Shown here: one piece after another, positions 1-64,000 of the stretch
How positions within the stretch are numbered: the first letter of the stretch is position 1
How the letters are laid out: the number at the start of each line of letters is the position of its first letter
Assembly: GCF_964204645.1 (NCBI RefSeq)
Contig: NC_134034.1
Location: 2,356,072-2,420,071, forward strand
Origin: Tubulanus polymorphus
Lineage: Eukaryota > Animalia > Nemertea
Length of the DNA stretch: 64,000 nt
Direction of reading: 5' to 3'
Position numbers and translations under genes: made by a program
Notes under the pieces: generated by a model
What the model saw: only the letters and a program-made list of their open reading frames with translations
Told to the model about the DNA's origin: nothing
Databases searched by the model: none

Positions 1-660
1 CGGGTGGATGTGGGCGGCTTGAGGAGTAACTGTCAGGGTGGATGTGGGTGGCTTGAGGAGTAACAGTTAGGGTGGATGTGGGTGGCTTGAGGAGTAACAG
101 TCAGGGTGGATGTGGGCGGCTTGAGGAGTAGTAGTCAGGGTGGATGTGGGCAGCTTGAGGAGTAGCAGTCAGGATGGATGTGGGCGGCTTGAGGAGTAGT
201 AGTCAGGGTGGATGTGGGCGGCTTGAGGAGTAGTAGTCAGGGTGGATGTGGGCAGCTTGAGGAGTAACAGTAAGGGTGGATGTGGGCGGCTTGAGGAGTA
301 GTAGTCAGGGTGGATGTGGGCAGCTTGAGGAGTAACAGTAAGGGTGGATGTGGGCGGCTTGAGGAGTAACAGTCAGGGTGGATGTGGGCGGCTTGAGTAG
401 TCAGGGTGGATGTGGGCGGCTTGAGGAGTAGTAGTCAGGGTGGATGTGGGCAGCTTGAGGAGTAGTAGTCAGGGTGGATGTGGGCAGCTTGAGGAGTAAC
501 AGTAAGGGTGGATGTGGGCGGCTTGAGGAGTAACAGTCAGGGTGGATGTGGGCGGCTTGAGGAGTAGTCAGGGTGGATGTGGGCGGCTTGAGGAGTAGTA
601 GTCAGGGTGGATGTGGGCAGCTTGAGGAGTAGTAGTCAGGGTGGATGTGGGTGGTTTGAG
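1..660. repeat. 34-bp G-rich minisatellite in an EFTUD2 intron
   Basis: Tandem gggtggatgtgggcggcttgaggagtagtagtca, about 19 copies visible. Confidence 0.95.
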
Positions 661-684
661 GAGGAGCTTATAGGTTGAACGTAC

Positions 685-3600
685 CTGCGCAAATATCTTG
701 TAGAGCGGTTCGAGAATGAATTCGACGAAACTACGCTGTCCGCTCGACGACGCCGGTTTCTTCATAAATCGATGCCTGTCAAACAGAAATCAGATACAAA
801 ATGTCAGATGAAGACCCACGGGCTTCAGTAGGATCAACTGAGTGCAGTTTAATCTTGACCACAAAAATCAATTTGTTCTGGGATTTGCAAAAACGTATAA
901 AAGATGAAATGAAATCTTGGTGCACAGTACCACTATGTAGCGAGCGTGTTCAACTATGATGATGGGTTTTCTTTCCCAATGACTCAATACTAGTACACAC
1001 GATTTTTCTAATAGCATGGTTCCCACAGTTATATGAATTAAAGATTCCCAAGTTTTTCCCAAGTATTTCATGGGCGATATTTTCAATTTTCCAAACTGGA
1101 AATGAACAGATATCGTCATACTACAGTCGACATTTTAGTAGTGACTGGGTGATTAAAAGGTGATTCCCGAGGGAAATCGCTGAAGAAAGTTACCCTTGTG
1201 AAATGCGATACGCGAAATGTAAATGAATTTCCCAAATAATTCCTCGATTCGAGGAAAATTTTTCAAATTCCCAAATATTTCCAAACCGGAAATGATTATT
1301 TCAAAATTCCCAAGTTTTTCGCAATTTCCCCGTTCTGCGGGAACCATGTAATAGACAAATTCTCAAAATTCAAGGAGTTTTCAATTCAAGGTCTTTTAGG
1401 CATTCTGCTCGAATTCAAGGATATTTGAGTACTGTGAAAAACATTTTTTGGTTCAGAAGGAGTTTTCAAGGAAATCGACGTTGGGGGACCCTGGTTGGAT
1501 TCTAGGACAATTGCACCCCTCCCCCCCCCCGAATAAAATCCTTTTTGATTTGGATTAACACCACCTAAGTACTTTACTAAGAAATTCATTTGACGTTGTG
1601 TGCAGATCAAAAACTTAAAATCAGTAAAGAGTAATTAGCTGCACTAATTAGCTAGAATTAGTTCGCTTCGTCTGATTAATTTGAAGTAAATATCTGCGTT
1701 AATTTAAGATTAAAAAGATTTAATTTGGGGGGGGGGGCAATTGTTCCGGGGTGAACTCACGTTTTCGAGTTGTAGTAAACGTCGCCCCACAGTCGTTTGT
1801 AGAACTCGTCGACGTTGATGTCGCCGTACGAGTCGTTGTAGATCGTCGCGAACGACTTCAACGTGAAACTGAACCGGTAATACGAACTGGCGAAGCAGAC
1901 GTTGTTCAACAGCGGCGAAACGACCAACGCTTCCTCGCCCTCCGAGTATAACCTGCAAAACACGACGAAAGAAATCACGATTCAAATACACATTGCATAA
2001 ATAGTTTTCAGGGCGGCCACTTTCATTGACTTGCTTCTTGCCCTGACATGTAGGTTGTTTTTCCTGACTTGATCTGCTAAGAATCCGATCAATTAACACA
2101 GTCACATACTTACGTTAGACATAAACGGTAACCGTTACGATCTAGCTGTTTCAAAAAAAATTCCCCTGACATTTTAACTTTTTCATTGAATATTCCCAGA
2201 CTTTTTTAAAGAAAAGAAAATTTCCCATCTTTTTTTAAAGAAGAGAAAACTTCCCGACATTTTCTGATTTCCACCCATGTACCAATCCCTGAACTTTCAT
2301 TGATTTTTCCCACAAGATTACACAAGATTACACTCAACTTTCTTTATAGAGGGCATCCCCTCAGAAATCATACCGATTTTCGCTATGAAGTAACAAGTAT
2401 ATAGACGGCATCGCCCTCCAAGATACAGCTCTTAGAGCCCGTGAAGTAACTAAGTAAGAACTTACGCGAGCAAGGCGTTGACCTCGTCGATGATGTTGCG
2501 CAGTTTGTAATAGGCGTCGGTCGGCGGCAATTTCAACTCGAGTATCAAGCGATCGATTTTATTGATGCACAACGTGACGGCGAGTTTCTCCTGTATCGCG
2601 TGTTTGATCAGACGCTCGGTGTTCAGCAGAACGCCCTCGGCGGCGTCGACGAATATCACCGCGCCGTCCGCGATACGGAAAACGGCGGTCACCTCGTCCG
2701 AGAAATTCACGTGGCCTAGATAATAAATAGAAATCGCAGTAATTAATTAACCCCTACTTCGCATCTACACCGTGGTGCAGAGTATTAACCGGCGGTGGAC
2801 TTACATCAATACACCGCATCTCGGTGTATTGATGTAACCTGTAACATAGTGAAATATTAGTAACTAATGATACATACACCGCACTGTGGTGTAGACGCAC
2901 TATAGCGGTATACCCGTTATTCAACACATTGGGCATACAAGGCTGCTGCAGCAAAAAAAGGATCCCCTTGTGGCAAGTGAAGATCCACCTGGTTAAAGGA
3001 TCCACCAGGTGTCGCTAGTGTGCAGTAGGACATCGACAACAAGCGATAAAGGATTCCACTAGTGGAAAGTGATGATCCACCAGGTGCCGCTAGTGTGCAG
3101 CAGGACATCGACAACTAGCAATAAACGATTCTACCAGTGGAAAGTGAGGATCCACCAGGTGTCGCTAGTGTGCAGTAGGACATCGACAACTAGCAATAAA
3201 GGATTCCACAAGTGGAAAGTGAGGATCCACCAGGTGTTGCTAGTGTGCAGTAGGACATCGACAACTAGCAATGAGGGATTCCACTAGTGGAAAGTGAGGA
3301 TCCACCAGGTGCCGCTAGTGTGCAGCAGGACATCGACAACTAGCAATAAACGATTCTACCAGTGGAAAGTGAGGATCCACCAGGTGTCGCTAGTGTGCAG
3401 TAGGACATCGACAACTAGCAGTAAGGGATTCCACTAGTGGAAAGTGAGGATCCACCAGGTGTCGCTAGTGTGCAGTAGGACATCGACAACTAGCGATAAA
3501 GGATTCCACTAGTGGAAAGTGATGATCCACCAGGTGTCGCTAGTGTGCAGTAGGACATCGACAACTAGCAATAAAGGATTCCACAAGTGGAAAGTGAGGA

Positions 3601-6600
3601 TCCAATCGGTGTCGCTAGTGTGCAGTAGGACATTAACAACTAGCAATAAAGGATTCCACTAGTGGCAAGTGAGGATTGAGAAGTTGAGTAAAATGCCCCA
3701 TTGGTAGGAACGCTATTTGGTGGGATCGCTGGAGACACAGAATGTTACTTTACCTGGAGTATCGTAAATATTGAACAGGAACGACTTCGACTTAATATCC
3801 GGCAGGAGAAGCGTAACGGGACTCGATTTGATGCTTAAACCGCGCTGAAAAACAACGAACGCAGAAATCAGTTTTCAAATTCGCGAATAAAACCGATGAC
3901 GACGACGAGAAGTAATTGGCGAATGAACTTAATTTGAAAATGTTCAAATTTCCCGATCGTGTAGACGTTCAAATTTGAAAAGTTACCGAATCGCCTTTTT
4001 AAAAATAAACGTACCTCTTGTTCGGTGAAAAGTGTGTCGGTATAACGCAGCTGGATAAAGATAAATATCGAATAAATTATTTTAATGAGAAACCAGGGAA
4101 AACTATCTACTTTAAGCCGTGGCTTTTGAAAACTTTTCCAGGAAAGCTAGTCCTCGATCAAGCTTTTACTTCGACTTTGGCCACCTTACAACTTAAGCTA
4201 ATCTAAGACTCGTCCATATTTGACCTAGTTTTAAGACTTAAGGAGTAATAGGCTACTTACATCTTTGCCCTCCAGTGGAGTAATTTCGGGGTGAGTTTGT
4301 TCCATCAAACAATCGACGAAAGTCGTCTGGAAAAAGAAATATTATTTCTTCTAAAAACTTCTGATGAATGATGTACGTTTTTCAATCGTAACTTTCACAA
4401 CAAGAATCAGATCGATGAACGATGCCAGTGAAGACACTTAAAGACATTCAGATTAACAACGTAAGGGTAGAAGGGAAGGGTACTTACCTTTCCGTGATGC
4501 AAATGGCCGCAAATGGCGATATTTCGAATGAGCTCTGTACCGTCCATGAGATCGGCCATAAATCTGAAAATAAATTCATACATACAGTTATCAAATACGA
4601 CAAGAACTACGAGATATCTTGTAGTGGCAATGATGGCTGAACTGGAACTATGAGATATCTTGTAGTGACAATGATGGCTGAACTGGAACTATGAGATATC
4701 TCATAGTGACAATGATGGCTGAACTGGAACTATGAGATATCTCATAGTGACAATGATGGCTGAACTGGAACTATGAGATATCTCATAGTGACAATGATGG
4801 CTGAACTGGAACTATGAGATATCTCGTAATGACAATGATGGCTGAACTGGAACTATGAGATATCTCATAGTGACAATGATGGCTGAACTGGAACTATGAG
4901 ATATCTCATAGTGACAATGATGGCTGAACTGGAACTATGAGATATCTCATAGTGACAATGATGGCTGAACTGGAACTATGAGATATCTCGTAATGACAAT
5001 GATGGCTGAACTGGAACTATGAGATATCTCGTAATGACAATGATGGCTGAACTGGAACTATGAGGTGACTCATAGTGACAATGATGAGTGAACTGGAACT
5101 ATGAGATATCTTGTGGTGGCAATGGTGACTCAACTGAAACTATGAGATATCTCATAGTGGCAATGATGGCTGAACTGGAACTATGAGATATCTCATAGTG
5201 ACAATGATGGCTGAACTGGAACTATGAGATATCTCGTATGACAATGATGGCTGAACTGGAACTATGAGGTGACTCATAGTGACAATGATGAGTGAACTGG
5301 AACTATGAGATATCTTGTGGTGGCAATGGTGACTCAACTGGAACTATGAGATATCTCATAGTGGCAATGATGGCTGAACTGGCACTATGAGATAACTCAA
5401 TAGTGGTAATGATGGCTGAACTAGAACTATGAGATATCTCATAGTGGCAATGATGGCTGAACTAGAACTATGAGATAACTCATAGTGGCAATGATGGCTG
5501 AACTGGAACTATGAGATATCTCATAGTGACAATGATGGCTGAACCGGAACTACAAGATATCTTAAGAGAGTGGCAATGATGGCTGAACCGGAACTATGAG
5601 ATAACTCAATATAGTAGTAATGATGACTGAACCGTAATTTTGTAAGAGTATACTAATAGCTGGAAGCAAACGCGTTAAGGGTATAAAGGGTTAATAAATG
5701 AACATACTCCATATCGTAAGTGGTCACCGGCAGCTCCTGGTCGACGAGACTCATCGTGAATTTGTGTTTTTTAACGGGCGCGATGATCGGTTCGGTGAGC
5801 GCCTGCGTGTCCTCTTCCTGTACGATCGTTTCGACGTCCGGACCGTAGATCTCCTCGGCCGACGGGTAATACTTCTTATCCTCGTGCAGGACGACTTGCA
5901 TCTCGTTGGCGTCGTCGTCCACGGCGCCTCCTCCCGCGCCGCCGCGATCATCATCCATCTCTTCATCCTGATAAACAGAGAAAAGAATAACAAGAGCGTT
6001 ATTACAGCATTCAATTGCTTCCATCTACGGCCAAAATCTGTTCTTAAGCGGCAGGGGCCGGTTACATAGTCATGGCTTAGACTTTAGACCAACTTAGTTC
6101 TATAGCCAATCTTGCAACTTAAGACCAGTCTTAAGATTTAAGATCACTTTTGGACATAAGTCACGGCTGGTCAACTGGTTGCATAGTCATGGCCTAGACT
6201 TAAGACCAACTTAGTTCTATAGCCAATCTTGCAACTTAAGACCAGTCTTAAGATTTAAGATCACTTTTGGACATAAGTCACGGCTGGTCAACTGGTTGCA
6301 TAGTCATGGCCTAGACTTAAGACCAACTTAGTTCTATAGCCAATCTTGCAACTTAAGACCAGTCTTAAGATTTAAGATCACTTTTGGATGACTTAAGTCA
6401 TGACTATGCAACTGGTTGCATAGTCATGGCCTAGAATTAAGACCAGTCTATGACCAACTTATTTCTGTAGCCAATCTAACAACTTAAGACCATTCTTAGG
6501 ATAGGATTTAAGATCACTTTTGGACGACTTAAGTCATGACTGTGCAACTGGTTGCATAGTCATAGCCTAGACTTAAGACCAGTCTATGACCAACTTAGTT

Positions 6601-6914
6601 CTGTAGCCAATCTAACAACCTAAAACCAGTCTTAAGATTTAAGACCACTTTTGGACTTAAGTCGTGACTGCGGAACCGTGCCCTGGGGTAAACAGGTAGT
6701 GACTATAGGTGGTGCTGTATGTAAATGGTTGGATAGTTTAGCGGTGAAAGGGTTAACGCATGATCGAGGGCGGAATTTACGTTACCTCTTGCGCGTAATC
6801 GTTGTCATCGTTATCATCGTCGTCGAGTTCATCTTCGGTTTCATCGTCGTCGTCGTCGGAATCTAATTCCGGTCCGATGTAATTACCGAACTCGTCGTAT
6901 AAATCGGCGTCCAT
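685..6914 (-). CDS. EFTUD2: U5 snRNP 116 kDa GTPase (Snu114), 5' part; the gene continues beyond the window start
   Basis: GT-AG exons in frame: 6786-6914 ([20 protein letters not shown]...), 5708-5967 ([31 protein letters not shown]), 4488-4563 ([13 protein letters not shown]), 4261-4326, 4015-4050 ([12 protein letters not shown]), 3754-3844 (NIYDTPG), 2466-2715 (HVNFSDEV...[16 protein letters not shown]), 1761-1952, 685-775 ([13 protein letters not shown]). Acceptor at 6923-6924 implies a non-coding first exon, possibly ending near 7831. Confidence 0.97.
2955..3680. repeat. 75-bp tandem repeat; the same family is dispersed at ~29975-30190, 47560-47750, 51545-51630, 52050-52135 and 54260-54930
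   Basis: The tccaccaggt core recurs at 3001, 3076, 3151 and onward with period 75; the copy at 3601 is degenerate. Confidence 0.93.
4600..5640. repeat. 41-bp satellite containing a 20-bp perfect palindrome
   Basis: Unit gaactggaactatgagatatctcatagtgacaatgatggct; ACTATGAGAT|ATCTCATAGT is self-complementary; about 25 copies. Confidence 0.95.
6053..6685. mobile_element. Tandem array of a ~120-140-bp MITE-like element
   Basis: Ends ggggccggttacatagtcatggc...gtcgtgactgcggaaccgtgccc form inverted termini. The same family occurs in opposite orientation at 58167-58575, with remnants at 57757-57900 and 34395-34460. Confidence 0.7.
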
Positions 6915-6981
6915 CGCGACAACTGAAACCAAACGACAAGAATCAGACCTCCTTATTTTGGTGTTTCTTACGGCTGGAGAC

Positions 6982-7226
6982 GCGGGCGCGGATCTAGAGG
7001 GTGGTTTCAGGGGTCGTGACCCCCCTGCTCAGCTAGCAAAAAAATTTGGATTGTTTTCTTGTAGGAATGTACTGACAAAGCGGGTAAACAGTCCCACATA
7101 ATCGGTACCATATCATCTTATGTTTGGCCAAACAATATGCCGTATAGGCCCCCAATCAGAGATTTTAGTCGGCGGTTTAACATTCTTTATGGACCCCTCC
7201 TGGAAAAAATCCTGGATCTGCACCTG
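6982..7226. mobile_element. MITE-like element in the EFTUD2 5' intron
   Basis: Imperfect terminal inverted repeats gcgggcgcggatctag ... ctggatctgcacctg. Confidence 0.45.
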
Positions 7227-9603
7227 AGATGCTGGTGATAAGGTCCCGATTTTGTTGAAAAAAAAAAACGACCCCGTCTAACTGCAGTTTGGGTCACCTA
7301 TCCACTGGGTGGCGCTAGTGTTATTAAAGAATAGTGTTAGGCCTATGGTAAGGTTAGGTACATAACCATTAGGGACACCTAAACTGCAGTCATACCAACA
7401 ACCCGAAAGTAAACATCATACCATGGCTGCAGCCCTGTCAGATAGGTAAGGAAGGAGGCTAAATGGGATAGGCCAGAAGGCAGGGAAGGGATACGGGGTG
7501 GGGGGGGCCCTCAATTTACTAACTACTACATCAAGAAAAAATCTAGAAATGAAATGTTTTATACAATTTCACAGGGTCAAGATTCAGGATGTTCTAAGCT
7601 CAAAGCGGTTATTATTGAATAGACTCGTTGAAACTGGGCTATGAAGTTTTAACCAACAGCAACAAACACTGAAACTAAACGGGGCGCGAACAGACTACTC
7701 TTCAAAGCGAGTATCATCATTTGATAACATTTTTTTTTTCACAAAAGCGGCCTAAAATCGAGTGAAAACTATCCCCGAATAACGAAGAAGAAATTCTTTA
7801 AACGATTCGTTAGGTAGTTTTATTATCTACCTTGTTTTAGTTGATCGTGGAAGAATGTTTTTCTTTTGTTTGAACCGGCGAAAATCTTCACGTTATCCTA
7901 ACGTACTCTAGCGTCCGCTCGGTATTCACGGGGGCCGGGTCACACTTTCATTCAAACGCCATTTTCGTTATTCAATAGATTTGGAAATAATTTCGATATC
8001 TAACAACGAATATAAAAGCGAAAAGATTTTTATTGTAAAACTCCCAACAGATCTATCTTTCTTGATTGATCGGCAGAAGATCGGCTTATTGGTTGAAAAT
8101 AAAGTGATTTACAAAATAGTGGCCCGGCTGAAGTAATCTATGAACGCGGTACAAAAGCGACTCCACTGTTCAGGGTCGTAGAAAATACTCGCTACCCGCG
8201 ACAAAATCGATCAGCGATGGGGGCAGCACCGTCTTGTCTGAACTTAAGCGCGCGTTCAACGCACCTAACGGTTCACTTGATGAGATTCCAGTAAATGTGA
8301 CCACGACCGATTTATAAATTAAAAAGTTTAACGGGTAAATCGTTGAAAATTTCTCCATTTATTCAGGTCAAATAAGTCGATTAATTCGTCGGAATCGGAA
8401 CACGGCTTCAATCGAATATAATATTCATAATATTCAATAAAGTTACAAAGTTCAAAACAAGATAACGTAATAAACATGTATACAAAACACAAGAAAATAC
8501 CACATACATAACAACGTTATTCATATAGAATAACAAGTTATTTCAAATGACAATGCAGGATGCCAATCTCAAAAGTATATCAGTAACATCATAATATCAT
8601 CGAAATATGAAAGGAAACGTTCAAATTAATCGGCAAGGCCATCGGTAACATCATCGCCAATCATCCCATCGTCAATTGCTTTCGTCACTCGATTGGCGGG
8701 GATAAGCGAATGACGATTGACGATTCCGTATTTAGAATTTTGAAATGCTGCGTATTTGAAAAATAAAATACGCAGCTCTTCGTAGCGTTATGAGTATTTA
8801 GTCTGAATACCAGTCGTTGTTTACAAGTTCCCTACAACAGGTTCGTTTGGGGAACGACGGCATAGACTATTGGTATTAACACTGTGAATAATTTTTTGTA
8901 TTCAAACGGAAAAGCCCTCGTCTCCCCTTAGAAAATATAAAAATACGAGTGTATTTTACCACTTTTTTATTTCAAAAAGGCTCATAACCAAAACTTCGCC
9001 GGCCGGCCGATCGTCGTGTATGGAAAAAGGTTTGGACGAGAAACAAATTATCAACTTTGAAGGGCCTAATTTGCTCAGTCGAATCACGACGATGGCTAAA
9101 TTCGGAGGGAGCTGTTGGGAATCAAGTAGTTCATTTTATGGCCTTATTATTAAAGTTCTACGATATTCAGCTGGCTACTGGCGCGTATTCAACCCGGCAG
9201 TAAAACCTTCTAAAGGCTCTCAATGTAAATCCATTCAACGATACAGAGACACAATTGCGGTTTTTCAGAGTTGTTGATATCATTCGCACGCGCTATTGAT
9301 CACAATAATTGGAACACGTCACCGGCTGACCACGGTATGTACAAGCATACAGGCGACCATTCACCTCCGCAATCTCACACTGTGCAGACATGCTTCCGTG
9401 GATTCTCCTGGCGATCATGATCCTGGCGATCTTCGCTGCGCTCCTGTTCCTGCTTCCTGAGGAATGACGTCTTTATGTTTTATGTGTTACTGTTCGTCTC
9501 CGTACTGTCCTGTACTGTTCTGTGTTTATTAATCCGTTCTGTTTTTCAGGGTCTAATCTTTTTTAAATTTCAGGGCCGATTTCTCTGTCGATTTTCAACG
9601 TTC

Positions 9604-10374
9604 TATGGAATAAACCTAATGTCCGAAAGTGTCGGCTCCTTCGCCGGTCATGTGCAGAGGATGTCAGAAAAAGAGTCGGTCAGGAAATGCTGCCCTCTAC
9701 ACGCCCTCATACGGAACACGAAAACCAGGACGACAACTGCTTCACGTTCGTGATCTAACTGCAGAGTGTGCTTGGCGACTTTAATGACGGGCACATCTGT
9801 CGGATTGTTCGCGGTAAAAATGGATCGGTTATACTGGACCGTCACGCCACTAGTATCCATTGGTCCTTGTGACCACTCGGATGAGGGATGATTCTTCTGT
9901 CACGCCTTTGATTTCTGGTATTCATTGAGTCGGGTGAGGGATTGAGTCTACTGTCTCGCCCTTTGATTTCCACTTTGAGTGCTAGTTTTCATTGTGTCCT
10001 TGTGATAACCTCGGGCAGAGATGAAGTCTCTTGTCGGCTTGTGAGTGCTAGTTTCATTGTGTCCTTGTGACCACTCGGGCAGGGATGAAGTCTCTTGTCA
10101 CGCCTTTGGTGCTAGTTGAGATCCTGAATCTCAATTCGGGCAATCTGGTTGTACTGCGCTATTTTTGCTTTGAACAATCGTACAGGTTTGTCAGTTACTA
10201 ACGTCGCCCAGTACACCCTGTGGTTAGATGGTGAGGAGTTGTCATTCAGGTTTTACCGTTCTGTGTGAGGGTGTGTAGAGGGCAGCGAATTCCTGGCTGC
10301 CTCTTTTTCTGGTATCCTCCGCTCATGAACGGCGAAGGAGAGCCGACGCTTTCGGGCATTAGTTTTGTTCCGTA
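9604..10374 (+). ncRNA. Long imperfect RNA hairpin (hpRNA-like), ~230-bp stem
   Basis: 9604-9840 is the imperfect reverse complement of 10140-10374. Differences between arms are strongly biased to G-U pairs on the + strand. The loop contains three ~55-nt direct repeats. Confidence 0.6.
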
Positions 10375-10479
10375 CCAGGTTTTCATTTATGTTCTTTTTT
10401 TTCATTTCAGGACTCCCACAGAAGACGACGACGCCCCAAGAGGACAGAAGATGGCGATGCTACAACAAGACGATACTGA

Positions 10480-10950
10480 ACTCGCCAATCTTGAGAAAGT
10501 TAAGTTGATAAACATGTAAATTACAATTAATCGAAGAATTGTAACTACAAAATATCTTTCTTTTACTCATTTTAGGTACACTTAATCTGAACACGCCCAT
10601 CATGATTAAGAAGATGACTGAGACACCATAGGACGATGAAAAAAGGATGCTCGGCAATCTTGAGAAAGTTAAGTTGATTAACATGTAAATCACAATTAAT
10701 CAGAGAATTGTTGTGTCTACAGAATGTCTTTCTTTTACTCATTTTAGATAAACTTAATCTGAACAGGCCCACCATGGTTAAGAAGATGACGGGGACACCA
10801 TAGGACGATGAAAAAAGAATGCTCGGCAATCGTAAGAAAGGTAAGTTGATACACATGTCAATTACAATTAATCAAAGAATTGTATGACCACAGAAATGTC
10901 GTTCTTTTACTCATTTCAGCCTAACATGAATCTGGAAAGGCCCAGCATGA
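10480..10950 (+). repeat. ~175-bp tandem duplication of exon-like units in a putative spliced non-coding transcript
   Basis: Repeated ...ttttactcattttag acceptors (10575, 10747, 10919), donor-like gttaagt/gtaagt sites, AATAAA near 12155, and no sustained ORF. Confidence 0.55.
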
Positions 10951-12684
10951 AATAAATTAGCCATCTAGATTCTACCGACCAGAAGCGACCACTGAAGACT
11001 CCAGCTTGAATTAAACTCGACAACAAAACACCAAGAGACCTTTCGAAACTGAACCTGGCAGTCTTGATAAAAAGCTAAGTTGATTTTTCATACCTGGGTT
11101 GTATCAAGGGCAGGATGCGTATAGCACTGGAGAGAAGAGAGACGCTGGTGAAGTTCTCAATTTTACTATAATCGTGATTGGAGATTGAAGCTCTGTGGCC
11201 GGTATGTGGTTATTAGTGAATTGAAATCTAAAACAATCGTCGCTCTAATATTACTCGTTAGGTCTCATATGAATATTCTTGGCTGAGTATTGAAGTGTAG
11301 ATAGGCCAGTTACCTTATATTCAGCCTCATATGAAACAGTGATGTATTAATGCTGCTGAACTACTATTAATTATTGTGGTCTTAAGCCGCAATCAATTTC
11401 GATGAATTTTTCTTAACTTATTTAAGCTAAATTCTATCCTGGAAATAATGGTCCATGATTGGTAGATGACAACCGTATAATCAAAATTAATTTGTGAATC
11501 ATAATCAATGCTTATTAGGATGGTCTGCCTCAATGGATGTTCTTTTTTCTTATTTCAGCTAAACTCTATCCTGGAAATAATGGTCTTCGATTGGTAAACG
11601 ACAACCAAAAGTAGACGACTACTGATGCCGATGAAAACTGCAGACGTCCAGATGAGAAGTTGTGGAGCTAGCAGCAGCGAGTTATCGCCCAACGATTGAT
11701 TTCTTCAACAAGGTGGTGGATTTCTACAAACACTATAATTCAGGAGCAGCAGTAGCGGATCTTATAAACAATCGAGGAGCAGCATGGACAATAGCGCATC
11801 TTAAAAAGACTGATCCAGGAGCAGCAGAGACAACAGTGTAACTTATAAACACTGATTACGGAGGAGCAAAGACAATAGTTCATCCTATTAACACTGTCTC
11901 AGGAGCAGTTGGTGCATCTTATAAACACTTGAGGTGCAGCTAGTTAATCGTATAAACACCGACTCAGGAGCATCTATAGTGCATTTTATAAATACTAAGG
12001 AGAAACAGAGACAATAGTGGACTTTAAAGTATAGTAAAGTAATGGTTTATTTTTACACTTCACACTTTTACACTTGTACAAACTGGTCTAGTCAGAAATG
12101 TAGTTCACGAAATTCACTGTTATAACTATTAATTGTTTTAGGGGTACTCTGGTGAATAAAATGTGATTGGTACCGTACAATTTACACGAATGTTTAAACA
12201 ACTATAAACAATATGCGTTATTCAAGGGATGCTGTTCGGGTTGATGTGCACTACGTCATCAATATTGTTTTCGTGACGTAACTGTGCCACACTTTTCGCC
12301 AAGCACAAGTTACTTTAGTGATACCTTGGAGAAAGATAACACATTATACATCGCCAGATATTATCGATAATCAATGTGATGATGACCAATGTAATTGTGT
12401 CAATGTATTTCAATGATCTCATTTATTTGTAAATTATCGAATTATTCGTAAGAAACCGATATTCTAATGTCATCACTGTCGTAATGACGGTGTCGAACAT
12501 TTTAAGACACAGCCGCAGTCAGGATTCGAACCAATGTACTTTCGAGTGACGACATCGATGTTTCCTCAAAACGCCGTAAGATATCGCTGTAGAATCATGA
12601 GAGGAATAGAGATATTTTAATGCATTTGATTTATTCCGACACCACTTTTACAACGTACGAATTCATCGAATTTCATCGCCAAAT

Positions 12685-13933
12685 CTAATCAAGAGCTTTG
12701 CCCAATGTTTTACAAGCATTTTGTTTCAGCAGGCAGTACCACGTTCTTCTGTAGAACCCCCAGGCTTTCTTCTGAGTTTTTTGAAATCGGCAATTATTGT
12801 AGGTTTTTTCCTGCCGAGCCTTCGCGTTTCGTGCCGCCTTGTCTTTACGGTAACAGATCATGACTCCGTTTTCAAAGTGACGCTCCCTGGTGCCCATTTT
12901 ACCAATCAGACTCTTACCCATCGAAACGGCTGCTTTAACGTCTGCTACTGTTTGTCCCACCACCGGTTTCGGATTTTCCCCTTCCTCTCCCCCCTCCTCT
13001 CCACCTTCCTCTTCCTCTACCTCGCTGCGCTTTTGTATTTGTCCCAGGTGATCATTATCTGTCGTTAGAAAAAGCAAATTAAAATCGTAACGTATACGTT
13101 ACACACCTGCCGTCTTATTCGCGTGACGTCACTGCACAGTGCGGACCGCCGCCAGGCACAAGCAACTTGGAGAAAAATAACACATGTATATTGCCCGATA
13201 TCGACCTTGAATTATATGATGATAATGTTTTAAGAACATATTGAGTTATTTTCAATTTGAATATATCGGCAATGGGATACCCGCGGTGCTACTGTGGCGA
13301 TCGAGGATTCCGCGTATGGCAGGCGAGGATCCGCCAGGTTCGCTAATAGATAGTTGGTCATCCGCGTTCGATTTCTTCCACGTTTCAATTCAATCTAAAT
13401 GAACTTCTCTCTTAAATGAATCAATTATCTAAGGAAACTATACCGAGTAGATCTGTCTGAGTAGAATGATGAGAGTATTGTATATTTTGCGGGTGCTGCG
13501 ATAATATATGGATTTTAGAGAGTCTAAAAATCCAGTTCTAAGTTCATCGAAAACGAGCTAATTTTGACAACGGACAACGTCAAGCCATCTGGCGGGATCA
13601 TAGCTAGTTTTGCGAGTACCCCACTGGATTGAATTGACCGGCAACCGGTGTAACCTGACAAGTAAGTCATTTTTGGTAAGGTAGCGCGCATCGACTCGCG
13701 CAGAACCCCTTACATAAAGTAGTTACCGATAGCATTACGATAAGTTTTACGGCGTCAGCGGTAGCCAATATGACAAGGTAACGCATGAGAAAATTAAAAT
13801 GTACGTATAGTGTCAGTAATTCAGGTCTATGATAGTCATGATAGTCAAAACACTTACCGTCAATTGTCGCAATAGTCATGTTCACCAACGACGCGAGCAG
13901 GCAAATTATCAAACATACATACGCGAATTTCAT
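12685..13933 (-). CDS. Secreted 149-aa precursor: signal peptide, KR site, acidic spacer, cationic 4-Cys domain (unknown family)
   Basis: Exon 13858-13933 (MKFAYVCLIICLLASLVNMTIATID, phase-1 gtaagt) plus exon 12685-13058 (DNDHLGQIQKR-SEVEEEEGG...CYRKDK...C...KKAWGFYRRTWYCLLKQNACKTLGKALD). TATAAA near 13980, AATAAA at 12630-12635. Confidence 0.8.
13270..13626. mobile_element. ~350-bp MITE, with copies at ~33784-34136 and ~43828-44115
   Basis: Inverted termini caatgggatacccgc / gcgagtaccccactg; internal sequence is shared among the three copies. Confidence 0.7.
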
Positions 13934-14959
13934 CTCGAAGCCTGTTCTTGAAATAGACATGAAACGTATAAGCATTTTCTTTATACAATAGATTACGCTG
14001 TTTTTATGAATTTCAATGAATTAGACATCTGTATAACATGAACCATGAACCCCGTCGGATATCAGATAGATTATCATCGCCGTTCTTCTAGTTTTCGCAG
14101 CCCAAACGTTAAATGGGCATCATGTCGGTCGGGCATCGGACATATCACGACATTGATGAATGCCAACAGGGCCAAATTCGGTTTTCGTATCTAGTCGACT
14201 AGTTGTCGGAACTAATAACCGAATGCGCTTAATTTCCGAGCTATTTCCGGAATACAGCTCTGACTAACTGACATTCGGTTTTACTTAGTTCGCAAATAGT
14301 CGACTAACTCAGAGATAACCGGAGTTGGCCCAGGTGGTCGTTCCAGTGCCTCCAATACTGCTGAAAACACCGAAACAGGAGACGGAAACATGTATTTGTG
14401 CGTTTCTCTCGAAACGAGAAACTTTGTTTCGGAAAGAGAACGTTTCCGAGATCGAACATGTTTCATTCCATGTTTCCCTACGTCGAGTGCGTTCGACTTC
14501 ACTCACCTTTGAATATGCGTTCGTCAAACTTCTTACGTCCGATTTGTTCTACAACTTTTCTTGGGGAAAATTCGAAGCTTATATTGTGCAGCGAATTGCA
14601 ATAAATCAACTCCTATCTCAATCCAGCTGTACATTTTCGATCCATAAATGATTATATTCATTACATGATTAATTGGTTTTTTTATCGTTTAATGTCGATT
14701 CCACCTCTTTACGGCTTCAATACGCTATCGGTGTGTTTATCACGATCGAACGTAAGATACCTCTCGATGAATACATTATCAAAGGAGCCACTGGATAATA
14801 ACTTAAATTGCAATAGATGGGTTGAAAGATCAAGATTACCTGGCTACATATTGTCCAGAAGCCGCTGTATCCAATTGTAAAAGATGGGGTGAGCTGTACT
14901 GGAACTGATTTCCGATTGAAAGATCTAGAATTTTCTTGCTACATATTGTCCAGAAGCTG

Positions 14960-17480
14960 CTGTATTTAATTGTGATAGATGGGGCGAGGTGTACTGAACT
15001 AATTTGATTATTCAATTGTCATAGATGGGGCGAGGCGACTGAACTGATTTAATCATTCAATTGTAATAGATGGGGCGAGGTGTAACTGAACTAATTTAAT
15101 TATTCAATTGTAATAGATGGGGTGAGGTGTAACTGAACTAATTTAATTATTCAATTGTAATAGATGGGGTGAGGTGTACCGAACTAATTTAACTATTCAA
15201 TTGTAATAGATGGGGTGAGGTGTAACTGAAATAATTTAATTATTCAATTGTAATAGATGGGGTGAGGTGTAACCGAACTAATTTAATTATTCAATTGTAA
15301 TAGATGGGGCGAGGTGTAACTGAACTAATTTAATTATTCAATTGTAATAGATGGGGTGAGGTGTAACTGAACTAATTTAATTATTCAATTGTAATAGATG
15401 AGGCGAGGTGTAACTGAACTAATTTAATTATTCAATTGTAATAGATGGGGCGAGGTGTAACTGAACTAATTTAATTATTCAATTGTAATAGATGGGGCGA
15501 GGTGTAACTGAACTAATTTAATTATTCAATTGTAATAGATGGGGTGAGGTGTACCGAACTAATTTAACTATTCAATTGTAATAGATGGGGTGAGGTGTAA
15601 CTGAAATAATTTAATTATTCAATTGTAATAGATGGGGCGAGGTGTACCGAACTAATTTAACTATTCAATTGTAATAGATGGGGTGAGGTGTAACTGAAAT
15701 AATTTAATTATTCAATTGTAATAGATGGGGCGAGGTGTACCGAACTAATTTAACTATTCAATTGTAATAGATGGGGCGAGGTGTAACCGAACTAATTTAA
15801 TTATTCAATTGTAATAGATGGGGTGAGGTGTAACTGAAATAATTTAATTATTCAATTGTAATAGATGGGGCGAGGTTTAACTGAACTAATTTAACTATTC
15901 AATTGTAATAGATGGGGTGAGGTGTAACTGAACTAATTTAATTATTCAATTGTAATAGATGGGGCGAGTTGTAACCGAACTAATTTAATTATTCAATTGT
16001 AATAGATGGGGTGAGGTGTACCGAACTAATTTAACTATTCAATTGTAATAGATGGGGTGAGGTGTACCGAACTAATTTAATTATTCAATTGTAATAGATG
16101 AGGCGAGGTGTAACTGAACTAATTTAATTATTCAATTGTAATAGATGGGGTGAGGTGTACCGAACTAATTTAATTATTCAATTGTAATAGATGAGGCGAG
16201 GTGTAACTGAACTAATTTAATTATTCAATTGTAATAGATGGGGCGAGGTGTAACCCAACTAATTTAATTATTCAATTGTAATAGATGAGGCGAGGTGTAA
16301 CTGAACTAATTTAATTATTCAATTGTAATAGATGGGGCGAGGTGTAACTGAACTAATTTAATTATTCAATTGTAATAGATGAGGCGAGGTGTAACTGAAC
16401 TAATTTAATTATTCAATTGTAATAGATGGGGCGAGTTGTAACCGAACTAATTTAATTATTCAATTGTAATAGATGGGGTGAGGTGTACCGAACTAATTTA
16501 ACTATTCAATTGTAATTGATGGGGTGAGGTGTAACCGAACTAATTTAATTATTCAATTGTAATAGATGGGGTGAGGTGTAACCGAACTAATTTAATTATT
16601 CAATTGTAATAGATGGGGTGAGGTGTACCGAACTAATTTAATTATTCAATTGTAATAGATGAGGCGAGGTGTAACTGAACTAATTTAATTATTCAATTGT
16701 AATAGATGGGGTGAGGTGTAACCGAACTAATTTAATTATTCAATTGTAATAGATGAGGCGAGGTGTAACTGAACTAATTTAATTATTCAATTGTAATAGA
16801 TGGGGTGAGGTGTACCGAACTAATTTAATTATTCAATTGTAATAGATGAGGCGAGGTGTAACTGAACTAATTTAATTATTCAATTGTAATAGATGGGGCG
16901 AGGTGTAACCCAACTAATTCAATTATTCAATTGTAATAGATGAGGCGAGGTGTACCGAACTAATTTAATTATTCAATTGTAATAGATGGGGTGAGGTGTA
17001 ACTGAACTAATTTAATTATTCAATTGTAATAGATGGGGTGAGGTGTAACCGAACTAATTTAATTATTCAATTGTAATAGATGAGGCGAGGTGTAACTGAA
17101 CTAATTTAATTATTCAATTGTAATAGATGGGGCGAGGTGTAACTGAACTAATTTAATTATTCAATTGTAATAGATGAGGCGAGGTGTAACTGAACTAATT
17201 TAATTATTCAATTGTAATAGATGGGGTGAGGTGTAACCGAACTAATTTAATTATTCAATTGTAATAGATGGGGCGAGGTGTACCGAACTAATTTAATTAT
17301 TCAATTGTAATAGATGGGGTGAGGTGTACCGAACTAATTTAATTATTCAATTGTAATAGATGGGGCGAGGTGTACCGAACTAATTTAACTATTCAATTGT
17401 AATAGATGAGGCGAGGTGTAACTGAAATAATTTAATTATTCAATTGTAATAGATGGGGCGAGGTGTAACTGAACTAATTT
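14960..17480. repeat. 46-47-bp satellite, about 53 copies
   Basis: Unit attcaattgtaatagatgggg(c/t)gaggtgtaactgaactaatttaatt, flanked by longer degenerate relatives at 14805-14960 and 17480-17710. Confidence 0.97.
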
Positions 17481-18650
17481 CTAAAAGATGGGTTAGAAAA
17501 TCCAGAAGATGACGTTTTCAATTATAATAGACTAATTGAGTAGGGATGCATTGCAGAACTGATTTCTAATAAATGGGTTCAACGATCCAGAAATGTCTGG
17601 CTACATATGGATGACGTATTCAATTGTAATAGTTGGGTTGGAGTGTTCCGAGCTGATTTCCAGGATTGAACGATCCAGAATTCCCTTGCTACATATGGTC
17701 CTGAAGATGATGATTCAATCTTGATGTTTGATTTATTCAAGAGAAACTTATCGCAGAACATCGGGTAACTACTAGCAAACCTGGCGGATATTTGAGGCGA
17801 ATTTATCCTGCCAAAATCAGATTTGTGATCCTAATCGTATTTTGCTAGTGATCACGTGTGTCATCTAATCAAATAAGATTTGCACAACAGGATAAATTTG
17901 ACGACTTGTTCCAAAGGGCTGACAAGAAAATACTGTCCATGATTATTGACCGTTATTTTCTACAACGCATTAGTTTCAGTTTCACTGCGAGTTTCTGACC
18001 ATTTCGATCAGTTTTCTAAAAGCTATGGGCAGCTTTGATAGGGTTTGCCATTTGATTACGCCGATCCTTGAATCTAAAACGATCAGTTGATGGGGCACGC
18101 GCATCGGGTTTTCAAAAACAGCTCAGTTCGTGTTCATTGATTGGCGGAAACCCTCTTGTGAAAAAGAGATTTGTGAGTCCGCCATCTTTATATCACGTCA
18201 AACCGTATCCAAACATCTCCGTTGGTGATTTGATGATTTGATAAATCAATTTGAATTCGATGCCGCGTGAAATTAAAAAATTAGACCAAATCAAATTCGA
18301 ATGTGCCCGACGATTTGACAGTATAAATTCGCCTTGCCATGCGCGGAATCCTCGATTGCCACAGTAACGTTGGCGGCTCCTGATTTTTTCCTTAACCGCA
18401 GGGCGTAACCATCCTTGCAGCCTTCCTGAAGGTCGTATCGCTAGTGCGGAGACAGGCACAGATTACCCAACTGTATCAAACCAACAGAGCATCGGCTATT
18501 TCGTTCAACAGCAGCATTAAGCTTTTGATACATAGAATAACTACGTATCTTAATCACGAAAAATCAATGAAGAAAAAACAAACTATATTTAATTATATGT
18601 ACAGATATTCTTTATTCATTAGAATCATCAAATTATTGACTCATAACAAG

Positions 18651-19120
18651 TTATTCTTTGGTGCAACAGGTTGTTGGGTTATACCACGGTCCCTCTTTGC
18701 ATTTGCTGAATCCGTTGCGGCAACCGACCAGAACAAATCTCACACCTGGTTTACCGTCATCGCACGTACAAGATATAAAACGTTTGTTTCTATTCTGCGA
18801 CAATTCTGGATGATAAGATATCAGTATCGATATGAACTGCGAGTGGAAATTGTAAACAAGAAGCGAAACTCAATGCCGTCAGTTTTACGATATTGTGGCC
18901 GAGTTGAAACAAGACCCGCTCCTAATCCGCGTGAGGATATCAAAATAAAAACCTAATTCGCTTACCTTCAGTGGAAACTGCTCCTGAAATGAGTAACGCG
19001 ACTGCAAAAACCAAAATGATGATCTGTAAAATAAACAACATTCAAAGACTGATACCTACAGTTTTACTATCAGTTCCCTCGATTCTGATTCGTGTTGATA
19101 TTCGTGGTACATACCTTCAT
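18651..19120 (-). CDS. 6-Cys toxin/defensin-like peptide precursor A
   Basis: Exons 19115-19120 (MK), 18966-19023, 18651-18805: MKIIILVFAVALLISGAVSTEELSQNRNKR-FISCTCDDGKPGVRFVLVGCRNGFSKCKEGPWYNPTTCCTKE*. AATAAA at 18611-18616. Not in the ORF track. Confidence 0.9.
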
Positions 19121-20619
19121 GTTTATAGAGTGATGATATTGAAAGCTCGTTTGTCGGATGATTCTGTTTTAGTTTGTTCGGTCTGCAATAAATGTTAATC
19201 CTCGCTGCATAATGAAAGATTGGAAACAATTCAACACTAACGACACCTAATATTTACTCGCGCCATTACGACAGATCTAACCATCAAATTTTAGATGTAT
19301 CATAAGAATATGGAAATCTGTTTATTAAAAAACAATGGAAATTTATGTGATTACGAAATTTCAAATAATTTGGGTTTTGGTGGAACAAGAATCCTCAATC
19401 ATTTGCTTATACCGTTTGCGGGGCACAGTGGGTCGCGGTATGAAACAAAAGATTCTTTATCTAAATTCGTGGAAATGTGGTCGGTTTGGTTATAGATTTA
19501 ACATTTGACAAGTAATGTCATATGCATTGACACGTGTAAACATGAACAAACGAACCATCTCCATTTTAAGTTAAAAACTTTCGATATCGCTAAGTAATTT
19601 CAAAATCGAGTTGTAACGACTTAGAAAATGTAGAAAAACGAATTCAAGTCAATTTCTGAATAATGATAAGAATATCAGGAATACCGATAGAAACTAGATC
19701 AACGCACACGAGCGAAATACCGAAACAGGAGCGTTGCTCTTCCGTATTTCCGTGGAGTTCGTTGGACTTCACTCACCTTCGAATATGCGTTCGTCAAAAC
19801 TCTCGCGTCCGAGTCGTCCTACAACTTATATCGTGCAGCGAAACGCGATCGATTAACTCTTATCTCAACCCGGCTGTGTACATTTACGACTCGTAAAATG
19901 TTGAATTCATCGATTCATTGGGTTTTTATCGTTTAGTGCCAATTCCACGTTTTGATTACTTACTTACATCAGTGTGTGGGCGATTCTTTTTTTTCACAAT
20001 CGACCAAAAACATCTCGATGCACATTACCACATGGATTGAAGTTGATGGAACAAGTGCATCCAGTTTGTTCATTGAATGGCGGCAACTCTCTTGTTTCTG
20101 CCATTTTCGAATCGAGTCAAAATCATCGTGTCCAATCACCTCTGGTGAGGATTTGATGATTTGTTGATTTGATGAATCGATTTGAATTCTAAGCCGCCTC
20201 AAATTGAAAAAAAATATACCGAATCAAATTTGAATGTGCCGGCATGGATACGATTTCATTTTAAATCAAATCTGATTTGACAGGATGAATTCGCCTTTGT
20301 TGCTAGCCATAAGTGGAATCCTCGATTGCCACAGTAACGTTGACGGCTCCTGATCTATCCTTAACCGCAGGGCGTAACCATCCTTGCAGCTGTCCTGAAG
20401 GTCGTATCGCTAGTGCGGAGATAGGCGCAGATTACCAAACTGTATCAAACCAACAGAGCATCGGCTATCTCTTTCAAGACCAACATCAAGCATTTTGATA
20501 GTAAGAGCGACCAATTATCTTAACCAGGAAAATCGACGACGAAAACAAACTGATTCAATTGTTTTTATAGATATTCTTTATTTGCCATAATTGGCAAATA
20601 TTTGATTCATAACAAATCA

Positions 20620-21114
20620 TTATTTGGCGCAGCAGGTTGTCGGGTTATACCATGCTCTATGAGCGCATTTCTTGAATCCGTTGCGGCAACCGACCAAAAA
20701 GAATCTCACGCCTGGTTTACCGTTACTGCACGTGCACGACATATGCCGTTTGTTTTTAGCCAGCGACAATTCTGAATAATTAAAAATCGATATGGATATA
20801 TATATGGACTGCAACGGTAATAAACAATTTAAACAAGAGGAACAATATAAACAAGAGGTAATATACTCAATGATGCCATGTCGGTTTTACGACATTGTAG
20901 CCGTGTTGAAACAAGACCCACTCCTAATCCGAAGGAGGATATGAAAATCAAGATCTAATTCACTTACCTTCAGTGGAAACCACTCCTGAAATGAGTAACG
21001 CGACTGCGACAACCAAAATGAAGATCTGTAAAATGATCGACATTCAAAGACCTAGGTTTACTACAGTTTACTATAAGTTCACTATCGATTGTGATTCGTG
21101 GTACATACCTTCAT
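20620..21114 (-). CDS. 6-Cys toxin/defensin-like peptide precursor B
   Basis: Exons 21109-21114, 20968-21025, 20620-20771: MKIFILVVAVALLISGVVSTEELSLAKNKR-HMSCTCSNGKPGVRFFLVGCRNGFKKCAHRAWYNPTTCCAK*. Confidence 0.9.
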
Positions 21115-21234
21115 GTTTGTAGAGTGTTGATATTGAAAGCTCGTGTGTCAAACGATTCTGTTTTAGTTTGTCCGGTCTGCAATAAATGTAAATCCTCGCT
21201 GCGTAAATAATGGATGGCCGGACGAAATTCAGTG

Positions 21235-21620
21235 ATTTGAGGGGAACAAAAAACTTCAAACCTGATAATACCCTGAGTGGCGCTTAGTGTGTTGAGGGGA
21301 AGTAGAAACCTCAAACCTGCTAATAATACCCTGAATGGTGCCCAGTGGGTTGAGGGGGACCAGAAACCTCAAACCTGCTGATAATACCCTGAATGGTGCC
21401 CAGTTGGTTGAGGGGGACCAGAAACCTCACGTGCTGATAATACCCTGAGTGGCACTGAGTAGGTTGAGTTGTACAAGAAACCTCAAACCTGCTGATAATA
21501 CTCTGAGTGGCGTTCAGTAGGTGGAGTGGAACAAGGAACCTCAAATCTGCTCATAATATCCTGAGTGGCACTCAGTGGGTTGAGGGGAACAAGAAACCTC
21601 AAATCTGCTGATAATACCCT
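21235..21620. repeat. 58-bp minisatellite, with a copy at 24678-24880
   Basis: Unit gaaacctcaaacctgctgataataccctgagtggcactcagtgggttgaggggaacaa. Confidence 0.9.
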
Positions 21621-23065
21621 CGATAATTCGTCGAAATAAACTTACCTTCGATTACGAACGATTCTTCCGAAGATTTGATGAAAAATTTTCTCTGGACCGG
21701 TTTACATCGATAGTATCGACGCAACGTGCCACTCGTCTCACACTGTCAATCAGTGTCCGCAATTATAAACGCGTGAACTCACAATGAATCGTCTAATCAG
21801 TGGTTTATTGTCGAAACGCGATAAATACATCGAATAAGTGCAGAAAATTAACTGAACCAGAAACTGAGATAACAGACGGCTCTCGCTATGGCGGGGCTCC
21901 CGCGGAGCGAGGCGCACCGGAGGTTCAGTTACTAGCTAAATAGCCCTCTATTATTTCTATATTCGGTTTAGTGAGTTTTTCGCACGCATTCGAAATTTCC
22001 TGCCGAGTTCGAATTTCGACGATGAACCGCGTTTCAATACAAACCGACAAGTTTTCATCGATATGTCACCGACTCTTCGGAATTAAGGGTCAGTTCATCG
22101 ATTCGACTGTCATTCATTGCCCCATTATATTCAGAAATTTCGTTCCGCCTTGTATATATATATATTGGCCGAGGAATGGTTACGATCCAATTGATACCTG
22201 GTACTAGCTCAGAAGGTCACCAAACACAAACGATGTTATGATAATTTAATGGTTAATTTATCATAAATATTGAATGAGAAATATAGAGCTCGGGGATAGA
22301 ACGAGAGCCAAAGAGAAAGAGAGCGAGGAATAGAGTGACATGAGTTTATATCGCTCCACTTGACAATGGCCAGACGTCAGAAGAACAAAGTCCAAATGAC
22401 CAGTGCCCAGTGAAGTGAAAGGTTAGGATTGAAAACAATATTGATTTAAATACAATACGAATATAGAATATGTTTGTAATGAGAAATTAATAATTAATAA
22501 TGACGTGGATATTTAATTAATTCTATCCTCTGTATCGCAATCACCCACACTGCATCTACCGGAGGCTCCCACTCCCTGTGAATAGTTAAAGGCCTAGATA
22601 ACGTTGAGACTGCATTAGCACTGTTTGCTTTTGAATTTCGAAAGCTAACCCTTGTTTGTTGTGGTGACCGGGCTACACTTTTCTGTTGATTATAAAGTGT
22701 AAGTAATGTAGTTTGGCGTGGGAATCGTTCACAGGCCACGTTACACTCCGGCCTTTTATGTAAAGAAATCTACTAAAAACTCGCCGATCGATGACTTTCA
22801 CGTATCTCGACTCAATCCGGGTATTTGTGGATGTTAAATTACATGTTCTAAATGTCAATACGGCGGAAAAACGACTTTCATACGAGTAAATGATAACCTC
22901 GACCAGACTCCCAAACAACAATTTTGATTTTAATACCCTCGGGATTCTTAGCCTTGGAACTAGAGTAACCACGTATCAAATTAACGATGAACAGAAACTG
23001 ATTTATTAGCACGAATCGATTTTCATTTATTCATCCGAATCGTCGAGATATTGACTCGTGACAGA

Positions 23066-24365
23066 TTAATATTTGGCGCAACAGGTCGCGGGCCATTTAG
23101 CTCCTCCACAAAATTTGTAGCCGTTTTGGCATCCGATGACCCAGAACAACACACCTGGTTTTTTAGTGTACAGGCAGCGGCACGACGCGCGTCTTGTTCT
23201 TTCGTGAGACAATTCTGAAATATAAAAAAGTCGGTGCACCGTCGATATAATCCGCGAGTAGAGAAACATTCGACAAAACATTAAACTACACGGATTGCTG
23301 CAGTCCAATGAAGTGTAGCCTAATTCACACGAGACCAGCTATTATATAATGCGACGGACGTCAAGACATGCAGTATAAATGTTGCAAAAGAAAACTCTTA
23401 AAGTTTTTAACATGTTCTTTTATCAGATAATCATTTGTAAAGGTCCCGGCTGACTAGAATAGTTCGGTGAATTAGTGGTTTTCCCCGTTTCTTAAAATAG
23501 GGATTGTCCCTGTTATTTATTAAATCGGTAAATTTCGATTTTTGATTGAGTGTCCCTTGCAGACCCACCACACCTGCCGGGAGCGAAACGGGGGGTTTGA
23601 TTTCGAAATCGGAAATCGAAGTACAAAATATAGTTGTGTGATCGGCGGTCGAGTTTACAAAATTTTTGTATAAAACGAAGTACATAATTGGGAAATTCGG
23701 CCCCGGTTCAATCAAACAGTCATCCAAGCAGTCTGAACCGGCAAGCGACTGATTGGGGTTAATTTTTCTGGCTGCCTTTAGACCCGAAGGCTGTAGCATG
23801 TTTCTAAAAATACATGCACCAACTCGCTTACGATTTGGTAGTCCACTATGACTTAACCAGTAAGGTTCACTAATATTCTATTATTTCTGAAATTCTTTCC
23901 GTACTTCTTCATTATCGATGATTAAACAAAGTATTATCATTGGCATGATAACCTGCAGGTCAGCGGATGTAAGTTAGAATGTACTAGGCGGACCAAGGTT
24001 TCGGTAGGTCCACGGGACTAACAAGATTGGGTTTAGTACAACGGGGCGAGTAGTACTTCATAGGAAAATCGGTTTATTCAATTTCTATTGGAGTTGAAAT
24101 AGTTAATTCAAATTATTTAATTGTTTCAACACAGTTTCTGAATACGATCTAATTCACTTACCTTCAGTGGAAACGACTCCTGAAATGAGTAACGCGGCTG
24201 CGACAACCAAAATGATGATCTGTAAAATAAACAAAATTCAAAGACTGATACCTAAGTTTACTATCAATTCTATCAAAAATTCATAGAGGCTGACTAAATA
24301 GTCTTTATGAATTTTCGGTTCTATCGATTGTGATCCGTGTTGATATTCGTGGTACATACCTTCAT
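23066..24365 (-). CDS. 6-Cys toxin/defensin-like peptide precursor C
   Basis: Exons 24360-24365, 24162-24219, 23066-23214: MKIIILVVAAALLISGVVSTEELSHERTRR-ASCRCLYTKKPGVLFWVIGCQNGYKFCGGAKWPATCCAKY*. TATAAAA near 24451-24457. Confidence 0.9.
23490..23780. repeat. ~290-bp dispersed repeat, with a second copy at ~34470-34765
   Basis: Near-identical text cttaaaatagggattg...gactgattggggttaat...tggctgcct at both sites. Confidence 0.8.
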
Positions 24366-25516
24366 GTTTGTAGAGTGATGAGATTGAAAGCTCGTCTGTC
24401 GGAGGATTCTGCTTTAGAGAGTGATAATGAACCGCGATAAACGGAGGGTATTTTATACAATAATTCCCAGAGAATTTAAGAGGCTTATTTTCACCGAAAG
24501 TCCGAATATTCTCCTCGTCAATCTGTGACCGTCTAGAATAAATCTAAATCATTGCATACGTAATGAGTGGCTGTACTCTATGACCGGGCAAAACCATCAA
24601 AACTTGATATCTTAACGTGTCAAAACGACTAAATTTAACCATTAGATTTAAGATTTACTACGAAACTAGTGTGGTCAAAGAAACCTCAAACCTGCTGATA
24701 ATACTCTGAGTGGCGTTCAGTAGGTGGAGTGGAACAAGGAACCTCAAATCTGCTGATAATATCCTGAGTGGCACTCAGTGGGTTGAGGGGAACAAGAAAC
24801 CTCAAACCTGCTGACAATACCATGAGTGGCACTCAGTGGGTTGAGGGGAACAAGAAACCACAAATCTGCTGATAATACCCTCGATAATTCGTCGAAATAA
24901 ACTTACCTTCGATTACGAACGATTCTTCCGAAGATTTGATGAAAAATTTTCTCTGGACCGGTTTACATCGATAGTAGAGTGGCTGTACTCTATGACCGGG
25001 CAAAACCATCAAAACTTGATATCTAAACGTGTCAAAACGACTAAATTTAACCATTAGATTTAAGATTTACTACGAAACTATCGAAGTTCGCATGAAGTGA
25101 GATGTTTTGAGATTTGGTTTCGCATCTCCGTATCTACTCTAGCTTTTTTTGCCTACGTATATACCTAAAACCCAGTGATCGCCTCTTAGGGCGTTTCTAA
25201 CGAGATCGATGTTTCCAAACCCTAAAGCCCCGAGCCAAGTTCCACAGTTCCGATTTAACTCATTGAAAATGAACTAACTCAGAGTTAACTCTAACTCACA
25301 ACTGTGGAACTGGGTTCAGGGTGTAAATGATGGTGTTTTTAGGTGATTTTCCTAAATATATAACCTATGTTTCTTGACTAAATGCCTCTCAGAGATGCTC
25401 AGAAAGCTTTAACAGGACATAAGTATAAAACGGCCCCATTTATCGTGGTAAATCATCACTCTCTAAAAAACAGAATCATCCGACACACGAGCTTTCAATC
25501 TCATCACTCTACAAAC

Positions 25517-26080
25517 ATGAAGGTATGTACCACGAATATCAACACGAATCAGAATCCGCGATGGAACTGATAGTAAAACTGTAGTAAACCTAGGTCTTTG
25601 AATGTTGTTTATTTTACAGATCTTCATTTGAGTTGTCGCAGTCGGGTTACTTATTTCAGGAGCGGTTTCCGCCCCATCTTCCACTGAAGGTGAGTGAATT
25701 TGATCTTTATTCGGTTCCCCGTGAGTTGAATTAATAAGATAATGAAAAATAACTATTTCAACTCCCATATATGAATTTCATTACACGTTTCATAAACAAA
25801 AGTGAAATCATTTTTTACCAATAACAGAACGTGCCGTCTATTTTCAACCTCTAGAAATGAATTTTGTGTATCATAGTTTAGACTATTATTTCGTTGTTTT
25901 CGTAAAACTAATGCATCTTACTATGACGTGCTTCAGCGGAATCAGAACGGGTTTCGTTAGAATTCTGCTTCACTGATGGACAACAACAACAACAACACAT
26001 CGAGTTTCAACTATTATTTTCTACTCTCAGTTTTTATCGATACCGATTTTTTTATCATTCAGAATTGTCGCTGGAGAATT
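25517..26080 (+). pseudogene. Inverted pseudogene D of the 6-Cys peptide family
   Basis: ATGAAG|gtatgt at 25517. Exon 25620-25689 has an in-frame TGA at 25629-25631 where paralogs have TTG. Exon 3 starts at 26063 (AATTGTCGCTGGAG, as in gene E) but the mature region is missing. Intron 2 is the reverse complement of gene E intron 2. Confidence 0.85.
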
Positions 26081-28263
26081 GTTGCTGGTAGAGCAACAAA
26101 ATTGTTCGAAGAAGTTTCCATTTGTTGTCAGAGATGACGTCAAAAACACAAACCTGCTGGCATGCAAAAAAAAACAGTGAACACGTGTTAAAATCGCCGA
26201 TTCGAAAGTCATATTTCTCAGTAATGGCTAAAACCAAAATTCTAACTAGAAGCGTATTAGATATTTGTAAATATATCACATTTGAAAATAACTTTTACGC
26301 ATTTAGACGTTTTCTATTAAGACGGCATGTCCTTTGTCAAATCTATCGCAAACGATAGAGTAGATATATAAATTGCCGAATTATGATATTTGATTCGATC
26401 CGAAATCATTGCTATAACGACTTTACCAACACCTCCTAGCAATATACAACATGTATTCGCGATTCATATTATTCATATGTACCGGTCACGTCTATGTTTA
26501 TTCATCATTTATTCACAGTCAATGATGGGTCACTTGGGTTTATGAATTCGACGACGATTATTGACGACGCAGTGAATCTAAATCCCCTCGTTATCAAACC
26601 ATCTGATCATGTCCACCTTGTCAATCTGTTGCAGTTAGAATTTTCAAGTAAACCTTGTGTTACACTATGCCGTAGATTTTATAATCATAGGTACACGTAA
26701 CAAGTAAAACACGAATAAGATATATGATGTCAATTTTATACCCATGTAATATCAAGAATCAATAAAGTTTTTTTTTAGATTTGAATATATCAATAATTGA
26801 ATTGAATTGACCGGCAACCAGTCTTACCCCGATATATCGATGACGTAATTCACATCCTCGCAAAAATAACTATCGAAATTTATCAAAAGTGAAATAAGAG
26901 TTTTGAAATATATTCAGTTACAAAATGAATTCACAATTGCAATTGTCATTTTGAAACGTCAATATTGACGACGTAGTCCACATCGACTCACACAGAACCC
27001 CACTAGGTATCAACGTGAATAAACGTCATTGTAACTGTTTTTACGGCGTCAAGAAATTCCTTCTCGAATTTGACCTTGGGAGTACGAACTAAACTTGAAC
27101 GATTACGACGAAGACGACGACAGGATTCTGCTTAAGTTTGTCCGGTCAGGAATAAATGTTAATCCTCGCTGCATAATGAAAGATTGGAAACAATTCAACA
27201 CTAACGACGCCTCGAACGATTACCACGAAGACGACGACAACGAAAATGGCATGATGTTTAAAAGGAACGTGCCATCTAAATTTTACTTTCTGTGATAACG
27301 TTAAGAAAGGAAACTTTTATTCGTGAATAACGATAATTTACGCTGACTGAGCGAGAAAGATACCTGCCGTTTTAAATCAATCACTTATTTATTCTTAACT
27401 TTGCTTATGTAGTTCTCGTAAAACCCGCAGTAGCTCTAGTTCTCAAATGGGTTAATGTTGCCGTAATTCCTGAACGGCAGGTTCCATGGTAAAACTATGT
27501 TGAGGTCACATGGACCACTTTGAATAGGCCCCAAACGTATTAACGATGCCATGGGTGGCGCTAAGTGTTTTTTTAGAAGAACGAGAATCTTTAGAAATTC
27601 TAAAAACACCATCATTTACGCTCTGGACCCAGTTCCACAGTGTTGTAGGTTAGAGTAAACTCTGACCTAAAGTTTCCCCTTCAATGAGTTAACTCAGAGT
27701 TACATCATAACTCGGAACTGTGGAACCTGACTCGGGGTTTTAGGGTTAGGAAACATATTCGATCTTGTTAGTAACACTCTTGTTAGGTGATCACTGGGTT
27801 TTAGGTATATACGTAGGCAAAAAAGAGTTACGTATAACAGATACGGAGATCCGAAACCAAATCCTAAAACATCTCACTTCGAGCAGATTTCAATAGTTTT
27901 ATAGTAAATCTTAAATCTGATGGTTAAATTTAGTGGTTTTGACACGTTTAGATATCAAGTTTTGGTGGTTTTGCCCGGTTATATCATAGAGTACAGCCAC
28001 TCATTACGTATGCAATGATTTTTGATTTATTCTAGACGGTCACAGATTGACGAGGAGAATATTCGGACCCTCGGTGAATATAAGCCTCTTATAAATTCTC
28101 TGAGAATTACTGTATAAAATACCCTCCGTTTATACTTAGGATAACAACGTATCTCAGCCGGGAAAATCAATTACGAAAACGAATAAACGAATATGATTTA
28201 ACTGTATTGAATAGACTTTTATTTATTCACATGAATCGTCGAAATGTATAGACTCGGTTCAGA

Positions 28264-29003
28264 TCAGTTTTTTCTGCAACAGAATGCGGGCCACAAACTG
28301 GGACCACAAGCGCTGTATCCATTGTTGCACCCGAAAACCCAGAACAAAACACCTTTTTCATTTGGACCGCAATCACACGCAACAGCTCGTCTGTTCAGCT
28401 CCAGCGACAATTCTGAATGATAAAAAAATCGGTATCGATAAAAACTGAGAGTAGAAAATAATAGTTGAAACTCGATGGAATCTTGTTGCTGTTGTTGTCC
28501 ATCAATCAGTGAAGCAGAATTCTAACGAAACCCGTTCTAATTCCGCTGAAGCACGTCATAGTAAGATGCATCAGTTTTACGAAAACAACGAAATAATAAT
28601 CTAAACTATGATACACAAAATTCATTTCTAGAGGTTGAAAATAGACGGCATGTTCTGTAAAGGAAAATTGGACGCGGCGAAAAGCGCAGTTCTCGATTGA
28701 CTAAACCATGTTGGTTAAAAAATGATTTCACTTTTTTGATGAAAAATGTAATGAAATTTATATACTGGAGTTGAAATTAGTTGTTTTTCATTATTCAACT
28801 AATTTTACTCACGGGAAACCGAATAAAGATCCAATTCACTTACCTTCAGTGGAAACGACTCCTGAAATGAGTAACGCGACTGCGACAACCAAAATGATGA
28901 TCTGTAAAATAAACAAAATTCAAAGACTGATACCACCTACAGTTTTACTATCAGTTCACTATCGATTCTGATTCGTGTTGATATTCGTGGTCCATACCTT
29001 CAT
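28264..29003 (-). CDS. 6-Cys toxin/defensin-like peptide precursor E
   Basis: Exons 28998-29003, 28844-28901, 28264-28412: MKIIILVVAVALLISGVVSTEELSLELNRR-AVACDCGPNEKGVLFWVFGCNNGYSACGPSLWPAFCCRKN*. TATA-like motif near 29088-29095. Not in the ORF track. Confidence 0.9.
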
Positions 29004-30367
29004 ATTTGTAGAGTGATGAGATTGAAAGCTCGTGTGTCGGATGATTCTGTTTTTAGAGAGTGACGATGATCCGCGCTAAATCGGGCTGTTTTATAACGAT
29101 TTTCTCAAACAGTATAAAGAGGGTTCATCGACGGGACATTCACCTATCATTAGTAAAAATGTCGACAGATTGTGGGTTAATCGACGATTATGGTAGGATT
29201 TGAATAAGTCGTCGATTTAAAAAAAAAACTGATGAATATACATGTATGTAAGCTATATATGAATATGTGTTTATCGATATGAGTTCAAGTCGTTTATGAA
29301 TGCACGTCGTTGGATAGTATTCAAACGATGATTTCAGAATTATTTTGAATAATTATCATAAAGCGGCACCGTTTGATGTTAAAAACAACGTATCGTTTTT
29401 TAAAGTTTGCAGGGTTCGTTTCGGAGAGACCGCGAGATGCTGCAGAAAGCAAGGTTGTCCCGGGTTCGAACCCGGTACGTATTGATACAGATTCTGACGG
29501 TTCGAACACGGTTATATTAAGTGGTCCAGACGATGAATCAACTATTCAAAATCAATTGCTTTTCGATTTCGTTCTTAGAGACATCGTATACAGATATTCA
29601 ACACAATTAAGACACTTGTTTAGACTGAAGTTCGTTTCATTTCAATCACATTTTTTATAAATCGCTTTTGTTCTGATGGAATAATTTATTATGGATTCAT
29701 CATTTGAATAACACGTCACAGCCCCCTGAACAGATTTCGATTTAAGTGTTTCATGCATCTTGATTCATGTTGGTTCATCTTTTTACTGTGTATCTCGGTT
29801 AAGTCACTGACACTCTATTCCATGTATGCACGGACCACCGTAGGTGATGTGGTTAGAAATGAATATGTCTACATTTCGTGGGAGCAAAATGTTTTATATA
29901 AAATATTTTTCATGGCCACGGAAAATAATTGGTTGAGGCGAAAAGATTATTTCGTTTGAACGAAACGGTCAACTATTGCGGCAATAGAGGATTCCACTTG
30001 CGGCAAGTGAGGATCCACCAGGTGTCGCTATTGTGCTGTAGGTCGTCAACTATCGCAGCAATAGAGGATTCCACTTGTGGCAGGTAAGGACCCACCAGGT
30101 GTCACTAGTGCGTATCGGAACATCGACCACCGTGGCAAGAGGGCTCCACTCGCGGCAAGTGAGGATCCACCAGGTGTCGCTAGTGTACGTCATTGACGAA
30201 ATTCTGCAATTGAATTAAGTGTATCCATTTTTTTCTCAAAGTCAACGCATGACGAATGAAAAAGCGTATATGAACGCTTGATATCAATCTGAGTTTATCT
30301 GGAAACGTTTCTCATGTACGCAGATGTTGGATCTGGATATCTAAATAGCACCCTCTATTTCTAGAGT

Positions 30368-33287
30368 TTAACATCGTTTCTTGTAGTAAGAAATTCCAGT
30401 TTGATCGTTTGTCACTGTTTGCGGCTGCGCAGATCTGTCTGTTACTGATGCGTATAGTTGACACTTAAACTGACCGGAAGTGCGCTGACACGCGACCCCT
30501 ATGCATTCATCATTGCGGTTACATCCAGCTGCGCATTCAATGCAAGATATCCTAGCATCATATGTTTCCAGAATGGTTGCCTTGTCTATCCAGTCGGGAT
30601 GAAGTTGATTCTTTTCGACGGTGTACCTACTTCTTGTCAAACTAGTTTCCAATTTAACGCCTGGAAATAGCAAATAGATCGGGTCTTTTTCGATAACATA
30701 ACAAAAGATAAGATAACAAAATCTTTAAAAAGATTTATCGCTTTCTGGTATTGTGCGAACGAAATTTGATGCTAGAGTTTGAAGTGAAATTGAAAGTGAG
30801 CTAAATTTCCAGCGATAGTGTTATAGCTATTGAAAATGAGATGATTGCGAGAAGAAACGAATCGACAAATCTTTGATCGTTGAGTGAATGGAGATAAAAA
30901 CTGCCGCTTTGGAATTGAGGTCATTGAAAACTAGAGCTTGTTTTTATTGTGGAGCTCAAGCGTTTGAGAATGAACTGATTTTGACTGTATAGTTTAAAGT
31001 AATACAATTACAATTACAATTAGTTTATTGCTCCACAAAATTTACATTTGCACAGAGCACAAAAAACAGGTCCATACATTGTACACGTACCCATGCAGTT
31101 TACGGAATTCATACAAACACGGTTTAAATGAAAAGAAATACATGAATACTTATCAATCAACAATAGCTTAAGGCGGGCATTGAACAGTACATATTTAATA
31201 TGAGTTAGAGAAACTTTGATCCTTGCTGTATAAAGCGAGACAGGTTACAGAGCTGTTTGCCCTTAGAATTTAATAATTGTATCAGTTTGAAGGCACTTGG
31301 TCTTATTCTAAAATATGGTTTAATGAACCGGGTGCGAAGATTCTGAAGGAAAGGGCATTCTAGAACAAAGTGGTACTCATCCCCAATGACTCTCATATTA
31401 CATAGATTACATATTCATAATAGAAATGTCACTAATTTCGACTCTAGGACGTATTGAACACAAACTTATCCCGACTGTTGTCGAACTACTATCGTAGAGT
31501 TCAATAACAATCTACGTTTGTTAATCATTTGTTAATTATCTGTTTGTGAAACGCATTGATCACTGTAATTTCTATAAACGTTGATTTGGTTTTTGCGCTC
31601 TAAGCAATTGTATTTTTGTCGAGCAATTACGAACATATTCTATTCTATTCTATTCATAATTGAAAAAGAATATTCGAGTATTCGAAAATCAACTAGAAGT
31701 ATAGTTTTTAGGAATTTCGGGTGAACTGATGATTTTGTTAATTTCGACAATTTATTAAACGAGAGATTTTTCCCTTACCGTAAACTTCAACTTCGCACAA
31801 GCTCAAAGCTCCTGTACCGGACGGCTTCGTGACGATCACAGTATTTCCGGTCACGTGACCGGGACAGAAGAACTCTTTCACTTCCGACGATTTCATTTGC
31901 GCTTCCTGTTTGGCGCAAATTGTATTCTGTGGTATGTTAGATAGATTCAAGGCCGGTGGAGACTCGTCCGTAGTGACTAGAATTTTGAATTTCTCCAGAC
32001 GATACGCTGCAACGTAAGAAAACATTTTCATTAGAAATGTTTCGCCTTCAGAAGTTGAAAACTGGGTTCCGGATCACGAAATGAAGTATTAGAATTCGGA
32101 TTTCTCGCCGCGACAAAACCAGTCACCGCTGGAGTGAGGTTAAAACTGGTCCAAAGAAACGGACACGAGTAATGAGTGTGGTTATCGTTCTATTCTAACA
32201 GACACGAGGTTCTAGTTAAAACTGATCCATCAAAACCACTTCAGGGTTTAGATTTAAACATACCTAGAGTTAATCGATAAAACCGGCCATAAAGATGGCA
32301 ACCGACCCTTGAGACTTCAATAGGACCGACATAAAGCAGTAAAGTCAGCCGATCTTTAAAATCCTTACCGGCCATAGCTCTGTTGACCAGAATCACACTC
32401 GTAACCCTGTATCGAGCGCCTAGGCATACTTTCCACCAGAGCGGCTTCCCCTGCGGTTCCAACGAATTGGTGTGTGTACAAGACCCGCTACCCATCACCG
32501 GATCGCGGTTTCCATCCACTGCAGTTGAAGATAGCCACCAATGTGTACGATAGTTGCTAGACTGCATCGTAGTTCGACCTAGAGCCACATTCTCGTTCGT
32601 CGCGCCATCTTCGAAGATAAACATAGCAAAAAGTTCACGATGAATATCTGAATTTTTCAAAACTTTTATTAGATTTGATTAACGTGATTGCTACGCTTTT
32701 CACGATGATAGTTTCTATACTGGGATTCTTATTGCTCCCCACGAGCTGTCGTCTAGAAAAGCTGGATAAGTTCGGACAAACAGCGTTTCCAAACTTATTT
32801 CAAGCTCGAATAACTGCGTTTGAACTACTCTAACTTAACTCTAGCTTGTTATAAGTCAGTATAAAATCAATACGTTACAGCTTATCCGACACTCAAGTGG
32901 TTTCTAAATCCCCATTATCGCGCAGATGATCATACGTAGAATATGTTAAATCCCAGAAGTTTTTAAATCCCCGTTATCAAAATCTGATAATGCATGCCAA
33001 ATCGTCAGTTATGACGTCAGCCGAATGAAAGATGACACCAACGAAATTACAACAAAACCAAAAACAGTATTTTGGATTTAAGATCGCACATGCAGGCCTG
33101 CCTCTTAAATCAAAGATAGTGTGGAAACTTTGAATCTAAGGCGATTTAAATAAAAGTTTACAAATGAATAAATGTTGAGATTACACGGTGATATTGTAAA
33201 TTCGAATTAGATACCTGTTACTTGAGATATTAAACTGTGCATTGCTATCATCAGCAAGCAAACTCGGACGATTGCGCTGCGGTCCAT
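30368..33287 (-). CDS. Secreted F-type lectin (FTP) + PAN/apple domain protein, copy 1 (~277 aa)
   Basis: Exons 33215-33287 (MDRSAIVRVCLLMIAMHSLISQVT), 32369-32608 (NVALGRTTMQSS...AVDGNR...SCTHT...WWKV), 31779-32006 (LSLCEVEVY), 30368-30660 (SCIECAAGCNRNDECIGV...CQLY). All introns are phase 1. Confidence 0.88.
31003..31420 (-). mobile_element. 3' fragment of a non-LTR retrotransposon in the lectin intron
   Basis: GDEYHFVLECPFLQNLR is a typical LINE ORF2 C-terminal motif, followed by AATAAA and a (TAATTG)n tail at ~31003-31030. Confidence 0.65.
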
Positions 33288-35115
33288 TTCTACGAGCAGT
33301 CAGTCGGTGTTAAATCCCGATCAGAAAACAGACTCAAACCCCGTCTGTTAATAACGTGCGCGCAACTGACGATCTCGAGTCTGAGGTAGATTAAATTCAC
33401 CTCCTCAAAACTCGCAGTTTCATCGTTAAACGCGCCGATAAACGGCACCTCATCGTTCGTGTCGATGAGTCGCATGCTATCATCGTGATGCGAAACCAAT
33501 TGTTCTCATATATCTTTCTCTCGTCAGAACCAGTATTCTACCGCGGGGTGAATTGAAGCGAAATAATACGTTCCGAGCTCTCGGCCTCGACATGAAGCGC
33601 GCTTGAGTTACCTACACAGGCTAATAGTGACAACAAACCGATAATTTCTTCCGTATTTTAAATCAAACAATGGCTGAATTTTTCGATTTGGCTCGAAAGC
33701 AGTTCAGTTTGTTTTTTTAGCGTTGAAAAAATACATTCCTTCTCACTGTAGCCAATGTTTGTCCGATCAGTGAACAACGAACGCAATGTGGTACCCGCAG
33801 CGCTACTGTGCCATTCGAGGATTCCACGTATGGCAGGCGAGGATCCGACAGGTGTCGCCAGTAGATAGTTGGTCCGCGTTCAATTTCCTTCTTCATTTCA
33901 ATTAAATCTGAATGAACTTTTCTCTAAAATGACTCGATTATTTATGCAAACTATACCCAAATCCGATAGGAAGAATGAAAGTATTTCATATTTGGTGAGT
34001 CCTGTGATAGTATACGGACTCAGGAGTCTAAAAATCCAGTTCAAAGTAAATTGAAAATGAATTAGTGTCCACAACGAACAACCTACTGCTCGTCACGCCA
34101 TCTGGCGGGATAGCTGGTTATGCAGGTTCCCCATTACGTATTTATCACTTCTCGAGAAGGTGCGAGCGCTAAAACGAGGATTCGACAATCTACTGCGGCA
34201 ACCGAGGATTTCACTTGTCCAGTCACCAGATCATTTCGTGTGTATAGTAAGTTTCATTCGGATCCACCAGGTGTCACTTGTGTACATCTGTAAATTTGTA
34301 AAAAAAAATCGGCCCCGACCAAGTTATATGGATCTATTCATCTCTGGAATGCAGAATCGTGATCTAAGTAGTCCCTTATATCAGTAAGACAGGAGCCGCT
34401 TCCGTAGCCAGGGCTTGGACCAGTATAAGACTATATTAAGACTGCGGAACCGGCCTCTGGTGTTTTTTGATCTTAAAATAGGGATTGACCCTGTGATTTA
34501 TTTGATTGGTAAATTTCGTTTGATTTTTTGATTTGGTGTCCCTTACAAACCCACCACACCTGCCGGGAACGAAACAGGGGGTTTGATTTTGAAATCGGAA
34601 ATCGAAGTACAAATATAGTTGTGTGATCGGCGGTAGAGTTTACAGAATTTTTTGTTTAAATCGAAGTACATAATTTGAAATTTTCGGTTCCGGTTCATTC
34701 AAACAATCATCCAAGCAGTCTGAACCGGCAAGCGACTGATTGGGGTTAATTTAGTTGGCTGCCTAATTTAATACATCAAGATTTAGGAAATAACTATATT
34801 ACCTGGTGTTAGATGGTTAGATCGGCTCAGTCTAATATAGGTCTTAGGTCTAGAGAGCCATCGCTGTACGACCTGCCCCCAGGTTTATGTTGAAACTGAT
34901 CGGTCGAAACCACCTTACGTCGTTCCAATAAGCGGGAAACTTAGATGAAAATGCCAAATAACCTAACCTGTAAGTTATCGGCTACATTGAGCGAAGAAAC
35001 CCTTGAATTAGTAGCTTTTTACAGATTCCCTTTTGCGAGTATTTGATTTCACGGTAATTTAGATGAGCCTAAACATATCGCGACAAAATGGTGACTTTCA
35101 TTACTTTGTTTATAG

Positions 35116-35203
35116 AGGGGATAGCGCGTACGCAGTCCCCCACTACCAGAAATTGTACACCCGAGTCACCCACATTTGGGGAGATCGTATGGGTCAACCA
35201 GTC
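35116..35203 (-). ncRNA. RNU1: U1 snRNA, 3' half (interrupted gene)
   Basis: Minus strand GACTGGTTGACCCATACGATCTCCCCAAATGTGGGTGACTCGGGTGTACAATTTCTGGTAGTGGGGGACTGCGTACGCGCTATCCCCT gives stem-loop III, Sm site AATTTCTGG and stem-loop IV. Confidence 0.95.
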
Positions 35204-37733
35204 TTTTTTTTTTTTTTTTTTTCTTTTTTTTTTTTGCCTCAGATACTACCATATATATTGAAAGCCTAAAAATTTTAAATGATGTGCTGTAGTAATTAGA
35301 GAGAGATTCGACTATGTCTATAGAAAAGTGTTCAAATAGGTATGTTAAAGTTAAGTTGGCGGCTGATGTTTATTGAGAGCTAAGAGCTAAAAGCAGTGAA
35401 AATGAAGCGAGTTTGATATGGCAGTCGGTCTCGTATCCTAAATATCGGATACGATAGTCCTTCATCATTGGCTTTTTGTTTTTGCTTAGGGTTAGGTGTA
35501 TTTGGATTTTGGTAGGTTAGTTTCCTGTTGTTTGACTATGTGCTGCAAGAAAGGGGGACATTGTAATAGTTAAACAGTTAAATAAGCATTTAAATATTTG
35601 AAAAGTTGGAAAAGTCTTCTGCTTTTCGTCTCGAGGAAAAAGGAACCTGAAAAGGAATTAAGAAATTTCTTTGAATTAATGGCGCGCTGCGCTGCGCTGG
35701 CGCTGCAAATTTGCTTTGCTTATTCGCTGGTACCAATAGTAATAATTTGGTGTAGTCAAAGGATTTTCTGTATAAGTTATAGTACGTACAGGTGGGATAG
35801 TACTAAATACGTGGGATGTAATCTTTTATTATTTATCTAATTTTTACGTAATTACATATACGTATAAGAAACACTGTTTCTTTGCCAGTTAGTGTAGGAT
35901 AGAGTTTCGTTGGGTATGTTAGCAGGTAGGGAAATTTTGGGTTTGTGTCGGAAACGACTATAACACAAGTTTCCTGCGGGGTGTATACATTAAGAATATG
36001 TCAAGACGGGTAACAGCATTTAATAAAATAGTGAACGCTGTTCGGGGGTTATCAGGGTGACGGTTCTGAGTATACATATGTATAATTAGGATATTATATA
36101 GTTTTGATCTACAGTATGTTGCTATAGCATTACACACTGTAGATCTGCATAAGGTTTAATGCCAGTTTTAGACAGTTTATGCTGGATTACAGCGTGGTAT
36201 GATATCTATTATAGAGTGTACGTAGCTATTTTCACAGCAGTACGTACATAAGCTTATGTAAAAGGAATACATAAATATGCTTATATATACAGGTTCTATA
36301 TAGAGTTGGTGTCAGGAGTTCATCTACCAGTCATTTCACTTTGGGTATTTATAATAGTATCGTTTGAGGGTGGATTTGGAAGTTAGATCAAGGGGTATTA
36401 GAGGTTTTCTATGATCTGTAATGTGTAGCTATATAATATATTTACATATGCATTACACATAAGACAGGTCTGTTTTTGCTGCTGATCTTTTTGGGCGGTC
36501 GTTCGTATCAAGAGACGCCTGTGCATAATATTTTCCTTGGTACGAGATAAAAGGTGTACCAATAATGTATATGCCTTGAATTCCTTTGGGCTTTGACAAA
36601 CGCAGATCGTTCATGCAGAGGAGACGGTTGTCAGATATACGTATTCGTCGAAAATTGGTAGCGTAATAATGAACGTTACATTTGGGGTAATTTTCAATTG
36701 TGGGGTATCAGAGTGAATATTCTGATTTTGCAGAAGTATAGTCGGGAAACTAGTTTTGATCTATAGTGTATAGCTTTGTGCATTACACAGTACAGATCTG
36801 CAGATTTGCCGTTTTCTGAAGTGTACGTAGCTATAAATACAGCAGTACGCACAGATGCATATGTATAAAAATACATACCTATATATGTATAGTTGGTCTT
36901 ACAGCCGCTTCGCTTGGGGTTTTACCAAGATAACGTATTATGGTGGTTTATACGGTGTGTAGCTATAATATATGTTGAAGCAGTACACGCCTGTATTAAC
37001 CCACAATTTTATGCAGCGGTGATAGTCTTTCAGATATTCTATATCTCAGCATGTGTAGTGCAGATACAGAGATTATTGAAAAGTAAAAGGGAGGTTCCGT
37101 TCATGTCAATACATATTTGACTTCCAGGTTTAAACTCCTCTTTTCAAAGCGTATTTGGAGAGGATGGTTCTATAGTATAGTGATCACACATATGAAGAGT
37201 TTGGTATTATATGGTTGTGTAGCTATTATTGTACAGCAGTACACACTCTAAACAACCCTGTACTTTTATGTACAGTCACGTAGAAACTCCTGGAGGAAAA
37301 GGAAAGAAAAAGTTGCCGTTGGTTTCAATCTTTCTATTAGCAAGCAGAGAGAGGATCATATGGGTTATAATCTTTACATATTTGAAAGTAGATTCGTTAC
37401 AAATTAGGATCACGCGTGTGTCGAGCCAGGTTCATATTGGGATATTGTATATATGTTTATAGACGTATTACACGCATGTAAAGAGAATATGATTTGTGGT
37501 GGCGGATTTCCAGAGTTTTAATGTACGGGCATTCAAGCGTAGTATAAATGGTTATAAAGGGTTTGCCCCGATATTATTTTTGAATATGTATGAAATTTTA
37601 GTGATGTATACGTACATATCTACATATACCGACATATACATACGTATCCATATATACACACATATACATATAGACGTTGTGTTTTTGAAAAATAATACCA
37701 AAACAATACTGCGTACATAGACTCAACAGTTGT

Positions 37734-40700
37734 TTACGATATATTAGTATTTCTGATTTTATTTTCTCTTCTAAACTTTGCTATTTGATTTTTAAATTCT
37801 AGTATAGGGGGTATAGGTATAACGTTTTTATGCTTAGTTTGGTTTCTGTGTTTCCAAATGATGAATTTATAGGTTGTGATAAATATATTGGCGTTGTTCT
37901 CAGCCTGTTTGTCTTTGTACTTAAATTTAGGATGAAAGAAAAATATCAGTTCCCTATCGAGGGTATTGTTCAATAAGGTATCTGAACTCGTATTTTTCAG
38001 ATATTCAAGCAGAGAAGTTTTTATGGGTTGTATATGTTGACACAGTATAAAGGTGTGATCTAAGGTTTCTTTTTGATTACAGTGTGGGCAGAAGGCAATG
38101 TATTTACCCTTTGACATGGGTAGTACATCATGTACAATCCTGTAGTTCAGTTCCTGGAAGTTGTCAGGCATTGTTTTTGACCAGATGATTTTCCAAATCT
38201 TTTCGTTGATTAGATGAGGGTTTCTTCTTTGGATGTTAATTTTAATTTTTTCAAATTTAATAAGGTGTAGGTATAGAGTTTTCAAAGTGTCTGTCGGTTG
38301 GGTCAGGTCATATCCATTGTCTTTGATCTCTTGTTGTAGTAGATTGAGTATCTGATAGTCTGGTCGAGTGGTTAGTTTTAATGGAATGTGTCTTATATCA
38401 ATATTAGGGATAATTTTCTTGATCTTTAATGATCCAAAGGCATAAATAGTGAAGTCAGCCCATTGTGGATATATGTGTTGCATGGTTAGCTGTTTTAGTC
38501 TAATAATTTTTTGGAAGAGGTGTGCTTTGGCTTTTTGTTTTATATTCGTAACTCCACATCCTCCTTTATCTAATGGTAGGTACATTGTTTCTCGAGATAT
38601 TGTCGGCATTTTATTGTTCCAAATGAAGTTAAATAATTCTCCTTGGAGTTTTTGTTCATACATTTGGGGGAGTGGGATAAATTTTGTTATGTACCATAGT
38701 GTGCTGAGAATATAAGTGTTAGCTAAAGTCGCTCTCTGTCTAAAGTTGATGTTTCTAATTGTCATTATTTTAAAAGTATTAGTAATTTTTTCCAAGAGAG
38801 GTGTCCATAATTCTGAATTTGTCACTTTCCCAATTTTTAGTCCTAAAATCTTAATAAAGTCTTTAATATATTCTGTCGGGTATATATATTGTGGTTTAGG
38901 GTTTATCGAAAGTATTTCTGTTTTTACGGTATTTATTTTGGAGCCGGAGGCTTTACTGTATTCGTTAAAAGTTTCAAAGGTCGCATGCATCTCATTTGGA
39001 GATCTAATAAAAACATTCGTGTCGTCAGCATATTGGGTTAGTTTAGTTAAATTTTTACCGCCAGGATGCATTATACCAGAGATATTGGGGTTTTTCCTTA
39101 TCATATTGCCTAGAGGTTCGATACATAAAACATATAATAACATCGATAAGGGACACCCTTGTCTTACTCCCCTTTGAATTTCTACAATATCGGTTAGTTC
39201 ATTGTTGATAATGATTTTAGATTTGGGTTTTTCGTAAAGGATGTGTATCCATTTCTGGAAGTTTGGTCCGAAATTATATTTACTAATTACTTTAAAGAGG
39301 AAGTTATGGTTTACTCGGTCAAAGGCTTTTTCCTGATCTAAAGACATTATAGCTGCATGTGTATTAGTGTTTCGGATATATTGAAAGATATCTTGGGCCA
39401 GATATATATTATCAAAGATTTGTCGTCCAGGAATGCCACATGTTTGGTCAGGATGGACAATTTCTCCTAAAACTGTTTTCAATCTTGCAGCTAAAACTTT
39501 TGTTAGTATTTTATAATCCACATTTAACAACGAAATTGGACGCCAATTTTTTAAAAGTTCCAAATCACCTTTTTTTGGAATAATTTTTATATAAGCTAGT
39601 TGTTGCGATTCTGTGAGGGATTGAGCGAGGAAGATGTTATTATACAGTTCAGTTAATTCTTCTCCTATGTTTTTCCAAAAAGTCAAATAAAATTCTTTAG
39701 GTAGTCCGTCTGGTCCAGGCGTTTTATTGTTTTTCATGTCAGTTAGTGCTTTAAAAATTTCATCGGTAGTTATAAAATCTTCTAAACGGTCCGCATTTTC
39801 TTGTGTTAGTGTTTTATCTATATAATTAGTAATTTCCTCTTGTTTGGCATCGTTCAGGTTTTCTTTGGTATATAGGTCTTGATAGTATTCTTGTGCGATC
39901 TTTTTAATTTCTTCAGTGTTTTGGGTCGGGTCATTGTTTTTATTTTTCAAGGTTTCAATGATAGTGTTTTTATTTTTGGAGTCCAAAAGTCTCTTAATAT
40001 AAATGGGACTGCTTTCGTCTTCAAAGTAATTGTCAGATTTGCTTTTAATTTCATTTCCTTTATTTTTATGGGAGAGTATAGTATTGAGTTCTTTTTTAAT
40101 ATTGTTTATTTCGGTTGCTAATGTTTCGCTAGGAGTGTCATTATATTGCTGGGATTTCAAAGTTAGTTCTTCGTCAAGACTGTTTTCTGCTAATTTATAT
40201 TTTTGGGCTTGTTCTATAGTGACTTTATTAATGGATCTTTTAAATTTTTCTTTTAAATTGTCCCAGGCGTCGCGTGCAGTCATGTGTTTTTTAGTGTAGT
40301 TTCTGTAATGATTAATATCGGCTTTAATTGATTGTTTAAGTTTCTTATTTTCTAATATGCTAACGTTGCATTTCCAGAGTGCAAAGTTTTTGTTTTTAGG
40401 TCGTAAATTACTAGTAGAGATTGGATCCAGAAATGGTATTTCGATTTGAACTGCCTGGTGGTCGGTAAAAGCTATTGGAAAATGTCTTATAGTTGTTTCT
40501 AAAATGCGTGAGTCGTTGGTATAAAATCTGTCTAATCGGCTAGAGGCGAGTCTATAGACAGATTTTCCTCTAGGCATTCGTGTGTAAATAGTTTTATTGG
40601 GATATTGGTGTCTGAATATATCTATGAGTTTATTATTTTCCAAAAATTGACTAAAGAATTCTCGTATACGTGTATAGCTGGGATCTAACTTATTTTTCGA

Positions 40701-41168
40701 GCTATCTAGGGGGTTGAGTATAATATTAAAGTCTCCAGCGAAAATAGTGGGGGTATTATCAACGCTAATTTTTTGTTCGAGGACTTTATAGAATTCTGAT
40801 TTTTGAAGATTTATAGCCGGGTTGTATATATTAATAATTCTTAATTTTGAGTTGCTAGTTTTATTTGTTAAATAGATGTGTGATAGTCGTCCTGGTATTA
40901 AAATCTGAAAGGTTATATAGTGTTCGGCTGCTATTATGTTGGGGATTAGAAAGATGGTTCCAGCCTGCTGTTTCGTGCCTGGGTTGTTAAAAATATGGTT
41001 GTTAGTCTTGTTTTCAAGGTATTTGATCGTTCTTTCAGGGGGGTTGTGGGTTTCTTGTAGTAGGATAATTGGTTTTCTAAATTTTTTAATTTGTGCGACA
41101 ATGTCTGGAATTTTGGTTGATAAGCCCTCAGTATTGAGGGTAACTACGTTTAGAGGATTTAGATCCAT
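37734..41168 (-). CDS. ORF2: APE endonuclease + reverse transcriptase + C-terminal zinc finger (1144 aa)
   Basis: Motifs TLNTEGL, LQETH, IYNP, AGDFN, SRLDRFY, TDH; PGPDG, WRPISLLNVDYKIL, LDQEKAFDRV, GVRQGCPLS, QYADD; CPHC...ETLDHTFILC. Confidence 0.97.
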   Translation of the reverse strand: MDLNPLNVVTLNTEGLSTKIPDIVAQIKKFRKPIILLQETHNPPERTIKYLENKTNNHIFNNPGTKQQAGTIFLIPNIIAAEHYITFQILIPGRLSHIYLTNKTSNSKLRIINIYNPAINLQKSEFYKVLEQKISVDNTPTIFAGDFNIILNPLDSSKNKLDPSYTRIREFFSQFLENNKLIDIFRHQYPNKTIYTRMPRGKSVYRLASSRLDRFYTNDSRILETTIRHFPIAFTDHQAVQIEIPFLDPISTSNLRPKNKNFALWKCNVSILENKKLKQSIKADINHYRNYTKKHMTARDAWDNLKEKFKRSINKVTIEQAQKYKLAENSLDEELTLKSQQYNDTPSETLATEINNIKKELNTILSHKNKGNEIKSKSDNYFEDESSPIYIKRLLDSKNKNTIIETLKNKNNDPTQNTEEIKKIAQEYYQDLYTKENLNDAKQEEITNYIDKTLTQENADRLEDFITTDEIFKALTDMKNNKTPGPDGLPKEFYLTFWKNIGEELTELYNNIFLAQSLTESQQLAYIKIIPKKGDLELLKNWRPISLLNVDYKILTKVLAARLKTVLGEIVHPDQTCGIPGRQIFDNIYLAQDIFQYIRNTNTHAAIMSLDQEKAFDRVNHNFLFKVISKYNFGPNFQKWIHILYEKPKSKIIINNELTDIVEIQRGVRQGCPLSMLLYVLCIEPLGNMIRKNPNISGIMHPGGKNLTKLTQYADDTNVFIRSPNEMHATFETFNEYSKASGSKINTVKTEILSINPKPQYIYPTEYIKDFIKILGLKIGKVTNSELWTPLLEKITNTFKIMTIRNINFRQRATLANTYILSTLWYITKFIPLPQMYEQKLQGELFNFIWNNKMPTISRETMYLPLDKGGCGVTNIKQKAKAHLFQKIIRLKQLTMQHIYPQWADFTIYAFGSLKIKKIIPNIDIRHIPLKLTTRPDYQILNLLQQEIKDNGYDLTQPTDTLKTLYLHLIKFEKIKINIQRRNPHLINEKIWKIIWSKTMPDNFQELNYRIVHDVLPMSKGKYIAFCPHCNQKETLDHTFILCQHIQPIKTSLLEYLKNTSSDTLLNNTLDRELIFFFHPKFKYKDKQAENNANIFITTYKFIIWKHRNQTKHKNVIPIPPILEFKNQIAKFRRENKIRNTNIS

Positions 41169-41179
41169 GAAGATTTAAT

Positions 41180-42178
41180 TTAGACTTCAACAAATTGTAT
41201 GTTCTTTGTGGAGGTTTTCTTTCTTTTATCTATTTTTTCTTCGGGTGTGCTTCTCGGTCTTTTTGGGGTCGATGTTAGAGCCTGGCTCGACACACGAGGT
41301 TCGGCTTTATCATCATACGATCGTGTCCTAGGGGGATATATCGGTAGGTCGATCATATCTTTGTATATTTGGATATTATGGTCTACATCCAAGGTATATT
41401 CGGTTTGTTGGGATAATGGAGGTGGGAGCTCAAATTCCTGATCGTTTAGCTCATCGGCTTCCTCGATACTAGGTTCGGGGAGCGGTATTTGAGCCGGTTC
41501 TTGGGAAGGCTCCTCTACAGCATGTGGTATAACTACCGCTTGGGCATACGTTAGATGCTGTTGGTGATCTTGTGTTGCGGCTGCATCTTTCGGGCAGTCC
41601 TTTGCTATGTGTCCCCTCTCGCGACATACATAGCAAAGAGGAGGTTGAACTATCTGGCCATCGTACTTGACCGTGATTCGGGCTTTTTTAACGTACATGG
41701 TACGATTTATAGGTTTGTCTATGTAGCCCTTGAAGTGACGGACTCCCGAAAAAATTTGCGGGTAGTCTTTGAGGACTCCTCTTTTATGCGAAAGGGTCAT
41801 AAACCCATATTTTTCGTTAAGTTTCTTGGCAATATCTTGGCTTGCCAGTTCAAAAGGTGCACCATATATGTGAAGCCACACAAAGGGTTTCGTGTCGGAT
41901 GTTACGTTGGGTGCACGTTGAAAATTTATTCGGGTGCCTTTAATTGAGGGTATCTTATATTTTATTTCTCTTAGAAGTCCTCCAATCGTTCTGGAGTCAG
42001 TAAAACTGACCTCATAAATGTTGTCGGACGTTCTCGACACTTGGCATATTTCAGAGATTTCGATGTCGTACTGTTGGAGGAGTTTAATTATTTCTGTCTG
42101 ATTAATGTGCCTATTGTCATTATCGTCAGGCTCAGGCTCTAAAATCAGGGTAGCTGACCTGTCTAAGAGGGTAGTCAT
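41180..42178 (-). CDS. ORF1: nucleic-acid chaperone with a single CCHC zinc knuckle
   Basis: First ATG at 42178 (MTTLLDRS); CYVCRERGHIAKDC knuckle; acidic/Pro-rich then basic C-terminus; 11-nt spacer to ORF2. Confidence 0.9.
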   Translation of the reverse strand: MTTLLDRSATLILEPEPDDNDNRHINQTEIIKLLQQYDIEISEICQVSRTSDNIYEVSFTDSRTIGGLLREIKYKIPSIKGTRINFQRAPNVTSDTKPFVWLHIYGAPFELASQDIAKKLNEKYGFMTLSHKRGVLKDYPQIFSGVRHFKGYIDKPINRTMYVKKARITVKYDGQIVQPPLCYVCRERGHIAKDCPKDAAATQDHQQHLTYAQAVVIPHAVEEPSQEPAQIPLPEPSIEEADELNDQEFELPPPLSQQTEYTLDVDHNIQIYKDMIDLPIYPPRTRSYDDKAEPRVSSQALTSTPKRPRSTPEEKIDKRKKTSTKNIQFVEV

Positions 42179-42533
42179 AGTGCGTCTGATATATATATAT
42201 ATAAGTGCGAAGAGACAAAAGGTTATAATTTTAACAAACAATATAACAATTGACAGAGAAAATGTTAATGTAATAACTTTTAATTTTCAAAATGATATGA
42301 ACATGAAAAAGGTGCACTACAAAGTGAAAAGATTTCACCGATAATGAGTGTCTCCAGCTAGATTATGCTCCAGTCCGGTATCGAAGAGCTGATATATATC
42401 CGCTAAGTCTGCGAATTAGCACTGTTACAAGTATGGTATAATCCAGTAATCCAAAAGTGGTTTTGATGAAAAACTATGCACCTGGGAGTGGCGCGGAAGG
42501 CGCTACGTAAAAGCGACTAACACAACGCTAAGC

Positions 42534-42590
42534 TCCTTTACCGCCCTTGCCTCGGCCAGACATGATTAATCGATGATTATTGAGTAGTAT
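42534..42590 (-). other. Histone H4 mRNA 5' fragment (27-nt leader + codons 1-10) at the 5' end of the retrotransposon
   Basis: Minus strand ATACTACTCAATAATCATCGATTAATC ATG TCT GGC CGA GGC AAG GGC GGT AAA GGA = MSGRGKGGKG, the H4 N-terminus. Gly10 favours H4 over H2A. It lies inside the TSDs. Confidence 0.85.
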
Positions 42591-42680
42591 TGGGTCAACC
42601 AGTCTTTGTGCAATGACAGGCCTCGCCATAGGGGCACCGCCTTCCAGATCACGGTGAGCACCCCTGTGCCAGGTAAGTAT
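42591..42680 (-). ncRNA. RNU1: U1 snRNA, 5' half (nt 1-90)
   Basis: ATACTTACCTGGCACAGGGGTGCTCACCGTGATCTGGAAGGCGGTGCCCCTATGGCGAGGCCTGTCATTGCACAAAGACTGGTTGACCCA. Joined to 35116-35189 it gives 164 nt, the canonical U1 length. Confidence 0.95.
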
Positions 42681-42699
42681 GCTTACGTAACGTTCAATA

Positions 42700-42745
42700 T
42701 TTCTATATATACGACTGACCTTCTTGGTACCTGACCGGTGTCCAA
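42700..42745 (-). promoter_or_regulatory. Putative U1 promoter: PSE-like GACACCGGTCAGG at about -62 to -50, TA-rich box at about -30
   Basis: Position relative to U1 +1 (42680) matches snRNA PSE placement; the species consensus is unknown. Confidence 0.4.
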
Positions 42746-43466
42746 ATTATGCAATAAACGATCAATTCTATTCAGTTTTACCAAAATCATTAAAATAATT
42801 ACCTGAAATACCTGGAACGAGTATTTAATGATATTTTGTAGATGTTTATCGTGCTTGGAATATTCTGTTACAATGTGTAAATATACGCAATAAAAATCCA
42901 GCTTTTGGTTACTCCGTTATTTGCCGCTACGTGGCGCTAGTAACGACATCGTTAATTAAACAGCGAGTGTACGCAATGTTAATAACTTAACAAAGAAATT
43001 TAATGAACAATTCTAACTTTTTACATATATCTTTTACTGGGACGAGAAAAATCGTGAATATTTCTGTATGAAAATCCGCGGTAGAAATTCAGTCAATGAC
43101 AATGATTTTAAGTTGATTCACATTTGCAGAGTGTTTTCGATTTCATTTCTTACGACTTCAGTCAACAGATTCGTACCCACGTCGTGAAGTTGAATTTCAA
43201 TGATGCTTCATAAATTTTTGCTACCGTTAAAGGACGTGTGTTTTCTGCAGTGTTGTATAAACATAGCTAATTACGGCCCCGATTAGTCGCGTTGATATTA
43301 CCGAGAATATTGTAGAGGTAATATACGAACGGAGAGTTATTTCGCCGCAGAGTTATTATTACCCCAACAAATTACGACGCTTAACTTATCTGGGTTATAA
43401 AAAGAGAATTTGTCGTTGTGTAATCTAGTGCCATCACATAATCTCGCTGCACCATACACCAGAAAC

Positions 43467-46423
43467 ATGGATCCATTCCGTATGTGTCTATCGATGCTCG
43501 GTATAATCGGCTGCAGTTTTGCCCAGGTATGCGGGGAATCTCGGGGAATCTGATCTTTTCCGTTAAATCGATCTCTTCGGGATCGTGATTAGTTGTTTTT
43601 TTTGGTCTTTTTCGAGGAATTGTGTTCGGATGTTTTGGGGAAAGTGACACAAATCACCGCCCTCGAAGACAAACTGTCGTTAGAAATCGTAATCGAAACT
43701 GGTCTTGAAGTCGAAGTCGTTTGGATTTTGAATCGCGTTCCGATTATTTGTATGTATTTAGCTTAGTTAATTTAATAAATCAAACCGAATACAACTTTCT
43801 ATAGGCTACTTATTGCTTTGGGTTATCAATTGGGGACTCACGACCTCCTGTGGCAATCGAGGATTACCCTTGTGGCAGGCGAGTATCCACCAGGTTCGCT
43901 AGTAGTTACTCGGTCTTCCGCGTGAAAACCGACTGAAATTCTTTTCAGATAAATGAATTATTAATGAAAAACCGATATCTGAGTAGGAAAATGAATCTAT
44001 TTTAATCGGTGGGTCCTTCGATAATCACTCTAAAAATTCGGTTCAAAGTTTATCGAAAATGAACTAATTTTGATAACAGAAGAGTGCGGATCACGCCATC
44101 TGGTGCGATAGCTGGTGTTCCAACGCAGATTCTTCTTTTTCAATTTTGATATTTGACATTCAATTCGATGTTCACATTTAGCTTTTTGAATTCTGGAACC
44201 CTTAATGCAGCTATCTATAGAAATAATTTCTCAAGCAATAACAGGATTCGCTTTCTAATTCTTTAGCTAATGAAAACTACACAATTGCGACGACTCAGGC
44301 GGGAACCACTACCCGGTCAAAGATGTTGGTAGATCGGTCACAGCCGACACATCGAGGAATGTCGTTTCGGGCGTGGGTAGCCCTCAAAGGTTGTCAGACG
44401 CACACATTCGAGGCCAGTTTTTCTACGAGCGATAACCTGCGAAACGAAATCGCGTTAGGTACTATCGAATCTACCCGGGCGGTTCTGTTCATCGAAGACG
44501 ACCCCGGACGAGTAGAGCTGAACGTTCGAGTGACGGTGCCCGCGAACAAAACCGAATTCGATGGATCGCGGCGTAGTCCAGTCGACGCGTACAGATGGCG
44601 CTATCGTTTCACGACGAACGGTACAATAAAGCACACGCAATTGCACAGTTCCGGAAATGGAAATTTCGTCAAATCCTCCTGGCTTTCTGCTGGTGAATTA
44701 TATCGCTACCAAAGATTCAACGTGATAAAATCGCCGGATAGACTACGGGATACGGGTCTGTGTTGCGTGTTCGTGAATTACTACGGTAACTTTCGGAGAT
44801 CTAGGCCGAGTGTACAAACATGCGTCGCCGTACAGACGAGAGCCGATATGGGCGTCGTTAAAGGGATGGATGTACGATTGATGGAAGTGCTCGACAGAAC
44901 GACGAATCCTGGTAACGAAGATACGATCGACGCCTACGGATCCGTACCGTTGGCAGACGGCATGGGTACGTAATGTCCGACGAATGAAATACAAACCGAA
45001 GAATTTCCATTGAAAATTGTTTTTCTTCGTGTTGTCGGTTCGACTTTAAATCGGCTAAAATTGATACTTTGTTCATCTTTTCTGCTGAGGTTTAATTAGT
45101 TAGAGTTGACCCGGCCGGCCGCCTATCTACCCTGTACATTACTTTTAAAAATCATGATCAAGCTAACAATAACAGACCCGGCAGAAATGAACTGATTACA
45201 AATTTCATGCGTTTTGCTAAATAACCTGCCCGATTAGGAGGAACAATGTATCATTTTTCGTTCAAACTAAATGTTAAACTTTCCGATCGAAATTTACAGA
45301 AATTCAAAATACATTTCTAATCGTAGCGAATGGTTTAAAGGTGGCCGTATTCGGCTACCCGGCGCCGCCTATCACAGTTTACAAGGTTCACAACCGCGAA
45401 ATCGTCAAACCAGTAACGGTCGAGAATAACGGGGTCTACACGATGAACTGGTATTATCTACCCGTGAATAAAGACGCGCAGGAGACCTGGACCGCGGAGG
45501 CCGGCAATCAAGGCAGAATAATACCGTTTACTCGTATGAAACCCATCTGGACCCTCGGGAGCCACCGCCAAACTAGATACCTTAAACCGGGCATTCACTA
45601 CGTAAGCGTCTTCTACCAAATTTGGATGAATGTTCAGATATCTTAAGACCAGGATTAGAATTAATTTCGACATCGTATTCAGGAAACTTAAACCAATCTA
45701 ACAATATCATGCTCCCTCCCATATACCGCCACCCCCGCCTACCGCCAGGTTTTCTCAATTTACGTACATCTGTATACAAAGTAAAACACCCCCAATATAC
45801 CACCCTCCCATATACCACCACCCCCGCCTACCGCCAGGTTTTCTCAATGTACATCCCAATACAAATACATACTAACACACCCCCAATATACCACCCTCCC
45901 ATATACCACGACCCCCGCCTACTGCCAGGTTTTCTCAATGTACATCCCAATACAAATACATACTAAAACACCCCCAATATACCGCCCTCCCATATACCAC
46001 GACACCCGCCGATATACCGCCATACTCTCTATACAGCCTTAATCGTTCTGCACCGATGTGGGCGGTATATATCGGGAGTTGACTGTATATGCATGTGTCG
46101 GTAGTATGGAAATTCAAATCGATTTAATTACCGTTGCTCGATTTTCGTTGCAGATCGAATGGACTTGCGCGGCGACCGGCTTCCCCCGCCCGAATATCAC
46201 TTTCTACGAGATGAATTGGCCGTTCAGGAGTTTCGCCAACGTAGCCGAGGACGCTAAACGAGTGATACAAAGCTACAAAACGTTGACATCTACCGACATG
46301 ATCGCCAGCATGGTTCGAATGCACGTTCGCAATAACACGATCGCTAATTTCGCCTGTAAAATTTCTAATTTGTACGAAAATAGGGGCAAGTTGTTGCACG
46401 TTCGTACTTTAGCCTATAAGTAA
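43467..46423 (+). CDS. Secreted immunoglobulin-superfamily protein (~478 aa, no TM segment)
   Basis: TATAAA near 43396. Exons 43467-43526 (signal MDPFRMCLSMLGIIGCSFAQ), 43617-43749 (unusual GAG acceptor), 44267-44965, 45327-45601 (VFGYPAPPITVYK), 46154-46423 (WTCAATGFPRPNITF...FACKISN). Phases are consistent throughout. Confidence 0.7.
45710..46030. repeat. Degenerate C-rich ~95-bp tandem repeat in an intron
   Basis: Recurrent caccccaatataccaccctcccatataccac...gccaggttttctcaat. Confidence 0.75.
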
Positions 46424-47966
46424 CTATGAACCGATGAACGGGGTTGGGAGTGAGTGTATTTTCAGAATGAAAAAATTCATATATATAGATATTTTATGTA
46501 ATTCATATACTCAGTATCTGTACACATTTAGTCGTAATAATAATAATTGCCATAATCGTTATTTGCAATGTGCAAGTATACTTTTACAAGTGCGCTTTCC
46601 GTGAGTTCAATGGTATGTGCTGTATGGAGCAAAATCTTTCGGAAATCGTATTCTCGGTGTAAACAATCGCCGATCGATAAAAACAGAAACACAGGAATAA
46701 TGATTTACGTTTTTAAAAGCGCGCAACTGACGACCACGTGTCTGAAATAAATAAAATTCAATTCCGCAATTCGCTGTTTATTGGCAGACGTATCGATAAT
46801 CGGCACCTCTTCAGAGACTAGCCGTCGTTCGTGTCGACGAGTCGCATGTTATCGTCGAGACGCGAAACCAATTGTTCTCATATATCTTTCTCTCGTTAGA
46901 AACAATATTGTATCTATCGAGGTATGAACTGAAACAAAATATTTACTTCCGAGCACTTGGTGTCGACATGAAGCGCGCTTGAGTTGTCTAGACAGACTAA
47001 TAGTGACAACAAACCGATGATTTCTTCCGTTGTCGAAATCAAACAATGGCGGAAATGTTCGATTCGGCTCGAGTACAATTCAGTTCGTTAGCGTCGAGCG
47101 GTGAAAGATATACATTCTTGCCGATCAATTAACTACGAATCACGTGTTGTTGTTTACTGTTTCTCACGGGTCCACGTGACCCGGCGAGCGATGAAGCGGG
47201 AACTCAGCAATCTACTGCGGCAATCGAGGATTTCACTTGTCACCACCGGTAAGTGTCAGTTTTTGACACTTTGATATCTTCTACAATTCGATTGGTATTT
47301 TGTATTGTAACACTCTTGGTTCCCTGTTGTAGCAAGTGAATATCCATCAGGTGTCGGTAATGTGCCATAGCACTGGCAATAGAGGGTAGATAAAAATAAT
47401 GATAATGATGATGATAAAAATGATAACTATAATAATAATAACTATAATAGTGATTATAATAAAAATAATAATGATAGAAATAAGAATACTAAATTGAATT
47501 TCTATAACACAAAGATCCTAATGTGCCTGGAACAATTGACTTCTGAAATGCCTTTTGAAGATTTCCACTTGCGACGAGCGGGATCCACCAGGTGTCACTA
47601 GTGTGCGGTAGGACAGCTACTCGTGCAATTGAGGATTCCACTTCTGACAAACAAGGATCCACGGTCCAAGTGTCGGAGGTGTGGAGTAGCACGTCAGCTA
47701 CGACGAAAATAGAGGGCTGTGGCAAGTGAGGATCCATCAGGTGTCGCTAGCGTGCGTCAGTGCTGAATTTCTACGATTAAATCGGGGAAGTGTCTCATTA
47801 CACTATTACTGCACCCATGATTTTCCAAAATTCAACGAATACCGAATAAAACAAACGTGCCTTGTTTGAATGCATGACGTCGATCTGGTTTTTCTAGAAA
47901 CGTTATTTGTGTAGATTTTTTATATGGGTGGCTAAAGATCCAAATAGCACCCTCTATTGGTAGAGT

Positions 47967-50510
47967 TTAACATCGTTTGTTGAAGTAGGAAATATCGATT
48001 TGATTGTTTGTCACTGTTTGAGGTTGCGCAGAGCTGTTTGTAACTGTTGTGAACAGTCGACACATCGGCTGACCGGAAGTGCGCTGATACGTGATCCCTT
48101 TGCAGTCAGTATGGCGGCTACATTTAGCGGCGCATTCAATACGAGATCTACAAGTTTGAAATGTTTCCAGAATCGTCGCTTCATCAGTACGTTCGTCATA
48201 CTTCCTGATGACGTAATTCATTCGTGTACAGTTCGTTTCCAATTTGACGCCTGGAAATATTCAATAGATTTTTCGTGAAGATGATAGAAATCATTTAAAA
48301 AAAAACTTATTCCGTTTAAGATATTGATGATGAAATTCGTCGGTAAATGTAATTGATTTCCACTATAACGATATAGCTATTGAAGATAATGAGCTGATTC
48401 CGATTGATAAACCAACTGAAAATGGATGACTTTTCAATGTAGAGTTACAGTAATTGAAAACGAACTGATCCTGGCTGCATGGGGCATTCAAACGGGTCGG
48501 AGTCCATGGTTAAAGCAATGAAGAATTAACTAATTATGATTCAGTTAACCCTGGGATGCCCAAACATACTTCTGGCAGTAGGGCAAACCGCATATTCGTT
48601 TTTTAGTTCATTTTGGGTCCTTTATGACAGTTGAGAGTTATTAGTTTAGAGTACCTAAATATTTTAAGAGAAATTTCATAATCTGAAAAAGTGCATCCAT
48701 TAATGCCCAGAGTTCCATATATGACCCCAATTTGTTGATTGAAAACGTACACGCCACGCTCTGGCCATGGGTCATATATGACCCCTTGGGTTAAAATGGT
48801 AAAATTAATTTCATGGAGCACCACCTGGTGAGTTTTCTGCTAACCGACAAGGCTCATATATGTAAAATTGGGCTTCTCATGTAGCACAGGTGCTATTAAA
48901 CACAGCTAAGAACTCAGGAACCCCACCATCAACAGTTCTTAAATTTATGACTGCCTAATTAGGTGGGGTCATTATGACCCGCAGGGCATCCCAGTAAACT
49001 TATTAAACACAAACTAATTCGGACAGTGGAGTAAAAAAAGAAATTGAAATATTAGTAATTTTGAGTGCAGAGTTGAATATTTGAAAAGAAACTCGTTTAA
49101 AATTAGAATATTCTAAAATTTCGACTCTACAGCGAAACTAATCGGAGGTGAACTCAATTTGATTGTTAAAAAATCGTGAAGCCGAATTTATTTTGTTGAT
49201 AGAGTAAACGAAAGATTTTTCCCTTACCGTAAACCTCCACCTCGCACAAGCTCAAAGCTCCTGTACCAGGTGACTTCGTGACGATGACAGTATTTCCGGT
49301 CATGTGACCGGGACAGAAGAACTCTTTCACTTCCGACGAATTCATTTGCGCTTCCTGTTCGGCGCAAATTGTATTCTGTGGTATGTTAGATAGATCCATG
49401 TCCGGCGGAGACTCGTCCGTAGTGACTAGAATTTTGAATTTCTTTAATCGGGATGCTGCAACGAAAAAAAAACCGTTTTCATTTCAAAATGTTTAGGCGT
49501 TAAAAGTTGAACTGACACTGGATCCGGTATCCCTTTTGGGGTTAAGCTAAAACTGATTGATATGATTTATTTTCATAAAAGATTTTTACAAAATTAATGA
49601 ATAAACAAATACATTAAGGGTGTAATGATATGTGTAATGACTGCTTTGAAGCAGCAACGGTTAGCTTGTATACAAGAACATATCTATATAACTATGCCAT
49701 AGGTTGATATTGAAAGAGCGACCATGGTCTACACGTTCAATGCCAGACCAAGAGAGTTTGTATCAAAACTCGACTTCAAAACAGTAAAATCAGCCGATCT
49801 TTATAATCCTTACCGGCCGTATTTCTGTTGACCAGAATCACACTTGTAACTGTGTATCGAGCATCTAGATGCACTTTCCACCAGAGCGGCTTTCCATGCA
49901 ATTTCGAGTCTTTGGTGTGAGTACAGGACCCGCTTTTCATGGCTGGATTGTGGTCTCCATCCACGGCTGCCGAAGATAGCCCCTTGTCTTTTCTATAGTC
50001 GCTAGACTGCATCGTTGTTCGACCTAAAGCCACATTCTCTTTCGTCGCACCATCTTCGAAGAAGAACATTAAAAATTTCACGTTTTATAAATTTCTTTAC
50101 AGTTTAAATGGTGGTTTACATTTCATGAGTGTTAAAGTATTTGCATAAAAAAATCTGCCTGATTTACTATTCCTTTTGAGATAAAACTACCCTCCAATAT
50201 TGGCCCCATGGGTAAAAAGTTAAACTGCTCCATTGAGCTCTGGGTTAAAGACTTCAACTTTACAACTTAGAGCTTAGGATCGGTTTAAGATTGTAGAACG
50301 GCTAGAGAACTAAGATAGTCTTCGATTGGTATTAAATCTAACTAGCAACGGTTGTACAACTTAGGTTTATGTTTAAACTGGTCCAACGAAGCCACGATAC
50401 GGCGTCCCATTCAGCGAGAAATATGGAAATATAGATGGAAATGCCAAATTACCTGAACTGTAGGTTACCAAAATTATGATCCAGAGCGCGGCGATTTTGT
50501 TATCATCCAT
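47967..50510 (-). CDS. Secreted F-type lectin (FTP) + PAN/apple domain protein, copy 2 (~269 aa)
   Basis: Exons 50453-50510 (MDDNKIAALWIIILVTYSS), 49814-50053, 49228-49455, 47967-48250. Paralogous to 30368-33287. Confidence 0.88.
48549..48994. mobile_element. Degenerate piggyBac-like non-autonomous element
   Basis: TTAA followed by CCCTGGGATGCCC at the left end and GGGCATCCCAG at the right end; the right TTAA is lost. Confidence 0.45.
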
Positions 50511-51140
50511 TTTGACTAGGAAGTGTTCACCTGCCGAGCTACAGTACTTTAAATGTGTTACTTCTCGTGGAATGACTTCTGTGCAGTATAGAAGTCAATA
50601 TCTCTCTCTCTCCCTCTCGGAAACACGAACGAGAGAGTTATCGGTAAATAAAGTTCCCGGTATTCGTGTTTTAGACTGATGCTTCAGACTTTCGCAGTTT
50701 TTTTTTATTAGCTCATTTAAGCATCGTTTCAGCTTTTCAACGACAGCAGCACACACTCCACCTGACGTGTAGAATCTATATCCAGGTTGCGTGAATGGTT
50801 CTGATTGGTTGTTCCACCAAACGGCGCCGGTTTGGTTTTAGAAATGTAACTGCTCGCCAGTGTCGATTTTTTATTCAAATAGTACGTACACGGCGCTGGG
50901 TAAACGTTAGATCCTGTACCCGAGTCGTTTAAAAAATGGCGGCAATTTTAACCGATGAAATTTGGTCTGCAGATCAGAAGGGTTAGTATCAAGAGGGTTT
51001 ACGATTAGGTTAGGTGAGGTTTTAGGGTTGCTCAGGGTAGGGTGTATTACTAAAGCGTAGTGTAAGACTACATCTAGTTATACAACTTGGCAATGCGAGA
51101 ATCAGATTGGCTAGCGCTATGGTATAACGCTACGTGTTCG

Positions 51141-52148
51141 AATCCCCATTTTTTCAGTATTTTTAACGAGTTTTTCAAGTCCCCACGGTCAATGCGCGTG
51201 CGCGACGAGTTGGTTATAGAATCTAACGATTTGATTGCCGAGTAGAGACGACTTGTGCTGCCCTCAACCGGTGATTAGATCGTCACGCGGTAGTTAGGAT
51301 TAGGATTAGGATTAGGATTTTATTTACACTCCAACCATTTCTATGATACATGGAGGGAGACTTATACAAAGTATACAATATTTATAATTTTCCGATAACA
51401 GATGTAAATTCTAGTTTTCTGGATTTTTGTAGTCTCTGTGTTATTGATCGTGTGGGATCTAAAAATCTATCTCTAGTGATGCCTGGGAACTACATGACGT
51501 TTATGCTGTATGCTGTAGGAGATAACTCCTATTGCGCACAGGAGCTCCTGGTGGATCCTCACTTGCCACAAGTGGAATCCCCTGTCGGTGCAGTAGTTAA
51601 TGTCCTAATGCACACTAGCGGAACCTGGTGAATCCACGTGCGATAAATCCCCATTTTTTCAGTATTTTTAACGAGTTTTTCAAGTCCCCACGGTCAATGC
51701 GCGTGCGCGACGAGTTGGTTATAGAATCTAACGATTTGATTGCCGAGTAGAGACGACTTGTGCTGCCCTCAACCGGTGATTAGATCGTCACGCGGTAGTT
51801 AGGATTAGGATTAGGATTAGGATTTTATTTACACTCCAACCATTTCTATGATACATGGAGGGAGACTTATACAAAGTATACAATATTTATAATTTTCCGA
51901 TAACAGATGTAAATTCTAGTTTTCTGGATTTTTGTAGTCTCTGTGTTATTGATCGTGTGGGATCTAAAAATCTATCTCTAGTGATGCCTGGGAACTACAT
52001 GACGTTTATGCTGTATGCTGTAGGAGATAACTCCTATTGCGCACAGGAGCTCCTGGTGGATCCTCACTTGCCACAAGTGGAATCCCCTGTCGGTGCAGTA
52101 GTTAATGTCCTAATGCACACTAGCGGAACCTGGTGAATCCACGTGCGA
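51141..52148. repeat. Apparently perfect 505-bp tandem duplication
   Basis: Units start at 51141 and 51646; identical ORFs at 51350 and 51855; each unit contains (TTAGGA)4. Confidence 0.92.
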
Positions 52149-52394
52149 TGCTGAAAGCCAAAAGGCAAAAGCATTTCTCCCAACCATGTTTGGCAAATAT
52201 CACTCTAACCCTAAAGTTGATGCCTTGCCTCCTTTGCAAACTGAAGTCGGAACTAATACTAGAACTTGATGTCAACAAGCAACTCGCAGCTCAAAACCGT
52301 TTTGCAAAGAATTTTATGTTTTGTTAATGAATACTCCTAAGCTATCCTGTTTTTTTTCGAGCTCCATCTGAAATCCGTACAATTATCAAACGCT

Positions 52395-53633
52395 TCATTT
52401 TCGGCTTTTCGTTTCGTTCGTTTTGCATCTTTGGAAACCGGTGAATAATTGGAAGAATCGTTTTCGGAAAACCGGAATAGTACCGACGTATATGAAAAAG
52501 TTGGTACAGAAAACCGATTGCCGGAATATCAGTATGGCTCTTCCTACAAACAGCGACGAACGAAGCGCCCTGAACGTGCTACTGTTCTCATAACGTTTAT
52601 CAGAACCGAACGCCGAATTGACGAGAATGTTGAGGTGATGCAACAGATTGCATATACCATTCGGTAAAACCAGCACTATGAACATGATAACGACAATTAG
52701 AAGAGTTTTACTGGCCGAAGATTGATGACGATCCGTTCTCCTCGTCGCTGTCAGATCGGTAGAACCTTTGTTACGTGTCACGGCAGTCATTACCGATAAA
52801 GCAACTACGAGAAAACATGGACAAATTTCATTGATGAACGGATTTATAGATACAAATGTGGAATGCAACACACGTGAATCTAACAGAAAACTTACAGTTC
52901 TACATTTCCATTCATGTTTGGTTCCATTGCGTCCGTATCTTTTGCGTTCTTCAAAACGAATATCGCTGTATGAAATAATGTAATAAACTCCTGTGAAATA
53001 AGCCCAAAAAACTACGGCAACAACCGCCATTTTACGCCTCTGAACGTTGAGATGTTTCATGTGAAAGAAAGGAAAACGAATCGCAACAAATCGCTCGATA
53101 GCGATCACTAAAACCGTGTAGTTCGATATAGTTCTGGCTGGATAGAAGAACAAGAACTCGTAGAAACACCACGGAATTAACCTTTCGCGAAGATAATAGA
53201 AATAGTAATAGTAATTGTAAATCAACGGGCATCGTTTTCTGATTTCAGTTATAGACATGACATATATGTAACAATTGTGTAGACCGATTCTGTAGAGACG
53301 AGTGATGAAAATTTGGGAAAAATCGCGGATCAAATGATATGTGACGACAATTTCATCAGTAATCGCGATTGCCATCAGATAGGGGAACGTGTAACGAACC
53401 GACTGACTTCTCCGACATTTTATCAGTAAGACTACACTTACGATGTTCAGGAAATTTCCCAAAGGATACAACAAGAAGTACCTGATGTGAAGATTAGCGA
53501 GTCTTGTTCTGTGGATGATGTTAAAAAACGCGTCGCTGAGCGAGAACTGACGACTAGTCGTGGATGTATAAGTGCCGGTTGTAGTGAAATTGTTCACAGG
53601 TTCCAGTGAAGTAACTACAGTCAACTGATTCAT
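52395..53633 (-). CDS. Intronless rhodopsin-like (class A) GPCR, orphan peptide-receptor type
   Basis: 412-aa ORF with N-terminal N-glycosylation site, GNFLN (TM1), LMAIAITD (TM2), IAIERFVAIRFP (TM3), MFIVLVLP (TM6), TNFFIY (TM7). Confidence 0.88.
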   Translation of the reverse strand: MNQLTVVTSLEPVNNFTTTGTYTSTTSRQFSLSDAFFNIIHRTRLANLHIRYFLLYPLGNFLNIVSVVLLIKCRRSQSVRYTFPYLMAIAITDEIVVTYHLIRDFSQIFITRLYRIGLHNCYIYVMSITEIRKRCPLIYNYYYYFYYLRERLIPWCFYEFLFFYPARTISNYTVLVIAIERFVAIRFPFFHMKHLNVQRRKMAVVAVVFWAYFTGVYYIISYSDIRFEERKRYGRNGTKHEWKCRTVSFLLDSRVLHSTFVSINPFINEICPCFLVVALSVMTAVTRNKGSTDLTATRRTDRHQSSASKTLLIVVIMFIVLVLPNGICNLLHHLNILVNSAFGSDKRYENSSTFRALRSSLFVGRAILIFRQSVFCTNFFIYVGTIPVFRKRFFQLFTGFQRCKTNETKSRK

Positions 53634-54259
53634 GTTATTATCACAGCGCAGACGTCACTGAGTCTGTCGTCAGATACGGCTGAACTTGTTAAATATGGCG
53701 TTTTCAGTAGAAATGAAATTAGAATATAGGAGTACTTTCAGGTGTCTAGCGACATTTCCAGAAAATATGCGGTTATACCAATGACGCAGGCCCAATCGTA
53801 AAACTCTTAGTCCAAAGTTCTCACCAACAGTTGGGCGAACATGCTGCTGATATCACAGATATGGGGTACACCATGGGCGGCACCAGAGGGGGGTCGAGGG
53901 TGCGAACGACCCCCTTTTTACAAATTCCCAAACGATCGTCGCATAGGGAATTGACCTCGATAATGCGGTGGCAGCCCTTTACGATCGTCGATGTGTCGTC
54001 ACCGGTCACAATCAACGTATTCGTTGGTAGTAGGCCTAGTAGATTGCGTCAGAATGCATCTCTCAGAAATTCCCGCTGCGCGGCGAGAGGGGACACGCTA
54101 TCCCCTGTGCCACACTGCACCGGAGCGGGCTCTGCCCTTCGGCGACTTTTAGTTAAATATTTCGTACTCGACCCCCCGTAGACAATTCTTGGTACGGTTA
54201 TAGTTGAATATGTTAATTAGAATATTCAATAATTAGGTCACCTTCGGTAAACGAATTTT

Positions 54260-54930
54260 CAGCTTGTAGCAAGTGAGGATTCACCAGGTGTCGCTACTGT
54301 GCATTAGGACATTTACTACAGCACCGACAAGGGGTTCCACTTGTGGCAAGTGAGTATCCACCAGGAGCTCCTGTGCGCAATAGGACATGAACTCTTCCAG
54401 CTATAGAGGATTCCACTTGTTACATCAACTACTGCGGCAATAGAGTATTCCACTTGTGGCAAGTGAGGATCCAGCAGGTGTCGCTAGTGTGCAGTAGGAC
54501 ATCAACTACTGCGGCAATAGAGGATTCCACTTGTGGCAAGCGAAGCCCCAGGTGTCGTTAGTTTGCAAGGACATCAACTACTGTAGCAATAGAGGATTCC
54601 ACTTGTGGCTAGTGAGCATCCACCAGGTGTCGCTAGTGTGCAGTAGGACATCAACTACTGCGGCAATAGAGGATTCCACTTGTGGCAAGCGAAGCCCCAG
54701 GTGTCGTTAGTTTGCAAGGACATCAACTACTGTAGCAATAGAGTATTCCACTTGTGGCAAGTGAGTATCCACCAGGTGTCGCTAGTGTGCAGTAGGACAT
54801 CAACTACTGCGGCAATAGAGGATTCCACTTGTGGCAAGCGAAGCCCCAGGTGTCGTTAGTTTGCAAGGACATCAACTACTGCGGCAATAGAGGATTCCAC
54901 TTGTGGCTAGTGAGGATCCACCAGTTGTCT
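54260..54930. repeat. Tandem array of the ~73-75-bp ccaccaggtgtcgcta repeat family
   Basis: Alternating monomer variants of gcaatagaggattccacttgtggcaagtgaggatccaccaggtgtcgctagtgtgcagtaggacatcaactact. Confidence 0.92.
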
Positions 54931-55080
54931 AGTGGTAATTGAGGCCAGTCACCAGGGCTACATACGTACAATTCTAGTTATCTCCTAAATAAACAACGCT
55001 AAGTTGATTTCCTTGTAAACAAAACATATAATGTATTTAAACCTTAACTACAACGTATAAATATTACAAATCACCTGGGC

Positions 55081-55182
55081 CCGGTTTTATAGACTGGTAT
55101 TACCTTTAACCCGGGGGCTAATTCAATTCATTTTCAATTGAGTTAGCCCCCGGGTTAAAGTTAATACCAGTCTATAAAACTG
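55081..55182. mobile_element. ~100-bp foldback MITE; related foldbacks at 25237-25315, 27628-27730 and 59466-59572
   Basis: gttttatagactggtatta...taataccagtctataaaac is a near-perfect inverted repeat around a cattttcaat core. Confidence 0.7.
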
Positions 55183-56224
55183 ACTGGAACCGGAATATAC
55201 CTAGTTTTAATCGTAAAATGATGATTATTGCTACGGTAGAATAAAGCTCAAAATGTTTTAAGCAAAAATAGAATCATTACAGAGTTGAGAATTAAATTCT
55301 AGGTAAAAATGTACGTACGTAAATAAAAATAATCTCCTGGAGCTTTGTGCTCTTTCGCGTGGCGACGCCGCCAAATTTGGTTGGCAAACATATCGCAATA
55401 ACTGATTTTTACAGCACATATGTTAGTACTTTACTATTATTAGGTTAATTGATGCGAAGGAGCCCGGAGTCAAATCTGCAAACGTGAAGACAAATAGTAC
55501 TTAAAAGGTTAACCAGATTTCATTAAAAGTACAAGCTTTCGCAACAAGCGTAAATGAGCTTCACGGGAATGTGATTTACTCATTTACCCGATAAAGCTAC
55601 AATGCTAAAGTAGCGTAAGCTCGTACTTTAAACAAATTTAGTTAACCTGCAAAGTACTATTTGTCTTCACGTTTACTGATTATTAATGATGATTTTATAG
55701 CAGGCAATTCAGAACCAAGTATCGAGGTCTCGCAACGAGCACGCTCTGTATCAAAAATCAGCTTCAAATCTTACGAATCTATAAAAATGTCTCTTTGTTT
55801 TTTTCATTAGCGTGAACAATAATTGCATGCGTTCGCCAACCAATATGGCGTAGCAAACAAACAATGAGGTCACACGAGTGCAAAGGCAAAATATTTTTTG
55901 AGAGTTTACCGTTTTGCAATTCATTTGCATTTTCAATTATTCAAGATGATAAAATGCACATCGTCTACACCTAAAATACTGTATTCAAAATATTAAAACG
56001 ATATATATGACCAGTAAGATATTTCTGTCCGAAGCGACTAACGTAAAATTTAAACGATATTCTTATTTACATATTGTATTCCTTGGTATAAAATGTAACA
56101 AATTTCGTGTATTTATTTCATCGATGAATACAATAGCACTTTCCCAACATTTAATTGCATGTTTGATCTATTCATATGATTATCTATGCGAATTAGACAT
56201 AAAAACTACACCACAAAATCGAAT

Positions 56225-56510
56225 CAACTGTGGAACTGTTGGTTCCGAGTCGAATATTAAACCCACGCAACTGTGGAACTGGGTCCATAGTCAAATTAAA
56301 CCCTAACAACCGTAAAACTGGATACATAGTCAAATTAAGCCCACGCAACTCTGGAACTGGGTCCAGAGTCAAATTAAACCCACACAACTGTGGAACTGGG
56401 TCCTAAGTCAAATGAAACTCTCATATGGAACTGGGTCCTGAGTCAAATGAAACTCTCATATGGAGCTGGGACCAGAGTAAAATGAAACCCATTCAACTGT
56501 GGAACTGGAT
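56225..56510. repeat. ~39-bp tandem repeat derived from the foldback MITE end
   Basis: Unit caactgtggaactgggtccagagtcaaattaaacccac. Confidence 0.8.
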
Positions 56511-56597
56511 AGAATAGTCGAATTGAATCAGGATTGCCGCGAGACTACCCCCGCCCCTGCATCCTCCGGCTCACTTCAACTTGCTGCAAAGTCGAAT

Positions 56598-59500
56598 TTA
56601 CCAATCATTTATGTCTATATCTTGTTTGCTCCATTTATATTTTCCGCCGCGTTCGAAGAACATGTCCTCGTCGAAACCGCTGTAGTTCAAAGCCTCCTGC
56701 ACCCCGACGTCTAATATCGATCGACTCGGTGTTTTAGCGCCTCGTGTACAATCTAGAAACCTCATCTACAATAAAACAGAACAATATTCGTCAACGCGTG
56801 TGCGCCCATAGCTGCTGCTTAAAACAAACGGCTTAAATCTAAAAGACTAGTAGTCTAAGTTCATACTTGGTTTTGAACGAAACTACTTGATAAAGAGACG
56901 AGCGTACGACCCGGTTCCTGAGACCGATTTTAAAGAACGTATTTGCTGGAACCGTTTTATTAATTTCAGTACTCGTTGACTGGTCATGAGTCGTTAGATT
57001 TGTTTTGAAACCAAGGAGTTTAGACTGGTCATTAGTTACATTTATTGTAGAACCAAAATAAGTTTAGACTGCTTTTTAAGTTGTTAGATTTGTTATAGAC
57101 CCCCCAAAAAGCCTAGACTAGTCCAAAGTTGTTAGATTGGTTATAGAACTAAATTGAGCTCAGACCGATCTCAAGTTGTTAGATTGGTTATAGAACTAAA
57201 ATGAGTTCAGGTTGTTTCTTAAGTCGTTAGATTGGCTGTAGAACCAAATCGAGCCTAGACGGGTCTCAAGTTGTTATATCGGGTATAAAACGAAAATGAG
57301 TTAAGACTGGTCTCAAGCGTAGTCAGATTGGCTATGGAAACAGAATAAGCCTAATGACGATTATTATGTTGTTCCGATTGGTTTTAACCGAAATGAGTAT
57401 ATCCGGTGTTAAGGTGTTAGATTTCGCTGTAATCAAGCGGGAGATTGTCTAAACATCGTAATATGCTTTTCGTTGTACTTACGCGCTCATCCAAAATAAG
57501 ATATGAATTTTGCATCTGCAAAAGAAATGAATGATCGCAGTTAGAATTTGAATCAGCGTTAAAAATAGTACATTCGATGATTTAACAGTTCATTTCGACG
57601 GTTTCGAAGGTTTGAATAAATTTTGAATAAATTTCACAGAAACGTAAATCAAAAATCATGAAAATAATAGAAAAATGGTTTATTCAAGACTTTACTCAAA
57701 ACTTCGAAACCGTCTGAATAAAAGGTTTTATCATAAGTTGTGGATTTTGCTTATTTACCGGGCCGAGTTGCACGGTCGTCAATTAAGTACAAAAGCGGTC
57801 TTTGATAGATTTTAAGACCAGTCTTTAACCGTTAGATTAGCTACGGAACTAAATTGGTCTTAGACTGGTCTAAAGTCTAAAGCGGTGTGCAAATGACTGG
57901 TCTTACGTAGAAATGATATTGTGTTATTATCTTCGCGTACCTTCGTGTTCGACTCGGGAACCAGACCACAGGACACATTCCGGTGGCGATCGAGGAAACT
58001 CTGGAAATCTTCCTTCGATACGACGAACGACTCGGCGTGCCTCTTGGCGCCCTCTCCGCAATTCTCTCCTTCCAAAAGCAAACACTGGAAAACCTGCAAT
58101 ATTTTTCTCGATTAAAAGACTATGTTTTTATAGTTTTCAAAATACCGACTATGGATATAAACATAAAGGGGCCAGTTGCAGAGTCGTGGCCTAAGTCCAA
58201 AAGTGGTCTTAAATCTTAAGACTGGTCTTAAGTTGTTAGACTGGCTATAGAACTAAGTTGGTCTTAGACTGGTCTTAAATCTAAGTCAAGACTATGTAAC
58301 CGGCCCCAGTTGCAGAGTCGTGGCTTAAGTCCAAAAATGGTCTTAAATCTTAAGACTGGTTTTAGTTGTTAGACTGGCTATAGGACTAAATTGGTCTTAG
58401 ACTGGTCTTAAATCTAAGTCAAGACTATGCAACCGGCCCCAGTTGCGGAGTCGTGGCTTAAGTCCAAAAATGGTCTTAAATCTTAAGACTGGTCTTAAGT
58501 TGTTAGATTGGCTATAGAACTAAGTTGGTCTCAGACTGGCCTTGAGTCTTAGCCATGACTATGCAACCAGCCCCTGGGATGTTCACGGAAAGTGAATGAA
58601 TGAATCTTATTTTTCAATCGATATTTAGGAAAGGGGATGTACTTAGTTACAATGAAGATTGACAGAATGTAATTATTGAGAGGACACCCACCGGACACCC
58701 ACAGTCACAGAGACTTAACAGAATATTCTACTCTAAAATCCACCAACCTTCCATCTACACGGTTTCAGGATCTCTATATATTCGCTCATATCTTCGTCTT
58801 TATTGTGGATGTTAACAACTGTGTTCATTTTGAAGGCGACCTGCAAAAAAACGCGCCGAATTAACAATTCAATTGACGCCGAAAAAACCGTTACAAAAAT
58901 GTTTTTGATTACTGTGCATTATAAGGGGAGGCGATGCGCACTACGTCATCAGTATTTGCGTTTCAAAATCGCAATTCATTTCTGAATTCATTACTTTGTA
59001 ATTGAATATATTACATTATTCTTAATATATTCTACGTAGTAAATTTCATGTTTTTTCTTCGTTACAAAGAGGATACAAATAAACTAGACTAAATAATACT
59101 TTATATTAACCTGATATTTGATGCACCAGTCTCGTACTTGTTTCAGGGTATGAACGTGTTGCTGCCTGTTGCCTTCTTGACGGCCGATTTTGCTATTCAC
59201 CTCCGGGTCGAAACTGTCACAAGATATCGCCAGGATATCCAGAAAATTACCTAATTAGATAAGAATGATAAGAAAGGACCGTTCCCGATTCGTCTGGGCT
59301 GCCACTTTCCGCCGATTTATGAATCGTCCGAATTTTCCCTGACATTCCTGAGACACAAACATCAGTGAGGGAATCCGAGCAATTACTGGGTTTAAAATGT
59401 TAATCAATATCTATGAATCACGAACTGGTAAAGAAATACACGGTCCATGTATCCAAATTCCCTAGACCCATTTCCACAGTTGTGAGTTAGAGTTAACTCC

Positions 59501-60886
59501 GAGTTAAATTAGATCATTTTCAATGAGTTAACTCAGGGTCAAATCTAAACTCCGAACTGTGGAACTGGACCCAGAGTCTTTCAGGTTTGCAAAATTTGTC
59601 AAATTTGCTGAGTTTTCCCTATTTTTTTCCTAGATTTTTTTTTAAATATATAATATATAATATATTTTATTTCAACTAAATATTTATATATAATTTATAA
59701 TATATTCGATTGCCACTCAATATTACAAAATATCATTATTATACGATATATTTTTATCGAGCTTACCGTACTGTTCGAACCACTTCTCTTTGATTCTGCT
59801 GCCGTTGCTGACGATGGTAACGCTTTCTAGTTCAAGCTTCTGTTTACAGTATTGCACTAGTTCACCGACGTATTCGCCTTTCTTTTCCAGGAACGGCTCG
59901 CCGCCTGAGAAATTCACTTTTTTCATACCTGATCAACAGAAATAACCCTTACATAAATGACAGTTTCTAAAATGCTTTTTTTGATAAGTGATAATTTGTT
60001 ATGCAAAGTTGAAATTCCACTTGAAATCTTTTATTGTTTATTCGACGTGTTAGTAGAGATTGCATAATGAGTTTAAATAATTCAATTTTCAGGACACAGG
60101 TGCACTGCACAGTTGCGACTTTGATCTGAATATTCTCAACCATTTACAAAGGGAAATGTGTTAATGGATATGTAAATTGTGAATACACGTATAGCCATTT
60201 TCATATTGTGATATGTAGTTATAAATATCTAATTTTCACAAAACAATTTATATTCTAACTCCACCCAGCCCATAGCGGGTTTATAAGTCACCAATTATCC
60301 TATTTAGATTTGATTGAAAATAGATTCGAGTGGCTCTGAAAATAATGAACTCCTCATTTAACTACAACATTGTTCATTAAAAGTTGCTACTAGAGTGATT
60401 TGATAGTTAGCCATTAACGTTTGAAACTGTTGTTGCCTCCGCGTTAGGTCTTGCAACCCTGCTCTGCTACGCACCTGATTCTTGGAGCAGTCTCAGTCCG
60501 TGTTTCGCTTCGTCCAGCGGCAAAACGAACGACGTTTTTGCCGTATGGAAACAAAAGCCGCATTTATAATTGCACTGTCGGGTAAAATGATAGTTTACGC
60601 TCAGCGGGGTTAGATCGTTATTGTTCGCCGGCGGGTGCTTTTTGAACGCCCTGTAGGTTCTTGGTCGAGTCGAGTCGTCGTCGTCGGAGCCGTCCCTTTT
60701 AACAGTCACGATCCCATTGTCCGCGCGCTTCCGTTCAGCCCTTCTACTAGGCAGTCGACTTCCTACAGCTGTCCCGATGTATTTTGCAATCCGGTAGTAG
60801 AACGTAATAATGATCATCCGAATATATATCCAGCACTGCCTCGTCATAGCACTGAACATATTTGACAACGTTTCGTAAGGCACCAT
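56598..60886 (-). CDS. RSAD2: Viperin, radical SAM antiviral enzyme (386 aa)
   Basis: Exons 60475-60886 ([24 protein letters not shown]), 59767-59928 ([11 protein letters not shown]...SVTIVSNGS), 59111-59250 ([11 protein letters not shown]), 58748-58840, 57941-58093 ([11 protein letters not shown]), 57483-57515 (NSYLILDE), 56598-56765 (RGGKYKW...DW*). Total 1161 nt in frame; C-terminal Trp retained. Confidence 0.97.
58167..58575. mobile_element. Three tandem copies of the ~133-bp MITE-like element in a viperin intron
   Basis: ggggccagttgcagagtcgtggc...gactatgcaacc(g/a)gcccc; same family as 6053-6685. Confidence 0.75.
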
Positions 60887-61379
60887 CGTACGTAGACTCT
60901 GTGTCTGAAATGATATAAAGAAATTATATGAAAGAAAGCTGGTTTCTCTACTTTCTTTAAAAGCACGAAAATAAACCTTTATTCATTTTTTGGTATTTTT
61001 TCGTATAGAAAAAACATCTATCTAATCTATGAAGTCCTACGTTAGTCTCTACAAACGTTAGCCTGTTTAAAGGCGCTGCATTTCTCTTATCCACAGTCAG
61101 GTCGGACTAGTTTTTTTAGAATTTTTGGCTCTTCCCCACTCTAGAGTAGCAAAATCCCGATAGGTTAAGCAGATTAACTAAGTTAGTTCGTTTATTACTA
61201 ATACAATGCAAAGACTAATTCGAGCGTAGAGTCAAAATATCAAAGACATAATTGATTGCTAACTCATTTGACTAAGATTCAGGCAAATCTACCTCACAGG
61301 ACCTACTGTATCCGGGACCTACTGCTCCACTGTTACTAAGTTAGACCTACGGCGTCGATTCACTGCATAATGGACGATA

Positions 61380-61960
61380 TGGTTAATTTCGTGGAATTCT
61401 ATATAGCCTATTACTGGACCCTGTTTTAGACTATGAAATCCAGTTTACAGTATGGCGTTAGATTCCAAGAAACTACAAATACCTGACCGACAGGATATCT
61501 ATATTTGATTCCTGGGCTAAATTTGGAGTTTTTATAATACGTAGTCTAACAATGAATTTATTATTTCTTTATATAGGCCTAGTGCAATGCATACATTGCA
61601 ATCCGTTTGCAAAACTAAAATGAAACGAAACGAAAGTGAGATTGCGAAATCGTTGTGGGATTTGTTGTTACAACATTTCATACACACACAGCATCAGTGT
61701 TAATTCGCGAGTTCAGAGTTAACTTCCTCGATACGGAATCAACTAAACGAAAATGTAACGTACCTTCAATTCAAGACTCCGTCAAAATAACTATCGATTT
61801 CAAGAGATATTCAATATCTAAAGCGAGTATAATATCAGCCGTTAAATCCGCTAGCGACCGCTCGATCGAATGTTGTCTGGCTAAAATAATACCACCAGCA
61901 GGTATAACGGCTTTTTATAAATCGCGATAGATCTATGAATAATATTCGGGATTTCCCCAG
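61380..61960 (-). promoter_or_regulatory. Putative viperin promoter and non-coding exon 1
   Basis: Acceptor catttcag near 60905; donor at 61482; TATATAAA 61568-61575; GAAA repeats (ISRE-like) 61611-61640; ATTGCGAAAT 61641-61650; GGGATTTCCC 61948-61957; TTCnnnGAA at 61388 and 61463. Confidence 0.55.
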
Positions 61961-63772
61961 GTTTCACAGCAATTACGATGTATAGTATAACGACCCAACG
62001 CCAGTACGCCGTACGATTTCAGTTTTCGCGTAGGCATCCCCCTCTACGCGGTACTGCCGTAGAACATGGTTTTGTCTGATTGTAGAGACATCGAATCGAC
62101 ATCGATTTATTCATGTGACGTACAATGTGTGTTTGTTTTCATTCCGATGAATAAAATATACGTGTATATTTTATATAATAATCCAAGCATTTATGAATTC
62201 ATAGATCTGATGAAAACGACATCTAACAATCTCTTGAAAATTAAGGGACGGAAATTGCTTCTTAGGGTGATATACCTAAACGTAAAAGAAATGTATGTAT
62301 ATTTTGAGGTCAAACGCCAACTGCAAAATCAATGAACGATCGCCATACAAGGTTCATAATCACTTCGACGAATAAATACACAGCTATTTGATGATAAACT
62401 ATCAAATATTTCTTTTAGTTAGTTAACCGATCAGGGTCCAGTTACGTTGATAAAAAGCTTCCAGCTTGAAAATGTTAAGTAGATTTTCAAAATTCCCTGT
62501 ACCTGTACCGAGTAATAGGTGCCTACGAGTGATTACGTTGTACTGGGAAAATCCGGGTCGCGTTACGCCGTAAGGAACAACTGTACACCAATTCCACCAG
62601 ATGGCGCATTAGTGGCGAGGTACCATGCTGGTACGGATGATATTATTCCAGCGGTCGCGCAATTTTGGGTATATCCTCGTTGATGAAGATCTTTAGTAAA
62701 GGCAGATTTGATTATATCTCTGACAAGAAAACTCAAACATTGAAAATATGCGTGAATTCGATTTTCTGAAAATGATATCTTTTGCCCTAAAGATACACAT
62801 TTCATGACCACTAAAATCATAATTTTTACGTATTTTGCAGTCGACGACAATCCATTTTCAGTTTGAAAATGAATGCTTAAACGCAAGACTACAGGGACAT
62901 GAATAGGGACAGGGATTTGAATAGTGATTTTCACACCTTTCACGAACGATGTAGGACTGCCGTAAACAAGCGCTGGTAATTGCAAACGACGACATCAGTT
63001 TACGCATTTGCAGGTTTTTTTCACATGCTCGTTTTCGTTCTCACGAAAAGGTCAGTCCACAAAAAATCAGCGAGGACTTTAGGGGGAGGAGGGTGCATGT
63101 GCCCCTGTGCATCCCTGGATCAGCCGCTGAGGGGTGCAGAGTACCTTGATTGCCGTGTTTCTGTTAAACATGGGACCGGAGAGATACTCGCATCTTGTCT
63201 GGCCTCGTTCGTACAGACGAAAAAAAAACCTGTATTAACAGGTGACGGGTCATTGAACCGGCATAAATTCCCATAAATCATAGCGCGGTCCGGCGCCAGA
63301 CGAAAGACAGGCCACGAGGAAACCGATGATAAAATCAGTAACAATCTAAATCCCATCAGCGTCGTTACTGTAGTCGAGCTGTTGAACAGAGTGTATCACT
63401 GTTGTCTGATTATTCTTTATATCGAGTGTTTATCGGATTAGGAACTGACCGCCATCACACCTCTTACAAAGCAATCTACGACAAATTGGTTTACCAAGTT
63501 GAACTCGCCGGTATTCCGATGATACCCGTGCGTGGTAAAAGTGCACCTGTCAACCCCTTGGCACAGGGAAATTTAGCCCAAAACACATGTTAGAAATACG
63601 ATTTTCGATAAGGTCTCGATTCAATACTATAGTGGTAATCTAAAGTTTCACATGGAGACGGGGGTCTAGACTTTGTAATTGGAAAATTAAAAAAAAAGGA
63701 TCATTTTCTGGGCATCTAGGGAAATTCTTAAACAAAGGGTCATGCAATCATTTGACCACATTAGTTCAACTT

Positions 63773-64000
<228 letters not shown>

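Follow-up and report, generated by a model that had tools for sequence, protein, structure and literature searches.

A LINE that lies within a U1 snRNA gene and begins with a piece of histone H4 mRNA raises the question of which of the two genes is the proper target of its family. We addressed this in a stretch of 64,000 nt from the nemertean Tubulanus polymorphus (NC_134034.1, hereafter the window). It is very probable that an H4-site-specific LINE of the L1/Tx1 superfamily, driven by the H4 promoter, was retrotransposed here into U1, which serves its family as a recurrent secondary target.

A U1 snRNA gene split by a full-length LINE

On the minus strand throughout, a 7.4-kb LINE with a poly(A) tail separates nt 1-90 of a U1 gene from nt 77-165. 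An Rfam scan of the whole window returned no U1, because neither half alone reaches the gathering score; with cmscan, 42680-42500 and 35276-35115 score 50.5 and 48.7 bits against RF00003, compared with 126-142 bits for intact U1 paralogues. When the halves were mapped against the intact paralogue L011 (165 nt), 42680-42591 corresponded to U1 nt 1-90 (90/90 matches) and 35203-35115 to nt 77-165 (88/89, with a mismatch at nt 112), the joined halves differing from L011 at 1 of 165 nt. The split gene described from the sequence-only reading is real, as both halves match RF00003 and L011; the sole discrepancy in that observation is the length of the restored U1, given as 164 nt and actually 165 nt. 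The first half (42591..42680) contains the end that pairs with 5' splice sites, followed by stem-loop I and by stem-loop II up to and including its loop and 3' strand; the second (35115..35203) comprises the 3' copy of the target-site duplication (TSD), the Sm site (35154-35146) and stem-loop IV. Two blocks upstream of U1 +1 (42703..42741), one resembling a PSE (ACACCGGTCAGGTA, 42741-42728) and the other a TATA box (42715-42703), recur at equal upstream distance in 14 intact C10-type U1 genes and in a second interrupted U1 and are presumed to form the promoter of the split gene. With both a model match and the conserved upstream blocks of U1 genes present, the locus belongs to the U1 snRNA genes, and the claim that a genuine U1 gene has received a sense insertion in its stem-loop II is borne out by the two halves, the mapping to L011 and the putative promoter blocks. 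The TSD, AAAGACTGGTTGACCCA, represents U1 nt 74-90 and begins directly 3' of the U1A-binding loop CATTGCAC. Its 5' copy (42591..42607) and 3' copy (35203-35190, or to 35206 if the A's are counted) are identical, as had been reported, with 14 nt certain and 17 when the A's are included.

Read in its own direction, the inserted sequence starts with three nucleotides (ATA, 42588..42590) templated by neither U1 nor H4, as judged against intact U1 and the H4 upstream sequence. These are followed by 54 nt of histone H4 mRNA leader (42534..42587), 100% identical to the H4 genes of the histone array and composed of the final 24 nt of the H4 5'UTR, the ATG (42563) and 10 codons (MSGRGKGGKG). The 3' end of this leader coincides exactly with the H4 insertion site of the LINE family, and the H4 reading frame is closed by a stop 2 codons inside the element. 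The 5'UTR of the element proper (355 nt, 42179..42533) opens with GTTGYGTTNGTCG..TAC..GCG, a block that is conserved in the diverged lineages, as seen in an alignment of five lineages, and can fold as a small hairpin. ORF1 (41180..42178) is open over 332 aa from its ATG and contains one CCHC zinc knuckle (zf-CCHC, 3.5e-6); Pfam detected no Transposase_22, comparison with solved L1 ORF1p structures gave no match and no RRM was detected by sequence. ORF1 proteins of the RRM/zf-CCHC kind are Type I variants, the mammalian coiled-coil protein being Type II (PMC5203782). The start peptide of ORF1 (MTTLLDRS...) recurs in a diverged copy in L030.

ORF2 (37734..41168, 1144 aa) is likewise open and encodes an APE-type endonuclease (Exo_endo_phos, 1.2e-9) N-terminal to a reverse transcriptase (RVT_1, 2e-40; YADD), followed by a putative C-terminal Cys-His motif whose zf-RVT match (E 0.0038, 18.3 bits) falls below the 27.5-bit cut-off and whose CxxC...H....C pattern is visible in the translation. 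Residues 6-881 align with human L1 ORF2p (E 1.8e-74), with the catalytic N, E, D/N, D and D-H residues and YADD in place. The 3'UTR (35237..37733) is unusually long at 2.5 kb and contains internal repeats. Because the four young copies are all collinear across it at ~99% and older array copies have kept parts of it (84-91%), it belongs to the element itself. A poly(A) tail of 33 nt with one G inside (A12 G A19-20, 35204..35236) completes the element. The A tail, the TSD and the 5' truncations of sister copies (at nt 1506 and 3511), which have TSDs of their own, carry the signature of target-primed reverse transcription. The window element is a full-length, retrotransposed LINE of the L1/Tx1 superfamily with both ORFs open, in agreement with the earlier assignment, which the Pfam domains and the alignment with human L1 ORF2p uphold. 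Its ORF2 relatives in the databases have only generic names and show at most 32% identity over most of the length, or at most 36% in partial matches.

Histone H4 as the home target of the family

The 10.2-kb histone array is located on the same chromosome as the window. Members of the young subfamily and of at least three diverged lineages are all inserted after one and the same nucleotide of H4 (codon 10/11) and read in the direction of the gene. For example, the diverged lineages L028, L032 and L033, in the decayed part of the array, start at the identical H4 nucleotide, and the 5' junction after ...GGTAAAGGA is found in L025, L028, L032 and L033 as well as in the leaders of the window copy and of a young copy on C12. 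L029 retains a head-to-tail junction with a TSD remnant. The ORF2 identity of the diverged array lineages to the window copy is 36-54%, and the remaining LINE matches genome-wide, at no more than about 30-39% identity, are located elsewhere. All seven assembled H4 genes are in the array and one of them is occupied; tandem arrays are often collapsed in assemblies, and such occupancy figures are therefore lower bounds. Several lineages thus have independent insertions at one nucleotide and in one orientation, as is to be expected of a target-specific LINE, and this pattern establishes, at the level of sequence, that the family is site-specific for histone H4 across lineages.

Only four copies in the genome are ~99% identical to one another. 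Apart from the full-length window element in its U1 gene, these are a copy in a second U1 gene (C10:2099312-2103159), 5'-truncated at element nt 3511; a copy in H4 (C10:8390250-8396098), 5'-truncated at nt 1506 and flanked by the TSD (AA)GGGCGGTAAAGGA; and, on another chromosome, a copy in an unrelated low-copy repeat (C12:11063550-11070908), which is a blunt insertion without TSD into a repeat that shows no RNA-gene signature. Pairwise divergence is ~0.7-1.4%, with private substitutions of ~0.3-0.4% each. The description of the insertion as young holds in so far as the TSDs are identical and the ORFs open, in a relative sense only, given the pairwise differences.

Both full-length copies (window and C12) carry the H4 leader ending at the family's H4 insertion nucleotide, and the first nucleotides of the C12 copy, (A)TTCGTACATTCG, lie 33 nt 3' of the H4 TATAAAG box, at the expected cap site. 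Since the lineages reside in H4, the leader is of H4 origin and the C12 copy starts at the predicted cap, the most likely source of the element RNA is a master copy resident in H4 and transcribed from the H4 promoter. The assembly contains no full-length master of the young subfamily in H4, so that promoter borrowing is read from the leader alone. A leader might in principle also be added if the reverse transcriptase changed templates to H4 mRNA, but this would not explain why the junction falls exactly at the insertion site of the family in two copies.

U1 genes as a secondary target

Sixteen U1 genes carry the target site and two are occupied. The two young copies in different U1 paralogues (2/4) have the same first nick to within 1-3 nt, with 3' junctions of poly(A)|GACTGG in the window and poly(A)-GA-GACTGG in the second U1. 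They differ in their 5' junctions, tails and TSD lengths (14-17 versus ~7 nt), and their loci have only ~270 bp of promoter in common (79% identity), the downstream flanks being unrelated. These junctions and flanks demonstrate, as far as sequence can, two independent events at one nick, and the recurrence at this U1 position that had been proposed is confirmed by the second, 5'-truncated copy. A third U1 gene is followed, ~20 bp farther downstream, by an older 3' fragment (80-89%) that has (A)nTGGAA as its probable TSD. The family does not have its home in U1 genes but hits them repeatedly as a genuine secondary target.

The following course of events would account for the window locus. Members of the family would insert by target-primed reverse transcription, their home site in the tandem histone array being the position directly 3' of ...GGCGGTAAAGGA (H4 codon 10/11), which they enter in sense. 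The H4 promoter apparently drives their transcription, giving an RNA that would run from the H4 cap start through the H4 5'UTR, the ATG and 10 codons to an early stop (a short upstream ORF) and into the element. One such H4-headed RNA would have been reverse-transcribed into a U1 snRNA gene, with the first nick between nt 73 and 77, directly beyond the loop that U1A binds, and a second-strand cut 14-17 bp downstream. The window copy would have lost the first ~51 nt of the leader, and the insertion would have split a U1 gene whose promoter was intact.

It is very improbable that the element is instead U1-specific, with stem-loop II as its proper target and the H4 leader as an incidental 5' transduction. 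Two independent hits at one U1 nick and one beside a third U1, making three of the four known non-H4 insertions, would accord with this idea, but an element of this type would have most of its copies, old ones included, in U1 genes; only two of the four young copies are found there, none of the diverged lineages turned up within a U1 gene, and every diverged lineage together with one young copy sits at a single H4 nucleotide. The H4 leader, which the sequence-only reading had noticed, is better seen as a trace of H4-promoter transcription, as it is present on both full-length copies, ends at the H4 insertion nucleotide and in the C12 copy begins at the H4 cap. None of the four young copies has a U1 head, so there is no sign that the U1(1-90)-H4-LINE chimeric RNA suggested by the sequence-only reading was ever retrotransposed. 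An ordinary off-target insertion without preference is the least credible explanation: despite the wide insertion habit of L1-type elements and the one young copy of four in an unrelated repeat without TSD, two of the three non-H4 young insertions fall at the same nucleotide when 16 target positions are available in 268 Mb (p of the order of 1e-14, by arithmetic from these counts), and the second U1 copy effectively refutes it.

Two explanations for the U1 hits of this H4-specific family may be weighed, on counts that are small (four young copies). It is quite possible, although we would not call it probable, that an H4-like site in U1 is accepted by the endonuclease or by some other part of ORF2p that reads DNA, dual targeting being purely a matter of DNA sequence. 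The agreement of the nick to within 1-3 nt between two independent U1 insertions, the similar ends of the primer strands (..ACCGCCCTT in H4, ..ACCAGTCTTT in U1), the presence of AAAG(G)ACTGG in both targets and the escape of C3-type U1 variants without such a sequence all favour this explanation. Against it, the targets aligned at the nick agree at 11 of 32 positions, no better than random window positions (background fraction 0.12); AAAG(G)ACTGG, all that they have in common, is in a different register, its distance from the nick being 8-10 nt greater in H4 than in U1; the older fragment lies outside the U1 coding region in different sequence; and a 268-Mb genome should contain many sites of equal similarity. 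Histone and snRNA genes are short, intensely transcribed Pol II genes with non-polyadenylated products that gather in histone-locus and Cajal bodies, and their loci have nuclear bodies and processing factors in common. Somewhat less likely is that the particle is drawn to genes of this type, with a weak endonuclease preference setting the nick locally. Insertions at three separate U1 loci, one of them downstream of the coding region, the lack of significant target similarity, the shared bodies and factors, and the location of the histone array and the C10-type U1 genes on one 14-Mb chromosome are in keeping with such attraction. However, nucleotide-exact insertion in H4 across lineages argues for strong sequence reading at home, a genome search found no insertions of the family in other snRNA or other histone genes, and the fourth young copy is in a low-copy repeat that resembles no RNA gene. 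We regard it as doubtful that targets are found through the common biology of replication-dependent histone and snRNA genes, beyond DNA sequence, the window locus representing a target-and-promoter switch midway. If this were true, a full-length copy with both frames open, placed in sense downstream of an intact U1 promoter, could give rise to a lineage resident in U1, and the locus would show how site-specific LINEs shift between multicopy gene families.

Comparison with known target-specific elements

The known targets of site-specific LINEs are rDNA, snRNA, 5S and tRNA genes, telomeres, microsatellites and other transposons. A family long specialised on a core-histone coding sequence (lineage ORF2 identity of about 36-54%) would add a new class of safe harbour; in the searchable literature we found no report of an H4-targeting LINE, nor of the apparent use of a histone promoter with the host ATG carried as a short upstream frame. 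The family also explains features relevant to annotation of this chromosome, namely its split U1 genes, disrupted H4 unit and decayed histone-array end. The U1 hits at one nucleotide make target change of site-specific retrotransposons a testable question, for which a change in what the endonuclease reads and a tethering to one class of locus are candidate answers.

SINEU retroposons have heads derived from U1 or U2 and are mobilised by Tx1 elements, the heads being attributed mainly to template switching and not to insertion in snRNA genes (PMC4494074). The window locus resembles them in that a U1 promoter precedes the 5' part of U1 joined to a Tx1-like element, but the window family has no retroposed copy with a U1 head. 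Repeated choice of one position in snRNA genes is also seen with Utopia, LINEs that target U2 (PMC4640811), and with Dada, found in U1, U6 and tRNA genes (PMC3706591, PMC8869645). However, Dada are DNA transposons whereas the window element is a LINE, and Utopia is dedicated to U2 whereas the present H4 element hits U1 as a side target; the abstract of PMC4640811 groups Utopia among target-specific non-LTR elements introduced as encoding a restriction-like endonuclease, in contrast to the APE-type enzyme of the window element.

R2 and R1 are co-transcribed, site-specific LINEs of rDNA (PMC4494074, PMC1919474). Like them, the window family has long resided at one site of a host gene that is tandemly repeated and highly expressed, shows no obvious promoter of its own and appears to be expressed through host transcription, and has tandem or nested copies with a graveyard of dead units at one array end. 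Its host gene, in contrast, is Pol II-transcribed and protein-coding, and whereas R2 has a restriction-like endonuclease and a ribozyme-freed 5' end, the window family keeps the host leader, which is copied into new insertions. Close parallels are also found in the target-specific LINEs of the Tx1 clade, which include Keno (U2), Tx1L in Tx1D, Mutsu in 5S rDNA and Dewa in tRNA repeats, as well as the microsatellite-targeting Kibi and Koshi (Kojima and Fujiwara 2004, as cited in PMC4494074). Features in common with Keno and its relatives are membership of the APE-type L1/Tx1 group, in which the window element is placed at superfamily level, a poly(A) tail and TSD, nucleotide-exact sense insertion into a multicopy gene, with snRNA genes among the targets, and a likely dependence on transcription of the target itself. 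The window family differs in that its home is the coding sequence of a protein gene (H4 codon 10/11) rather than an RNA gene, transposon or microsatellite, in that its leader is the 5' end of a Pol II mRNA including the host ATG, and in possessing a second, unrelated and recurrent target, U1.

The interrupted U1 gene and its element

The U1 gene and the LINE that splits it both lie on the minus strand of the window. The U1 5' end is at 42680 and reads downwards as ATACTTACCTGG. Compared with an intact 165-nt U1 paralogue (L011), U1 nt 1-90 (42680-42591, minus) match exactly, and nt 77-165 (35203-35115, minus) carry one mismatch, at nt 112. Relaxed Rfam scans return U1 (RF00003) at 42680-42500 (50.5 bits) and at 35276-35115 (48.7 bits); at the gathering score no Rfam match is obtained in the whole window, because each half of the gene scores below threshold. 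The target-site duplication (TSD), AAAGACTGGTTGACCCA, corresponds to nt 74-90 of the L011 gene, starts immediately 3' of the stem-loop II loop CATTGCAC and is identical in its two flanking copies. The two Rfam halves and the mapping on L011 confirm what had been proposed from the sequence alone, namely that a LINE has inserted into U1 stem-loop II with an identical TSD. Upstream of the U1 +1 position are a PSE-like block, ACACCGGTCAG, and then a TATATATA box; both are those of 14 intact U1 genes on the same chromosome (C10), and the interrupted gene is therefore an ordinary member of the U1 family.

The 5' junction of the element consists of three untemplated nucleotides followed by a 54-nt leader, identical to histone H4, in which 24 nt of 5'UTR precede the ATG and ten codons. 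Beyond the leader, all on the minus strand, are a 5'UTR of 355 nt, an ORF1 of 332 aa with one CCHC knuckle, an ORF2 of 1144 aa with Exo_endo_phos and RVT_1 domains, a 3'UTR of 2.5 kb (35237-37733) and an A tail of 33 nt. ORF2 aligns with human L1 ORF2p over residues 6-881 (E 1.8e-74), and in this alignment the endonuclease catalytic residues and the YADD motif are in place. On sequence grounds the element is assigned to the L1/Tx1 LINEs at superfamily level; an ORF2 homologue search and a protein atlas returned unnamed relatives only. Its CCHC-type ORF1 resembles that described for Tx1-like elements of non-mammalian animals (PMC5203782).

For an L1/Tx1-type element this 3'UTR is of unusual length, and part of it is duplicated internally (element nt ~5713-5888 versus ~6317-6544). 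It holds no ORF longer than 80 aa and no Rfam family other than a spurious low-complexity miRNA match. At the other end, the element proper opens with ~30 nt (window 42490-42533, minus; columns 37-64 of A1, an alignment of five element lineages) that are conserved between lineages with ~58% identity elsewhere, and that include a putative 4-bp hairpin (CGCY / RGCG) with one compensatory and one G-U change. A U7 or Sm-like identity of this block was rejected, as the relaxed Rfam scan there gave U1 alone.

Residency in the histone H4 array

The window is C10:2356072-2420071 of a 268-Mb genome (77 contigs), in which a search at about 99% identity revealed four copies and no more, including that in the window. 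The others are a full-length sister on another chromosome (C12:11063550-11070908) with one TGA in ORF2, a copy in a histone H4 gene (C10:8390250-8396098) truncated at element nt 1506, and a copy in a second U1 gene (C10:2099312-2103159) truncated at element nt 3511. Pairwise differences among the copies range from 0.3 to 1.4%, varying with the segment compared, and each copy has 17-22 private substitutions in the 5.8 kb common to three of them. This pattern is star-like, and the ages of the copies are similar: recent, although not brand-new.

The 54-nt leader sequence repeats every ~10.2 kb across C10:8.357-8.427 Mb, in a unit comprising H4, H3, H2B and H2A genes with histone 3' stem-loops. 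One unit has a spacing of 12.7 kb because of a 2.4-kb insert between the TATA-like box and the ATG of H2B (L038:6170-8584, a fetched stretch; C10:8383169-8385583). An H4 gene of the array harbours the truncated copy at 8.39 Mb, in the order ...GGCGGTAAAGGA, element, A tail, GGGCGGTAAAGGA and remaining H4, with a TSD of 13-15 bp. A decayed stretch at C10:8.52-8.66 Mb is packed with related elements, every one of them H4-oriented. These relatives show 36-54% protein identity to the window ORF2, with a closer subfamily at 83-90%; the remaining LINE matches genome-wide reach at most about 30-39% and are all located elsewhere. In three diverged lineages (L028, L032 and L033) the 5' part of H4 stops at one common nucleotide, followed by diverged element 5' ends, and at a further locus (L029) two elements adjoin, with what is left of the H4 TSD between the A tail of the first and the 5' end of the second. 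The array accounts for all seven H4 genes in the assembly, of which six are intact. Since diverged lineages occupy one H4 nucleotide and the array holds every assembled H4 gene, the family is a long-standing resident of H4 codon 10/11, exact to the nucleotide.

Recurrent insertion at U1 loci

Sixteen C10-type U1 genes carry the target sequence and two of them are occupied, which bears out recurrence at the U1 site. The second U1 copy has the 3' junction A36-GA-GACTGG..., and at its 5' junction, which shows CTGGT microhomology, ...CACAAAGACTGG runs into element nt 3511; its first nick coincides with that of the window copy to within 1-3 nt, and its TSD is only ~7 bp. The elements in the two loci are ~99% identical. 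The loci have no more than ~270 bp of promoter in common, at 79% identity, and their downstream flanks are unrelated. Duplication of a single insertion is ruled out, as the flanks are unrelated past the promoter and the junctions differ; the two insertions arose independently. A third U1 gene, itself intact, has an older 3' fragment of the family (80-89% identical) starting about 20 bp downstream, probably with an (A)nTGGAA duplication. Of the four non-H4 insertions known, three are at U1 loci, and chance is excluded as their cause, there being 16 sites in 268 Mb.

Downstream of the old fragment (L005/L023; C10:1050900-1051300, minus) are two inverted tRNA-like stretches, ..GGTTCGAATCCCTGCC.. 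and its complement, about 300 bp apart, with an isolated U1 3' fragment (nt 108-165) 1.1 kb beyond them. U1 genes on a further chromosome, C3 (L001-L003 and L008), form a second class with a different stem-loop II and different promoter-proximal blocks; none of these is occupied by the H4 LINE family. Two C10 U1 genes (L017, C10:1355343-1355500, and L018, C10:1833410-1833565) are without their first ~21 nt and have long poly(A) directly before nt ~22, which is the mark of a different retroelement family. In L039, a stretch that ends in a U1 gene truncated near nt 22, the upstream 7.9 kb lack a LINE ORF2, and the retroelement copy there is therefore a short one.

The C12 copy is the one inserted outside H4 and U1. 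Comparison with an unoccupied paralogue of the site reveals that the insertion is blunt, between GGCTGAA and TGAGAG. The host repeat is at least 1 kb long and confined to that chromosome, with about 10-15 copies at 75-98% identity (L024 flanks, L036 and L037; C12:7.9-11.5 Mb). It bears no RNA-gene signature: a search for a small-RNA gene at the target gave neither an Rfam match nor a convincing ORF. Near the insertion is a stretch like the U1 5' end and upstream box (..ACTTACCT..), which has no Rfam match.

Why U1 is targeted is not explained by likeness to the H4 site. Aligned at the nick without gaps (offsets -3 to +1), the two targets reach at most 11 identities in 32, a level attained by 12% of random window positions, and this explanation was dropped. 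Both targets contain AAAG(G)ACTGG, displaced by 8-10 nt relative to the nick. We retain two accounts. The element protein may read sequence tolerantly, which is favoured by the exact insertion at H4; or the element may be attracted to a class of Pol II genes, short and non-polyadenylated, that have nuclear bodies in common, the nick then being chosen locally, an account favoured by the insertion downstream of the third U1 gene and by the absence of similarity between the H4 and U1 targets.

RNA source and relation to known elements

The H4-derived leader of the window and C12 copies stops exactly at the family insertion site, and that of the C12 copy reaches upstream to (A)TTCGTACATTCG, 33 nt past the H4 TATAAAG box, where the H4 cap site would be expected. 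On the simplest reading, both copies would descend from a full-length H4-resident element whose transcription the H4 promoter drives; 5' truncation would then have cost the window copy the first ~51 nt of the leader. A full-length H4-resident master at 99% identity is absent from the assembly, which may reflect collapse, a haplotype-specific copy or loss. The H4 frame stops 2-9 codons past the junction in the three lineages in which the junction is readable, so the H4 ATG would open only a short upstream frame. For the chimeric U1-H4-LINE RNA put forward in the sequence-only reading, initiation at the U1 promoter of the window locus is plausible, because this promoter is intact and oriented toward the element. 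Promoters of the snRNA type are coupled to 3'-box termination and are poor producers of long polyadenylated RNAs, and a U1 head is found in none of the family's copies.

The view of the element as a U1 LINE thus holds in that U1 is a recurrent target, but the family is centred on H4 codon 10/11: the window element is a histone-H4-specific LINE, probably borne by the H4 promoter, with U1 as its second target. The literature searched, on histone genes together with target-specific or non-LTR elements, yielded no H4-targeting LINE, an absence that is not proof because it covers few subscription journals and no Repbase Reports. The cases known from it have snRNA, rDNA or microsatellite targets, and the H4-specific LINE adds a variant to these target-specific elements.

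Follow-up and report, generated by a model that had tools for sequence, protein, structure and literature searches.

An Apparently Histone H4-Specific LINE Lineage in Tubulanus polymorphus, With an H4-Headed Copy in a U1 snRNA Gene

Main Finding

A 64,000-nt window of the Tubulanus polymorphus genome (C10:2356072-2420071 of the 268-Mb assembly G000; positions given without a contig are window coordinates) contains a U1 snRNA gene split by a 7.4-kb LINE of the APE plus RT type (42590..35205), which is flanked on both sides by a 15-bp TSD and begins with the start of a histone H4 message. The explanation that we favor, and hold to be very likely in the absence of any RNA evidence, is that this element belongs to an H4-specific lineage of the L1/Tx1 type that would be transcribed from the H4 promoter, and that the copy in the window is an off-target insertion. 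The cognate target of the lineage would be one site in the H4 coding sequence, so placed that an inserted element would sit 105 nt downstream of the H4 start site. RNA polymerase II, starting from the TATA promoter of H4, would then produce a capped chimeric RNA in which the H4 leader and 10 codons precede the element, with the poly(A) end of the element itself last, and this RNA would be the template for retrotransposition. On landing in another H4 gene its head would be homologous to the target and the junction would be seamless; on landing off target, for instance in U1, the H4 head would be retained as a 5' transduction. The window copy would be an insertion of the latter kind, slightly truncated at its 5' end (51 nt short). 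Since it lacks the H4 TATA box, it probably has no promoter, short of being transcribed from that of U1.

Organization of the Interrupted U1 Gene

The U1 halves, the TSDs, the H4 head and the element all lie on the minus strand (Table 1). Identity of the 5' part of U1 to at least 10 other U1 loci (88-100%) runs up to 42591. Rfam at the gathering threshold reported nothing in the window, because the U1 gene is split, and no ribozyme was found in the window with Rfam. Weak Rfam matches to mir-297 and mir-1277 within the 3' UTR (37582-37677) were discarded as TA/TG low-complexity repeats and not microRNA genes, and no tandem repeats were detected in the 3' UTR, which is about 99% identical across three sibling copies of the window element. 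The 3' end reads TCTGAGGC followed by A12 G A19 (35243..35204), the final A possibly belonging to the TSD.

Table 1. Coordinates of the interrupted U1 gene, of the element in the window and of the young copies in the assembly.
Feature	Position	Strand	Basis or location
U1 snRNA 5' part (nt 1-90), ending in the 5' TSD copy	42591..42680	minus	Rfam, E 3e-10
TSD, AGACTGGTTGACCCA	42605..42591 and 35204..35190	minus	Sequence
Three extra bases, ATA, between TSD and H4 head	42588..42590	minus	Sequence
H4 head: last 24 nt of H4 5' UTR plus codons 1-10, ATG at 42563..42561	42534..42587	minus	54/54 identity to H4
Element's own 5' UTR, beginning GCT TAG	42179..42533	minus	Sequence; homology to element 5' ends after H4 codon 10
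ORF1, 332 aa from first ATG, one CCHC zinc knuckle	41180..42178	minus	Translation; Pfam zf-CCHC 3.5e-6
ORF2, 1144 aa: AP-endonuclease, reverse transcriptase, zf-RVT-like C-terminal region	37734..41168	minus	Pfam
3' UTR, 2.5 kb, ending in TCTGAGGC	35236..37733	minus	Sequence
Poly(A) tail, A12 G A18-19	35205..35235	minus	Sequence
U1 snRNA 3' part, opening with the 3' TSD copy	35115..35204	minus	Rfam, E 9.8e-10; sequence
Young copy (a), full length	Window, 42590..35205	minus	In U1 gene
Young copy (b), full length	C12:11063557-11070959		In local non-coding repeat
Young copy (c), 5'-truncated, without first ~1450 nt	C10:8390250-8396091		Inside H4 gene of the 10.2-kb array
Young copy (d), 5'-truncated, without first ~3450 nt	C10:2099319-2103159		In a different U1 gene

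An earlier note, made from the window alone, had described this insertion correctly overall; its strand and some small counts needed correction. It had given the insertion a 57-nt H4 start. The leader and codons 1-10 proved exact, and the H4-derived part was found to measure 54 nt, comprising 24 nt of leader and the codons ATG TCT GGC CGA GGC AAG GGC GGT AAA GGA, preceded by the three extra bases ATA. These bases (42590..42588) resemble neither U1 nor the H4 leader, which has ACT there, and represent either untemplated addition or a microhomology junction. A search of the whole assembly showed that the head is identical over 54 of 54 nt to seven host H4 genes at C10:8.357-8.427 Mb, an identity that, by alignment, is far beyond chance and that bears out the earlier assignment of the leader to the host H4 5' UTR. 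The seven genes are spaced about 10.2 kb apart, and a protein search found no other H4 coding region in the assembly. One interval between H4 genes (G000:C10:8377508-8390192) measures 12.7 kb, against about 10.2 kb elsewhere, and therefore points to a further insertion of about 2.4 kb in that histone repeat. Intact H4 genes show the order TATAAA, 27 nt, ATTCG, a 75-nt leader and the ATG. Since only the proximal 24 of these 75 leader nucleotides are present in the window, this copy is slightly truncated at its 5' end.

The first element bases, from 42533, supply an in-frame stop that closes the H4 reading frame after 11 codons. The H4 AUG accordingly opens an 11-codon upstream ORF (MSGRGKGGKGA, 42528-42563), which is ended by the first six bases of the element. 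An in-frame TAG lies within 4-10 codons of the junction in two other subfamilies as well, and such an early stop may have been selected to halt translation of the H4 tail peptide.

Copies in the Assembly and the H4 Target Site

The census, a search of the whole assembly, identified four young copies, defined by a mutual identity of 98.6-99.3% (Table 1). Apart from a single 3' fragment next to a U1 gene and some matches of 60-70 nt to a short repeat, older relatives (66-92% identity) are confined to C10:8.52-8.66 Mb, beside the H4 array, and all share the strand of H4. The 5' UTR of the window copy is homologous to the 5' ends of the elements in the histone cluster, downstream of H4 codon 10.

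Copy (c) showed what such a target looks like after insertion. The promoter and leader of its H4 unit are identical to those of other array units over 254 of 254 nt. At its 5' junction GGTAAAGGA is followed directly by the element (GGC GGT AAA GGA, then element, right after codon 10). At the 3' junction TCTGAGGC is followed by an A-rich tail, GGGCGGTAAAGGA and CTG GGA AAA GGC, with H4 residues 4-103 intact. An element copy placed in H4 immediately after codon 10, with promoter and 5' coding sequence on one side and poly(A), TSD and remaining coding sequence on the other, had been anticipated, and copy (c) has this structure. The 20-mer TSD predicted with it was not observed; the TSD at the H4 site is (AA)GGGCGGTAAAGGA, 13-15 bp. 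These junctions define a bottom-strand nick at GAGGC(AA)^GGGCGG and a top-strand break after the GGA of codon 10, with the element inserted in sense orientation.

Other members of the cluster use the same position. In an old, decayed unit at C10:8524028, an H4 promoter (96% identical), the leader and 10 codons lead straight into the 5' end of a homologous element, which by its layout is the configuration postulated for a donor. At another junction in the cluster, AGAGGC and an A-run precede a decayed TSD copy (GGGCGAAAGA), after which the next element begins with its 5' end; this order marks a head-to-tail tandem at the same H4 site. Two copies of another subfamily (L004 and L013) are likewise positioned after H4 codon 10. 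The same H4 nucleotide was used by a truncated young copy, by a full-length old one and at a tandem junction, in the same orientation and with a TSD, which qualifies the insertions as site-specific.

The H4 niche is very small, with seven assembled genes, one of which is occupied by copy (c). Among the copies resident in H4, this sole young one is 5'-truncated, whereas the full-length one is old and decayed; a young full-length copy in an H4 gene or behind an intact H4 promoter was not found in this assembly.

Origin of the H4 Head

Copy (b), on contig C12, extends the head seen in the window. It is identical to H4 over 105 of 105 nt and opens with the A of ATTCG, which lies within an initiator-like TCATTC, 33 nt beyond the T that begins TATAAA. 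From the distance to the TATA box and from the ends of the copies, without any start-site measurement, ATTCG was predicted to be the H4 transcription start site. L004, of a different subfamily, starts within about 10 nt of this point, the exact base being ambiguous owing to an internal deletion. Copy (b) ends in poly(A), and the local non-coding repeat that contains it includes a paralogue with a clean empty site. This repeat exists in at least nine copies (87-98% identity) spread over 2 Mb (C12:9.53-11.50 Mb), the empty site being at C12:11498639, with a duplication of 0-1 bp; no RNA gene and no ORF of note were found at the C12 insertion site. Poly(A) together with either a TSD or a clean empty-site paralogue indicates that the H4 head and the element were mobilized together as one RNA. 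That RNA is supported as having begun at or very near the H4 +1, a predicted position for which we have no RNA data, and the window copy would be a product of the same RNA, its copying having stopped 51 nt before the 5' end. Transcription from the H4 start, as the earlier note had inferred, thus gains support from H4-headed copies, one of them reaching back to the predicted +1, and has no RNA evidence; the public sequencing runs with element sequence were three DNA-like runs from a single study, and no RNA run was among them.

The alternative offered from the start was a one-off template switch, in which the reverse transcriptase would have left the element RNA for an H4 mRNA and so produced a chimera like those of U6 and L1. 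L1-type enzymes are known to switch to abundant small RNAs or mRNAs as templates (discussed in PMC4494074), and the window copy by itself could not exclude such an event. The wider set of copies decides the matter: the H4-element joint falls at the same nucleotide, after the GGA of codon 10, in at least three subfamilies and at least four copies or subfamilies, including the second full-length copy and diverged subfamilies; it coincides exactly with the 5' junction of TSD-flanked insertions in real H4 genes; and the family is concentrated in the histone cluster. A joint that is common to several copies and subfamilies and equal to the genomic H4 insertion site excludes a one-off switch, to which we leave practically no chance at all.

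A second alternative retains the shared joint and dispenses with residence in H4. On this view the initiator and downstream core-promoter elements within the 105-nt H4 leader would make that leader a heritable internal promoter, and full-length copies at any location could be transcribed from the first base of their own head. Internal promoters are a feature of jockey- and I-type LINEs. Both young full-length copies lie outside H4 and none lies inside H4 in the assembly, and the C12 head starts exactly at the predicted +1, as a self-firing internal promoter would preserve it. Against this, the H4 TATA box at -33 was not carried along, H4-resident full-length copies show no duplicated head, and the window copy lacks the first 51 nt, initiator included. 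That the family has long been concentrated in H4 units, in the orientation of H4, accords with dependence on the host promoter, and expression data are lacking in both directions. We consider a portable promoter of this kind quite improbable, and retain transcription from resident H4 promoters as the preferred origin of the head.

Homology Between the Element 3' End and the H4 Target

The 3' end of the element matches the GAGGCAA of H4 codons 4-6, immediately 5' of the TSD, in agreement with the earlier note. GAGGCAA followed by poly(A) ends all young copies as well as the 86-89% identical fragment beside U1, and a relative with 85% identity ends in AGAGGC and an A-run. On these comparisons the homology is real and conserved. 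The role suggested for it in the note, that it may help priming on H4, found no support in that form: GAGGCAA lies to the left of the bottom-strand nick, on the non-priming side, which led us to reject simple annealing of primer and template. The strand that would prime after nicking is the complement of GGGCGG and what follows it, possibly ending in TT able to pair with the tail. The homology might arise because the RNA 3' end is tethered at the 5'-phosphate side of the nick or because a single protein domain reads the same word in RNA and DNA, or it might be a relic of H4 sequence.

Insertions in and Beside U1 Genes

Copy (d) splits a second U1 locus and has a TSD of only (A)GACTGG. The U1 sequences flanking copy (d) and the window copy are far more diverged than the two elements are from each other, and copy (d) is therefore an independent U1 insertion. 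Both copies used the same bottom-strand nick in U1, within the 1-3-nt ambiguity of an A-run, and a different top-strand break. No copy with a U1 head was found in the assembly search, and the use of snRNA promoters that the note had suggested thus has no support.

A related 3' fragment (86-89% identity; L030, G000:C10:1051391-1052076, minus strand) was located 25 nt downstream of an intact U1 gene and in the same orientation. It ends in TCTGAGGC plus A8, has a possible TSD, AAAAATGGAA, and is interrupted by about 290 bp of unrelated sequence.

These insertions count against strict H4 specificity, since, of the four insertions that lie elsewhere than in the histone cluster, three interrupt or adjoin a U1 gene. 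We considered whether U1 mimics the H4 site and found no statistical support for the idea, a local alignment of the two being no better than shuffled sequences (273 of 2000 shuffles reached the observed score). What the two targets have in common is limited to short words (CGAGGC; AAAG(G)ACTGG), whose register relative to the nicks differs.

Targeting might, beyond sequence recognition by the endonuclease, act at the level of the locus, through tethering to transcription, processing or nuclear-body factors common to histone and snRNA genes, H4 codon 10 being merely the preferred nick. The three U1-associated insertions, which lie within U1 genes or 25 nt downstream of one and are all co-oriented with U1, agree with this proposal, as do the use of one U1 nick in two independent events and a similarity between targets that stays at the level of shuffled controls. 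Precise, repeated nicks in H4 and in U1 favor recognition of sequence or structure, and the short words common to both targets do exist; the sample, moreover, is tiny, and there are no protein-interaction data. We regard locus-level targeting as unlikely, without dismissing it. A wider form of the idea, which we hold just as tentatively, is that targets are found via the machinery of non-polyadenylated Pol II genes (replication-dependent histone and U snRNA genes; histone locus or Cajal bodies), and/or that the 105-nt H4 leader acts as a portable core promoter. If this were true, shared machinery would explain how an H4 specialist repeatedly landed in or beside U1 without significant similarity between the targets. 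Specificity for one H4 site, with U1 insertions as off-target events, remains our preferred reading.

Two further U1 genes, at L050 (G000:C10:1832300-1833560) and L051 (G000:C10:1354200-1355500), are split in stem-loop I, with the TSD CCACCGTGATCTG. The insertions are 5'-truncated, poly(A)-bearing LINE copies at a U1 site different from that in the window. Their membership in the window family was rejected, no tblastn similarity to the window ORF2 being found in the parts compared, and they look like a dedicated U1-specific element.

Classification and Comparison With Known Elements

Pfam analysis of ORF2 returned RVT_1 (2e-40) and Exo_endo_phos (1.2e-9), with zf-RVT below the cut-off. The best solved relative was human LINE-1 ORF2p (1.8e-74, residues 6-881, covering endonuclease and RT), and the same comparison gave no match to the R1 or TRAS endonuclease. 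ORF1 has its single CCHC knuckle, and no RRM was detected by Pfam. An N-terminal AP-like endonuclease followed by RT is the criterion for the L1/Tx1 group of APE-type non-LTR retrotransposons; the predicted protein meets it, and on this domain order we assign the element to that group.

The best public homologues of ORF2 are 28-35% identical, none exceeding about 35%. Of eight contigs that encode the nearest ORF2 relatives, one starts with U5 loop sequence; in a second a U2 fragment closely precedes ORF1, and in a third U2 sequence borders the element at either end. None of the eight has flanking H4 fragments. The U5 loop and U2 pieces lie at L062:1-60, L056:4350-4437, and L058:43-180 and 8247-8293, in relatives of about 30% identity. 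These U5-headed and U2-flanked elements are snRNA-gene-specific LINEs similar to Keno. The contigs come from marine or metagenomic eukaryote DNA, one of them being filed under the bacterial MAG GCA_040505915.1. In a quick ML tree, the window ORF2, together with P0021, was sister to the clade holding the U2-resident and U5-headed elements, and stood apart from plant L1 and from Xenopus proteins annotated as L1. The pairing with P0021 is a long-branch join and named references were absent from the tree, so that placement in the Tx1 clade is consistent with the tree and not proven.

Tx1-clade LINEs are known to target U2, U5, 5S (Mutsu), satellites, microsatellites and transposons (PMC4494074, PMC4640811). 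With Keno and other target-specific Tx1 LINEs (Kojima and Fujiwara, 2004, as cited in PMC4494074 and PMC4640811) the H4 element shares an AP-endonuclease and RT in ORF2, a CCHC knuckle in ORF1, and insertion in sense orientation at one fixed site of a small multicopy gene, with copies bearing a target-derived 5' end. It differs from them in targeting a protein-coding gene, at the codons of the histone H4 N-terminal tail, and its ORF2 is only about 30% identical to its Keno-like relatives. Our literature searches, including the target lists of PMC4494074 and PMC4640811, gave no LINE that targets histone or other protein-coding genes. PMC10145014 was examined as a possible histone-LINE precedent and set aside, as it mentions TX1 and H4 in unrelated contexts.

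The element is also comparable to R2, which is specific for 28S rDNA. The transcribed target gene makes a promoter of the element's own unnecessary in R2, as is inferred for the H4 element; in both, inserted units are inactivated, and tandem or dead copies pile up in the array. R2 has one ORF and a restriction-like endonuclease, is co-transcribed by Pol I and carries a self-cleaving ribozyme. The H4 element, in contrast, has an AP endonuclease, two ORFs, an inferred Pol II histone promoter and its own poly(A) end; by inference it keeps the capped H4 leader from +1, and no ribozyme was detected. The findings that bear on R2-like co-transcription are DNA copies that carry the H4 leader, one from the predicted +1, without RNA data. 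For R2, upstream target sequence on the RNA can aid formation of the 5' junction (Eickbush; Fujimoto, 2004, as cited in PMC4494074).

As in the 5' transductions of L1 and SVA, host sequence upstream of the donor would be carried along by transcription that starts at a host promoter; here the segment is always the leader of the target gene itself, a consequence of site specificity and not of chance donor location. Chimeric U6-L1 retrocopies also fuse the 5' part of a cellular RNA to the 3' part of a LINE within one TSD, but their junctions are variable and one-off, whereas that of the H4 element is fixed and equal to the genomic H4 insertion site.

Significance

The histone array of T. polymorphus resembles rDNA occupied by R1 and R2: a young copy has knocked out one of its seven H4 genes, and the 140 kb next to it are strewn with decayed inserted units. 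The repeated insertions in U1 raise the question of how targets are chosen, and an enzyme with specificity for the H4 site could be of interest for targeted integration. The element is a natural case of promoter parasitism, its transcription being inferred, in which the capped leader of the target becomes the 5' end of the element. H4 is among the most conserved genes, so that the target site could be stable over long periods. Site-specific LINEs were already known for rRNA, snRNA and 5S genes, microsatellites, satellites and other transposons (PMC4494074, PMC4640811). Site specificity and co-transcription are thus familiar in LINEs, and what is new is a protein-coding histone gene as a class of target. 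A lineage specialized on the H4 coding sequence would extend the safe-haven strategy to a protein-coding, Pol II-transcribed and S-phase-regulated multigene family.
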